From positions 9,176,001-9,240,000 of the forward strand of contig OZ024756.1 of assembly GCA_964016885.1 (NCBI GenBank): DNA of 64,000 nt, read 5' to 3'. Source of the DNA: Eledone cirrhosa. Lineage: Eukaryota. Each line of letters begins with the position of its first letter. The stretch's first letter is position 1. This document shows, piece by piece, positions 1 through 64,000 of this stretch. Position numbers and translations under genes: made by a program. The notes under the pieces were generated by a model that saw only the letters and a program-made list of their open reading frames with translations, searched no databases and was not told where the DNA came from.

Positions 1-412
1 CACAGCTACAGTTGCTGTGTTGACTGCTGAGTATATTTTACACAGCTACAGCTGCTGTGTTGACTGCTGCATATATTTTACACAGCTACAGTTGCTGTGT
101 TGACTGCTGTGTATATTTTACACAGTAACAGTTGCTGTGTTGACTGCTGTGTATATTTTACACAGCTACAGTTGCTGTGTTGACTGCTGAGTATATTTTA
201 CACAGCTACAGTTGCTGTGTTGACTGCTGAGTATATTTTACACAACTACAGTTGCTGTGTTGACTGCTGCATATATTTTACACAGCTACAGTTGCTGTGT
301 TGACTGCTGCATATATTTACACAGCTACAGTCGCTGTGTTGACTGCTGCATATATTTTACACAGCTACAGTCGCTGTGTTGACTGCTGCATATATTTTAC
401 ACAGTAACAGTT
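1..412. repeat. 40-bp minisatellite
   Basis: CACAGCTACAGTTGCTGTGTTGACTGCTG.GTATATTTTA x10+. Confidence 0.95.
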
Positions 413-766
413 GTTTTGCCGTTTTTTTTTCAGTAAAATGACTATTTTTTTTAAACAAACATTTATTAACAACACATATCTGAATGATTGACAAACGTCA
501 CATCAATAAACTAGTAATGCCATCTAGCTGTGAAGTTATGAACTGTTGGTAACGAGTGGAAACATGTTAGGAATAGTTATCTCGTCTATGGCACTGCAAT
601 GCATACATGTTAGGACAAAATTATCTCGTCTGTGAGACTGGAATACATACATGTTAGTACATCTCATCTACAACACTAAAGGGGTTAATCACTATCCCTA
701 ATTCACCAAGGTTTTATTTATTTATACTTAAATTTCAAATTACCATAATTTTGTATTTTAATTGAT

Positions 767-1102
767 GGAGGCACATGGCTTAGTGGTTAGAGCATTGGCC
801 TTGCAATCGAAAGATTGTGAGTTCAATTCTCAGACCGGGTGATGTGTTGTTTCCTTGAGCAAGATACTTTATTTCACATTGCTCCAGTTTACTCAGCTGT
901 AGAAATGAGATGATAGGGACTGGGGTCCCTATAATTCCACTGCAAAGTGGTCGTGGAGATGCCACGGCAAAAAAGCACCCAGCACTCACTGTAAATGAGG
1001 TTGGTGTTAGGAAGGGCATCCAGCTGTAGAAATCAAGCCAGAATCAGTTCCCGCCCACCCTTGCAAGCAGGGAAAAAGCAGACGTAAAATGAAATGAAAT
1101 GA
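767..1102 (+). mobile_element. tRNA-derived CORE-like SINE family A with RTE 3' tail
   Basis: A box TGGCTTAGTGG, B box GAGTTCAATTC, CORE-like CCTTGAGCAAG..CAGCTGTAGAAATG, RTE tail; six near-identical copies in the window. Confidence 0.88.
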
Positions 1103-1631
1103 ATTAATTCTTATTCTCCTGTGGTACGTGTGGTACTTGATTCCAAATAAGATAAATACATTCCTCAACCCATTATATTTTTTCTATACCTCAATATCCT
1201 GTACCACATGAAACTGCATTAGAAAAAGAGATTCTTGTAAAAGTATAAAACTGAACAGGTAGGAAAATGAGAAATGGTGCCACTCATGCCTTAAAGCCTT
1301 TCCTGTATTTCTAATCAAATAAACTCTATTTCAAATAATTAATTGTTTCTACTTTTGGCACAAGGCCAGCAAGTACCCAGTGTATTACTGGTACTTTATT
1401 TTATCAACCCCATAAGAATGAAAGGCAAAGTTAACCTCGGCGGGATTTAATGAAGAATTTTGAGTGATTTACTAAAATTATTAATTATTTCATTACTGGA
1501 CTTCTGGTGTCCTTGGCCCTAGGGCTACCTCCCTACTACCATAGGCGCAGAGCTGGTCAGCCTTGCAAACTGGAATGGCTCTTCCAGCACATCTCCCTCA
1601 CCATCTTCCGGGGAAACACCTTCTCTATTCT

Positions 1632-1958
1632 GTTCCCGTGGTGTGGCCTGTGTGTGGAACCCTATTTCCTACTACATCTATAGACTTGAGTGTTCCCGGG
1701 GCCGTGGGGTGGCCTGTGTATGGAACCCTATTTCCTACTACATCTATAGACTTGAGTGTTCCCCGGGGCCGTGGTGTGGCCTGTGTGTGGAACCCTATTT
1801 CCTACTACATCTATAGACTTGAGTGTTCCCCGGGGCCGTGGTGTGGCCTTTGTATGGAACCCTATTTCCTACTACATCTATAGACTTGAGTGTTCCCCGG
1901 GGCCGTGGTGTGGCCTTTGTGTGGAACCCTATTTCCTACTACATCTATAGACTTGAGT
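1632..1958. repeat. ~66-bp tandem repeat x5
   Basis: GGAACCCTATTTCCTACTACATCTATAGACTTGAGTGTTCCCCGGGGCCGTGGTGTGGCC.. Confidence 0.92.
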
Positions 1959-2807
1959 AACTTAATGTAAGATTCATATATAAAATTATATAAAAGATTT
2001 TAATTTAAATTGGAAACCTTTAAAATGGCTGGCTTTATTTCATAGGCAGTTTTGGCTGGGTTAGTAACAAAAGGGTTTTAAAAAAACCCCAAAACATTCA
2101 TAAACAAAGTAAATGAAGATCCTAAAACAGAAAAAAAAAAACTGGGTCCAGGACTGAACTGCCCCAAACTTACCATTGTTTTGTGTTTTTACAGAACTTG
2201 AAGAAAAGAACAGTAAGGCTGATAACTGTAGGAATTGGTACACCTCGAAACCTCTGGCACACTAATACTTCGTAACATTTTTGCTATTTAGTAAGGATAC
2301 ACAAAGCAAACACTTTGAAAATCTATTTTGTTTTACTAGACAAAAATTTTTCTGTTTTAATATACAAAGATGATTTCCATGAATTGTTTGTATGTTTATT
2401 TCCTTTTCCTGTTGTTTTTTGTCTTTTTCTTTTAAGATATTATCATACAGGTGAGCCCTTAATAAGAACTTATCCACCTTGATACCAAAACACAATTTCA
2501 TTGAAATATGTAGCGACTGGAAATTAATTCTTCAATAGAAAAACTTTTCTGGCAAATAGGCGCACACATTAGCTTTCTTTCCCTGCTAAACATACCCTCC
2601 AATATTCAGGCACATTATTATTATTAGTAGTAACTGATTAATATATAATGCAGGGGTACATTCAATACTTTTCTTTTCGTTTTGTGGATGACTGATGGAA
2701 AGACTAAGATCAAGATAACAGGAAAGGACAAAAAATTGGTTTTGGTAAATAAACTTGGGTGGTGGAATAACAGTTTAAAAATGGTTGGTTGGAAGGAGGT
2801 GTAAAAA

Positions 2808-2998
2808 TTAGGTTGTAGCTCCCCCAGAGTTTCCAACAGGAACCCCTTTGTGGTACCTTTTGTTTGATCCAGGTCCTGCTGTTAAACTTGATGTTCCAAT
2901 TGGGGACAAATCAGACTTGGACTGACCAAAGTCACCAACTGTTTGCAGGATGTCACCAACTAATACTGATATACATTTCCAGTTACGAAGATAATTTG
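2808..2998 (-). CDS. SEH1L: SEH1L terminal coding exon 10 (ANYLRNWKCISVLVGD...GSNKRYHKGVPVGNSGGATT*)
   Basis: ttcag| acceptor; ANY..NWKC motif; TAA at 2810-2808; total CDS 1098 nt = 365 aa. Confidence 0.88.
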
Positions 2999-3969
2999 CT
3001 GAAGAAAAGAGGAGAAAAAATATTAAGTTATAAAATATTACAGAATAAAAATAGAAATTGTTGTTGTTTGTGTTAGCAATGAATCAAGTAACAATGTCAA
3101 TTTTCATATATCATGCTGCATGGTGGTGAAACATGGGCAGTGACTGAAGGGGACATGTGGTGCTACATGGTAGTGAAACAACCAGTGACTGCAGAGGACA
3201 TTGTGAAGAAGTGTCAGGAAATCCCAGTGGAAGAAAGATGTAGTAGAGGAAGACCAAAGATATGGGCAGAGGTTATGAGAGCTGACATCACTGAGACTCA
3301 TGGAGCAAATGATGAAGGAACATGAAAAGTGGAGATGCTCTGCTGAAAAAGGACCCATCCAACCCATGCGTGGAAAAACAGACGTAAAAACGATGATGAT
3401 GATTGATAACCCCCCCCCCCCACTCCCATTCCCACCCAACCACTTTTGTTGTCACGGTATTTATCAGTCATTATCCCTATATTGTCTTTTCCATTATGAT
3501 ATGGGTTTTAAAGGTGGCGGGGAAGGTTGGCAGAATCGGTAGAGCAATGGACAAAATGCTCTGTGGTATTTAGTTACACCCCCTTACATTCTGAGTTCAA
3601 ATCCCACTGAGGTCAACTTTGTTTTTCATTCTTCTGGGGGTTGTCAGGAGAGTGTTTAAACTCAGAAACCAGAGATCACAGCTCCGATAGTATGGACATT
3701 TGATAAGAATGATTAAGGCAAGAGACCCAGGAGTTGACCACGAGCAAGATGTTTGGATAATATCCATGAACAAAGAAGAAGAGCTAATATTGTCATGATA
3801 CCTACACGACTACTTTACAGTGTAGACTGGGTGCTTTTTGTCATGGCACCAACACAACCACATTTACAGAGAGTACTGGGTGCTTTTTGTCATGACAACT
3901 ACACAACCACTTTACAGTGTGGACTGGACGCTTTTTGTTGTGACACCTATACGTTCATTATTTACTTGA

Positions 3970-4790
3970 TATGCATAGCCAGGTTGGAAGTGGTATCATG
4001 ACTGGCAGGAGTAAAATCAATCGGCTGGAATTTGCAGACGACATGGTGTTACTTAACTCGACAAAAGATGATTTCCGACTTAATGTCGGGTGCTGCATGG
4101 CTGGAATGACGATCAGTGCTGCCAAAACTGAGACACTCGTCCTCTCAAGGAAGCCGGCGCAGTGTACTTTACAAGTGAATGGAGTTTCACTGAAGCAGGT
4201 AGAGAAGTTCACGTATCTCGGGGGCGTCTTCACGACAGATGGAAGGAAGGGGGCTGAATTAAGTGCAAGAATTGCAAAAGCCGATGCAGTAATGCGCCAG
4301 CTTCAGCATTCAGTAATCAGAAGAAGGGAGGTAGGTGTAAAAGACAAATTTGGTATCTTGAATTTGGTTTTGGTGCTAACACTTACCTATGGTCATGAAT
4401 CTTGGGTAATGACCGAAAGAATATGTTTGCAAATACAAGCGGCCGAAATGGGATTGGAGTAACGTTCCTTGATAAAGTGTGTAGCTCGGAGATGAGAGAG
4501 TCACTCCGGGTAGAGCCGTAACTTCTCCAATTTGAGAAACCACAGCTCCAATACTATGGGAATGTGGTTAGAATGTCTCAGGAAAGAATCACTGGACAGA
4601 TTTTACGAGCAAAATCAACAGGTCGGAGACCTAGGGGTAGACCCTGAGCAAGATGGTTGGATAACATCCATGAGCTTGGCTAGTCTTGCTTGGGGATCCA
4701 GCCGAATCAGTTGGAGACAGTTGCTTCTGACAGGACCCGCTGGAAGGAGTGTTTGAGGGCTCTGCCCCCTCAACACTCTCAGAAATAAGT
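3970..4790 (+). mobile_element. LINE RT C-terminal fragment of a second RTE-like family
   Basis: FADD, VEKFTYLG, LTYGHESW; related pieces at 22790-23325 (-) and 30630-31000 (-). Confidence 0.85.
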
Positions 4791-4818
4791 AGGAGCAGTA
4801 GTAGTAGTTGAGAATTAC

Positions 4819-4897
4819 CTTTCCAAAGTCTAACTTTGCCATCATCCCCAGAAGATGCCAAAATGGTGCCAGTAACATTCCATGATAAACGCCAAAC
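4819..4897 (-). CDS. SEH1L: SEH1L exon 9 ([26 protein letters not shown])
   Basis: cgtag|...|gtaat; 79 nt; [22 protein letters not shown] motif. Confidence 0.96.
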
Positions 4898-5220
4898 CTA
4901 CGAATTAGAAAAGGACGGAAAAATAAAGCTAATAATAATAAATACAACGTAACAAACATTTTCATTTCACATTCTCTTACCTTTTTAACCCTTCCAACAC
5001 CACGTTTCTAATGAAATACACGCTATTTTAATTAACTAATGAAGTATTTTGAGGGATTTACTAAAATTATTAATTATTTCATGACTGAGATAGTAACTTA
5101 ATTTAAGGTATTGTGTTGGAAGATTTTAATTTAAAGAGGAACCCTCCATTTCAATTAATTAATGAAGAATTTTAAGGGATTTACTAAAACTATTAATTAT
5201 TTCATTACTAAGATAGTAAC

Positions 5221-5447
5221 TTAACCCTTTAGCATTTACATTACTCTATATTTACAATTATATTTTCATGGTAAAGGCTTTACCTCACACTTATCTCACA
5301 TAATATCGAAGCTATGAGATTTTGATGCTATTTATTTTGAGAACAATACATTAATGTAGGTATGAGCAGCCGGTTACAGCTGGTTTGAACAGAAAGAGGT
5401 GAGAGAGTTCTGGCTGGATACAGCCGGTTTAGATGCTAAAGGGTTAA
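5221..5447. mobile_element. piggyBac-type MITE (~225 bp); other copies 19504-19729, 23949-24152, 36197-36400, 39563-39986, 40087-40313, 55715-55817
   Basis: TTAA target sites with TIR CCCTTTAGCATTTA...T.GATGCTAAAGGG. Confidence 0.85.
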
Positions 5448-5963
5448 TGTAAGGTTTTTATATAAAATTATGTTGGAAGATTTTTATTTAAATTGGAAGT
5501 ATTTAAAATGGGTGACTTTATTTCATAGAACCAGACTGGTAACTAAAGGGTTTAACACATCATTTTCTACACTCTATACTATAGACATTGCTTCAAGTAA
5601 ACTACAACATTCTATTATTCTATTACAGAGATATATATAATTCACCAGGGATTGACTTTTGTGTCTTAGCATATGTTTTAAACTTAGTCTAAGTCTGAGG
5701 TCTGTCTCGATCCCAGACACTCATTAGGCTGGTGCTTATTCCAGTTTCTATGATGTCAAGTGACTGAGAGTACAAGATTCTCCCCTGGACAGGACACAAG
5801 TCCATCGTAGGGTAAAACCCCCAGCTGGTAGCCATCTTCAGCTGAGTATACTGGAGCAACGTAAAATAAAGTATTTGGCTCATGAATAACACAACATACA
5901 TCCCAGGAATCAAACCGCACAACATTATGATTGTAGGTCTAACACCCTTACCACTGGGCCATT

Positions 5964-6270
5964 CTTTAAACTTATGTAGGTTATACACTTTCAACTGAGT
6001 TACTAGACTGTCTCAAATCTATTTTAAACTTGTGTAGGTTATATCAACACTTTCAACTGAGTTACTAGACTGGCTCAAATCTATTTTAAACTTGTGTAGG
6101 TTATATCAACACTTTCAACTGAGTTACTAGACTGTCTCAAATCTATTTTAAACTTGTGTAGGTTATATCAACACTTTCAACTGAGTTACTAGACTGTCTC
6201 AAATCTATTTTAAACTTGTGTAGGTTATATCAACACTTTCAACTGAGTTACTAGACTGTCTCAAATCTAT
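5964..6270. repeat. 62-bp tandem repeat x5
   Basis: TTTAAACTTGTGTAGGTTATATCAACACTTTCAACTGAGTTACTAGACTGTCTCAAATCTAT. Confidence 0.92.
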
Positions 6271-6768
6271 GCAGCAGATACATTATCTCTATTTTCTTCT
6301 TTGCATTATGGTTATATTCAACAGAGGAATTTACTATAATTATGAATGCATCATCTACTCCAAACATGATATTGTCGTGTGTACCTGTATCCTGGAACAC
6401 TGTAACCCTGTATGTCGTAAAAGGTGACTAAAGTGGTTGATGTCAAGAAAGACATCCAACTGTAAAACATTGCCTGAAGCCATCTTATGCAGCCCATGGA
6501 TAACTGGACATAAAAATGATGATATCATTGCCACTTTTTTCCTTTTAGATGGCCTTCGACAAAGTTGAAAGGTCCTCCTGACCCTTTAATTGGAAGGTTT
6601 TCTATGGCTTGATGCCCATCTTATCACCAACTTTAAATAGTCCACATTTCTGCTCACTGTCAGTCATTTGTCTTCATCTGAGAAGTCCAAGCTGTTATTT
6701 TCATGTTAACACCTGGTTTATGAAAATTATACCTGTGGTCATTTTTAATGAGAACATTGAATACGTAC

Positions 6769-6844
6769 CTGATGCTCATGATCATCAAAATGGCCAATTT
6801 GGCAAATTTCATAAGTTGTGTTGTAGTCTGAGTGGCTTTCATGT
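6769..6844 (-). CDS. SEH1L: SEH1L exon 8 (HESHSDYNTTYEICQIGHFDDHEHQ)
   Basis: ttttccag|...|gtacgt; 76 nt; aligns to FEIHIVAQFDNHNSQ; phase-compatible with both neighbours. Confidence 0.9.
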
Positions 6845-7144
6845 CTGGAAAAAAAAGGTAGAATTATAACATTACATCTTACCACAGACATCATCATCAC
6901 CATTTAATGTCCCTAGCATGGGCTAGATGAATTCTCCGATTTGGAGACAAGCAAAATCAAGTGAAAGTGCCATGTTCATATGGAACTGTTTCTGGTTTGG
7001 TTTCTATGGCTGGATGCCCTTCCTAATGGCAACCACATTTACAGTAAATGTAAATCAGATTTCATCATCACCATCACAACTGCTCTATTATTTCTTTAGA
7101 CATGAGTTGCTAATATATAATCCTGCACCCTACCAAGTACATTC

Positions 7145-8645
7145 GATCGTCTCACCAACACCAGAGAGGTTATCTCACTACCGAGATCGTCTCACCAACA
7201 CCAGAGAGGTTATCTCACTACCGAGATCGTCTCATCAACACCAGAGAGGTTATCTCACTACCGAGATCATCTCATCAACACCAGAGAGGTTATCTCACTA
7301 CCGAGATCGTCTCATCAACACCAGAGAGGTTATCTCACTACCGAGATCATCTCATCAACACCAGAGAGGTTATCTCACTACCGAGATCATCTCATCAACA
7401 CCAGAGAGGTTATCTCACTACCGAGATCGTCTCATCAACACCAGAGAGGTTATCTCACTACCGAGATCGTCTCATCAACACCAGAGAGGTTATCTCACTA
7501 CCGAGATCGTCTCATCAACACCAGAGAGGTTATCTCACTACCGAGATCGTCTCATCAACACCAGAGAGGTTATCTCACTACCGAGATCGTCTCATCAACA
7601 CCAGAGAGGTTATCTCACTACCGAGATCATCTCACCAACACCAGAGAGGTTATCTCACTACCGAGATCATCTCACCAGCACCAGAGAGGTTATCACACTA
7701 CTGAGATCATCTCACCAACACCAGAGAGGTTATCACACTACCGAGATCATCTCATCAACACCAGAGAGGTTATCTCACTACCAAGATCATCTCATCAACA
7801 CCAGAGAGGTTATCTCACTACCGAGATCATCTCATCAACACCAGAGAGGTTATCTCACTACCGAGATCGTCTCACCAACACCAGAGAGGTTATCTCACTA
7901 CCGAGATCGTCTCACCAACACCAGAGAGGTTATCTCACTACCGAGATCGTCTCACCAACACCAGAGAGGTTATCTCACTACCGAGATCGTCTCATCAACA
8001 CCAGAGATGTTATCTCACTACCGAGATCGTCTCATCAACACCAGAGAGGTTATCTCACTACCGAGATCATCTCATCAACACCAGAGAGGTTATCTCACTA
8101 CCGAGATCATCTCATCAACACCAGAGAGGTTATCTCACTACCGAGATCATCTCATCAACACCAGAGAGGTTATCTCACTACCGAGATCGTCTCACCAACA
8201 CCAGAGAGGTTATCTCACTACCGAGATCGTCTCATCAACACCAGAGAGGTTATCTCACTACTGAGATCGTCTCATCAACACCAGAGAGGTTATCTCACTA
8301 CCGAGATCATCTCATCAACACCAGAGAGGTTATCTCACTACTGAGATCGTCTCACCAACACCAGAGATGTTATCTCACTTCCGAGATCATCTCACCAGCA
8401 CCAGAGAGGTTATCTCACTTCCGAGATCATCTCACCAGCACCAGAGAGGTTATCTCACTTCCGAGATCATCTCACCAGCACCAGAGAGGTTATCACACTA
8501 CCGAGATCGTCTCACCAGCACCAGCGAGGTTATCTCACCAGCACCAGAGAGGTTATCACACTACCGAGATCATCTCACCAGCACCAGAGAGGCTATCACA
8601 CTACCGAGATCATCTCACCAACACCAGATAGGTTATCACACTGCT
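7145..8645. repeat. 40-bp minisatellite (~37 copies)
   Basis: CCAGAGAGGTTATCTCACTACCGAGATC(G/A)TCTCA(T/C)CAACA. Confidence 0.95.
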
Positions 8646-8894
8646 GAATAAGACCCGTCCCACCCTTGCAAGCAGGGAAAAGCGGACGTAAAATGATGAT
8701 GATGATGATGATATATATATGGGCCTTTCAGTTTCCTTTCACATTATATACATGTCTGTGTATATTTTAATGATTTAAAAATTATTTTTAAGTGAACACG
8801 ATTTTCATTAAATATTTTGAAGTGAACGTGACTCAATGGGTCAGGGGTGGTCTAGTATTAGAGAAAAATATAAAATGTGTAAAAAGAATGTTAC

Positions 8895-9035
8895 TTGATT
8901 GGCGTCATTTCAAATATCTTCAAGTCCTTTGATGCAACAGCTAGCAGATGATAAGACCGTCCAAAATTTGGGGAGAAAGCTAGATCATGTACAGGGTCTG
9001 TAGGTACACTAAGAGTCTGCAGCTTGTTCCATGAC
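8895..9035 (-). CDS. SEH1L: SEH1L exon 7 (SWNKLQTLSVPTDPVHDLAFSPNFGRSYHLLAVASKDLKIFEMTPI)
   Basis: ttgcag|...|gtaac; 141 nt; TDPVHD.AF.PN.GRS.H motif. Confidence 0.95.
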
Positions 9036-9073
9036 CTGCAAAGAAAGTAATTTAATAGAAACATTTAAATATT

Positions 9074-9430
9074 ACACTGTAATATGGTTGTGTTGGTGTT
9101 AGGACAAAGAACACCCAGTCCACGCTGTAAAGTGGTTGTGTTGGTGTCAGGACAAAGAACACCCAGCACATACTGTAAAGTGGTTGTGTTGATATCAAGA
9201 CAAAAAACACCCAGTCCACACTGTAAAATGGTTGTGTTGGTGTCAGGACAAAAAACACCCAGTCCACGCTGTAAAGTGGTTGTGTTGGTATCAGGACAAA
9301 AAACACCCAGTCCACACTGTAATGTAGTTGTCTTGGTATCAGGACAAAAAACACCCAGTCCACACTGTAATGTGGTTGTCTTGGTATCAGGACAAAAAAC
9401 ACCCAGTCCACGCTGTAAAGTGGTTGTGTT
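9074..9430. repeat. 48-bp array derived from the RTE 3'UTR
   Basis: CACCCAGTCCACACTGTAAAGTGGTTGTG units. Confidence 0.88.
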
Positions 9431-10465
9431 TTCCAGACCACTAACTACAATTTGCACAAATTCAAAAGCAACATCTATTGTCGTCTCTCTCTCCTCTAAC
9501 CGTATTGTCTCTCCCTCTCTCTCATCCTTTTTACACTAACTCTACACATTTGAGTGGCTTTATTGTCTTGGTTAAGGTGAGTAAATTAAAAACAAAAAGG
9601 TATGAGAGGAATTGGATGTTGTGTGCAAGAAAGATGACTGTGTTAGTATAGACATGTGATGTGGTAGAGGTAGGTGAAGGAAGACCTTGACAGAAGTAGA
9701 GTACAGGGCTTTCAAGATGTGAAGGAAGACCTTGACAGAAGTAGAGTACACAGCTTTCAAGAGGTGAAGGAAGACCTTGACAGAAGTAGAGTACACAGCT
9801 TTCAAGATGCTGAACCTACTAAAGGAGATGACAAAGGAAGGAGACAAATGGAAGGGTTGTGTGGTGGGGAAGGCTCAACTAACCTGTTATAAAGGCATAG
9901 AATAATGGATGGAAAGATGATGATAGAGTACCAAACATTTATCAATAAAGAAAAGAATTATAGTTGTTTTACAGAGCCTAAGTTCTTGGTTAAATATATA
10001 ATGGATATTTTAGTTAAATACATGAAGTTTCATGATCCCATGATATTTAACATCTCAACACTTAACAGCGCAAGTATACCTAGGCTTACATCATTTGGAG
10101 TTTTGTTTTTTTCTTAACCTTTAGCACACTAATAATTTTTATGAGTTGTTTCCTTTGACACTGCATAATTAAGGGGAAGTTACTCTTATGATGCCTTGTG
10201 TCACTGACAGCACATTGATGGGTAATATTATATGGTAAAAATAAACCTTGTTATGTCGGTCTGCCAAATATATTAAATCATAAAAAAACAATAAAAACAT
10301 ATAAAAATCACATAAATAAATGCTGAGTCAACAGGTTTATATTGGGGTTATATTGACTTCTGGAACAAATTAACAGTGAAGTATATCCCGCCTACAAACA
10401 GTAGGCATCTCTTAACCCAATATACACCTCACCCCACACACCCTACCCCATCCTCCAACTTCTGT

Positions 10466-12050
10466 CCACTGTAAGGTGGTCGTGTAGGAGACACAGTAAA
10501 AAGGCTCCCAGTCCACACTGTAAAGTGGTCGTGTAGGAGACACAACAAAAAGCACCCAGTCCTTACTGTAAGAAGATCGTGTAGGAGACATGATAAAAAG
10601 GCTCCCAGTCCACACTATAAAGTGGTTGTGTAGGAGACACAGTAAAAAGGCTCCCAGTCCACACTATAAAGTGGTTGTGTAGGAGACACAGTAAAAAGGC
10701 TCCCAGTCCACACTATAAAGTGGTTGTGTAGGAGACACAGTAAAAAGGCTCCCAGTCCACACTATAAAGTGGTTGTGTAGGAGACACAGTAAAAAGGCTC
10801 CCAGTCCACACTATAAAGTGGTTGTGTAGGAGACACAGTAAAAAGGCTCCCAGTCCACACTATAAAGTGGTTGTGTAGGAGACACAGTAAAAAGGCTCCC
10901 AGTCCACACTATAAAGTGGTTGTGTAGGAGACACAGTAAAAAGGCTCCCAGTCCACACTATAAAGTGGTCGTGTAGGAGACACGGTAAAAAGGCTCCCAG
11001 TTCACACTATAAAGTGGTCGTGTAGGAGACACGGTAAAAAGGCTCCCAGTCCACACTATAAAGTGGTCGTGTAGGAGACACGGTAAAAAGGCTCCCAGTC
11101 CACACTATAAAGTGGTCGTGTAGGAGACACAGTAAAAGGGCTCCCAGTCCACACTGTAAAGTGGTCATGTAGCAGACATGATAAAAAGGCTCCCAGTCCA
11201 CACTATAAAGTGGTTGTGTAGGAGACACGGTAAAAAGGCTCCCAGTCCACACTATAAAGTGGTCGTGTAGGAGACACGGTAAAAAGGCTCCCAGTCCACA
11301 CTATAAAGTGGTCGTGTAGGAGACACGGTAAAAAGGCTCCCAGTCCACACTATAAAGTGGTCGTGTAGGAGACACGGTAAAAAGGCTCCCAGTCCACACT
11401 ATAAAGTGGTCGTGTAGGAGATACGGTAAAAAGGCTCCCAGTCCACACTATAAAGTGGTCGTGTAGGAGACACGGTAAAAAGGCTCCCAGTCCACACTAT
11501 AAAGTGGTCGTGTAGGAGACACGGTAAAAAGGCTCCCAGTCCACACTATAAAGTGGTTGTGTAGGAGACACGGTAAAAAGGCTCCCAGTTCACACTATAA
11601 AGTGGTCGTGTAGGAGACACGGTAAAAAGGCTCCCAGTCCACACTGTAAAGTGGTCATGTAGCAGACATGATAAAAAGGCTCCCAGTCCACACTATAAAG
11701 TGGTCGTGTAGGAGACACGGTAAAAAGGCTCCCAGTCCACACTATAAAGTGGTCGTGTAGGAGACACGGTAAAAAGGCTACCAGTCCACACTATAAAGTG
11801 GTCGTGTAGGAGACACGGTAAAAAGACTCCCAGTCCACACTATAAAGTGGTCGTGTGGGAGACACGGTAAAAAGACTCCCAGTCCACACTGTAAAAGTGG
11901 TCGTGTAGGAGACACGGTAAAAAGACTCCCAGTCCACACTATAAAGTGGTTGTGTAGGAGACACGGTAAAAAGGCTCCCAGTCCACACTATAAAGTGGTC
12001 GTGTAGGAGACACGGTAAAAAGGCTCCCAGTCCACACTGTAAAAGTGGTT
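10466..12050. repeat. 49-bp array within an RTE LINE 3'UTR (tail continues to ~12192)
   Basis: AAAGGCTCCCAGTCCACACTATAAAGTGGTCGTGTAGGAGACACGGTAA x~32. Confidence 0.93.
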
Positions 12051-12724
12051 GGAAGCACATCCAGCCGTAGAAAACCTGCCAGTTCTGTATGAGTGAGACA
12101 GTCACCCGACCAATCTCGCCTCAAGTGGGACAAAAGCGTCCAACCCATGATAGCGTGGAAGATGGACGTTAAACGATGATGATGATGATGATACTTCTCT
12201 ATCAGAATATATTAACTGTAAATGAAACTATATAAACAAATCAAATGGGAAGTTTATTGAAATATTTTAAAGGAATTCTTTAAAACCTGACTTATATTCA
12301 TTATCATCATGATGTAACAGCCGCTTTCCCTGATAGCAAGGGTTGGACAGGTGTACATAGAACAGGTCAGAACTGAAGCAGGGTTACTGACCTCCCACCC
12401 ACATTCATACTGTATATATGTTATGAGTAGTAAAGTAAAGAACCCCTTCTGTCATGAATGACCATTGGATTTGTACCTAGAAAATTCCCCCCTGAGGCAC
12501 AAGTCCAGACAAGGTTGTTTGTGGAAGACCAACAGTCACCCATGCATACCAGCCTCCCCTCTCCATGTCACTGATGTTCTCGAAGGGAAGGCCAATGGCC
12601 AAATCAGCTTGGCACCAGTGACGTCACAATTCATTTTTCTACAGCTGAGTAAACTGGAGCAACGTGAAATAAAGTGTCTTGCTCAAGGACACAACGCAAA
12701 ACCTGGTCCGGGAATATATATTAT

Positions 12725-13227
12725 TTAACCCTCTAGCATTTAAACCAACTGTATCCGGTCAGAATTCTCTCACCTCTTTCTTTTCAAACCAGCTGTAACT
12801 GGCCACTCATACTTATGTTAAGGTATTGTTCTGAAAATAAATAATATCAAAATCTCATAGATTTGATTTTATGTGATATAATTATGTGAGGTAAAGCCTT
12901 TACCATGAAAATACAATAGTATATATAGAGTAATGTAAATGTTATGCGAGATATTATGTGAGGTAAAGCCTTTACCATGAAAATACAATAGTATATATAG
13001 AGTAATGTAAATGTTATGAGATATTATGTGAGGTAAAGCATTTACTGTGAACATACAATAGTATATATAGAGTAATGTAAATGTTATGTGAGGTAAAACC
13101 TTTACTGTGAAAATACAATAGTATATATAGAGTAATGTAAATGTTATGTGAGATATTATGTGAGGTAAAACCTTTACCGTGAAAATATAATAGTATATAT
13201 AGAGTAATGTAAATGTTGAAGGGTTAA
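12725..13227. mobile_element. piggyBac-type MITE with internal 60/72-bp tandem expansion
   Basis: TTAA-CCC ... GGG-TTAA ends; ~5 internal units. Confidence 0.8.
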
Positions 13228-13579
13228 AGGAATGGTAATATAAACATTACAGCAATACAAAGAGAGGAAACATATCACTGATGATGTCACAGGTGTGTGA
13301 CAAAAGAACTCTGAGAAACTATATTTATATTTATATTTTTAACTGTTGGTCAATCAATGATAAACATTGATTGCCAGCAGAATTAATTATAGAAATATAA
13401 AATATACTGAAGTGAAAACCAACCCAAACAGCGAGTGTGTTTTACTATATATTTCTGGCAATATTATAACTACATGACCCTCCCCCAAAATAACAATATA
13501 AATAATTTTATTGGATAACCAACTGAATAAATTAACGAAATATTTTAGAAAAAAGAAGGAAAATCAGTAACAAACTAAC

Positions 13580-13672
13580 CTTTGTTGATCGTTATACTGA
13601 TAGACTGATACTTTTCCTCCAACAGTTGGACTGGCATCATCACTACCAACAGCAATCATTGGAGAACAGAGT
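13580..13672 (-). CDS. SEH1L: SEH1L exon 6 (LCSPMIAVGSDDASPTVGGKVSVYQYNDQQ)
   Basis: tacag|...|gttag; 93 nt; SPMIAVGSDD motif. Confidence 0.95.
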
Positions 13673-14012
13673 CTGTAAACATAATAGAGAAATTACATCA
13701 TCGTCGTCGGTATAAATTGGGCAGGTAGTCTTGGTCTAAGTCACTTCTTATTTAAGGTTACTACTCTCTTACATGTGGAGCCTAGTGGTAACGGTGTTGA
13801 TCTTAACCTTTAGCACGCTGAAGTTTTTTATGAATTGCTTCCCTTGACACTGTATTATGTATTAAGGAGAGAGCGACATAAGGTAACCAGAGTGCCCAGA
13901 AGATTAAGATGACTTTATGGTCAGAATGTTATGGGCTTGATTCCTGGACTGGAGGAGAGTGTGGTGTTCTTGAGCAAAACACTTCATTTCATGCTGCTCC
14001 AGTATAGTCAGT

Positions 14013-14290
14013 GGAGGCACTTGGCCTAGTGGTAAGGGTGTTGGACTTAAGATCATTATGTTGTGGGTTCACTTCCTGGGCTGGCTTGTGTGTTGTATTC
14101 TTGAATATATACTTCATTTCACGTTGCTCCAGTATACTCTACTGAAAACGAGTACCAGCAATAGCTGGAGGTCCCTGTGATGGACTGGCGTCCTGTCCAG
14201 GGGGAAGTTTTGTACTCTCAGTCGCTTCATGCCATGAAATTGAGATAAACACCAGCCAGATGAGCCTCCTAGCTTGAAACAGACTTCAGA
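14013..14290 (+). mobile_element. SINE family B (related tRNA head + CORE, different 3' module); also 5688-5961 (-) and 54252-54528 (-)
   Basis: GGAGGCAC.TGGCC..GTGGTAAG head; 3' part GATGGACTGGCGTCCTGTCCAGGGG. Confidence 0.78.
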
Positions 14291-15465
14291 GGACACAGGA
14301 GTTCTGAAATATCTTGAGTCAACCTTCAACTATATGGAATCGAGCATCTCCAGATGTTTTATATGCAAAAGTATATAAGCTATAGCTGACGCTTGTCTCA
14401 GTACAGAGTGAGTAAATGTCACTGATGATGGATAGTGATCCCGAAACACAAAGTGCTCTCACAGAGCTGTTGAGAAAGCTGTCACATGATCATTATCATC
14501 ATCATCACCGTTTACGTCCGTTCTTCCACGCTAGCATGGGTTAGACAGGTTGTCCTGTTGTGGGCAGTGTCTGGTCGGCTGACCATGCCTTGCTCATACA
14601 GGAACTGATTCTGGCTTGATTTCTACAGCTGGATGCCCTTCCTAACACCAACCTCATTTACAGTGAGTACTGGGTGCTTTTTCGTGGCGCCTACACGTCC
14701 ACTTTACAGTGTGGGCTGGGTGCTTTTTTTGCCGTGGCACCTCCACGACCACCTTGCGGTGGGGGGTGTGGGGGCATATTGTCTATTCACAGCAGATCAC
14801 AGCTCAGAATATTCATAATGAGGCTCATGTATGTTTATTATACGTAAAGCTATCGTGTAAACCTTCATATACGAGGGTCAGCTGTAAAGTTCATAGGCTG
14901 ACTATGGAGGAATGATGCTAGAGCTGCGAAATCTTGCATGTATTAATTTCAACTCATCTTCATCATTGTTTAACATCCATTTTCCAATGCTTGCATGGGT
15001 TAGATGAGTTATCCAGTTGTGAGCAATGCCAGGTGACCTTGTCTTGCTCATACAGGAACTGATTCTGGCTTGATTTCTACAGCTGGATGCCCTTCCTAAC
15101 ACCAACCTCATTTGCAGTCAGTACTGGGCGCTTTTTGTCGTTATGCCTACACGACCACTTTACAGTGTCGACTGGAGGTTTCAATGGATGAATACCAAAG
15201 CTTCTCCTCATGGGGGATGTATGGAAGTGGGTGAGTTGGGGTGGTGCATAATATATATATATATGCTTCATCTTCGGCCTGTGCCCATGTGAAGGCAGGT
15301 CATCTGTATTACTGCGTAGTGCCAAAGATCTCGGTTCTGTGTCATTATCTTTGAGAGATGCAATTGTGCAAGGTCAGCTTTTATCACCTCGTCTCAAGTC
15401 TTCCTGACTTCGAGCGCTCTGCACTTTTTTATGCAGCTGTCATCCTTCATACATATCACATGTTC

Positions 15466-15801
15466 ATCATCATTTCATTTTACGTCCACTTTTTCCCTGC
15501 TTGCAAGGGTGGGACGGGAACTGATGCTGGCTTGATTTCTACAGCTGGATGCCCTTCCTAACACCAACCTCATTTACAGTGAGTGCGGGGTGCCTTTTTG
15601 CCGTGGCACCTCCACGACCTCTTTGCAGTGGAATGATAGGGACCCCAGTCCCTATCATCTCATTTCTACAGCTGAGTAAACTGGAGTAACGTGAAATAAA
15701 GTGTCTTGCTCAAGGAAACAACACATCACCCGGTCTGAGAATTGAACTCACAACCTTTCGATTGCAAGGCCAATGCTCTAACCACTAAGCCATGTGCCTC
15801 C
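15466..15801 (-). mobile_element. SINE family A copy
   Basis: Reverse complement of 767-1102. Confidence 0.88.
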
Positions 15802-16190
15802 AATACAATCTCTTCTCCTGCACACAGCATTTGATTCCTCTTTTGCCAAGTCTCTCTCAGTTCATTTATGCTTTGTCGTTCGCATATATTACTATTACAC
15901 ATCCATCGAGCATGCAAGCTTCATTTCTTTCTAATCTACGCAAGTCTTCTACACACAACGCCCAGGTCTCACTATCATGTAACATTGATGTTCGCATGCA
16001 AGCATCATACAGTCTGCCTTTCATTTTGAGGGAAAAGCCTTTTGCAGCTAGCAATGGTAGTAGCTCCCTAAACTTCTTCCATCCTGTTCTTACTCTGGTT
16101 ACTGTACTTTCAGAACACCCACCACTGGTGCTAATTCGATCACCAAGGTAGCAGAAGCTGTCTACTGTTTCTACCGAGCCTTCCTTCCCA
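15802..16190 (-). mobile_element. RTE LINE ORF2 fragment
   Basis: FCYLGD..KGRLYDAC.R..ML..SETWAL. Confidence 0.8.
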
Positions 16191-16645
16191 GAATACTATC
16201 AATAACTGCATTGTTTCTTTCCAGGGACTATGTGGAAAAATAAATCTCATTTAGTCATTCCATGAGAGTATCTTGCTCAGCCTATGAACTTTTCAGACTA
16301 TGAAGGAATGATGCTAGAGCGTGGAAATCTTGCATGCATTAATTTCAACTTTTCTTATTAATAACTGCATTGTTTCTTTCTAGGGACTATGTTGAAAAAT
16401 ACACCTCTATTATCATTAGTATCTGTAGAGCGTTGAATACCATGCTTTGCAGCATAGTTACGGCCCTTTACAATCTGAGTTCAAATCCTACCGAGGTTAA
16501 CTTTGCCTTTCACCCTTACAGAGTCGATAAATAAAGTACCAGTAATGCACTGGGGTTTATTTAATCAACAATCTCCACTTCCCTTCAATTACTGGCCTTG
16601 TGCCAAATGTAGAAACCATTATAAAAGGAATAAGGGAAAGCTTAC

Positions 16646-16776
16646 CTGGAAGGATTCCATGAGAGACAACTGCAGCTGAGTTTACAGTTAATTTCATAAT
16701 CCAGAGACCAATGACTGAGATTCATCACATCTGGAGCTTGGTATATACGCACCATACCATCGGAAGTACATGTGGC
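16646..16776 (-). CDS. SEH1L: SEH1L exon 5 ([43 protein letters not shown])
   Basis: ctag|...|gtaag; 131 nt; near-identical to Seh1 [29 protein letters not shown]. Confidence 0.96.
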
Positions 16777-17118
16777 CTAGTTTTAAATAAAACAATATAA
16801 CTGAGAAATGAAGCAACCATGCTTCGTTGGATGTGGTGCAATGTAAATGTGAGAGAAAGGCAGAGCTTGGACAAGCTGAAGGAGAAGCTAGGTCTAAGAG
16901 GAATCTGAGGTGGTGTGCAGGAGAGAAGACTGCGTTGGTACAGACATGTGATGTGTATGGATGATGATCGCTGGGTGGTGCCAGGAAATACCAGGGGAAG
17001 GAAGCCATAGTAGAGGTTGACAAAGGAAGACCTGGTTAGAAGTGGTGAGAGCTGATCTCAAATTGCTGAGACTCACAGGAGATGAAGGAACGAGGTGAGT
17101 GGAGAGATGCTATGCTGT

Positions 17119-19067
17119 TTAACCCTTTAACAATTACATTACTCTATATATACTATGGTATTTTCACAGTAAAGTCTTTACCTCACATAACATTTACATT
17201 ACTCTATATATACTATTGTATTTTCACAGTAAAGGCTTTACCTCACATAACATTTACATTACTCTATATATACTATTGTATTTTCACAGTAAAGGTGTTA
17301 CCTCACATAATATCTCACATAACATTTACATTACTCTATATATACTGTTGTATTTTCACAGTAAATGCTTTACCTCACATAACATTTACATTACTCTATA
17401 TATACTATTATATTTTCACAGTAAAGGCTTTACCTCACATAACATTTATTTACTTTACTCTATATATACTATTGTATGTTCACAGTAAAGGCTTTACCTC
17501 ACATAACATTTATTTACATTACTCTATATATACTATTGTATTTTCACAGTAAAGGCTTTACCTCACATAACATTTATTTACTTTACTCTATATATACTAT
17601 TGTATTTTCACAGTAAAGGCTTTACCTCACATAATATTTATTTACTTTACTCTATATATACTATTGTATTTTCACAGTAAAGGCTTTATCTCACATAACA
17701 TTTACATTACTCTATATATACTATTTTATTTTCACAGTAAAGGTGTTACCTCACATAATATCTCACATAACATTTACATTACTCTATATATACTATTGTA
17801 TGTTCACAGTAAATGCTTTACCTCACATAACATTTACATTACTCTATATATATCATCATCATCATCACTGTTTTACGTCCGTTCTTCCATGCTAGCATGG
17901 GTTAGACGGGTTTTCCTGTTGTGGGCAGTGTCTGGTCGGCTGACCATGCCTTGCTCATACAGGAACTGATTTTGGCTTGATTTCTACAGCTGGATGCCCT
18001 TCCTAACACCAACCTCATTTACAGTGAGTGCTGGGTGCTTTTTTTCCGTGGCGCCTACACGTCCACTTTACAGTGTGGGCTGGGTGCTTTTTTGCCGTGG
18101 CACCTCCACGACCACTTTACAGTGGGAGGGTGTGGGGGCATATTGTCTATATGCTTCAGCTGGTACCCATGGGAGGTCGGGTACTCTGTATTACTGCATG
18201 AGGCCAGAGGTCACGGTCGTGTGTCATCGCCTTTGAGAGGTATAATTGGGTAAGGTCGGCTTTTATCACCTCATCCCAGGTCTTCTTGGGTCTCCCCACT
18301 CTGCGGTTTCCATTGACTTCTAGTGCTCTGCACCTTTTTATGCAGCTGTCATCCTTCATACGCATCACGTCCATACCAACACAACCGCCTCTCCTGCACA
18401 CAGCATTTGATTCCTCATATGCTCAGTCTCTCTCTCAATTCATTTATGCTTTGCGTTCGCGTATATTACTATTACACATCCATTGGAGCATGCAGGCTTC
18501 GTTTCTCTATATACTATTGTATTTTTACAATAAAGGCTTTACCTCACATAACATTTACATTACTCTCCCCACCAACACCACCCTTTCTCTGTAAAGTTAT
18601 GTTGGGAGCACAACATCCAGTCCTAAATAAATGAGGTGGTGTAGGTGTCACGACAAAATAAAAAACACAGAGTCCACGCTGTAATGTGGCCGTGTAGGTA
18701 ACACGGTAAAAACCTCCCAGTCCACACTGTAAATGTGCTTGGTGTTAGGAAGGGCATCCAGCCGTAGAACACCTGCCAGACAGTCCTATACAAGCGAAAC
18801 AACCAATCTTGCCTCAAGTGGGACAATTCCCGTCTAAACCCATGCTAGCGTGGAAGATAGACGTTAAACGCTGATGATGATGATACTATTATATTTTCAC
18901 AGTAAAGGCTTTACCTCACATAATATTGAATCTACGAGGTTCTGATATTATTTATTTTGAGAATAATACCTTAACATCTGTATGAGGGGCTGGTTATGGC
19001 CAGTTTGAACAGAAAGAGGTGAGAGAATTCTGGCCAGATATGGCCAGTTTAAATGCTAAGGGGTTAA
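17119..19067. mobile_element. piggyBac-type MITE expanded by tandem repeats, with two nested LINE tails
   Basis: TTAACCCTTTA start, AAGGGGTTAA end; internal 60-72-bp array. Confidence 0.78.
17851..18505 (-). mobile_element. RTE LINE 3' fragment
   Basis: Same family as 60888-61517; (CAT)n tail at 17851. Confidence 0.88.
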
Positions 19068-19283
19068 GATCGATAGCAAAAATAGCAGTCCAGTACTGGG
19101 TTGATTCTTCTTCTATATCTCTTTCACCTCTCACTCTTTCTTTCTCCCTTCCCCTCTCTCACTCTCTCTCGGGAAGAAATCGTCTGTGTTCAGGCACCAG
19201 GTAAAGACAACCCAGTGACCCCATAAAGAGGTATGGGTCCATACAAACAGAGTATAATGTGTCAAACTAAATAATTTACTTAC

Positions 19284-19402
19284 CAACTGAAGACCTAAAT
19301 GTTTTGGTGCAAATTTAACATCCGTTACAGATGACCGACTGTCCACTAAGTTGGGTCTTTTCACCCATTTTGTCTTTGAGGTATCATCACGTGACTCACT
19401 AG
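19284..19402 (-). CDS. SEH1L: SEH1L exon 4 ([39 protein letters not shown])
   Basis: ttttag|...|gtaag; 119 nt; [16 protein letters not shown] motif; phase matches exon 3. Confidence 0.96.
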
Positions 19403-20181
19403 CTAAAAATAAAAATTAGGAATAAATTAATTATGCAATCTTCAATAGACATTAAATTTATAATTCTTGCATTTAATCTATATAATTAAAAACCTCAAAG
19501 GCCTTAACCCTTTAGCATTGAAACCGGCTGTATCTGGTCAGAATTCTCTCACCTCTTTCTGTTTAAACTGGCTGCTCATACTTATGTTAAGGTATTGTTC
19601 TCAAAATAAATAACATCAAAATCTCGTAGCTTTGATATCATGTGAGATAAAGTGTTTACCGTGAAAATACAATCATATATATAGAGTAATGCAAATGGAG
19701 TAATCTTGGCTGAAATGTGAAAGGGTTAACCTGAACATAAATATATCCAGAACAAATGAAAGCTATCCATGAACACAAGCGATAAACCTACATATGACCC
19801 CACTCACCAGATCCCATACCGCTTGAGGAAACGTACAATCACACGTCCTTCTAAAACTTACCTCAACACTCCCAGCAAAACAACCTCCAGCCTGCACCAA
19901 TTACTGGGAGTGACAGATGCCATCAGGCTGCAGCTGTTGCTTTATGTAGATTATAAAATTTCAAGGGTTTTTATTGAAAGAGGCCCTAGGTAGAGGGGCC
20001 TGTTTGAAAAATATATTGCAGTCTCCATTTCCCACCATAAAAACTGGCTATGGGTCTGCGGCATGGATGTACAAAGATTGTGTATCCAGAGACAGCAAAG
20101 AAGGTTTGGAATGGAGCAAACCATGACAATTTATCGATAGAGAAAATGTTTCTGAAATATTTAAAAGTTTGTCAAACTTAC

Positions 20182-20287
20182 GCAGCTCTTCCCATATCCC
20201 AGCAGCTCGATCAAATGAACATGTTGCAATAACCTGACCAAAATCAGGATGTGCCCAAGCCACTCGCCATACAGAGCCTGTGTGAGC
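20182..20287 (-). CDS. SEH1L: SEH1L exon 3 ([35 protein letters not shown])
   Basis: tgtag|...|gtaag; 106 nt; WAHP.FGQV WD40 signature. Confidence 0.96.
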
Positions 20288-20600
20288 CTACATTTGAAGG
20301 AAGGACAAAAGCAAAACAACAATAATGAATCATATTTTCTGTCTGCAATATACATACAAAATATTGTACATTTTCGTAATTTTCTACAATTTAAATTCCA
20401 TATATATATTGTTATACTTGGGGAGGCTCATATTGTTATAATATTGCCAGAAATAATAACAGAACACACTCACTGTTTGGTTTGGGTTGGTTTTCGCTTC
20501 TGTATCTTTTATATTTCCATAGTTAATTTATTTGGCAATCAATGTTTATCATTGATTGACCAGCAGTTAAAAATATAGATATAAATATATATATATAGTC

Positions 20601-20644
20601 TATCAAAGTTCTTTCGTTGCACATCTGCGACATCATCAGTGGTA
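20601..20644 (-). ncRNA. Minimal hammerhead-like motif within a dispersed repeat; copies at 13273-13316 (+) and 33701-33747 (-)
   Basis: TACCA CTGATGA T GTCGCA GATG TGCAAC GAAA GAAC TT TGATA. Confidence 0.58.
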
Positions 20645-20924
20645 CTATTACGTTTCCTATAATTGCTTTATTGCTTTATTGTATGATACTTATTTCTGTG
20701 ACACAGATGCTCATATATGCTTGCCAAACACACAAGAAGAAGGACGTTTTTTTTGCCTGCAGCATATCACATAATCGGAGTTTCATCTGAAGATATCATT
20801 CTCATAACAACAAATGTATATATTACATCTGAGATTGCATAAGAGAACCATTGAAATAATTATAATGAATAAACAATTTATGTAATATCAGCATCTTTTT
20901 TTATGTTATTCTTATATATATATA

Positions 20925-21445
20925 TATCATCATCATCCCCATTTTACGTCCATTCTTCCACAGGTTGTCCTGTTGTGGGCAATGCCAGGTCAAGTGACCA
21001 AGTCTTGCTCATACAGAACTGAGTTTGGCTTTGTTTCTACATCTGGATGCCCCTCCCAACACCAACCACATTTACAGTGAGTACTGGGTTCTTTTTTACC
21101 GTGGCGCGTATACGACCACTTTACAGTGGGAGGGGGTGGGGGTATACTGTTTATATGCTTCAGCATCGGCTTGTACTCGTGGGAAATCGGGTCTTCTGTA
21201 TTACTGTGTGACGCCAGAGGTCAGTCATCACCTTTGAGAGGTGCAATTGGGCAAGATCAGCTTTTATCACCTCATCCCAAGTCTTCTTGGGTCTCCCCGC
21301 TCCAAGAGTTTTATCGACTTTGAGCGCTCTGCATCTTTTTATGCAGCTGTCATCCTTCATACACACCACATATCCATACCAACGCAATCTTCTCTCCTGC
21401 ACCCAGCCTTTGATTCCTTTTATGCCTAGTCTCTCTCTCAATTTG
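20925..21445 (-). mobile_element. RTE LINE 3' fragment
   Basis: ERRLRWYG..GRPKKTW plus 3'UTR and tail. Confidence 0.82.
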
Positions 21446-21774
21446 TTTAGGAAGAGCATCCAGCTGTAAAAAACCCAGGTCAAATTTAGTCTTGTCGGAG
21501 CAGGATACAGCGTGGCCAATCCTGAGCAGACTTGTCTCAAGACACGGATGACCGGTCTGGCCCATGCAAGCATGGTAAAACAGAGATGATGATGATGATA
21601 CCCACATATGGCCTTCGCTATATTTAATGTTTTATATATTCACTGATTAACGTATAAGTGTGTCTTAACAATACAGACTTAATAAATTGAGTGAGAACAT
21701 GACCGAAGCTGTGTCGATCCTGTTCGATAGTTTCGTTTCATTATATATATATATGTATATATACATATAGAAGA

Positions 21775-22740
21775 ATGTAGAAGTTCAAGGACCCCCACAG
21801 CCAGTAACAAATTTAAAGGCATGTTACTCGATGCTTTCGACAGTAAGGAAGAGGAAATAGAGACATACAATATAGAGGAGCAGTGGGAATTCCTGAAAGT
21901 TAACCTGCTGAAGGAAACAAATGAAATCTGTGGCTGGAGCAGACCTATAGGCAAGAGGAGAGTAACTTGGTGGTGAACAGTAGGGTGGAGGAGACAATTA
22001 AGGCCAAAAATCAGGCTTGGAGAGAATGACGGGATGAGGGAAGTAGAGAACACTACCAGGTGGCCAGGAGAGAAGTTAGGTGACAAGTGTACCTTGCAAG
22101 AAGGGAAGCAGAAGATAGAAAATTTAAGCATGTTATGAAACGTGAGTTCCATAGGTGTGAAGTGTTCAGAATTGTGAGACAATGTGTCAAGGAAATCTGT
22201 GATATTGTCGGGGAGAAGTGTGTCTGTGATAACGAAGTAATGGCCCTCACTGATGCTGAAAAGAAAACAGCATGGAAGTACTACTATGAAAGACTACTAA
22301 ATAAGGAGAATGAATGGGATGAAGATAGTTGGCTCCAAGTTGACCCAACAGAGGGATCAGCTGTGGAAGTTAGTAGTAGTGTAGTAAGTAAGGCAATCAA
22401 AGATATGAAGACAGGCAAAGCAGCTGGACCTTTAGGGGTAGTTGCTGAGATGTTAAAAGTGTCTGGAATGGTGGGACACACCATAGTCACCCGGATAGTA
22501 AACCAAGTAATACAGAATGGGGTCATACCAAATGACAGTTCACTCTGTAAAGTGGCCATGTAGGAATCACAACAAAAAACAGCCAGCACACACTGTAAAT
22601 GTGGTTGGCGTTAGGAAGGACATCCAGCCATAGAAACAGTTCTATAAGAGTAAGACACGGTCATCTACCCAACTTGCCCCAAATGGGTCAACCCGTCTAA
22701 CCCATGCTAGCGTGGAAAATGGACATTAAACAATGATGAT
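21775..22740 (+). mobile_element. Internally deleted RTE LINE (EN-RT linker joined to 3'UTR)
   Basis: Homologous to 52870-53610 (AIKDMKTGKAAGP), then jumps to the 3' tail. Confidence 0.8.
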
Positions 22741-22789
22741 ATAATGGATAATAAATTAAAGTGGAACAAATACTTCTCTTTTATCTGAA

Positions 22790-23325
22790 CACAAATACTT
22801 GGGCATTCATATAGAGACATCAGAGCAAAAAGCTGGCAATTGATTCTATATTCCTGCAGAAACTTCCACAGCAGGTCCCAACGAATGCAGTCATATGCCT
22901 TTTCAAGGTCTATAAAACAAGAATATACCTCTTGGCAATACTCCCACGATTTCTTGAAGACCTGCTGCAGTGTGACTATTCGGTCGGCTGTGTTATGTCT
23001 GGGAAGAAAACCATATTGTTAATCAGCCAGCTTGGACTCGACAATCTCCGTATATCTCTTTGCTAGACTCTTAGAATAGACTTTACCAGGGAGGCTTAAC
23101 AAGGAGATCCCTCTGTAATTAGAACAATCTCACTTGTCTCCTTTTTTGAAAATTGGGATTATCACTCCTGATTGCCATTGCTTAGGTGCCTTTCCAGAGA
23201 TCCAAGCCACTGGCACATATGAGTCAGCCAGAGAACACCTCTATTTAAGGCTTTTAACATCTCGGGCCGGATTTTATTTTCCCTAGCAATCTTGTCGCAT
23301 TTGAGCTCTTTAACTGCTCTGTGAA
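22790..23325 (-). mobile_element. Degenerate LINE RT fragment
   Basis: Reverse-strand IPIFKKGD..NYRGISLLSLPGKVY..QYGF..FIDLEKAYD. Confidence 0.78.
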
Positions 23326-23683
23326 AAATGGAATGCAACCCATGCCAACTTAGAAAGCAGACTTGAAGTGATGATAATGGTGATAACCTTTCTTTCTTGG
23401 CGTGTCCACAAGAGTGTCAGTTACAAAGCTTGGCTAGATGTGGTTCTGCCACAGCTGAACACATTGCTGTCCTTTCTCATTAAACTCTGTCAAGTCCAAT
23501 TCTGTGCAGGGTTGTTCCAGCAGGTCATATCAGGAGGTGCTGCATAGCCTGTGATTCAATGCCGCAGTCATACACGTCCCCATCCTTTAAATATCCCAAC
23601 TAGATCGACAAAATATTGCTAATCCAACCACAAGCAAGTTATGATAACTAAAATTAAATCAGAGGAATTATAAAATATCTTAC

Positions 23684-23734
23684 CTTCCAACAAGCAGACT
23701 GGTGCCATAAACCATCCTCTGTTTTGTCCCAAAT
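23684..23734 (-). CDS. SEH1L: SEH1L exon 2 (IWDKTEDGLWHQSACWK)
   Basis: tttag|...|gtaag; 51 nt; aligns to human VWDKSESGDWHCTASWK. Confidence 0.93.
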
Positions 23735-25827
23735 CTAAAGAACAATGAAGGTAGAAGAATTTGAAGATATAACATTTTTGAGACACAAAATGCAAAGTTA
23801 TTTTTTTTTAAATTTTACTTAAAATTGTCACGATAGTATGGAAAAATGGATTTTTAACAGTGATGATGATGTCTATAAACATTTTAAGATTTCCGTAAAT
23901 TATTTTAGACCTTACATATTACCAGCAACATTATCAGTCAGCATTGGCTTAACCCTTTAGCATTTACATTACTCTATATATACTATTGTATTTTTGTGGT
24001 AAAGGTATAATTCTCTAACAATATTAAATCTATGAGATTTTGGTGTTATTCATTTTGAGAACAATATCTTAACACCAGTATGAATGGCTGGTTTGAACAG
24101 AAAGACGTGAGAATTCTGACCAGATATGGCTGGTTTAAATGCTAAAGGGTTAATGTTATCGATAATATCAACCATCCTACCAAGAATAATTTAGAAATGT
24201 GTTTATCATAAGCAAATACTGGAGCTTGTCCAACTGCCATCAAGACTTCAGTTGTGCACAGATATCGTACAGCCGAGCTTCTCCGTAAAATCGGAACATC
24301 AGCAGCCCATCTGTGTAAGGTGGGGTGACTGTTGCAGTAGGTGTCATTGGCCATTGCCCATGGAAATGCCTTTGCAGTTTTGTCCGGGGGGGTGCAGCTG
24401 AAACACCACCCGTACCTAGGCGTACAGTCTGTCACCCTCTCCTCTGTCTTTCTTCTGTTGCCTAGTAGTCCTTTCCTCTTCAGCCAGATCTGCCCTTCTT
24501 TACCCTTTTGAGGAAGAAACCCATGTCAGCACCAAGATTAGCAGAATCGGTAGTGCATCGGATAACATGCTTCGCAGCATCGAGTTAGGTCCCTTTCAGT
24601 TCCTAATTCAAATCCCGCCAAGGTTAGCTTTGCCTTTCATACTTACGGGGTCGATAAATAAAGCACCAGTAATGCACTGGGTCGATTTAATCGACTTTCC
24701 CCACCCCCCAAATCAGGAACCATTATTAAATATTTGATATTTTACGACTCTTAAATGCCACATTATTGTTCAATTAATGGATTATTGTTCAATAATTGTC
24801 TTATTTAAGACAGATCCACCTTTGCTCATTTAATATTTCAATGTAAATAGATTTAATGAAGGCGTTGTTTCGTTTAAATTAGACAGCAATCTTTGATCAA
24901 TAATTTCCTTTTACATTCATTTAAATCAATTACAATAATTTCCTTTAATTGATATCAAATGTAATCTGGTTTTTAAACACTTTCTTTTGATATTAAATCC
25001 TTCTGGGTTTACATATAGAGAAATGTAGATGGGAAAGAGTTGAAGTCTCATGTATGTTCATGTTAAGATATTCCGTTTTATTTTACCAATAAATCAGTGT
25101 CAATTTACATATTTAGATCGATCAGGTAATGTTTATTTTATATATTGTTATGTAGAACGATGGTTATCTAATTAAAAAGAAAGCCCGCCTTGATAAATAT
25201 TTTTCTGGCTGTTATTTCTAGCAGGTTGAACGACCATAAATTCATTGAAACGAGTGATTAATAATAATAATAATGATAATTTCTGCTTTAGGCACAAGGC
25301 CAGCAATATGGGGGAGGGAAAAGTTGATTAAATCGATCCCAGTACATTACTGGTACTTTATTTATCAACCCTGTAAGGATAAAGGAAAAAACTAAACCTT
25401 TCTAGTTGTGTTTATCAACATTATATTTATAATATTTATAATATTTATAATGTTTATCAACATTATATTTATAATATTTATACAACTGTGAACTCCAAGC
25501 TAACCTCAGCGGCGGGGATAACTACTGACAATTTCTACTATAGACACAAAACCAGCAATTTGGGGGAGGGGAAAGTCGATTAAATCCATCCCCAGTGCAT
25601 TACTGGTACTTTATTTTATCGACATCGTAAAGATGAAAGGCAAAGTTAAACTCGACGGCGGGATAATTAATAACAAACATGTTTGTATAGTAAAATTACA
25701 TTGATTATTTAAGAATTATTGGAAAAAGTCACATATATATAAATATAAAATTCGATAAATATATGAAAATACTTTAAAAAGAAAGAAATAAGGAAATAAT
25801 GGTGTTGTTTCCTTGTTTAAATCGAAC

Positions 25828-25938
25828 CTTGACACTTTGATCACTGGAACAAGTGGCTAATCTTTCTCCATAGAAATCATAAGCAACATCATGAATCAAA
25901 TCCTCGTGGTCCGTTTGAACAGATTTGGGTATTGACAT
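25828..25938 (-). CDS. SEH1L: SEH1L coding exon 1 ([37 protein letters not shown])
   Basis: Manual translation matches the Seh1 N-terminus ([19 protein letters not shown]); ATG at 25938, donor AAG|GTTCGA; 111 nt, phase 0. Confidence 0.95.
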
Positions 25939-26360
25939 AATTACATGAAGAACTCCTCCAAGTATATTGTTTTGTTTGGGGGGGAGGGAAGGGACCGATA
26001 AATTAAGGCTTCGTTATCTAAACAAAAAGACCCCCAAATATTTCTAAGTGTATCAAGCAAGAATCTGTGGAGGGTTTTGTTTTTTTTGATTTGAAAAATA
26101 ATGAAAAACAAAAAAATCACCGGTACCGGAAATAAGAAAGTCCTCCGTATCGAATAATCTGAGGCTTCTCATTGGTAGATAATCTAATTACCATTTGCAA
26201 AGCTTGTCTCTACTTTTGATGTATTCCAAACAAAATTATTGTGGAGTCGGTGCTTGTTTCTTTGAATTTCTCTAAAAAGTCAAGTCACGAGTTGGTGAAG
26301 TTGCGTTGGAAATATATTTCTATATTTTACACGAGTTAGTGGAGTTGGATTAAATATTTA
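25939..26360. promoter_or_regulatory. Putative SEH1L promoter, possibly bidirectional
   Basis: Directly upstream of the SEH1L ATG; ETS-type CCGGAAAT (26126-26133) overlapping palindrome CCGGTACCGG; ATTGG (reverse CCAAT) at 26171; TE-poor. Confidence 0.45.
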
Positions 26361-26368
26361 GGTTTATA

Positions 26369-26403
<35 letters not shown>

Positions 26404-28024
26404 CCATGTACTGTGTAGATGTTAACCTGTGTAAAACCATTTCGATGATGTTAGGGAATCAATTGTTTGCTACACAGCAGCTTACCTGATGGAATTTACC
26501 AATGTTACTAGCTATGAATCTCTCTTAAAATGGCTTGGAGCAGATCACTGCTTTAACATGGGACAAGGCACCGACAATATTATTTCAGAGAATTTATCTA
26601 TAATATTGGCGAATAATCGAATTTATTCTCAACATGGATTTATGTCTTCTAGATATTCAAACAACGACTTACTTGCTTTATCCTTGTTGAAAACAACGCA
26701 ATAACAGTAACATATAACTTGTTAATGAACCTTAGATACAATACAACATTACTTTAGTCAATGAAAAGATACAAATTATTTTGAAAGCCTTTTAGAAATT
26801 TCATTTTCGAGAAGTATTTTATCACTAATCCTTCTCTCTCTTTTTGCACCGTACACTTATTCTTTTCCACTGCATCATAAATTCGTTGACGGATCACTCG
26901 AGTTTCTTTAGAAATATGCAACTGTGAATTATATCGCAAGTCACATCGATGAGAGTAAATAATGGTCCGTTTGATGTTGTGTCTGAGGCAACACTAATAG
27001 AGGTAAGAATAGTTCCACATAGTTAAATATATACACACACATATTCCTCCTGCTTATTATTAAGGTACCTTCCTACTTCATTTCGTATAAAACTATCTTC
27101 ATCTCTTTGGCATCAACTAACAAATACGCGTGTACTTCAAATTTCCCTTTGATGTCTTTAATATATCGATTACTTTTATATAAACTGTAAAAATCATTGT
27201 AATATATAACACACTTATGTATATGTTTCGTTTAACTTTGTTAATTTCAATCAAGCATTTAACAAAAATTTAATTTGTCTTATTCCAATTTCATTTAAAT
27301 ATCATATTTCTAATGTTTTTCAGGTTTGAAAAGAGACTTTGTGTTTTAAAAAAATTAAGAAAAACATTTTTTAAATGAATAAATATAATGATAATCTCTT
27401 TGGTTTAAATATTTTCCCTAAAAATATTCAATAAACACTATCTTTATAGAAATAATTAGGAGTAGAGTTAAGCTATGATCGAATGGGGCCCGGTTTGGCA
27501 CATCTGTCAAATACTTAAAGCTGATAATGTCCTTGAAAAAAAACCCATAAACGTCACAGAATCCAGTTTTCTTTTTAGAAATCTAAGGTTTTCTTCTGCG
27601 ACAAATCAATAATTGTCATTTCACTGTCTACATATTTCTTCACATTTCACTTTTTCTGTGATGTGTCATATGGAGTTTTCTGTTGTTTTTCTAATTTGGA
27701 AATGGTCGAATTATTTATACCTCCACCTCATTCAAACATTCCATTTATTGCTTTCATATCTTCATATCTTGCTCTCTTGTTTTTCTTCTTTTGGAGAGTT
27801 TATTTAACAATTCGTAATTATTTATTAATGGTTTTAAATAATTAATTACAGTGTATTGTTAGCAGGTTTATCAATGAGGATTTATGTGCAGAAATAAATA
27901 ATTAAGGAAATACAACATATTTGGCCTCCTGTAATTTCACTATATAATATACACACATATATATTAGAAAGAGTCGGAGCCCGACGGTTGAGCTCTTGCC
28001 ATTTCGAGAGCTAATTCTAGACCC

Positions 28025-28056
<32 letters not shown>

Positions 28057-30205
28057 TTATTTATTTATATTTATAATGATGTCGATATATTTTTATGAAA
28101 AAAAAAAAAAATAATAATAATAATAACTTGAAGATTTCTTCGTTAATCTTTAGAAAAATAATATTGAAAAATCGAAGAACTCAAAACTTTCGAACGTCAA
28201 ATATTTGATTATATGGTTAGCAGTGAGATGGTTCAACTGATAGATATATATATTTATATATATATATAAATTATATATATAATTTCGAGAATAATATGGC
28301 TCAGTCATATTATCTTCGATATGATGAAAGCACCTTACTTAAAATCAACTCTAACTGCAGTCTCCAAATACCTTAATTAGTTGACCAGCTTCAAAACAGC
28401 TGGGATTTTTAGACAAAATTATGAATGGCCTTCTTCACTGCTACACATCAGACGTAGTATAGTGGAAACGTAAATCAGATATGCTCTGATAATACAGAGC
28501 ACTTAATAGGTATATCGCAAAGATTTTCTGCAGATATGATTTTAAGAATTTCTTTTTATCTAGTGGCTGTTTATGTAACCACCGTTCAAGATTTCTACGA
28601 TTTGAATGGAATAGCCTGAAAATAAACAACAACCACCCCATTCTCGTTCATGTATCTAAAATGGACCACAGATGTATTATGGTGTGTCTTATCTCCACCA
28701 AACGTATTCTTAATAATCATAGAAGGAAGAAACATTTAGAATGATATTTAAAGTAAATTGTTACACGATGCTCCTACATACAAATGCATATATATATATG
28801 TGTGTGTGTGTGTGTTGAAAACAAAGCGAGGTTTCACATTAAGGTCTGTATTTATTATAAACAGTTATGATCGTTTCACAGATGGGTGTCTTAGGATCTA
28901 TATTAATGCTATAGACCCGACTCTAGTCTGATCTGCTCATCAGATTTGTTAACCAAGCAAAGCCAAAATCTCATATATATATATATTTACGTGTGTAATG
29001 ATCGTTTTTACGAGAAGTGGATCTATATAGTAAATTACTGATCAACTTATAGAAGGAGTGAAAGGGTAGATCAATCTTCAATCTTGCCCTAATCCACTGT
29101 TTTTCAGTCATCTGCGGTGGTCGATAGAATAAGTTCCAGTGATAAACTGGGGATCGATTCAGTCGCCTATACTCCCAACCGTGACGAAATTTAAACCTTA
29201 TAACTCTAAGGTCAGAAAGCAATATTTCCACTGAGCTGGCAAAGAGCCAAACCAAAATAGTTCCAAGTCGATATAGCACGCACTAATAATATACTACGGT
29301 CGGTTATACCGTTAATAAAATTGGTCTTTTGGTTATCCCTAAAAACCTATATTGGTACTGTTGGTTTGTAATGAACTTCAGTTAGTGTTGCCAGCGATCC
29401 AGTCATGTACACACCACTAAATCTCTTAAGAACACGTCAAGCATTCTATTTCACTCTGTATCTCTAACGGTGTTCGTATTTAGTGGAAATGGGTTTGCTG
29501 TACCCGTGTGTAATGATTTTAACCAATTCATCATCATCATCATCATTATCATCATCGTTTAACATCCATTTTGTTTTCCACGCTAGCATGGGTTAGACGA
29601 GTTGCCCTGTTATGAAACAAGCCAGATCAGGTGACTGTGTCTTGCTGCTCATACAGAACTGTTTCTGGCTTGGTTTCTACAGCTGGATGCCCTGCCGCCT
29701 AACATTAACTACATTTACAGCATTACTGGGTGCTTTTTATCGTGGCACCAAAACGACCACGTTACAGGGTGGAACAAGTGCTTTTTGTCGTGTCTCCTAC
29801 ATGGCTGCTTTACAGTGTGGACTGGGTGCTTTTTGTCGTGGCACCAACACTACCACCTTACAGAGTGGACTGGGTGTTTTTTGTCATGTCACCAACACTA
29901 CCACCTTGCAAGGTGGACTGGGTGTTTTTTGTCGTGTCACTAACACAACTGCCTTACAGAGTGGACTTATTTGTCATGTCAGTTGACATATAATTGAGGC
30001 TGCTTTTTCTCACTACCCAAGCAGCTATATTCAACATACATGTAACCTGTTGAATATAGCCAGCTGGTCAGAGATTGAGAAAATGCTGTCCTGTTTTCTT
30101 AAGTAATTTATAAAAGTTTTATTCTCCAAATTTGCAATAATAAAGAGAAAAGATTAAAGAGCAAAAACAAGGGAAGGAAGGAGCATCAGATTGTACACCT
30201 TACCT

Positions 30206-30549
30206 GGAGGCACATGGCTTAGTGGTTAGAGCATTGGCCTTGCAATCGAAAGGTTGTGAGTTCAATTCTCAGACCGGGTGATGTGTTGTTTCCTTGAGCA
30301 AGACACTTTATTTCACATTGCTCCAGTTTACTCAGCTGTAGAAATGAGATGATAGGGACTGGGGTCCCTATCATTCCACTGTAAAGTGGTCATGGAGGTG
30401 CCACAGCAAAAAAGGACCCAGCACTCACTGTAAATGAGGTTGGTGTTAGGAAGGGCATCCAGCTGTAGATATCAAGCCAGAATCAGTTCCCGTCGCACCC
30501 TTGCAAGCAGGGAAAAAGCGGACGTAAAATGAAATGATGATGATGATGA
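30206..30549 (+). mobile_element. SINE family A copy
   Basis: Near-identical to 767-1102. Confidence 0.88.
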
Positions 30550-30558
30550 CCTCTAGAG

Positions 30559-31239
30559 CAGCGTTTCTCAATCTTTTTACCCTTGTAGAACCCTTGAAAT
30601 AGTTTTCATGTCTCAGGAAAACCCTTCTTCACCCACTTATTCCTGAGCGGCTCATGGAGACAGGGTCCTCAAACACTCCTTCCAGCGGGTCCTGTCAGAA
30701 GCAACTGTCTCCAACTGATTCGGCTGGATCTCTCAAGCGAGACCAGCCAAGCTCATGGATGTTATCCAAACATCTTGCTCAGGGTCCACCCCTAGATCTC
30801 CTGCCAGTTGGTTTTGCTCATAAAATCAGTCCAGCAATTCTTTCCTGAGACATTCTAACCACATGTCCATAGTATCAGAGCTGTGATCTCTCAGTTCAGA
30901 GAAGTAGCGGCTCTACTTGGAGTGACTGATCTCCGAGTTACACACTCTATCGAGTAACATTAATCCAAAGACTCTTTGGAAGAACCCCATTTTGGCCATG
31001 TATATTGCATTATCAATATCTATCCCTTTTATATTTTAATCATAGTTCATGTGATAAACATATATATATATTTTTTTTTTTACGGATAACTAGTAATTAT
31101 AAAATTAAACAAAAATTACTCAAAAATGCATTAATTTATTTATCACTGTTTGTTGTGGAACTCCTAGTGACCTTTTGTAGACCCTAGTGACCTTTTGAAG
31201 AACCCTAATGTTCCGGCGAATACTGGTTGAAAAACGCTG
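30559..31239. mobile_element. hAT/Charlie-like MITE interrupted by a LINE fragment
   Basis: TIR CAGCGTTTCTCAA / TTGAAAAACGCTG; left flank CTCTAGAG. Confidence 0.72.
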
Positions 31240-31539
31240 CTGGTATATATATCTCAGCTGTGCCTTGTGGACAAAATGACAAAGTTAAAGAATAAAGGAA
31301 TGCAGAAAAGAGTTGTCTAACCCATGTAACTATAGAACAGAGTTGTCTAACCCATGTAACTATAGAGAAGCTAGACACAGTAGAGTCTAAATAGCTAGAG
31401 ATAATCTAAGAGATTAATAATAATGATGATGATGATTATGATATTTAAAGTCCTTAGAAATGTTCTAAAATTTGGTTATATACTTCTATAATTCTACTGT
31501 ACTGTGTTTTGTATTTATACCATTCCATATATTTATACT

Positions 31540-32006
31540 TCTCAACTTACCAACAAGCTAAAACTGGAAATATTCCAAGCAACCATTAAGCCCATATTAC
31601 TTTATGGATCCGAAACTTGGACACTAACATCACAACTTGAGAGGAGATTGGATGGCACATATACCCGCCTCTTAATGAGAGTGCAAAACCTCTCCTGGAA
31701 ACGACATCCCACCTTGTCTAAAATCTATGGCAAACTCCCTCGAGCCTCTGCCCTTCTAAAATCCCGGAGAGCTCAATCTGCTGGCCACTGTCACCGTGCC
31801 AGCAATGAAATCATATCCGCTCTCTTGCTCTGGAACCCTGACTCCAGCCTGACTAGGAGTAGGAAGCTGTCATTCCCTGACGTTATCTCTAGGGATACGG
31901 GAATCAGTAGACAGGACCTGGGGGCAGCGATGGGGGACAGGGAATTCTGGGGCATGAGAGTGAGATCCATCATCTCGACAGTAGTCGACGAATGATGATG
32001 ATGATG
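31540..32006 (+). mobile_element. 3' end of a third RTE/RTEX-like LINE family
   Basis: PILLYGSETWTLT..RLDGTYTRLLMR..GHC.R; (ATG)n tail. Confidence 0.82.
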
Positions 32007-32007
32007 A

Positions 32008-32455
32008 TATTTATACCATTACCATTCCATATATTTATACCATTACCATTCCATATATTTATACCATTACCATTCTATATATTTATTCCATTACCATTCC
32101 ATATATTTATACCATTACCATTCCATATATTTATACCATTACCATTCTATATATTTATACCATTACCATTCCATATATTTATACCATTACCATTCTATAT
32201 ATTTATTCCATTACCATTCCATATATTTATACCATTACCATTCCATATATTTATACCATTACCATTCCATATATTTATACCATTACCATTCTATATATTT
32301 ATACCATTACCATTCCATATATTTATACCATTACCATTCCATATATTTATACCATTACCATTCCATATATTTATACCATTACCATTCCATATATTTATAC
32401 CATTACCATTCCATATATTTATACCATTACCATTCTATATATTTATACCATTCTA
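32008..32455. repeat. 24-bp minisatellite
   Basis: ATATTTATACCATTACCATTCCAT x~18. Confidence 0.93.
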
Positions 32456-32529
32456 TGTCATATACTTCCACTGCTTTCTTATTCTAATAATGTTCATTAT
32501 ATTTTTGTTTTTAATTGTAGGTTAAAAAA

Positions 32530-33208
32530 ATGCCTCCAACTCGATTTCATCCCTACCATGGGGAGAATATTCAATTATTTCACGAAAATCTGGTGGCTTA
32601 CCGTAAAACAAGTTTTGCTCATGCACTAACATTTAGTGAAGAACCTCTGAAACCAGGTGAGATCTTCCTTGTAGAAATTGAAAAGACAGAGCGTGGATGG
32701 AGTGGTCATTTACGCATCGGTCTAACACAATTCGATCCACGAAACCATTTCAAATTACCACAGTATGCCCTACCAGATCTGGCTAACATGGGAAAATCTT
32801 GGATCTATGCTGTGAATAAATCTCACAATCGTATTTTTACTGGGAATATTGAAATTGATGAAGATCAGTCTACAGAACCTTACCAGCCTGTGGTAGGAAA
32901 TGAAGATTTAATTCAAACTCCACGAGGTACTTTTAGTCGTAGTCTTCTCTTACCTGTACGATTCCCCATGGAACGTAAAAATGGCTACTGTATTCCAAAG
33001 AAAGGAAGTATCTTGCCAACCGATGTTGGTAGTCGAATAGGTATCATGTATGTAATAAATGATGACCGTGCTGAGATGCATTTCATCATTAATGGACTAG
33101 ATCAAGGACCTTGTGCCAAAAATATACCTTACCAAGATGGTCCTTTATATGCCATAGTGGATGTTTATGGTACAACTAAACAAGTACGGATTATTCAACT
33201 CTATGGAG
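32530..33208 (+). CDS. NEURL2: NEURL2-like (neuralized-like protein 2) coding exon with NHR domain
   Basis: [51 protein letters not shown]; acceptor ttgtag at 32515-32520 just before the ATG; donor GGAG|GTTTGT. Confidence 0.92.
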
Positions 33209-33960
33209 GTTTGTATATTTTTTTACTGACCCAGCAGTTATTTGGTTGTTATGTTGTCCTAATATTACCAAAAATAGTGAAACACACACACAGTAATATG
33301 CAAATTGTTAACTATATAACCCTTCAGATCTCTAATATTCCTCTAATTCATAATCACTCGAGTAACTATATACTCTATTTTTTTTTAAACAGTATAGATT
33401 AAAAAATGTACTGCTAAATTTCATGATTTGCCTGTAAATGTGGTTGGCGTTAGGAAGGGTACCTAGCCGTAGAAATCAAGCCAAAATCAGTTCTGTGTGA
33501 GCGAAACATAGTCCTCCAATCTAATCTCTCACAAAAGGACAGCCTGTCCTACCCCTGCTAGCATGGAAAATGGACGTTAAACGATGATGATGATGACACT
33601 CACTGTTTGGTTTGCTTTTCGCTTCAGTATATTTTTTATAAATAATTTAATTGGCAATCAATGTTTATCATTGACCAATAGTTAAAAATATAGATATAAT
33701 TTCCCAAAGTTTTTTTGTCACACATTTCTGTGGCATCATCAGTGATTATCGCTGTGTTTCCTCCTGTTGTGTTTCTATAAGGTTTTTCTGTCTCTGTTTC
33801 AATATACACAATTTCATATCAAAAACCTTGCAAAACAAATACATTGCCGCTTTTTAAAATGTTTTTTTTTCTCCCTTTCAAGGTAGCATATATCTGTTGA
33901 ATATATATTTAGTGAGAGGTGTTTTATTGCATAGAACTGTTTAAGAGTATATATAAACAA

Positions 33961-34672
33961 TATGCTCCACTGGATGTGTAATAGTAATATACGTGAATGG
34001 CAAAGCATAAACAAACTAAGGGAAAAATTAGAAATAAGAGGGATCAGATGTTGTTTACTTGAGAGAAGACTACGTTGGTATGGTCACGTGATGCGCATGA
34101 AAGATGACAGCTGTATAAAAAAGTGCAGGGCAATAAAAATAGACGGTAGCCACGGAGTAGGCAGACCCAGAAAAACCTGGGACGACTTGATAAATTCCGA
34201 CCTCACACACTTACACCTCTCCAAGACAATGTCACTGGACCGAGATCTTTGGCGCTACACAGTAATAGAGAAGACCCGCCTTACCTAAGTACAAAGTGAA
34301 ACCTACTACAGTCAGTAGGCACCTCTAACAAAATACACCCCCGTCCCACTACCCCCACCCCATCCACACCACCCCTTTCAATGTAAAGTTATGTTGGTAC
34401 CACAACATCCAGCCCGAAACAAATGAGGTCGTGTAGGTGTCACGACAAAAAAACACACAGTCCACGCTGTAATGTGGCCGTGTAGGCAACACGGTAAAAA
34501 CCTCCCAGTCCACACTGTAAATGTGGTTGGTGTTAGGAAGGGCATCCAGTCGTAGAAAACCCGCCAGACAGTCTTATGCGAGCAAGACAACCACTCTTGC
34601 CTCAAATGGGAAAACTCCTGTCCAAACCCATGCAAGCGTGGAATGTGAACGTTAAATGATGATGATGATGAT
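33961..34672 (+). mobile_element. RTE LINE 3' fragment
   Basis: LRWYGHV..GRPRKTW, 3'UTR, (ATG)n tail. Confidence 0.88.
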
Positions 34673-35229
34673 AAACACAATATATATTAAAGGACAGTGC
34701 CCCAGCATGGCTTCCTTATATATAGGAAGGGCATCTAGCTGTAAAAACTCCAGCCAAATTTACAGTTCTGTCAGAGCAAAGTACGATGTGGTCAATTCTG
34801 GTCAGAGTTGTCTTTCAACTCGGACGACCCGTTTAACCCATGCAAACATGGTCAATGGACATTAAACGGTGATGATGATGATGATATAATGAATATGAAA
34901 TAGTCAAAAGAAACAAATCAATAGAAATCAATGAAAGAAAAAGAAAGTGGCATTGTAAAAGACTATAAATAGGAATAAGAGGGAAAGGGTGAGGATTACT
35001 AAGCAATGAAAGAAAGGGGGAAGGAATGAGAGTGGTGTTTCAGCTATGACCTGAGGACAATGACACCTTCTGCAACAACCACCCCCACCTCACAGGGCTC
35101 CTTCCTCAGGTAGGTTGCTGTCATTCTGATTTAACAGAGGAGGTCAGTTGTACATGGTCTGAGGACGCTTGAGGTCTCGACAGTGACTGGGGCAAAGAGG
35201 AAGTGGCTGGACAAGCCCTGATAGGAAGA

Positions 35230-36030
35230 AGTGGTAGTGTCATAACAGAAGCACCCAGTCCACCCTGTAATGTGGTGGTGCTATGACAGAGGCACCTAGT
35301 CCACCCTGTAATATGGTGGTGGTGCTATGACAGAATCACCCAGTCCACCCTGTAATGTGGTGGTGTCATAACAGAATCACCCAGTCCACCCTGTAATGTG
35401 GTGGTGTCATAACAGAATCACTCAGTCCACCCTGTAATGTGGTGGTGTCATAACAGAATCACCCAGTCCACCCTGTAATGTGGTGGTGTCATAACAGAAT
35501 CACCCAGTCCACCCTGTAATGTGGTGGTGTCATAACAGAATCACCCAGTCCACCCTGTAATGTGGTGGTGTCATAACAGAATCACCCAGTCCACCCTGTA
35601 ATGTGGTGGTGCTATGACAGAATCACCCAGTCCACCCTGTAATGTGGTGGTGCTATGACAGAATCACCCAGTCCACCCTGTAATGTGGTGGTGGTGCTAT
35701 GACAGAATCACCCAGTCCACCCTGTAATATGGTGGTCGTGGTGGTGCTATGACAGAGGCACCTAGTCCACCCTGTAATGTGGTGGTGGTGCTATGACAGA
35801 GATACCCAGTCCACCCTGTAATGTGGTGGTGGTGGTGGTGGTGCTATGACAGAGGCACCTAGTCCACCCTGTAATGTGGTGGTGGTGCTATGACAGAAGC
35901 ACCCAGTCAACCTGTAATATGGTGGTGGTGGTGGTGCTATGACAGAAGCACCTAGTCCACCCTGTAATGGTGGTAGTGTTGGTGCCACAGCGAAAAGCAC
36001 TCAGTCCTCCGTCTAATGTGGTAGTGCTAA
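35230..36030. repeat. ~39-bp array derived from a LINE 3'UTR
   Basis: CACCCAGTCCACCCTGTAATGTGGTGGTG units followed by an RTE tail. Confidence 0.88.
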
Positions 36031-36639
36031 AGCATGATAAAATGTTCCCAATACTCAATGTTAAGTGGTCTGCATAAGGAAGGGCATCCAACCATAGAAG
36101 CCAAACCAAAAATTGGAATGTACAAGACATGATGGATACCTGACTTGTCAAACCACCTTACCCATATAAACAGGAAAAATATATGATGATAATGGTTTAA
36201 CCCTTTAGTATTTACATTACTTTATATTTACTATTATATTTTCATGGTAAAAACTTTATCTCGCATAATATTGAATCTACAAGATTTCGATATCATTTAT
36301 TTTGACAACAATACCTTAACATCAGTATGAGCAGCCAGTTATGGCCGGTTTGAAGAGAAAAAGGTAAGAGAATCCTGGCAAGTTTAAATGCTAAAGAATT
36401 GTCAGATACAGAGACTGGTATTTAAAATTTTGAAGTAGTGAATCGATAAACCAAATAACTGTTCATCAATATTGTTTTTACATTGACTTTTCCATGCTGG
36501 CATGGGTTGGATGGGACTTTTTGAGGCAGTATTTTACAGCTGGATGCCCTTTTTCACGTCAACCCATTTAGTTGTTTCATACACCGTACAGGCATACTGT
36601 GTACCTATTCTAAACTTGATACACCCAGCTTACATCATG

Positions 36640-37458
36640 CAGGGATACAGGGTACCTATTCTAAAACAGAGGCACATAGTTTACAATATACAGGGATACA
36701 GGGTACCTATTCTAAAACAGAGGCACATAGTTTACAATATACAGGGTTACAGGGTACCTATTCTAAAACAGAGGCACATAGTTTACAATATACAGGGATA
36801 CAGGGTACCTATTCTAAAACAGGCACATAGTTTACAGGGATACAGTGTACCTATTCTAAAACAGAGGCACATAGTTTACAATATACAGGGATACAGTGTA
36901 CCTATTCTAAAACAGAGGCACATAGTTTACAATATACAGGGATACAGGGTACCTATTCTAAAACAGAGGCACATAGTTTACAATATACAGGGTTACAGGG
37001 TACCTATTCTAAAACAGAGGCACATAGTTTACAATATACAGGGATACAGGGTACCTATTCTAAAACAGGCACATAGTTTACAGGGATACAGTGTACCTAT
37101 TCTAAAACAGAGGCACATAGTTTACAATATACAGGGATACAGTGTACCTATTCTAAAACAGAGGCACATAGTTTACAATATACAGGGATACAGTGTACCT
37201 ATTCTAAAACAGAGGCACATAGTTTACAATATACAGGGATACAGTGTACCTATTCTAAAACAGAGGCACATAGTTTACAATATACAGGGATACAGGGTAC
37301 CTATTCTAAAACAGAGGCACATAGTTTACAATATATAGGGATACAGGGTACCTATTCTAAAACAGGCACATAGTTTACAATATATAGGGATATAGGGTAC
37401 CTATTCTAAAACAGAGGCACATAGTTTACAATATACAGGGATACAGGGTACCTATTCA
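36640..37458. repeat. 51-bp minisatellite
   Basis: CTAAAACAGAGGCACATAGTTTACAATATACAGGGATACAGGGTACCTATT. Confidence 0.93.
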
Positions 37459-38032
37459 AAATTGTGTATATATATATATAATCATCATCATCATACGTCC
37501 GCTTTTCCTTGCTTGCAAGGGTGGGACAGGTCCTTTTCATCACAGCATCTCTCCAGTCGTCACGGCCCCTCGTCATTTCCTCCGTGAGCTTCAGCGATCT
37601 GAGGTCTGCTCTCACCACCTCTGTCCATGATTTTCGTGATCTTCCTCTACTGCGTCTTCCTTCCACTGGGATTTCTTGGCACTTCTTTACCCAGCGGTCA
37701 TCCTCCGACTGCTGGGTCAAGAAGGGCAGTAGAGGAACTAGTTTTGTTAGGTCTTGGTTCCAGTTAATGTAAGAATTTCAAAGTGTTTAATTTAATAATA
37801 TTTATAGCTGTTCTAAAATAAATAACAAGATATCCTATAACAAACTTAATTTTGTTAAACCTGTTTTAAAGATACTCATCATCATCATCATCATCATTTA
37901 GCCTGTCCAATCCAGCAAGTATTGGACATGTCACAGACTATCAGTACTGACTACCTGACTTAGGATCCTGCACTCTACCAAGGGTGTTTTATTGTGCAGA
38001 TCACCAACATTAGAGAAATTTGTCATGTAGAT

Positions 38033-38334
38033 CAGTGTTTCCCAACTAAAATGGCAGATTTCTGGAGGGCCACAGAAATTTTATAATTTTTGTGGCATAT
38101 TTAGGGAAAATTGTAAAAATAAATATTGATAATAAATGGTTGTTTCATTGGAGATGCAGAATATTTTAGATATTTGTGAAATTGTGGGAGCAATAAATAG
38201 ACATAGTTGCATCTTTATTGGATATTTTCTATGTAAAATGGAAGTAATTCTTGACACTAATAATTTCATGGGCCACAGAAAGATTCTGGGTTTAAAGTGG
38301 GCCATGAGCTAAAAAAAAGGATTGGGAACCACTA
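38033..38334. mobile_element. hAT MITE with 8-bp TSD
   Basis: TIR CAGTGTTTCCCAA / TTGGGAACCACTA; TSD ATGTAGAT on both sides. Confidence 0.85.
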
Positions 38335-38419
38335 ATGTAGATCAACAACATAAGAGGAATTTGTCATGTCTTTAGTATAGCTGAAAAGACTTCCCAGCCC
38401 TTTGTTTGACAGGTTTTCT

Positions 38420-39113
38420 ATGGCTGCATTCTCTTCCTACCACTGACCACTTTACAGAGTGTACTGAGTGGCTGGGTTCTCTTCCTACCACTGACCACTT
38501 TACAGTGTACTGAGTAAATGGTTGGATTCTCTTCCTACCACTGACCACTTTACAGAGTGTACTGAGTAAATGGCTGAATTCTCTTCCTACCACTGACCAC
38601 TTTCCAGAGTGTACTGAGTAAATGGCTGGATTCTCTTCCTACCACTGACCACTTTACAGAGTGTACTGAGTAAATAGCTGGATTCTCTTCCTACCACTGA
38701 CCACTTTACAGGGTGTACTGAGTGGCTGGATTCTCTTCCTACCACTGACCACTTTACAGAGTGTACTGAGTGGCTGGGTCCTACCACTAACCACTTTACA
38801 GAGTGTACTGAGTAAATAGCTGGATTCTCTTCCTACCACTGACCACTTTACAGAGTGTACTGAGTAAATGGCTGGATTCTCTTCCTACCACTGACCACTT
38901 TACAGAGTGTACTGAGTAAAAGGCTCGATTCTCTTCCTACCACTGACCACTTTACAGAGTGTACTGAGTAAATAGCTGGATTCTCTTCCTACCACTGACC
39001 ACTTTACAGAGTGTACTGAGTGGCTGGATTCTCTTCTTACCACTGACCACTTTACAGAGTGTACTGAGTGGCTGGGTTCCTACCACTGACCACTTTACAG
39101 AGTGTACTGAGTG
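38420..39113. repeat. ~45-49-bp array derived from a LINE 3'UTR
   Basis: TTCCTACCACTGACCACTTTACAGAGTGTACTGAGT units. Confidence 0.88.
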
Positions 39114-39344
39114 TTTACCCCTGTGGATCATCAACTCCAGTGTTGTTATTATGTCTTTTGACACTAATGATAATTCCTCTTGACTCTTTGTTTGGCTGGT
39201 GATGATCATGATGATGATGACAAACTTAATTTCGTTATACCTGTGTTAATGATGTTAACGAGCCACATATTTGGGTTATTGACTTTGGTGAGTACCATAT
39301 TTCTCGGCGTCATATATATATATACATATAAATATATATATTTA

Positions 39345-39513
39345 CTGTATTTCTCAGCGTCAAAGACGTTACTTTTCCCCCTAAAATAAGTCTCACAAGT
39401 CTACCATGGGTCCTGGAGGCTGAACGTTGTTTATTATTTTTTTTTAAATGTTTGGATGTCAAAATTAGGGTGCGTCCACCAGGACGAAGCGTCTTTGGCG
39501 CCAGCAAATACAG
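39345..39513. mobile_element. Tc2/pogo-like MITE
   Basis: TA|CTGTATTTCTCAGCGTCAAAGACG ... CGTCTTTGGCGCCAGCAAATACAG|TA. Confidence 0.7.
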
Positions 39514-40645
39514 TAGTTTAATGATTAACAGAGATTTAGGGACTTTGGGGAGTATTTTAATGATTAACCCTTTAGTATTTACATTACTCTATATATACTA
39601 TTATATTTGGGGAAGGTCATGTAGTTATAATATTGCCAGAAATATATAGTAAAACACACTCACTGTTTGGTTTGGGTTGGTTTTCACTTCAGTATATTTT
39701 ATATTTCTATAATTAATTCAGCTGGCAATCAATGTTTATCATTGATTGACAAACAGTTAAAAATATAGATATAAATATAGTTTCTCTATATAATATTGTA
39801 TTTTTGTATTAAAGGTTTTATCTTACATAAGTATCTTACATCGAATCTACAAGATTTTGATGTTATTTATTTCGAGAACAATAAATACCTTAACGTCAGT
39901 ATGAGTGTCCATTTACGGCCGATGGGAACAGAAAGAGGTGAGAGAATTCTGGCCAGATACAGCTGGTTTAAATGCTAAAAGGTTAACAGGACAGATCTAT
40001 TATATTGATCAGATCTATTATATAGATCAGATATATTGACAGATCTAAATTACTTGATATGTTGCTTGGTGGTTTACACCTCTGAGTTAACTCTTTAGCA
40101 TTTAAACTGGCCATATCTGGCCAGAATTTATCACCTCTTTCTCTTCAAACCGGCCATAACTGGCCACTCATACTGATGTTAAGGTATTTTTCTCAAAATA
40201 AATAACATCAAAATCTCAGATTCAATATTATGTAAGATAATTATGTAAGATAAAGCCTTTTACCACAAAAATACAATAGTAAATATAGAGTAATGTAAAT
40301 GCTAAAGGGTTAAAATATATTTTTTTTATTCAACAAAATAAAATTAAACCATATTTAGTGTGAAATTATATTATATTAGTATAAAATTAAATTATAATTT
40401 GTATAAAACTATATTTAGTATAAAATGAAATTGTATTTAGTAGAAAATTAAACTATATTTTGTATAAAATGAAATTATATTTAGTAGAAAATTATATTTA
40501 GTCAAGATTAGACTTTTTCGGATAATTAACCTCAAATCTGAAGATTCAATAGAGTTCAATATTTATATGAACACCCTCATCAGTTGCTTTATTTCTTGGT
40601 ACAAAGTAAAATCTTGCATCAAACAACAAAATCCATAATCTAGGG

Positions 40646-41148
40646 TAGCGGTCGCCAACCTTTCGGACCTCATGGACCACTAAATTTAGAATTTTAAATC
40701 CCTCTGACCACTAATATGAATCAATAGTCAATGGTTGAGACAATACTGAAGTGTACCTGTGTCATATATAGGTGTAAAATAATGATCAGAGAACTTCTAT
40801 TTAATTAAACAATACTGAAGTGTACCTGTGTCATATTGTCAATAGGTGATATATAGGTGTAAAATAATGATCAGAGAACTTCTATTTAATTAAACAATAC
40901 TGAAGTGTACCTGTGTCATATTGTCAATAGGTGATATATAGGTGTAAAATTATTTCATGGATGTTAGTTCTTTACTGAGGAGAAGCAATTTTTAGGGGTG
41001 TTATAAAATATATTTTAACCAAATATTATTTTTGTTTTATTATTAATAAAATATAAAAATTGTAAATAATGTCCAAATTTTTCTGCAGACCACCAAAGTT
41101 TTCTCTCAGAGCATCAGGGGTCTGCTGACCACCTGTTGGCGACCGCTG
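40646..41148. mobile_element. hAT/Charlie-like MITE with internal tandem duplication
   Basis: TIR TAGCGGTCGCCAAC / GTTGGCGACCGCTG; flanks ATCTAGGG and TTCTAGAA. Confidence 0.75.
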
Positions 41149-41398
41149 TTCTAGAATGTTCTACATTATTTTTCTTTCTTCAAATATTACTTATATTTTT
41201 CAATATACATATATAAAATGAAGGAAGTGTGGTAAGGAACCAAGTGGACCATAACGCACCAGAGTACTCAATACTTTGGGTAGTAGAGTGGGTAATAGGA
41301 AAAGAGTCATGAACCCCGACGGCTGAGCTCTGGCTGTTTCGACAGCTAGATCAGAACTAGCTGTCAAAACGGCCGGACTCTTTTCCTATATATATATA

Positions 41399-41727
41399 TC
41401 ATCATTTTACGTCCGGTTTTCCCTGCTTGCAAGGGTGGGACGGGAACTGATTCTGGCTTGATTTCTACAGCTGGATGCCCTTCCTAACACCAACCTCATT
41501 TACAGTGAGTGCTGGGTGCTTTTTTGCCGTGGCACCTCCATGACCACTTTGCAGTGGAATGATATGGACCCCAGTCCCTATCATCTCATTTCTACAACTG
41601 AGTAAACTGGAGCAACGTGAAATAAAGTGTCTTGCTCAAGGAAACAACACATCACCCGGTCTGAGAATTGAACTCAGAACCTTTCGATTGCAAGGCCAAT
41701 GCTCTAACCACTAAGCCATGTGCCTCC
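41399..41727 (-). mobile_element. SINE family A copy
   Basis: Reverse complement of 767-1102. Confidence 0.88.
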
Positions 41728-41736
41728 ATGTATATA

Positions 41737-41925
41737 TAATTGTTTCTACTTTTGGCACAAGGCCAGCAATTACCCAGTACATTACTAGTACTTTATTTTA
41801 TCGACCCCCTAAGGATGAAAGGCAAAGTTAACCTCGGCGGGATTTGAACTCAGATCGTAAAGGGGCGTAACTACGCTAGAAAACATGTCTGACCCTCTAC
41901 CAATACTGCCATAATGTTAGGCGGT
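41737..41925 (-). mobile_element. Meta-domain-like tRNA SINE; also ~1345-1449, 3515-3640, 16420-16620, 24530-24728, 25276-25660, 42350-42517
   Basis: GAGTTCAAATCCCGCCGAGGT.AACTTTGCCTTTCATCCTT..GGGGTCGATAAA.TAAAGTACCAG. Confidence 0.72.
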
Positions 41926-42015
41926 AACAAGTCTGAAGAGTAGATCAGGCTGGAGTCGGGTCTATAGCGGCGTTAATATCCTGAGACAGCAATCTGTGAA
42001 ACGGTCGTAACTGTG
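41926..42015 (+). ncRNA. Hammerhead-like motif with long stem II insert; second copy at 28861-28951 (-)
   Basis: AGT CTGAAGA GTAGAT..~46 nt..ATCTGT GAAA CGGTCG TA ACT. Confidence 0.6.
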
Positions 42016-42703
42016 TATAAGAGAGACCTTAATGTGAAACCTCGCTTTGTTTCCAATATATATATATTGGGTGTATAGGTTACACGACAAAAAGCGCCCA
42101 GCACACACTGTAAAGTGGTCGTGTAGGTGACATGACAAAAAGCACCCAACACACACTGTAAATGTGGTTGGTGTCAGGAAGGGCATCCAGCCAAAGAAAT
42201 CAACCCAAAACCAGTCTTATATAAACAAGTCATGGTCATCTGACCTGGCTTGTCTCATAATGGCACAACCCGTCTAACCCATGCTAGCATGGAAAATGAA
42301 CATTTAGTGATGATGATGATATATATATATATTTATATATTTTATATTACATTAGTCGGACGCCATGCTTTCCAGCATAGTTACGTCCCTTGATGGTCTG
42401 AGTTCAAATCCCGCCGAGGTTGACTTTGCCTTTCATCCTTACGGGGTCGATAAAATAAAGTACCAGTAATGTACTGGTTAATTGCTGGCCTTGTGCCAAA
42501 AGTAGAAACAATTATTAATTTACAATTGGCCTCTCATTGGTTCATTGCATTTCCAAAGGTGAGAGTAACAGGGAGCTCTCAGTGTAACTTGGGCAAAACA
42601 AATATCAAAAGGGATTTTTGTTTGAAATCACCAGTTTTATTGGTTTCTACAAAAATGTTTATAATGTTTACCCATCATGATCATTATCACTGTTTAACAC
42701 CTG

Positions 42704-44520
42704 CTTTTCCATGCCTACATGGGTTAGACAACTCTTTTCCATGCCTACATGGGTTAGACAACTCCTTTCCATGCCTACATGGGTTAGACAACTCCTTTCC
42801 ATGCCTACATGGGTTAGACAACTCTTTTCCATGCCTACATGGGTTAGACAACTCCTTTCCATGCCTACATGGGTTAGACAACTCCTTTCCATGCCTACAT
42901 GGGTTAGACAACTCCTTTCCATGCCTACATGGGTTAGACAACTCTTTTCCATGCCTACATGGGTTAGACAACTCCTTTCCATGCCTACATGGGTTAGACA
43001 ACTCCTTTCCATGTTTGCATTGGTTAGACAACTTCTTTCCATGCCTACATGGGTTAGACAACTCCTTTCCATGTTTGCATTGGTTAGACAACTCCTTTCC
43101 ATGCCTACATGGGTTAGACAACTCCTTTCCATGCCTACATGGGTTAGACAACTCCTTTCCATGTTTGCATTGGTTAGACAACTCCTTTCCATGCCTACAT
43201 GGGTTAGACAACTCCTTTCCATGCCTACATGGGTTAGACAACTCCTTTCCATGTTTGCATTGGTTAGACAACTCCTTTCCATGCCTACATGGGTTAGACA
43301 ACTCCTTTCCATGCCTACATGGGTTAGACAACTCCTTTCCATGTTTGCATTGGTTAGACAACTCCTTTCCATGCCTACATGGGTTAGACAACTCCTTTCC
43401 ATGCCTACATGGGTTAGACAACTCCTTTCCATGCCTACATGGGTTAGACAACTCTTTTCCATGCCTACATGGGTTAGACAACTCCTTTCCATGCCTACAT
43501 GGGTTAGACAACTCCTTTCCATGTTTGCATTGGTTAGACAACTTCTTTCCATGCCTACATGGGTTAGACAACTCCTTTCCATGTTTGCATTGGTTAGACA
43601 ACTCCTTTCCATGCCTACATGGGTTAGACAACTCCTTTCCATGCCTACATGGGTTAGACAACTCCTTTCCATGTTTGCATTGGTTAGACAACTCCTTTCC
43701 ATGCCTACATGGGTTAGACAACTCCTTTCCATGCCTACATGGGTTAGACAACTCCTTTCCATGCCTACATGGGTTAGACAACTCTTTTCCATGTTTGCAT
43801 TGGTTAGACAACTCCTTTCCATGCCTACATGGGTTAGACAATTCCTTTCCATGCCTACATGGGTTAGACAACTCCTTTCCATGCCTACATGGGTTAGACA
43901 ACTCCTTTCCATGCCTACATGGGTTAGACAACTCTTTTCCATACTTGCATTGGTTAGACAACTCCTTTCCATGCCTACATGGGTTAGACAACTCCTTTCC
44001 ATGCCTACATGGGTTAGACAACTCCTTTCCATGCCTACATGGGTTAGACAACTCTTTTCCATGTTTGCATTGGTTAGACAACTCCTTTCCATGCCTACAT
44101 GGGTTAGACAATTCCTTTCCATGCCTACATGGGTTAGACAACTCCTTTCCATGCCTACATGGGTTAGACAACTCCTTTCCATGCCTACATGGGTTAGACA
44201 ACTCCTTTCCATGTTTGCATTGGTTAGACAACTCCTTTCCATGCCTACATGGGTTAGACAACTCCTTTCCATGCCTACATGGGTTAGACAACTCCTTTCC
44301 ATGCCTACATGGGTTAGACAACTCTTTTCCATGTTTGCATTGGTTAGACAACTCCTTTCCATGCCTACATGGGTTAGACAATTCCTTTCCATGCCTACAT
44401 GGGTTAGACAACTCCTTTCCATGCCTACATGGGTTAGACAACTCCTTTCCATGCCTACATGGGTTAGACAACTCCTTTCCATGCCTACATGGGTTAGACA
44501 ACTCTTTTCCATACTTGCAT
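42704..44520. repeat. 30-bp minisatellite (~60 copies) derived from the RTE 3' terminus
   Basis: TTTCCATGCCTACATGGGTTAGACAACTCC with variant ATGTTTGCATTGG. Confidence 0.95.
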
Positions 44521-44593
44521 GAATTAGAGGAAAATGGATGTTAAATGATGATGATATATATATATATATATATATGTTTTCTTTTTCTTCCAG

Positions 44594-44709
44594 TGACATC
44601 ATTACAGAATGCTTGCCGTGAAATCATCTTACAAATGGTTCGCAAAGAAGATATTGATATATTACCGTTGCCTACCAAGTTAAAGCAATTCCTGTTATAC
44701 GAAGTCTGA
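44594..44709 (+). CDS. NEURL2: NEURL2-like last coding exon, SOCS box (VTSLQNACREIILQMVRKEDIDILPLPTKLKQFLLYEV*)
   Basis: Polypyrimidine tract + cag acceptor; phase 1 matches; BC-box SLQ..CR and cullin-box LPLP..LK.FL; total 264 aa; absent from the ORF track. Confidence 0.93.
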
Positions 44710-44960
44710 AAAATTACTTGAAGAAAATGTCTGATTCCTCCTCTTGTGTGATATTTGAAACATTGGACAACACATCCCCTCCAACATCCCACTAACTTAT
44801 CTGCCCTTTTTTCAAGGTTAGATCAAGTTCGGATTCTAAATAATTCCCACCTCATTTTTCTTTTTTTTTTTAGACACATCTTGACACTTGTTTCTCTGAA
44901 GGTGTAAAATCCATTGCTGCTGCTATTACTACTGCTAATACCATCTCTAAAACCTCTTTC

Positions 44961-44966
44961 AATAAA
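44961..44966 (+). terminator. Candidate polyadenylation signal of the NEURL2-like gene
   Basis: AATAAA ~250 nt after the stop codon. Confidence 0.3.
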
Positions 44967-45397
44967 TTTGCTACTAGTTGTGAAAATATATTCTATCAAC
45001 TAACCCAAACTTGTTCTTAAATGGACCAGAATTGTTTTGTAGTGACGACAGTTTTTGTAAGTTATTTTTGGGTTAGTAAATTGATAGCTGTTTTTTAGTA
45101 TTATTATATCATGTATATATATTTTGTACAAGGCAATATCTGTAAGGAATATATATTTTTTATTTATACAGTATTTTTTAATAGTTTATCAGCAAATATG
45201 CATTGGAAAAACAAAGAAATCTAAAACATCTCCACTTATATAAATATTCTTTGAACTTTGGTTCATCTATGGATTGATTAGAATTGGAAAGATAAGTCTT
45301 CATTATCTTCTAATGCTAATTAACTTAATTAAAACTCATGCTATTGTTACATTCTATTCATTTGAGTTAATTATTTCTCATGAGAAAATATTTTATA

Positions 45398-47800
45398 TTA
45401 ACCTTTTAGCATTTAAACCAGCAGTATCTGGCCAGAATTCTCTCACATCTTTCGTTCAAACCGGCTGTAACTGGCCACTCATATTGATGTTAAGGTATTG
45501 TTCCCAAAATAAATAATATCGAAATTTCATTGATTCGATATTATGTGAAGTAATTATCTAAGATAAAGTCTTTACTGTGCAAATACAATTCTCTCACATC
45601 TGTTGTTCAAACCGGCTGTAACTGACCACTCATACTGATGTTAAGGTATTGTTCTCAAAAAAATATATTAAAATCTCATTGATTCGATATTATGTGAAGT
45701 AATTATCTAAGATAAAGCCTTTACAGTGAAAATACAATAGTATATATAGAGTAATGTAAATGCTAAAGGGTTATTATGTGAGGTAAAGCCTTTACAGTGA
45801 AAATACAATAGTATATATAGAGTAATGTAAATGTTATGTGAGATATGGGAGGTAAAGCCTTTACTGTGAAAATATAATAGTATATATAGAGTAATGTAGA
45901 TGTTATGTGAGGTAAAGCCTTTACTGTGAAAATACAATAGTATATATAGAGTAATGTAAATGTTATGCGAGGTAAAGCCTTTACTTAGAAAATACAATAG
46001 TATATATAGAGTAATGTAAATGTTATGTGAAATATTATGTGGGGTAAAGCCTTTACTGTGAAAATACAATAGTGTATATAGAGTAATGTAAATGTTATAT
46101 CAAATATTATGTGAGGTAAAGCCTTTACTGTGAAAATACAATAGTATATATAGAGTAATGTAAATGTTATGTGAGGTAAAGACTTTACTGTGAAAATACA
46201 ATAGTATATATAGAGTAATGTAAATATTATGTGAGGTAAAACCATTACTGTGAAAATATAATAGTAAATATAGAGTAATGTACATGTTATGTGAGATATT
46301 ATGTGATGTAAAGCTTTTACTGTGAAAATACAATAGTATATATAGAGTAATGTAAATGTTATGCGAGATATTATGTGAGGTAAAGCCTTTACTGTGAAAA
46401 TACAATAGTATATATAGAGTAATGTAAATGTTATATGAAATATTATGTGAGGTAAAGCCTTTACAGTGAAAATATAATAGTATATATACAGTAATATAAA
46501 TGCTATGTGAGATATTACATGAGGTAAAGCCTTTACTGTGAAAATACAATAGTATATATAGAGTAATGTAAATGTTATGAGATATTACGTAAGGTAAAGC
46601 CTTTACTGTGAAAATACAATAGAATATATAGAGTAATGTAAATGTTATGTGAGATATTATGTGAGGTAAGACCTTTACTATGAAAATACAATAGTATATA
46701 TAGAGTAATGTAAATGCTATGTGAGATATTATGTGAGGTAAAGCCTTTACAGTGAAAATACAATAGTATATATAATGTAAATGCTATGTGAGATATTATG
46801 TGAGGTAAAGACTTTACTGTGAAAATACAATAGTATATATAGAGTAGTGTAAATGCTATGTGAGATATTATGTGAGGTAAAGCCTTTACTGTGAAAATAC
46901 AATAGTATATATAGAGTAATGTAAATGTTATGTGAGATATTATGTGAGGTAAAGCCTTTACTGTGAAAATACAATAGTATATATAGAGTAATGTAAATGT
47001 TATGTGAGATATTATGTGAGGTAAAGCCTTTACTGTGAAAATACAATAGTATATATAGAGTAATGTAAATGTTATGTGAGATATGTGAGGTAAAGCCTTT
47101 ACTGTGGAAATACAATAGTATATATAGAGTAATGTAAATGCTATGTGAGATATTATGTGAGGTAAAGACTTTACTGTGAAAATACAATAGTATATATAGA
47201 GTAATGTAAATGTTATGTGAGATATTATGTGAGGTAAAGCCTTTACTGTGAAAATACAATAGTATATATAGAGTAATGTAAATGCTATGTGAGATATTAT
47301 GTGAGGTAAAGACTTTACTGTGAAAATACAATAGTATATATAGAGTAATGTAAATGTTATGTGAGATATTATGTGAGGTAAAGCCTTTACTGTGAAAATA
47401 CAATAGTATATATAGAGTAATGTAAATGCTATGTGAGATATTATGTGAGGTAAAGACTTTACTGTGAAAATACAATAGTATATATAGAGTAATGTAAATG
47501 TTATGTGAGATATTATGTGAGGTAAAGCCTTTACAGTGAAAATACAATAGTATATATAGAGTAATGTAAATGCTATGTGAGATATTATGTGAGGTAAAGC
47601 CTTTACTGTGAAAATACAATAGTATATATAGAGTAATGTAAATGTTATGTGAGATATTATGTGAGGTAAAGCCTTTACTGTGAAAATACAATAGTATATA
47701 TAGAGTAATGTAAATGTTATGTGAGATATTATGTGAGGTAAAGCCTTTACAGTGAAAATACAATAGTATATATAGAGTAATGTAAATGCTAAAGGGTTAA
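45398..47800. repeat. piggyBac MITE-derived 60/72-bp satellite (~2 kb)
   Basis: Unit GTGAGGTAAAGCCTTTACTGTGAAAATACAATAGTATATATAGAGTAATGTAAATGTTAT(+GTGAGATATTAT); bounded by MITE TIR/TTAA ends. Confidence 0.9.
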
Positions 47801-47976
47801 ATATATTTATTAACTTTCAGGTTACTCACAGACACAGACACGCATGTAAATATGTAAATATATTATATTAGAAATAATTGGGGCCCAACAGCTGAGCTCT
47901 TGCCCTTTCAACAGCTAGTTCCATACTACTATCCCAAGTATCAAGTACTCTGTTGAATAATGGTCTAACTAGTTTG

Positions 47977-48011
<35 letters not shown>

Positions 48012-48020
48012 CTTGTGTAC

Positions 48021-48052
<32 letters not shown>

Positions 48053-48085
48053 GTATGAGCATGTGTATGTGTGTGTATATATATC

Positions 48086-48957
48086 CAGGGTGCGGACGAT
48101 ATTTGTTCGCAAGATTACTGTCTAGGAAAAAATAACAGTAGTTTTATGTAATAAGATTTATTTATCAAATTTGGGTCAGTTTGTCTTCATGACTTGTTCT
48201 TTCGATCTCACTCGATAAACCCGCCATCGGCTTTGATGACGGCCTCAAGGCGGCCTCGGAACCGGCTACAGGCTTTCGTCACTGTCCCCGACTTAGGCCC
48301 CTAAAGGCACTTGTGATCCTGGCCTTCAGATCGTCTTTCGTATTGCAGCTAGATCTGTTGGTGTCTCATTCCACTACACCCCACACAAAAAAGTCGAGGG
48401 GGTTGCAGTCAGGCGAGCTGGGAGGCCAGATGTCAGGTGAAGTGTGGTCGACGAAGTTCTCTGACAGCCAGGCTTGGGTCTTTCGGCTGGTATGGCAGGG
48501 TGCTGAGTCTTGCTGCCACACGTACGGCCTACCTGAAGCTACCTGGTCGATCCAGGGCTTTACTGCCTCGCTCAGAACGCGGATGTAGCCATCGGTGTTC
48601 AGCTTGAGGCCCTCAGGGAAGAAGTGAGGTGGCATGACGACACCTAAGACCAATGTTGTTGCTGGAAACTTTGTCTGCATGACTCTGGGCACGTCTTTGG
48701 ATGAGACAGCGAGCCACCTGTTGTTCTGGGAGTTGATCTTCTGGTCCTTATTTGTCCTCCCGGCACGGATTCCAAGAAGAACTCCGTGTCTCTTCCACAA
48801 ATTTGGAGGTTCAAAATTATTCATAATCAATTATTCTAAAAATAAATAATGGAAATATAGTCACTGTTTTTATGAAGACAAGAGTGTCAACGGAAGTAAA
48901 AAAAATTTGCATAAAATTAGCAGTTGAAAATTGCGAACAAATATCGTCCACACCATG
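48086..48957 (-). mobile_element. Internally deleted Tc1/mariner-superfamily transposon, DD37D (maT) type
   Basis: ~27-bp TIRs CAGGGTGCGGACGATATTTGTTCGCAA / TTGCGAACAAATATCGTCCACACCATG(TA); WQQDSAPCH..WPPSSPDCNPLD with 37 aa between D2 and D3. Confidence 0.9.
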
Positions 48958-49343
48958 TATGAGCATGTGTATGTCATCATCATCATCATCATCATTTAAC
49001 GTCCATCTTCCAAGCTTGCATGGGTTTGGACATATATATATATATACGTATGTGTGTATATATATATATATATATATGAGCATGTGAATGTATATATATA
49101 TATGTGTATATATATATATATGTATGAGCATGTGAATGTGTATGTATGTGTATATATATATATATGTATGAACATGTGAATGTATATGTGTGTATATATA
49201 TATATATGTATGAGCATGTGTATGTATGTATATATATATATATATGTATGAGCATGTGTATGTATGTATATATATATATATATATATGTATGAGCATGTG
49301 TATGCATGTATGTATATATATATATATATATGTATGAGCATGT

Positions 49344-49383
<40 letters not shown>

Positions 49384-49650
49384 ATGTATGTATATATATA
49401 TATATGTATGAGCATGTGTATGTATGTATATATATATATGTATGAGCATGTGTATGTATGTATATATATATATATATATGTATGAGCATGTGTATGTATG
49501 TATATATATATATGTATGAGCATGTGTATGTGTATATATATATGTGTGTGAGTGTGAGGATGTGTATGTGTGTATATATATATATATAAATATATGTATG
49601 TATGTGAATGTATATGTATATATATATGTGTGTGAGTGTGAGGATGTGTA

Positions 49651-49686
<36 letters not shown>

Positions 49687-49780
49687 AGTATGTATGTGAA
49701 TGTATATGTATATATATGTGTGTGAGTGTGAGGATGTGTATGTGCATATATATATATGTATATATATATATATTATTTTA
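48958..49780. repeat. Compound (TA)n/(TG)n microsatellite
   Basis: TATATA/GTATGAGCATGTG units. Confidence 0.9.
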
Positions 49781-50139
49781 TATAGAACTGACTTTCACCA
49801 CTGTTTCATTCATATGAAGTCATCTATACATTATATAAAGGAGAGATGTTTGTAAGTTGGTTCCTTTGTGCATCACACAATGAAAACTGACAACCAGAAA
49901 GTAAGTACAGCAATGGAATAAGGGTTTAATACCCAGGAAGGTTTATTGATAATAATTATATAACATCAAACAAGAAAAATATTTGGGTATGTTAACCAAC
50001 CTGACTGCTATTTCTAACAGGTTGGTAGTCAACCATAAGGGGTTCTCTCTCTACATTCGTTGTTAGTCTCCACTTCGAATGCTGGTTTGCACACACACAT
50101 GCACGTGTGCATACACATACACACATTTATATACAATTA

Positions 50140-50703
50140 TCTATATATCTACATAAAATATAAAAGATTGTAACTTCCATCATATTTTTGAGAAACGTGG
50201 ACCTACTACTTCTATGCAATGGCACACATTTTACAGCCTGGAGGATGAACCATCTCCTAGAGGTCACTATTCTTGGAGGCAATCATCAAGGAGAAAATGC
50301 ATTTACTCTCAAGATTCTTCTTACCTTGTCCTCTACTGAGCTGCTAATCTCAAGACTTCAGTTCCTTGTTAGAACCAGTTTTGCTATGACCATAAATAAA
50401 GCTCAGGCTCAGAGTTTCAAAGTTGTAGAATTGAATAAAAGAGAATCACTTTTTACCCATGGACAGTTTTATGTAGGTTGTTCACGAGTGGAAATACCTA
50501 GAAATCTTCATATACTATGCACAAATGGCAAAAGGAAAAATCTGGTGTATCTGGAAGATATATTACTGTTTATTGTTTTGTAACACACACCACGGTCTCG
50601 CCTCATACTGTAAACCAGACAAACATCCAATACAGTCATTTTTTTTTCTACCTATCTTCTCCTATCATCTGTTTACCTGGGTAAATCTGGGTACATCAGC
50701 TAG
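50140..50703 (+). mobile_element. Helitron remnant (PIF1-like helicase C-terminus + CTAG 3' end)
   Basis: RLQF.VR.SFAMTINKAQ.QS..FTHGQ.YVGCSRV; degenerate subterminal hairpin then CAGCTAG|T; TC-start candidates at ~50140 and ~49823. Confidence 0.8.
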
Positions 50704-51014
50704 TTTCTATATAAAATAAAGATGCCTATATTCTACTAACGTATTGAGTACATTTTTTTAACTGTGGTCACCTCCCAGTACCCATTGGGAACCCACCCGT
50801 AAATTATATATATATTAAAAAGGTAGAATCCCAGCTTTGGGCCCTGCTATCTCAGCCTGTTTTCTTAAGGATACCCTTCAGAAAATAAGCAGAAGTCACA
50901 GGGTCTGTGGTCAAGATTCTACCTCTTTAATATACCCACTCTGTATCTTAATATACATCGAGTGCTACCCTGAATTGTGGTCTTCGCACTGCGGCCACTC
51001 TATATATATATATA

Positions 51015-53800
51015 TCATCATCATCTTCCAAGCTAGCATGGGTTAGACGGGAGTTGTCCCACTTGAGGCAAGGTTGGTCGGGTGACCGTGTCTCGCTCAT
51101 ATAGAACTATATGACAGGTTTTCTACGGCTGGATGCCCTTCCTAACACCAACCACATTTACAGTGTGGAACTGGGAACTTTTTACCGTGTTACCTACACG
51201 GCCACATTACAGTGTGGACTGTGTGTTTTTTTGTTGTGACGCCTACACGACCTCGATCTCATCTCATTTGTTTGGACTGGATGTTGTAGTACCAACTTTA
51301 CAGAGAGAGGGTAGTGTTGGTGGGAGTGGGAGGATAGGGTAGGGGTAGTGGATTGGGGTGTATATTTGGTTAAGAGGTGCCTACTGACTGTAGGTTTCGC
51401 TTTGTACATAGGCAAGGCGGGTCTTCTGTATTGCTGCATAGCGCCAAAGATTTCGGTCCAGTGACATTGTCTTAGAGAGGTGTAAGGTCAAATCATCCCA
51501 GGTTTTTCTGGGTCTACCTACTCCGTAACTTCCATCAATTTTGATCGCCCTGCACGTTTTTATACAGCTGTCGTCTTTCATGCGTATCACGTGACCATAC
51601 CAACGTAGTCTTCTCTCGAGTAAACAGCATATGATCCCTCTTATTCCTAATTTCTCACTTAGTTCATTTATGCTTTGCCATTGACTTATATTACTATTAT
51701 ACATCCAACGGAGCATGCATGCTTCGTTCCTTTCCAGTCTACGCAGGTCCTCTGCACGCAATGCCCATGTCTCACTGCCATGTAGCATTGCTGTTCGTAT
51801 ACAGGCATCATACAATCTGCCTTTCATTTTTAGAGAGAAACCTTTTGTGGCCAACTGCGGTATAAGCTCTTTTTCCATCCTGTTCTGACTCTGGCTACTG
51901 TACTTTCAGAGCACCCTCCACCACTGCTGACTTTGTCACCTAGGTAACGGAATGTGTCCACTATTTCTATAGAACCATCTGAGCAATAGAAGGAGCTAGT
52001 ATCCTGTGAACACTTGCTACCTATTGCACCTGAGCATCGGTCACATATAAAATCTACGTTCTTAGATAGTTTACCTGTGATCCCACTAGATCTTTTATGT
52101 ACCCATAGTTTGCATTTGGGACATAAATTGGAATTTCTGCCTACTCCTTTCCTACACAGTGAGCATAGGCCATTTCCCTGAGGGCACCTGTGCCCTATTT
52201 TCCTTTCTACAAACTAGAACTTTAGTCTGAGACAAGTTAAGTTTAAGGCCTTTTGATTCTAGGCCATGCTTCCATGTTTGGAATTTCTTCTCTAGTTCAG
52301 CCATAGATTCAGCTATGAGAATTAGATCATCTGCGTATAGGAGTTTCCATGGGCAGCCAGTCTTAAACTCCTCTGTTATAGCCTGAAGGGCAATAATAAA
52401 TAGGAGGGGCCTAAGGACAGAGCCTTGACGAACACCAACTTTTACACTAAATTCTTCACAATATTCATTGTTAATTCTAACCTTACTGGCTGTTTCTTTA
52501 TACATGGCTTGTATAGCTCTCACAAGCCATTCATCAACCCCTAGTTTTCTAAGAGCCCACCAGATAATGGAGCGGGGGACTCTGTCAAAGGCTTTCTCCA
52601 GGTCTACAAAAGCTAAGTAGAGGGGTTTACTTTTAGCTAGGTACTTCCCCTGTAGTTGTCGTACAGGAAAAGAATGTCTGTGGTACTTTTACCTGACCCA
52701 AACTGCATTTCATCTAGATCAATTCACTCTCTGATTAGTTGCGCCATAACTCTTTCTGTGACCTTCATGACCTGGTCAACTAACTTAATGCCTCTATAGT
52801 TTCTCCTATCTAGAGCATCCCCTTTACCCTTGTAGCAGTTAATGATGATGCTGCTACGCCAGTCCTTTGGTATGACCCCATTCTGTATTACTTGGTTAAC
52901 TATACGGGTGACCATAGTATGTCCCACCATTCCAGATGCCTTCAACATCTTAGCAACTATCTCCGAAGGCCCAGCTGCCTTGCCTGTCTTCATATCTTTG
53001 ATTGCCTTACTTATTATACTACCTTTAACTTGCACCACTGGTCCAGCTATTGGATCGATTTGGGGCAGACTCTCTTTTTCCCATTTATTCTCATTTAATA
53101 GTCTCTCGTAGTGACACTTCCAAGCTATCTTCGTATCAGTAAAAGTGAGGGCAAGTACACCGTTATCATTATGGACACACTTCTCCCCGACAATATCACG
53201 GTTTTCCTTGACACATTGTCTAGCAATCCTGAACACCTCATGTTTTTGGTCCTCTTGTAGAACATGCTTGAACTTTCTATCCTCTGCTTCCCTTTTTGCA
53301 AGGTTGTCTCCTAGCTTCTCTCCTGGCCACATGATAGTGCTCTCTACTTCCCCCATCCTGCCATACTTTCCAAGCCTGCTTTTTGGCCTTGATTGTCTCT
53401 TCCACCTTACTGTTCCACCACCAAGTTACTCTCCTCCTGCCAATAGGTCTGCTCCAGCCACAGATTTCATCCATTGCTTTCAGCAGGTTCACTTTCAAGA
53501 ATTCCCACTGTTCCTCTATATTGCACGTCTGTAATTGCACTTCCTTATTGTCAAAGGCATCAAGTAATAAGCTTTTAAATTTGTCACTGGCTATGGGGTC
53601 CTTCAACTTCCATATTCTTCTTTTCAAGGTAGTCCTCCTCTGTCGTTGAGTACGTCTATTCCTGACTATGAGGTCACTAACTACTAGGCTATGTTGGGAG
53701 GTGCATTCTTCAAGGGGGAGGGATTTAGTGTTTACAACAGACACTTTGTCACGTCTTCTAGTAAGGATATAATCTATCTGGCTGGCATGTTCCCCTGATC
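51015..53800 (-). mobile_element. 5'-truncated RTE-clade LINE (APE C-terminus, RT, PHD-like finger, 3'UTR, (GAT)n tail); frameshifted
   Basis: SQIDYIL/SQH endonuclease end; YKGKGD..NYRGIKL; GVRQGSVL.PLLF; YADD; LRWYGHV..GRPRKTW; 3' stem-loop and ATG-repeat tail. Confidence 0.92.
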
Positions 53801-53912
53801 TCTCTATATGTATGTATGTATGTATGTAAAAGGTAAACAGAAATGACAACACAATCGGTACAGTATATGAATGGAATATATTAGGTTAACGCTTGAAATA
53901 GCAGGAAGAGGG

Positions 53913-53948
53913 TCTTAACGTTTCGGACGCTAGTCCTTCATCAGAAGA
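53913..53948 (-). ncRNA. Minimal type-I hammerhead ribozyme motif (Penelope-type)
   Basis: TCTT CTGATGA A GGAC TAGC GTCC GAAAC GTT AAGA: complete core, stems I and II paired, palindromic ACGT stem III. Confidence 0.75.
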
Positions 53949-54551
53949 AAGAATGAGAAATAGGATAGATAGAGGGGACGGGCGGGGTGGAATAGGAAAA
54001 AATATTTTTAGAGAAAAATAACAGGTCCATTCATGTTGACATCTCATATATATAGCAGAATTAAACTAGTCAGACCATTATTCAACAGAGTACTCGATAC
54101 TTGGGATAGTAGAGTATGACTATATTAGACAGATTTGTAGCTTGACGGCTGAGCTCTTACTGTTTCGACAGCTAGTTCCACTAGAATTAGTTGTCAAATG
54201 GCAAGAGCTTAGACGTCAGAGTCCGACTCTTTCTAATATATATATATATATCTAAAGTCTGTCTTAAGCCAGAAGGTTCATTTGGCCGGTGCTTATCCCA
54301 GTTTCATGGCGTGAAGCGACTGAGAGTACAAGACTTCCCCCTGGACAGGACGCCAATCCATCGCAGGGTTAAATCCCCAGCTATTGCTGGTACTCATTTT
54401 CAGCTGAGTATACTGGAGCAACGTGAAATGAAATGTTTTGTTTGAGAACACAATAGGCAACCCAGGAATCGAACCCACGACATTATGATCGTAAGTTCAA
54501 CACTCTTACCACGAGGCCATGTGCCTCCACTTTTTATATATATATACATAT

Positions 54552-54884
54552 GGAGGCACATGGCTTAGTGGTTAGAGCATTGGCCTTGTAATCGAAAGGT
54601 TGTGAGTTCAATTCTCAGACCGGGTGATATGTTGTGTCCTTGAGCAAGACACTTTATTTCACATTGCTCCAGTTTACTCAGCTGTAGAAATGAGATGATA
54701 GGGACTGGGGTCCCTATCATTCCACTGTAAAGTGGACGTGTAGGCGCCACGGAAAAAAAGCACCCAGCACTCACTGTAAATGAGGTTAGTGTTAGGAAGG
54801 GCATCCAGCTGTAGAAATCAAGCCAGAATCAGTTCCCGTCCCACCCTTGCAAGCAGGGAAAAAGCAGGCGTAAAATGAAATGAA
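54552..54884 (+). mobile_element. SINE family A copy
   Basis: Near-identical to 767-1102. Confidence 0.88.
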
Positions 54885-56169
54885 TATACACACACAAATG
54901 AAAAACGGAGTTAAAAACTCGCATTAATACCCTGTAATTAATCTCAAAGTATAAAAACTGGACTCTTTATAATATATAGAAATAAACACACAAAGAAGTG
55001 TGTTTAGAATTACATGGGTCGGAAGCCACTTTGGTGAAATGGATATAATCTATGAACGAATGGGAAATACATAACTGGAAAAGGTGAATTAAAATGTACT
55101 AACTATTTCAATAACTATTAAACTCCTGCACAAACTACAGTAGAGTTTGTTTTGCCATAAATTTGTGGCTGTGTCAGATAATACTAGGGCTTTTCAACAG
55201 GAGATAGGACTATCTGAACAGCACACCTAGAGATAAATTAGGTATCTAAATATCACACATGGTGTGGTAAGAGAACAAGTGAAACCATGTGCATCAGACA
55301 GGACATAGTGGCATGGGTGGGTTGTAAAATGGCTAGAAAAGGCAGCCTAAAGTCACTCAACTTCAAAGGTTCAACAGAGAACGAGAGAAATATGTATGTG
55401 TATCATATATACATACACACATACATACAAGACTATGAATATATATAACAAGTACATAACTACTACATTTACTATACAGTTACTTCCCCTATGTAGCTGT
55501 GAAACCCTCATCAGTTCTAAATTCTGTAAGATTATAAAATTACTTAAGAAAGCCATTAGCCAATTTTATTAGTCTTCAAGTCATTACTTGAGCAAGACAT
55601 CCAGCTGTAGAAATGAAGCAAATATCAGTTCTGTATGAGCAAGACAGTCATCTGACCTGGCTTATCTCACAAAGGGCTAGCTCGTCTAACCCATGTTAGC
55701 GTGGAAAATGGACATTAACCTTTCAGTATTTAAACCGGCTGTATCCGGTCAGAATTCTCTCACCTCTTTCTGTTCAAACTGGCCATAACTAGCCACTCAT
55801 ACTGATGTTAAGGTATTTGTACAGTCACCGGAAATAACATCTGTGAAATAAACAGCTCCATCTATCTGCTTAGCTAGCTACCTCACCGTGAAACAAACAA
55901 CCCTTAAAGCCACCAGAATAAAACGCCTACGCAGCGGCTAAACATCAAACTATTATTTTTGTATAAATAAAGTGGTTCCAAACACTTTCGCCAGTCAACT
56001 TTGGCAGAGTCAACTCGCGTATCGTTGTTCCTCTCCTCTGCCACACTTGTCACTCACACACGCCTTGTACCTTGTATCGTCGCTTCATGTGAAAATAAAT
56101 AGCTGACCGAAACTACATCTCTCGCCTTGCTCGTCCTTTCAACTTGTGCTTTCGTCTGTTTATCCTTAC

Positions 56170-56413
56170 CTTATGTGACAACAGTTCTTTTAAGAGCTAC
56201 CCTCAGATCCGATCAGACCATATGTGATAACAGTCCTTTTAAGGGCTATCCTCAGATCCGATCAGACCATATGTGATAACAGTCCTTTTAAGGGCTATCC
56301 TCAGATCCGATCAGACCGTATGTGATAACAGTCCTTTTAAGGGCTACCCTCAGATCCGATCAGACCGTATGCAATAACAGTCCTTTTAAGGGCTATTCTC
56401 GGATCCGATCAGA
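56170..56413. repeat. 49-bp tandem repeat x5 inside the Gypsy LTR
   Basis: TATGTGATAACAGTCCTTTTAAGGGCTA.CCTCAGATCCGATCAGACC. Confidence 0.9.
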
Positions 56414-56449
56414 AGTAGTGACCAGACTGACTAACCACGTCGCTACAAT

Positions 56450-56481
56450 TGGTGACCCCGACGTGATTTGAACACGCAACC
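56450..56481 (+). other. Primer binding site complementary to the 3' end of tRNA-Trp
   Basis: TGGTGACCCCGACGTGATTTGAACACGCAACC, 2 nt after LTR end CA. Confidence 0.88.
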
Positions 56482-58234
56482 AGACAGCAGCCTAACAAGT
56501 TACCAACATGGACATGTCACAACCAACGACAGAGGCCGAGATTTCAGAGCTGTGGGCTATTATCAGAGAGCGGGCTGGTCAATTTAAAGCCCTCTCAAAT
56601 CAAGTAGAGAACCTGACCTTTCAAACATACTGGCGACGCAGCAACAGTCGATCCAGGCCTTTTCACAGTTGAAGATCCAGAAGTCCCAGTCAAAATCGTG
56701 TGTCTAGCAACCTCTGCTAGTATCACGCAGCATTCGGCGCACAGGCATCTAAGTGCAAGGCCCCATGCTCTTTCCAGAATACCACCCAGGGCCTAGCGAT
56801 GACGTTCACCCCTGGTACTGAGAAGAAAAGTCGCCTGTTTTTTATCAACAACCAAGCGTCAGGCATCCGTTACCTCGTGGATACAGGAGCCCAGGTTAGT
56901 GTTATTCCTGTTTCACTAGTCTCGGGCAGAAGCCATCCAACACCGTCCTTTCTGCAGGCAGTGAACCGATCGTCAATTCTGACTTTCGGAGAGAAATCAC
57001 TGACCCTCAATTTAGGCCTAAGGCGTCGTTTTCAATGGGTGTTCGTCGTGGCAGACCTGCCGACCCCTATCTTAGGAGCCGATTTTCTCCACCACTTCAA
57101 CCTTCTGGTGGACATGAAGGACCGGAGGCTTATTGACACCACCACAAACCTCACTATGAGAGGTATATTCACAGGGCCTTCGCGTTACAACTGCATTCTC
57201 CAGAAATACCCAGACATCACTCGCCCGGTATTTAAGCATGGACCTATTAAGCATAGTGTCACACATCACATCGAGACAAGAGAACCACCCACAGCTGCCC
57301 GACCAAGGAGACTGCTTCCAGACCGATTGAGAATCGCCAAACAGGAGTTTCTACACATGCTGGACCTTGGAATCATTCGCCCTTCCTCTAGCAACTGGTC
57401 TGCACCCCTACACCTTGTTCGTAAAAAAACCGAGAATGATTGGCGACCATGTGAGGATTATCGTGCACTCAACAATTCCACAGTACCCGATAATTACCCT
57501 GTACCTCACTTGCATGACTTTTCTGCCTCTCTGCAAGCCGCATGCATCTTTTCCAAGATAGATTTGGTGCGGACATATAACCAGATACCTATGGAGCCTG
57601 CAGATATTCCAAAGACCGCAATCACAACACCATTCAGTTTATTTGAATTCCTGCGAATGCTGTTCAGTCTGCGCAATGCTGAAGAAACTTTTCAGCGGTT
57701 TATTGACACCATGTTACATGATCTACCCTTTGTATATCCATATATCGACGACGTGCTAGTAGCAAGTACTTCCGAGCAAGAACACGAGAAGCTCTTAGAT
57801 CTTCTTTTCCAACGTTTGGCCGAGTACGGTATTATCATCAACCCCAGAAAGTGCCTTCTCGGTGTTCCTTCACTGTCCTTTCTCGGGCACATCATTGATA
57901 AAGACGGCATTTGTCCACTTCCTGAGAAAGTAGAAGCTATCCGTAATTTTCCCGCACCTACATCACTTCGGAAACTGCGTGAATTCCTCGGTTTGGTGAA
58001 TTTTTATAGGTGTTTCATCCCTCATTGTGCCGACGCAGCCAGAATCCTCACGGACCTTATGAATGAAAAAATGGCGTGCTGCGTTGTTGTGAGTGTGATA
58101 CATATGAATGAAAAATAGAGCAAGAAACAGGACTGTCCATCATCAGTGATCTTCTGACTATCATCGATATTTCTTCGCATTAAAGACCAGATACCTCAAA
58201 ATCAGTGCGAGCAATAACTAGTGTGTATATATAA

Positions 58235-58562
58235 AGAGTAAAGACTCCTTCAGTCACAAATGACCACAAGATTTGAATCTAGAAAGTTCCCCTCCGAGGC
58301 ACAAGTCTGGGTAAGTTTGTTTGTGGAAGACCAGCAGTCACCCATGAATACCAGTCTACCCTCTCCACGCCACTGATGTTGTCCAGGGGAAAGGTAATCA
58401 CCGATACAGCTTGACACCAGTGATGTCACAACTCATTTCTACAGCTGAGTAAACTGGAGCAACACGAAATAAAGTGTCTTGCTCAAGAACACAATGCAAA
58501 GTCCAGTCCAAGAATCACTCACAACCTCACAATTGTAAGCACGAGGCTCTAACCACTAAGCC
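58235..58562 (-). mobile_element. SINE family C (shared head/CORE, third tail type); also 12430-12715 (-)
   Basis: Shared CORE block CTACAGCTGAGTAAACTGGAGCAAC; distinct tail shared by the two copies. Confidence 0.75.
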
Positions 58563-58938
58563 TTATATATATATATATATGTATCTGTGACCATGTCTTG
58601 CTCATACAGAACTGTCCCTGGCAGGTTTTCTACGGCTGGATACCTTTCCTAACACCAACCACATTTACAGAGTGGACCGGGTGCCAGAGTGTTGTAGTTT
58701 TCTGGAAGCATTACTGAATAGGAAATATAAATTTAAATAATTTTAAAAGCCATACAATGCATTAGAAAATTAAAGGTGTCAAGATAATGATAACATTTTA
58801 GCTTAGCAAATTTAATCATCCCAAATATTTTCAGGTTTAAAAACCTGTTATCAGGGGAGTATCCCTGTGAAGGTCTTAAGGGATCAGTCGGAGATAAGTT
58901 GTTGTTAATAAGGCAGATTTAATTTAAATGTAATGAAA

Positions 58939-59285
58939 GGAGGCACATGGCTTAGTGGTTAGAGCATTGGCCTTGCAATCGAAAGATTGTGAGTTCAATT
59001 CTCAGACCGGGTGATGTGTTGTTTCCTTGAGCAAGACACTTTATTTCACATTGCTCCAGTTTACTCAGCTGTAGAAATGAGATGATAGGGACTGGGGTTC
59101 CTATCATTCCACTGCAAAGTGGTCGTGGAGGCGCCACGGCTAAAAAGCACCCAGCACTCACTGTAAATGAGGTTGGTGTTAAGAAGGGCATCCAACTGTA
59201 GAAATCAAGCCAGAATCAGTTCCCGTCCCACCCTTGCAAGCAGGGAAAAGTGGACGTAAAATGAAATGATGATGATGAAATGATG
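58939..59285 (+). mobile_element. SINE family A copy
   Basis: Near-identical to 767-1102. Confidence 0.88.
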
Positions 59286-59454
59286 AAAAGATGTTAAAAT
59301 TTCAAGCATGCATGTTGTGAAATATGTGTGAGAAAAAGTGTTTGATATATGTATGTGTGTACGTGAATGTAAGTGTGCGTTGTTGACGATGATGGATAGG
59401 AGCTAGGGGATGTCAGTGGTGGTGGGGGCCGAAACAATCCAGGTTGCTGGACAC

Positions 59455-59830
59455 GACACATTCAGTGAGTATGTCGACAGTCAGGAGTGCAGGTACCGAT
59501 ATGTAGAGGGATACTACATCTAGGCTGGAGGCATACCTGTTGGATCTGAGGTAAGTTTTAACCGTGACAGTTTAGTCTGGAGATCACGGTTGTGGGAGAG
59601 GGGAGGGGTAGTAAGTTGTCGAGATGGTAAGTGGGGAATTCTGTGTTCATTCTGGAAGTCTTAGAAGTATCGTTGAAAGACAACCACTTGAACTTGTAGG
59701 CAGCTCTGTAGAAATTGGTCTCAATGTTGAGCCTGAGTCTGTCAGACTTAAGGCTTGAGCTGGTGAGAATCTGGTCCTGGTTTAACGTGTCTTTGTTTAT
59801 TTCTTTCGTGGCTGAGTTCAAATTGTCTTT
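59455..59830 (-). mobile_element. Penelope-like RT remnant
   Basis: Reverse-strand peptide VKTYLRSNRYASSLDVVSLYISVPALLTVDILTE resembles PLE RT motif A (SLDVxSLYTxxP); related piece at ~19760-19930. Confidence 0.55.
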
Positions 59831-59941
59831 ATTATAGAAGTATATTTACAATCTACCATCGGTGGCATATTAAAGGTAGGGAAATAAAAAAGGAAAATAA
59901 TTAAATAGAGAAAGTAACAGAAAGGAAAGGGGAGGAAGGCT

Positions 59942-61920
59942 GTATACCCCAGTCTACATAATAAATATATACACCTCAGTCTAGAGTATATATATGTATG
60001 TAGAGGAATATATATACCCCAGTCTAGAGTATATAATATATATATATGTATGTAGAGGAATATATATACCCTAGTCTAGAGTATATAATATATATATATG
60101 TATATATGTATGTAGAGGAATATATATACCCCAGTCTAGAGTATATAATATATATATATATGTATGTAGAGGAATATATGTACCCCAGTCTAGAGTATAT
60201 AATATATATATATGTATGTAGAGGAATATATATACCCCAGTCTAGAGTATATAATATATATATATGTATGTAGAGGAATATATATACCCCAGTCTAGAGT
60301 ATATAATATATATATATGTATGTAGAGGAATATATATACCCCAGTCTAGAGTATATAATATATATATATGTATGTAGAGGAATATATGTACCTCAGTCTA
60401 GAGTATATAATATATATATATGTATGTAGAGGAATATATATACCCTAGTCTAGAGTATGTAATATATATATATATGTATGTAGAGGAATATATGTACCCC
60501 AGTCTAGAGTATGTAATATATATATGTATGTAGAGGAATATATATACCCCAGTCTAGAGTATATAATAAATATATATATGTATGTAGAGGAATATATATA
60601 CCCCAGTCTAGAGTATATAATATATATATATGTATGTAGAGGAATATATATACCCCAGTCTAGAGTATATAATATATATATATGTATGTAGAGGAATATA
60701 TATACCCCAGTTTAGAGTATATAATATATATATATGTATGTAGAGGAATATATGTACCCCAGTCTAGAGTATATAATATATATGTATGTAGAGGAATATA
60801 TATACCCCAGTCTAGAGTATATAATATATATATATGTATGTAGAGGAATATATATACCCCAGTCTAGAGTATATAATAAATATATATACTTGCGTAGATT
60901 AGAAAGAAACGAAGCCTGCATGCTCCGATGGATGTGTAATAGTAATATACGCGAACAGCAAAGCTTAAATGAATTGAGAGAGAGACTGAGCATAAGAGGA
61001 ATCAAATGCTGTGTGCAGGAGAGGCGGTTGCGTTGGTATGGACATGTGATGCATATGAAGGATGACAGCTGCATAAAAAGGTGCAGAGCACTAGAAGTCG
61101 ATGGAAGCCGCAGAGTGGGGAAACCCAAGAAGACCTGGGATGAGGTGATAAAAGCCGACCTTACCCAATTACACCTCTCAAAGGCAATGACACATGACCG
61201 TGACCTCTGGCGTCACGCAGTAATACAGAGTACCCGACCGCCCACGGGTACAAGCCGAAGCTGAAGCATATAGACAATATGCCCCCACAACCTCCCACTG
61301 CAAGGTGGTCGTGGAGGTGCCACGGCAAAAAAGCACCCAGCCCACACTGTAAATGAGGTTGGTGTTAGGAAGGGCATCCAGCTGTAGAAATCAAGCCAAA
61401 TCAGTTCCTGTATGAGCAAGGCATGGTCAGCCGACCAGACACTGCCCACAACAGGACAACCCGTCTAACCCATGCTAGTGTGGAAGAACGGACGTAAAAC
61501 GGTGATGATGATGATGAGAGGAATATATACCCCAGTCTAGATTATATAATATATATATATATAGAAGACTATATATACCCCAGTCTAGAGTATATAATAT
61601 ATATATATATATATACCCCAGTCTAGAGTATATATATATAGAGAGGAATATATACCCCAGTTTAGAGTATATAATATATATATATGTATAGAGGACTATA
61701 TATACCCCAGTCTAGAGTATATAATATATATATAGAGAGAGGACTATATATACCCCAGTCTAGAGTATATAATATATATATATATAGAGAGGAATATATA
61801 CCCCAGTCTAGATTATATAATATATATATATATAGAGGACTATATATACCCCAGTCTAGATTATATAATATATATATATATAGAGGACTATATATACCCC
61901 AGTCTAGAGTATATAATATA

Positions 61921-61954
<34 letters not shown>

Positions 61955-63190
61955 CCCCAGTCTAGAGTATATATATATATAGAGGAATATATACCCCAGT
62001 TTAGAGTATATAATATATATGTATAGAGGAATATATATACCCCAGTCTAGAGTATATAATATATATATATAGAGGAATATATACCCCAGTCTAGAGTATA
62101 TAATATATATATATATATAGAGGAATATATACCCCAGTCTAGAGTATATAATATATATATATATATATAGAGGAATATATACCCCAGTCTGGCGTATATA
62201 ATATATATATATGTAGAGGAATATATATACCCCAGTCTAGAGTATATAATATATATATATGTAGAGGAATATATATACCCCAGTCTAGAGTGTATAATAT
62301 ATATATATATGTAGAGGACTATATATACCCCAGTCTAGAGTATATAATATATATATATGTAGAGGAATATATATACCCCAGTCTAGAGTGTATAATATAT
62401 ATATATATGTAGAGGACTATATATACCCCAGTCTAGCGTATATAATATATATATATGTAGAGGAATATATATACCCCAGTCTAGAGTGTATAATATATAT
62501 ATATGTAGAGGAATATATATACCCCAGTCTAGAGTGTATAATATATATATATGTAGAGGACTATATATACCCCAGTCTAGAGTATATAATATATATATAT
62601 ATAGAGGAATATATACCCCAGTCTAGAGTATATAATATATATATATATATAGAGGAATATATACCCCAGTCTAGCGTATATAATATATATATATGTAGAG
62701 GAATATATATACCCCAGTCTAGAGTATATAATATATATATATGTAGAGGAATATATATACCCCAGTCTAGAGTGTATAATATATATATATATATGTAGAG
62801 GACTATATATACCCCAGTCTAGAGTATATAATATATATATATGTAGAGGAATATATATACCCCAGTCTAGAGTGTATAATATATATATATATGTAGAGGA
62901 CTATATATACCCCAGTCTAGCGTATATAATATATATATATGTAGAGGAATATATATACCCCAGTCTAGAGTGTATAATATATATATATGTAGAGGAATAT
63001 ATATACCCCAGTCTAGAGTGTATAATATATATATATGTAGAGGACTATATATACCCCAGTCTAGAGTATATAATATATATATATATAGAGGAATATATAC
63101 CCCAGTCTAGAGTATATAATATATATATATATATATACCGCAGTCTAGAGTATATAATATATATATATATATATATACCGCAGTCTAGAG

Positions 63191-63232
<42 letters not shown>

Positions 63233-63244
63233 CAGTGTAGAGTA
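59942..63244. repeat. ~45-55-bp TA-rich minisatellite interrupted by a LINE
   Basis: TATACCCCAGTCTAGAGTATATAATATATATATATGTATGTAGAGGAA. Confidence 0.93.
60888..61517 (+). mobile_element. RTE LINE 3' fragment inserted in a minisatellite
   Basis: LRRLERNEACMLRWMC..RLRWYGHV..KKTW, 3'UTR, (ATG)n tail. Confidence 0.9.
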
Positions 63245-64000
63245 TCATCATCATCAACGTTTAACGTCCATCTTCCACGCTAGCATGGGTTTAGACGGGA
63301 GTTGTCCCACTTGAGGCAAGGTTGGTCGGGTGATGGTGTCTCGCTCGTATAGGACTGTCTGGCAGATTTTCTACGGCTGGATGCCCTTCCTAACACCAAC
63401 CACATTTACAGTGTGGACTGGGAGGTTTTTACCGTGTTACCTACATACACACATTACAGCGTGGACTGTGTTTTATTTCTCGTGACACCTACACAACCTC
63501 ATTTGTTTCGGACTAGATGTTGTGGTACCAACATAACTTTACAGAGGAAGGGTGGTGTTGGTGGGTGTGAGGGTAGTGGGATGGGGGTGTATATTTCTGA
63601 CTGTAAGTTTCGCTTTGTACTTAGGCAAGGGAGGTCTTCTGTATTACTGCATAGCGCCAAAGATCTCAGTCCAGTGACATTGTCTTAGAGAGGTGTAAGT
63701 GTGTAAGGTCGGAATTTATCAAATCGTCCCAGGTTTTTCTGGGTCTGCCTATTCCGTAACTTCCATCAATTTTGATCGCCCTGCACTTTTTTATACAGCT
63801 GTCGTCTTTCATGCACATCACGTGACCATACCAATGTAGTCTTCTTTTGAGTAAACAGCATCTGATCCCTCTTATTCCTAATTTCTCACTTAGTTCACTT
63901 ATGCTTTGCCGTTCACGTATATTACTATTACACATCCACCGGAGCATGCAAGTTTCATTCCTCTCCAGTCTGCGCAGATCCTCTGCACACAATGCCCATG
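63244..64000 (-). mobile_element. RTE LINE 3' part (runs off the window)
   Basis: Near-identical to 51015-51770. Confidence 0.88.

Follow-up and report, generated by a model that had tools for sequence, protein, structure and literature searches.

Hammerhead ribozymes are already known to be associated with Penelope-like elements (PLEs). Cervera and de la Pena (2014; PMC4209133) described minimal hammerheads in the pLTRs of metazoan PLEs, mostly as solo truncated copies, and a dimer-type design of PLE hammerheads has also been described (PMC6765202). As presented by Craig et al. (2021; PMC8557442), PLEs give inverted, 5'-truncated copies with a tail at one end, and the Hydra clade carries a CxCX5C linker together with CxxC and CxH motifs; the stems II of animal Hydra hammerheads given in File S2 of that paper are 3-7 bp long with 3-10-nt loops (7 bp and 8 nt in Hydra-1_oBim). 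For PAc Poseidon, Frangieh et al. (2024; PMC11167929) reported that the tail comes from two internal RT start sites, that the uncut RNA is the main template, that the ribozyme needs the protein in order to cut, and that insertion can proceed without the ribozyme. Retrozymes are described as arrays of tandem units, each of which contains a ribozyme (PMC7229834; bioRxiv 10.64898/2026.07.22.740005).

The window analysed here, a stretch of 64,000 nucleotides from Eledone cirrhosa, contains two copies of a repeat, called family A. Quite probably, these are two decayed repeats carrying a type I hammerhead motif whose stem II has 59 nt; they likely represent the 5'-truncated pseudo-LTR ends of an extinct Hydra-clade PLE. 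Their features are given below, positions such as -33 or +130 being numbered from the C of CUGA.

41925-42062 (+): copy 1 of family A, 5'-truncated at -8, with a short 3' end (+128 to +134) and tail-less
41933..41939 (+): hammerhead core CUGAAGA of copy 1, from sequence
41940..41997 (+): elongated stem II of copy 1, 58 nt compared with 59 in the consensus, its apical part decayed
41953..41957 (+): module of the internal loop, 5' strand (G[AG]UC), copy 1
41983..41986 (+): 3' strand of the module, copy 1; GA[G]C in the family, with the closing C changed to A here
41998..42009 (+): GAAA and the self-complementary stem III ACGGUCGU (42001-42008), copy 1
42009/42010 (+): predicted cleavage after GUA, copy 1, as placed by the hammerhead consensus
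42057..42068 (+): (TA)n target microsatellite beside copy 1
28815-28974 (-): copy 2 of family A, starting at -31, with a short 3' end, within a (TA)n/(CA)n tract
28937..28943 (-): core CUGAUGA, copy 2
28878..28936 (-): 59-nt elongated stem II, copy 2
28866..28877 (-): GAAA, decayed stem III (ACGAUCAU) and AUA triplet, copy 2

In both copies CUGA(A/U)GA, stem II, GAAAC, a stem III with a 4-nt loop and UA-ACUG follow one another in this order, and the two 6-nt strands of stem II are separated by 46 nt in copy 1 and 47 nt in copy 2. An earlier sequence-only reading of the window had proposed that 41926-42057 (+) and 28815-28951 (-) are homologous, and the shared core, stem II, GAAAC and UA-ACUG bear this out. 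Both copies were located, the second reaching 28974, that is, 23 nt further 5' than had been proposed, and both do continue for about 50 nt into (TA)n or (CA)n(TA)n. The supposed two-copy family is in fact dispersed over the genome in several hundred copies. The palindrome ACGATCGT put forward as the consensus of stem III proved to be a hybrid of the two decayed copies: only 2 of 178 copies have that octamer, the commonest one being ACGGTCGT (31/178), and the position at which ACGATCGT deviates is G in 167 of 184 copies. The palindrome claim was nevertheless right in spirit, since all five multi-copy families examined have a self-complementary stem III. As for the proposed GUA cleavage site, only copy 1 has it and copy 2 reads AUA; because of this triplet the C15.2-G16.2 pair is broken, and the hammerhead of copy 2 is probably impaired. 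Copy 1 has lost most of stem I, a 4-nt deletion has removed its AATAAA, and the start of copy 2 (-31) falls inside the cluster of family A 5' ends described below. The two window copies fold worse than the family A consensus (z of +0.4 and -2.0) and are neutral fossils. An Rfam search of the 64-kb window returned no hammerhead match at E<=1, and a search of four loci returned none at E<=0.01.

A long stem II is not peculiar to these two copies within the window, as had been thought, because a third hammerhead-like motif at 20787-20864 (+) has a 59-nt stem II of unrelated sequence. This motif has a palindromic stem III (ATAATTAT) followed by AATAAA and a TA tract; it scores 21 bits with the model R1, and its fold is no better than that of shuffled sequences. 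Another type I hammerhead of the window, at 53944 (-), is short, its stem II measuring 13 nt; its family occurs at the loci L005, L026, L057, L118 and L242 as well. Other repeats of the window include SINE tRNA-like heads (776-833, 15735-15792, 30215-30272, 41661-41718, 54561-54618 and 58948-59005; 28-36 bits with the Rfam tRNA model) and long minisatellite arrays with periods of 24-104 (42706-44512, 46224-47788 and 59987-63211 among others; 69 TRF rows).

The search for family A copies covered 3.0 Gb of genome and gave 534 first-look candidates, 40 of which were scored. A tight pattern of the family had 35 exact matches genome-wide and its reversed control had 0, so the motif is not due to chance. 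An exact 21-mer located 3' of the ribozyme matched 114 times, with 100 of the matches listed; 240 distinct pieces were collected, of which 106 hold the 21-mer, and about 500 copies are estimated by hand from alignment column frequencies. The 181 pieces longer than 100 nt have a mean identity of 87.5% to the consensus, and CpG positions are changed in 112 of 382 cells. Neither the core (35 changes in 473 cells, p=0.07) nor the module (32/364, p=0.52) is clearly better conserved than the other positions (327/3251), and among 28 copies picked regardless of their core only 3 have it intact: the genomic copies decay neutrally. Linked variants at -19, 4, 41, 44, 81 and 126 define at least two subfamilies; four of these changes lie at N7 or in a stem I bulge or yield G-U wobbles, and the change of U to C at 41 opens the loop-closing pair.

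In the consensus of 79 aligned rows, a set biased toward good copies, CUGANGA, GAAA and NUH stand in type I order, and each core position is kept in 90-99% of the rows. Judged by these letters the family A consensus is a type I hammerhead motif, for which catalysis is predicted. The consensus forms a rod made of a stem I of about 20 bp and the 59-nt stem II; the latter, once folded, is an imperfect hairpin whose 23 bp fall into five segments and are closed by a 7-nt loop. The z score of this fold is about -4, with 0-1 of 300 shuffled sequences equally stable, and one real family A copy gave -3.3; two real copies from families C and D were no better than shuffles (z of -1.4 and -0.2). The three-helix arrangement was recovered, the core-proximal named pairs of stems I and II having probabilities of 0.78-1.0 in the consensus. 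Stem III (ACGGUCGU) consists of 2 bp and a 4-nt self-complementary loop, the octamer being self-complementary through two G-U pairs. In the monomer ensemble it forms with a probability of about 0, and the octamer pairs with itself at -5.8 kcal/mol in a cofold. The first stem II pair of family A is G-U and not G10.1-C11.1, a column pair that is unpaired in 12 of 21 copies across families. No terminal loop is found at the usual 4-bp distance on stem II; an internal loop is reached after about 12 steps. A pseudoknot between the apical loop and +101..107 was rejected, as it reaches 7 bp solely in the A39 variant and shows neither covariation nor compensatory change.

By analogy, the design of family A resembles that of a dimer-type PLE hammerhead at a pseudo-LTR, with cleavage predicted. 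The type I order, the position near the 3' end and the short self-complementary stem III are likewise found in the Hydra-clade hammerheads of Craig et al. (PMC8557442), as are (TA)n insertion and, in the sister families C and E, the CxCX5C linker. A place in pLTRs, mostly as solo truncated copies, opposite-strand pairs, a palindromic helix III and a predicted action as dimers are also shared with the PLE hammerheads of Cervera and de la Pena (PMC4209133). The differences concern the stems: the helix II of the latter hammerheads has 6-8 bp beginning with G10.1-C11.1, whereas that of family A has about 23 bp and begins with G-U; and, compared with the Hydra-clade examples of PMC8557442, stem II here is 57-63 nt long with an internal loop, and stem I of family A measures about 20 bp. 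Plant PLE-X1 hammerheads, which the authors of PMC8557442 label non-canonical, have a long loop 2 (34 and 29 nt in File S2) and provide a precedent for a long stem II in PLEs; these elements are EN-minus, and comparison by eye with the examples in that paper revealed no motif common with family A.

The internal loop, G[AG]UC/GA[G]C, recurs as a module beyond family A. Clustering of 138 sequences gave five multi-copy groups (40, 38, 30, 11 and 3 members) and 16 singletons, several of which are decayed family A copies. In the 11 groups taken further, five multi-copy and six singletons, the opening G of the module lies 13-15 nt after the core and its closing C 12 nt before GAAA in 11/11 groups, a regularity to be read with the 3' anchor rule, which favours the module word. 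A pattern built from the 5' word only, leaving out the starts of families A, C and D, had 265 matches compared with 6 for the control, and of the 30 fetched matches 20 had the 3' word GAGC, absent from the pattern, exactly in place. In a sequence-only MAFFT alignment of 21 copies, 81% of the cells pair (68% in shuffled and 27-38% in slid alignments), covariation is 0.43 compared with 0.20, and both partners change in 10 of the 17 stem II pairs, these figures being for related, not independent, families and uncorrected for phylogeny. Pairs with two-sided changes did not exceed shuffles in this alignment (12 vs 11.0; 196/500), and RNAalifold on the unfitted alignment keeps only 4 pairs. The model-fitted alignment of 101 matches, which leans toward the model, gives 85% and 18/22 pairs.

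The long stem II could also be a functionless hairpin extension whose shared loop reflects common descent alone, an explanation that we hold to be a real possibility while not favouring it. The module-bearing families are homologous, there is no signal of selection within a family, and stem II inserts of 12-101 nt without the module occur in many other families, so that the length of stem II is free to vary. On the other hand, the inserts of families C, D, E and F are only 38-47% identical to that of family A, yet the loop letters and the 12-nt distance are fixed in all groups, and the flanking pairs swap: below the loop, U-A and G-C in A and G correspond to C-G and A-U in C, D, F and H. These features suggest that the fixed internal loop likely marks an extra working part of the RNA. 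Accordingly, what the sequence-only reading had called a large inserted domain is an elongated stem II hairpin with no separate fold, which does contain a conserved, position-fixed internal loop, and because of this loop and its covarying helices across families the term undescribed hammerhead variant holds in a narrower sense.

Long stems II as such occur widely in this genome: in 1.24 Mb of loci, scanned without shuffled control, type I motifs from many unrelated families had stem II regions of 12 to 101 nt. Hammerhead-like motifs with stems II of 94, 95 and 101 nt lie at L161:2394(-), L131:2983(-) and L230:3400(+), respectively, the first having 15 uninterrupted basal pairs and lying about 600 nt behind a Hydra-like ORF remnant. 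We found no published description of the module, although the variants of Lunse et al. 2017 may include long stems II, and the main text of a study of octopus repeats (PMC13282606) contains the words "hammerhead" and "ribozyme" 0 times. A metagenome scan gave 6 matches to the pattern, none of them scored by the covariance model, and viral contigs gave 0 matches. The long, motif-bearing stem II is the new feature in an otherwise familiar association.

The insertion pattern of family A was established from the 106 pieces that hold the 21-mer. Their 3' ends fall mainly at two positions, 55 at +126..138 and 32 at +198..212, and both termini continue into (TA)n, a preference seen by eye in the 3' flanks and uncounted. 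The difference corresponds to an optional tail of about 72 nt, present at one end only, compared with 30-40 bp published for PLEs. An inverted neighbour adjoins the 5' end of 44 of the 106 pieces, and among 61 distinct inverted 5'-5' pairs 40 combine a short and a tailed copy, 3 are short+short and 0 tailed+tailed. Such 5' truncation, fixed ends in (TA)n and inverted pairs with a one-sided tail are the signature of a PLE. The pattern agrees with the one given for PLEs in PMC8557442, and the two termini agree with the two internal RT start sites of PAc Poseidon (PMC11167929), which has an AT-rich target as well. Two words are common to the tails of families A, C, D and F, ACTCTG at the first 3' end and GAGTGCT inside the tail (e.g. 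+134 onward at L147; L309; L330); shared though the families have otherwise diverged, they are candidate RT start or protein-binding signals.

As in PAc, where uncut RNA is the main template, most copies read through the intact ribozyme, and 5' ends do not accumulate at the cut site, where 3 of 106 pieces start (+76..80). The idea that the copies are fossils of cut RNA was rejected for lack of an excess there. The 5' ends cluster instead at -35..-30 (22/106). The word TCAGAT at the -33 cluster is presumably initiator-like, and ATTGG/CCAAT near -90 is one that we take to be of CCAAT type. Since an extra G at -33/-32, counted as a test for a cap-derived G, is not significant (9/21 vs 30/129, p=0.07), it is from position and words that we infer that -33 is probably the transcript start; alternatively, these ends may reflect RT falling off below the base of the hairpin.

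Concerning the parent element, tblastn of PLE fragments against the 240 upstream flanks tied no consistent ORF to family A, and 25 long copies showed no linked ORF. In the longest copies the upstream side fades into TA/TG low-complexity DNA at about -350. AATAAA stands at +91 of the consensus, and no long frame lies within its ribozyme region, in which it differs from PAc, whose ORF starts inside its ribozyme (PMC11167929). Three parent candidates were discarded. The one same-strand ORF remnant, at L279, is separated from the family A copy by a hammerhead of another family with a 94-nt stem. PLE-B, a minimal hammerhead family lying upstream in L031 and L042, and a family of 775-aa PLEs were each accompanied by family A in 1 of 30 top loci; as the sole shared locus had supplied the query, both are independent neighbours in TA tracts. 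The 775-aa family (L044-L072; L203:3426-5612(-)) is young and of high copy number, with 28770 candidates, 150 scored matches at 96-100% identity and many intact frames. It carries RVT_1 and GIY-YIG by Pfam, often forms inverted pairs, and has no own hammerhead identified. The family at L031:1880-2290(-), with 2962 candidates, has a PLE 3' end in which a short, degenerate hammerhead-like motif and an internally duplicated stretch are found.

The sister families are more informative. Families C and D, with 2753 and 3009 candidates, have the module and share four words with family A, one of 8 nt and one of 4 nt within stem II and two more at and inside the tail. For family C a same-strand piece of endonuclease ORF was found in 15 of 30 loci, its end lying mostly about 0.9-1 kb before the ribozyme (range 0.6-1.5 kb), and one family E locus (L384) has the same arrangement. 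The family C endonuclease translations show the CxCX5C linker and, around a conserved E/N, CxxC and CxH, as in Hydra; since Pfam gave no match on these fragments, it is by motifs and tblastn that they are assigned to the Hydra clade. When the family C copies that had been fetched were inspected for the RWK/DKT motifs, they proved to be truncated before the N-terminal half.

These data bear on whether family A was instead a non-autonomous PLE parasite, made of promoter, ribozyme and tail (about 350-550 nt) and mobilised in trans by a Hydra-type protein, which we regard as unlikely. The absence of an ORF beside any family A copy, the common start of the 22 copies and the fading of the longest ones into low complexity would all fit such an element. 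Yet family C has a similar low-complexity 3' UTR that does lead to an ORF, and only 11 of the 106 family A copies extend beyond -35, so that a sample of this small, old family could fail to include an ORF lying 1 kb upstream. The PLE insertion hallmarks agree with the original proposal of a hammerhead-bearing retroelement; its non-autonomous part is matched at least equally well by truncated copies of an autonomous element, because of the PLE 3'-end hallmarks and the sister families lying behind a PLE ORF. A metazoan non-LTR retrozyme replicating through circular RNA, to which the type I hammerhead, the non-coding sequence and the rod-like fold could also point, is very improbable, because only one same-strand pair (within 1 kb) was found among the 240 pieces, which argues against tandem units with a ribozyme each, and because the ends of family A are set by the tail sites and not by the cut site.

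Returning to the truncated Hydra-clade PLE, its ends could have arisen as follows. The PLE endonuclease would nick (TA)n DNA, and reverse transcription would begin at one of two internal RNA sites, at about +130 and +205. The RT would copy back through the uncut ribozyme, often stopping near -33, probably the transcript start, and priming from both RNA sites would yield inverted pairs in which one partner alone is tailed. Because stem III has only 2 bp with a self-complementary loop, the ribozyme is expected to cut mainly as a dimer or with the help of protein. Roughly one helical turn up stem II, the G[AG]UC/GA[G]C loop would likely serve as a binding or docking site, for the protein of the element or for stem I, kept for as long as the families were active.

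PLE hammerheads are weak in vitro. We tentatively propose, as a possibility that we find rather doubtful at present, that a clade of animal PLEs carries a hammerhead subclass in which stem II is a defined accessory domain whose AG/G loop, fixed at one helical turn from the core, docks the element's RT/endonuclease or stem I and so switches cleavage or priming. If true, such a stem II docking domain would offer a tangible starting point, on the RNA side, for studying the 'protein-assisted' PLE ribozyme observed in vitro. As a candidate protein or docking site, the conserved, position-fixed loop is small and testable, and at least five multi-copy families supply natural variants of it. Finally, because ribozymes of this kind escape Rfam, current counts of animal hammerheads are likely too low.
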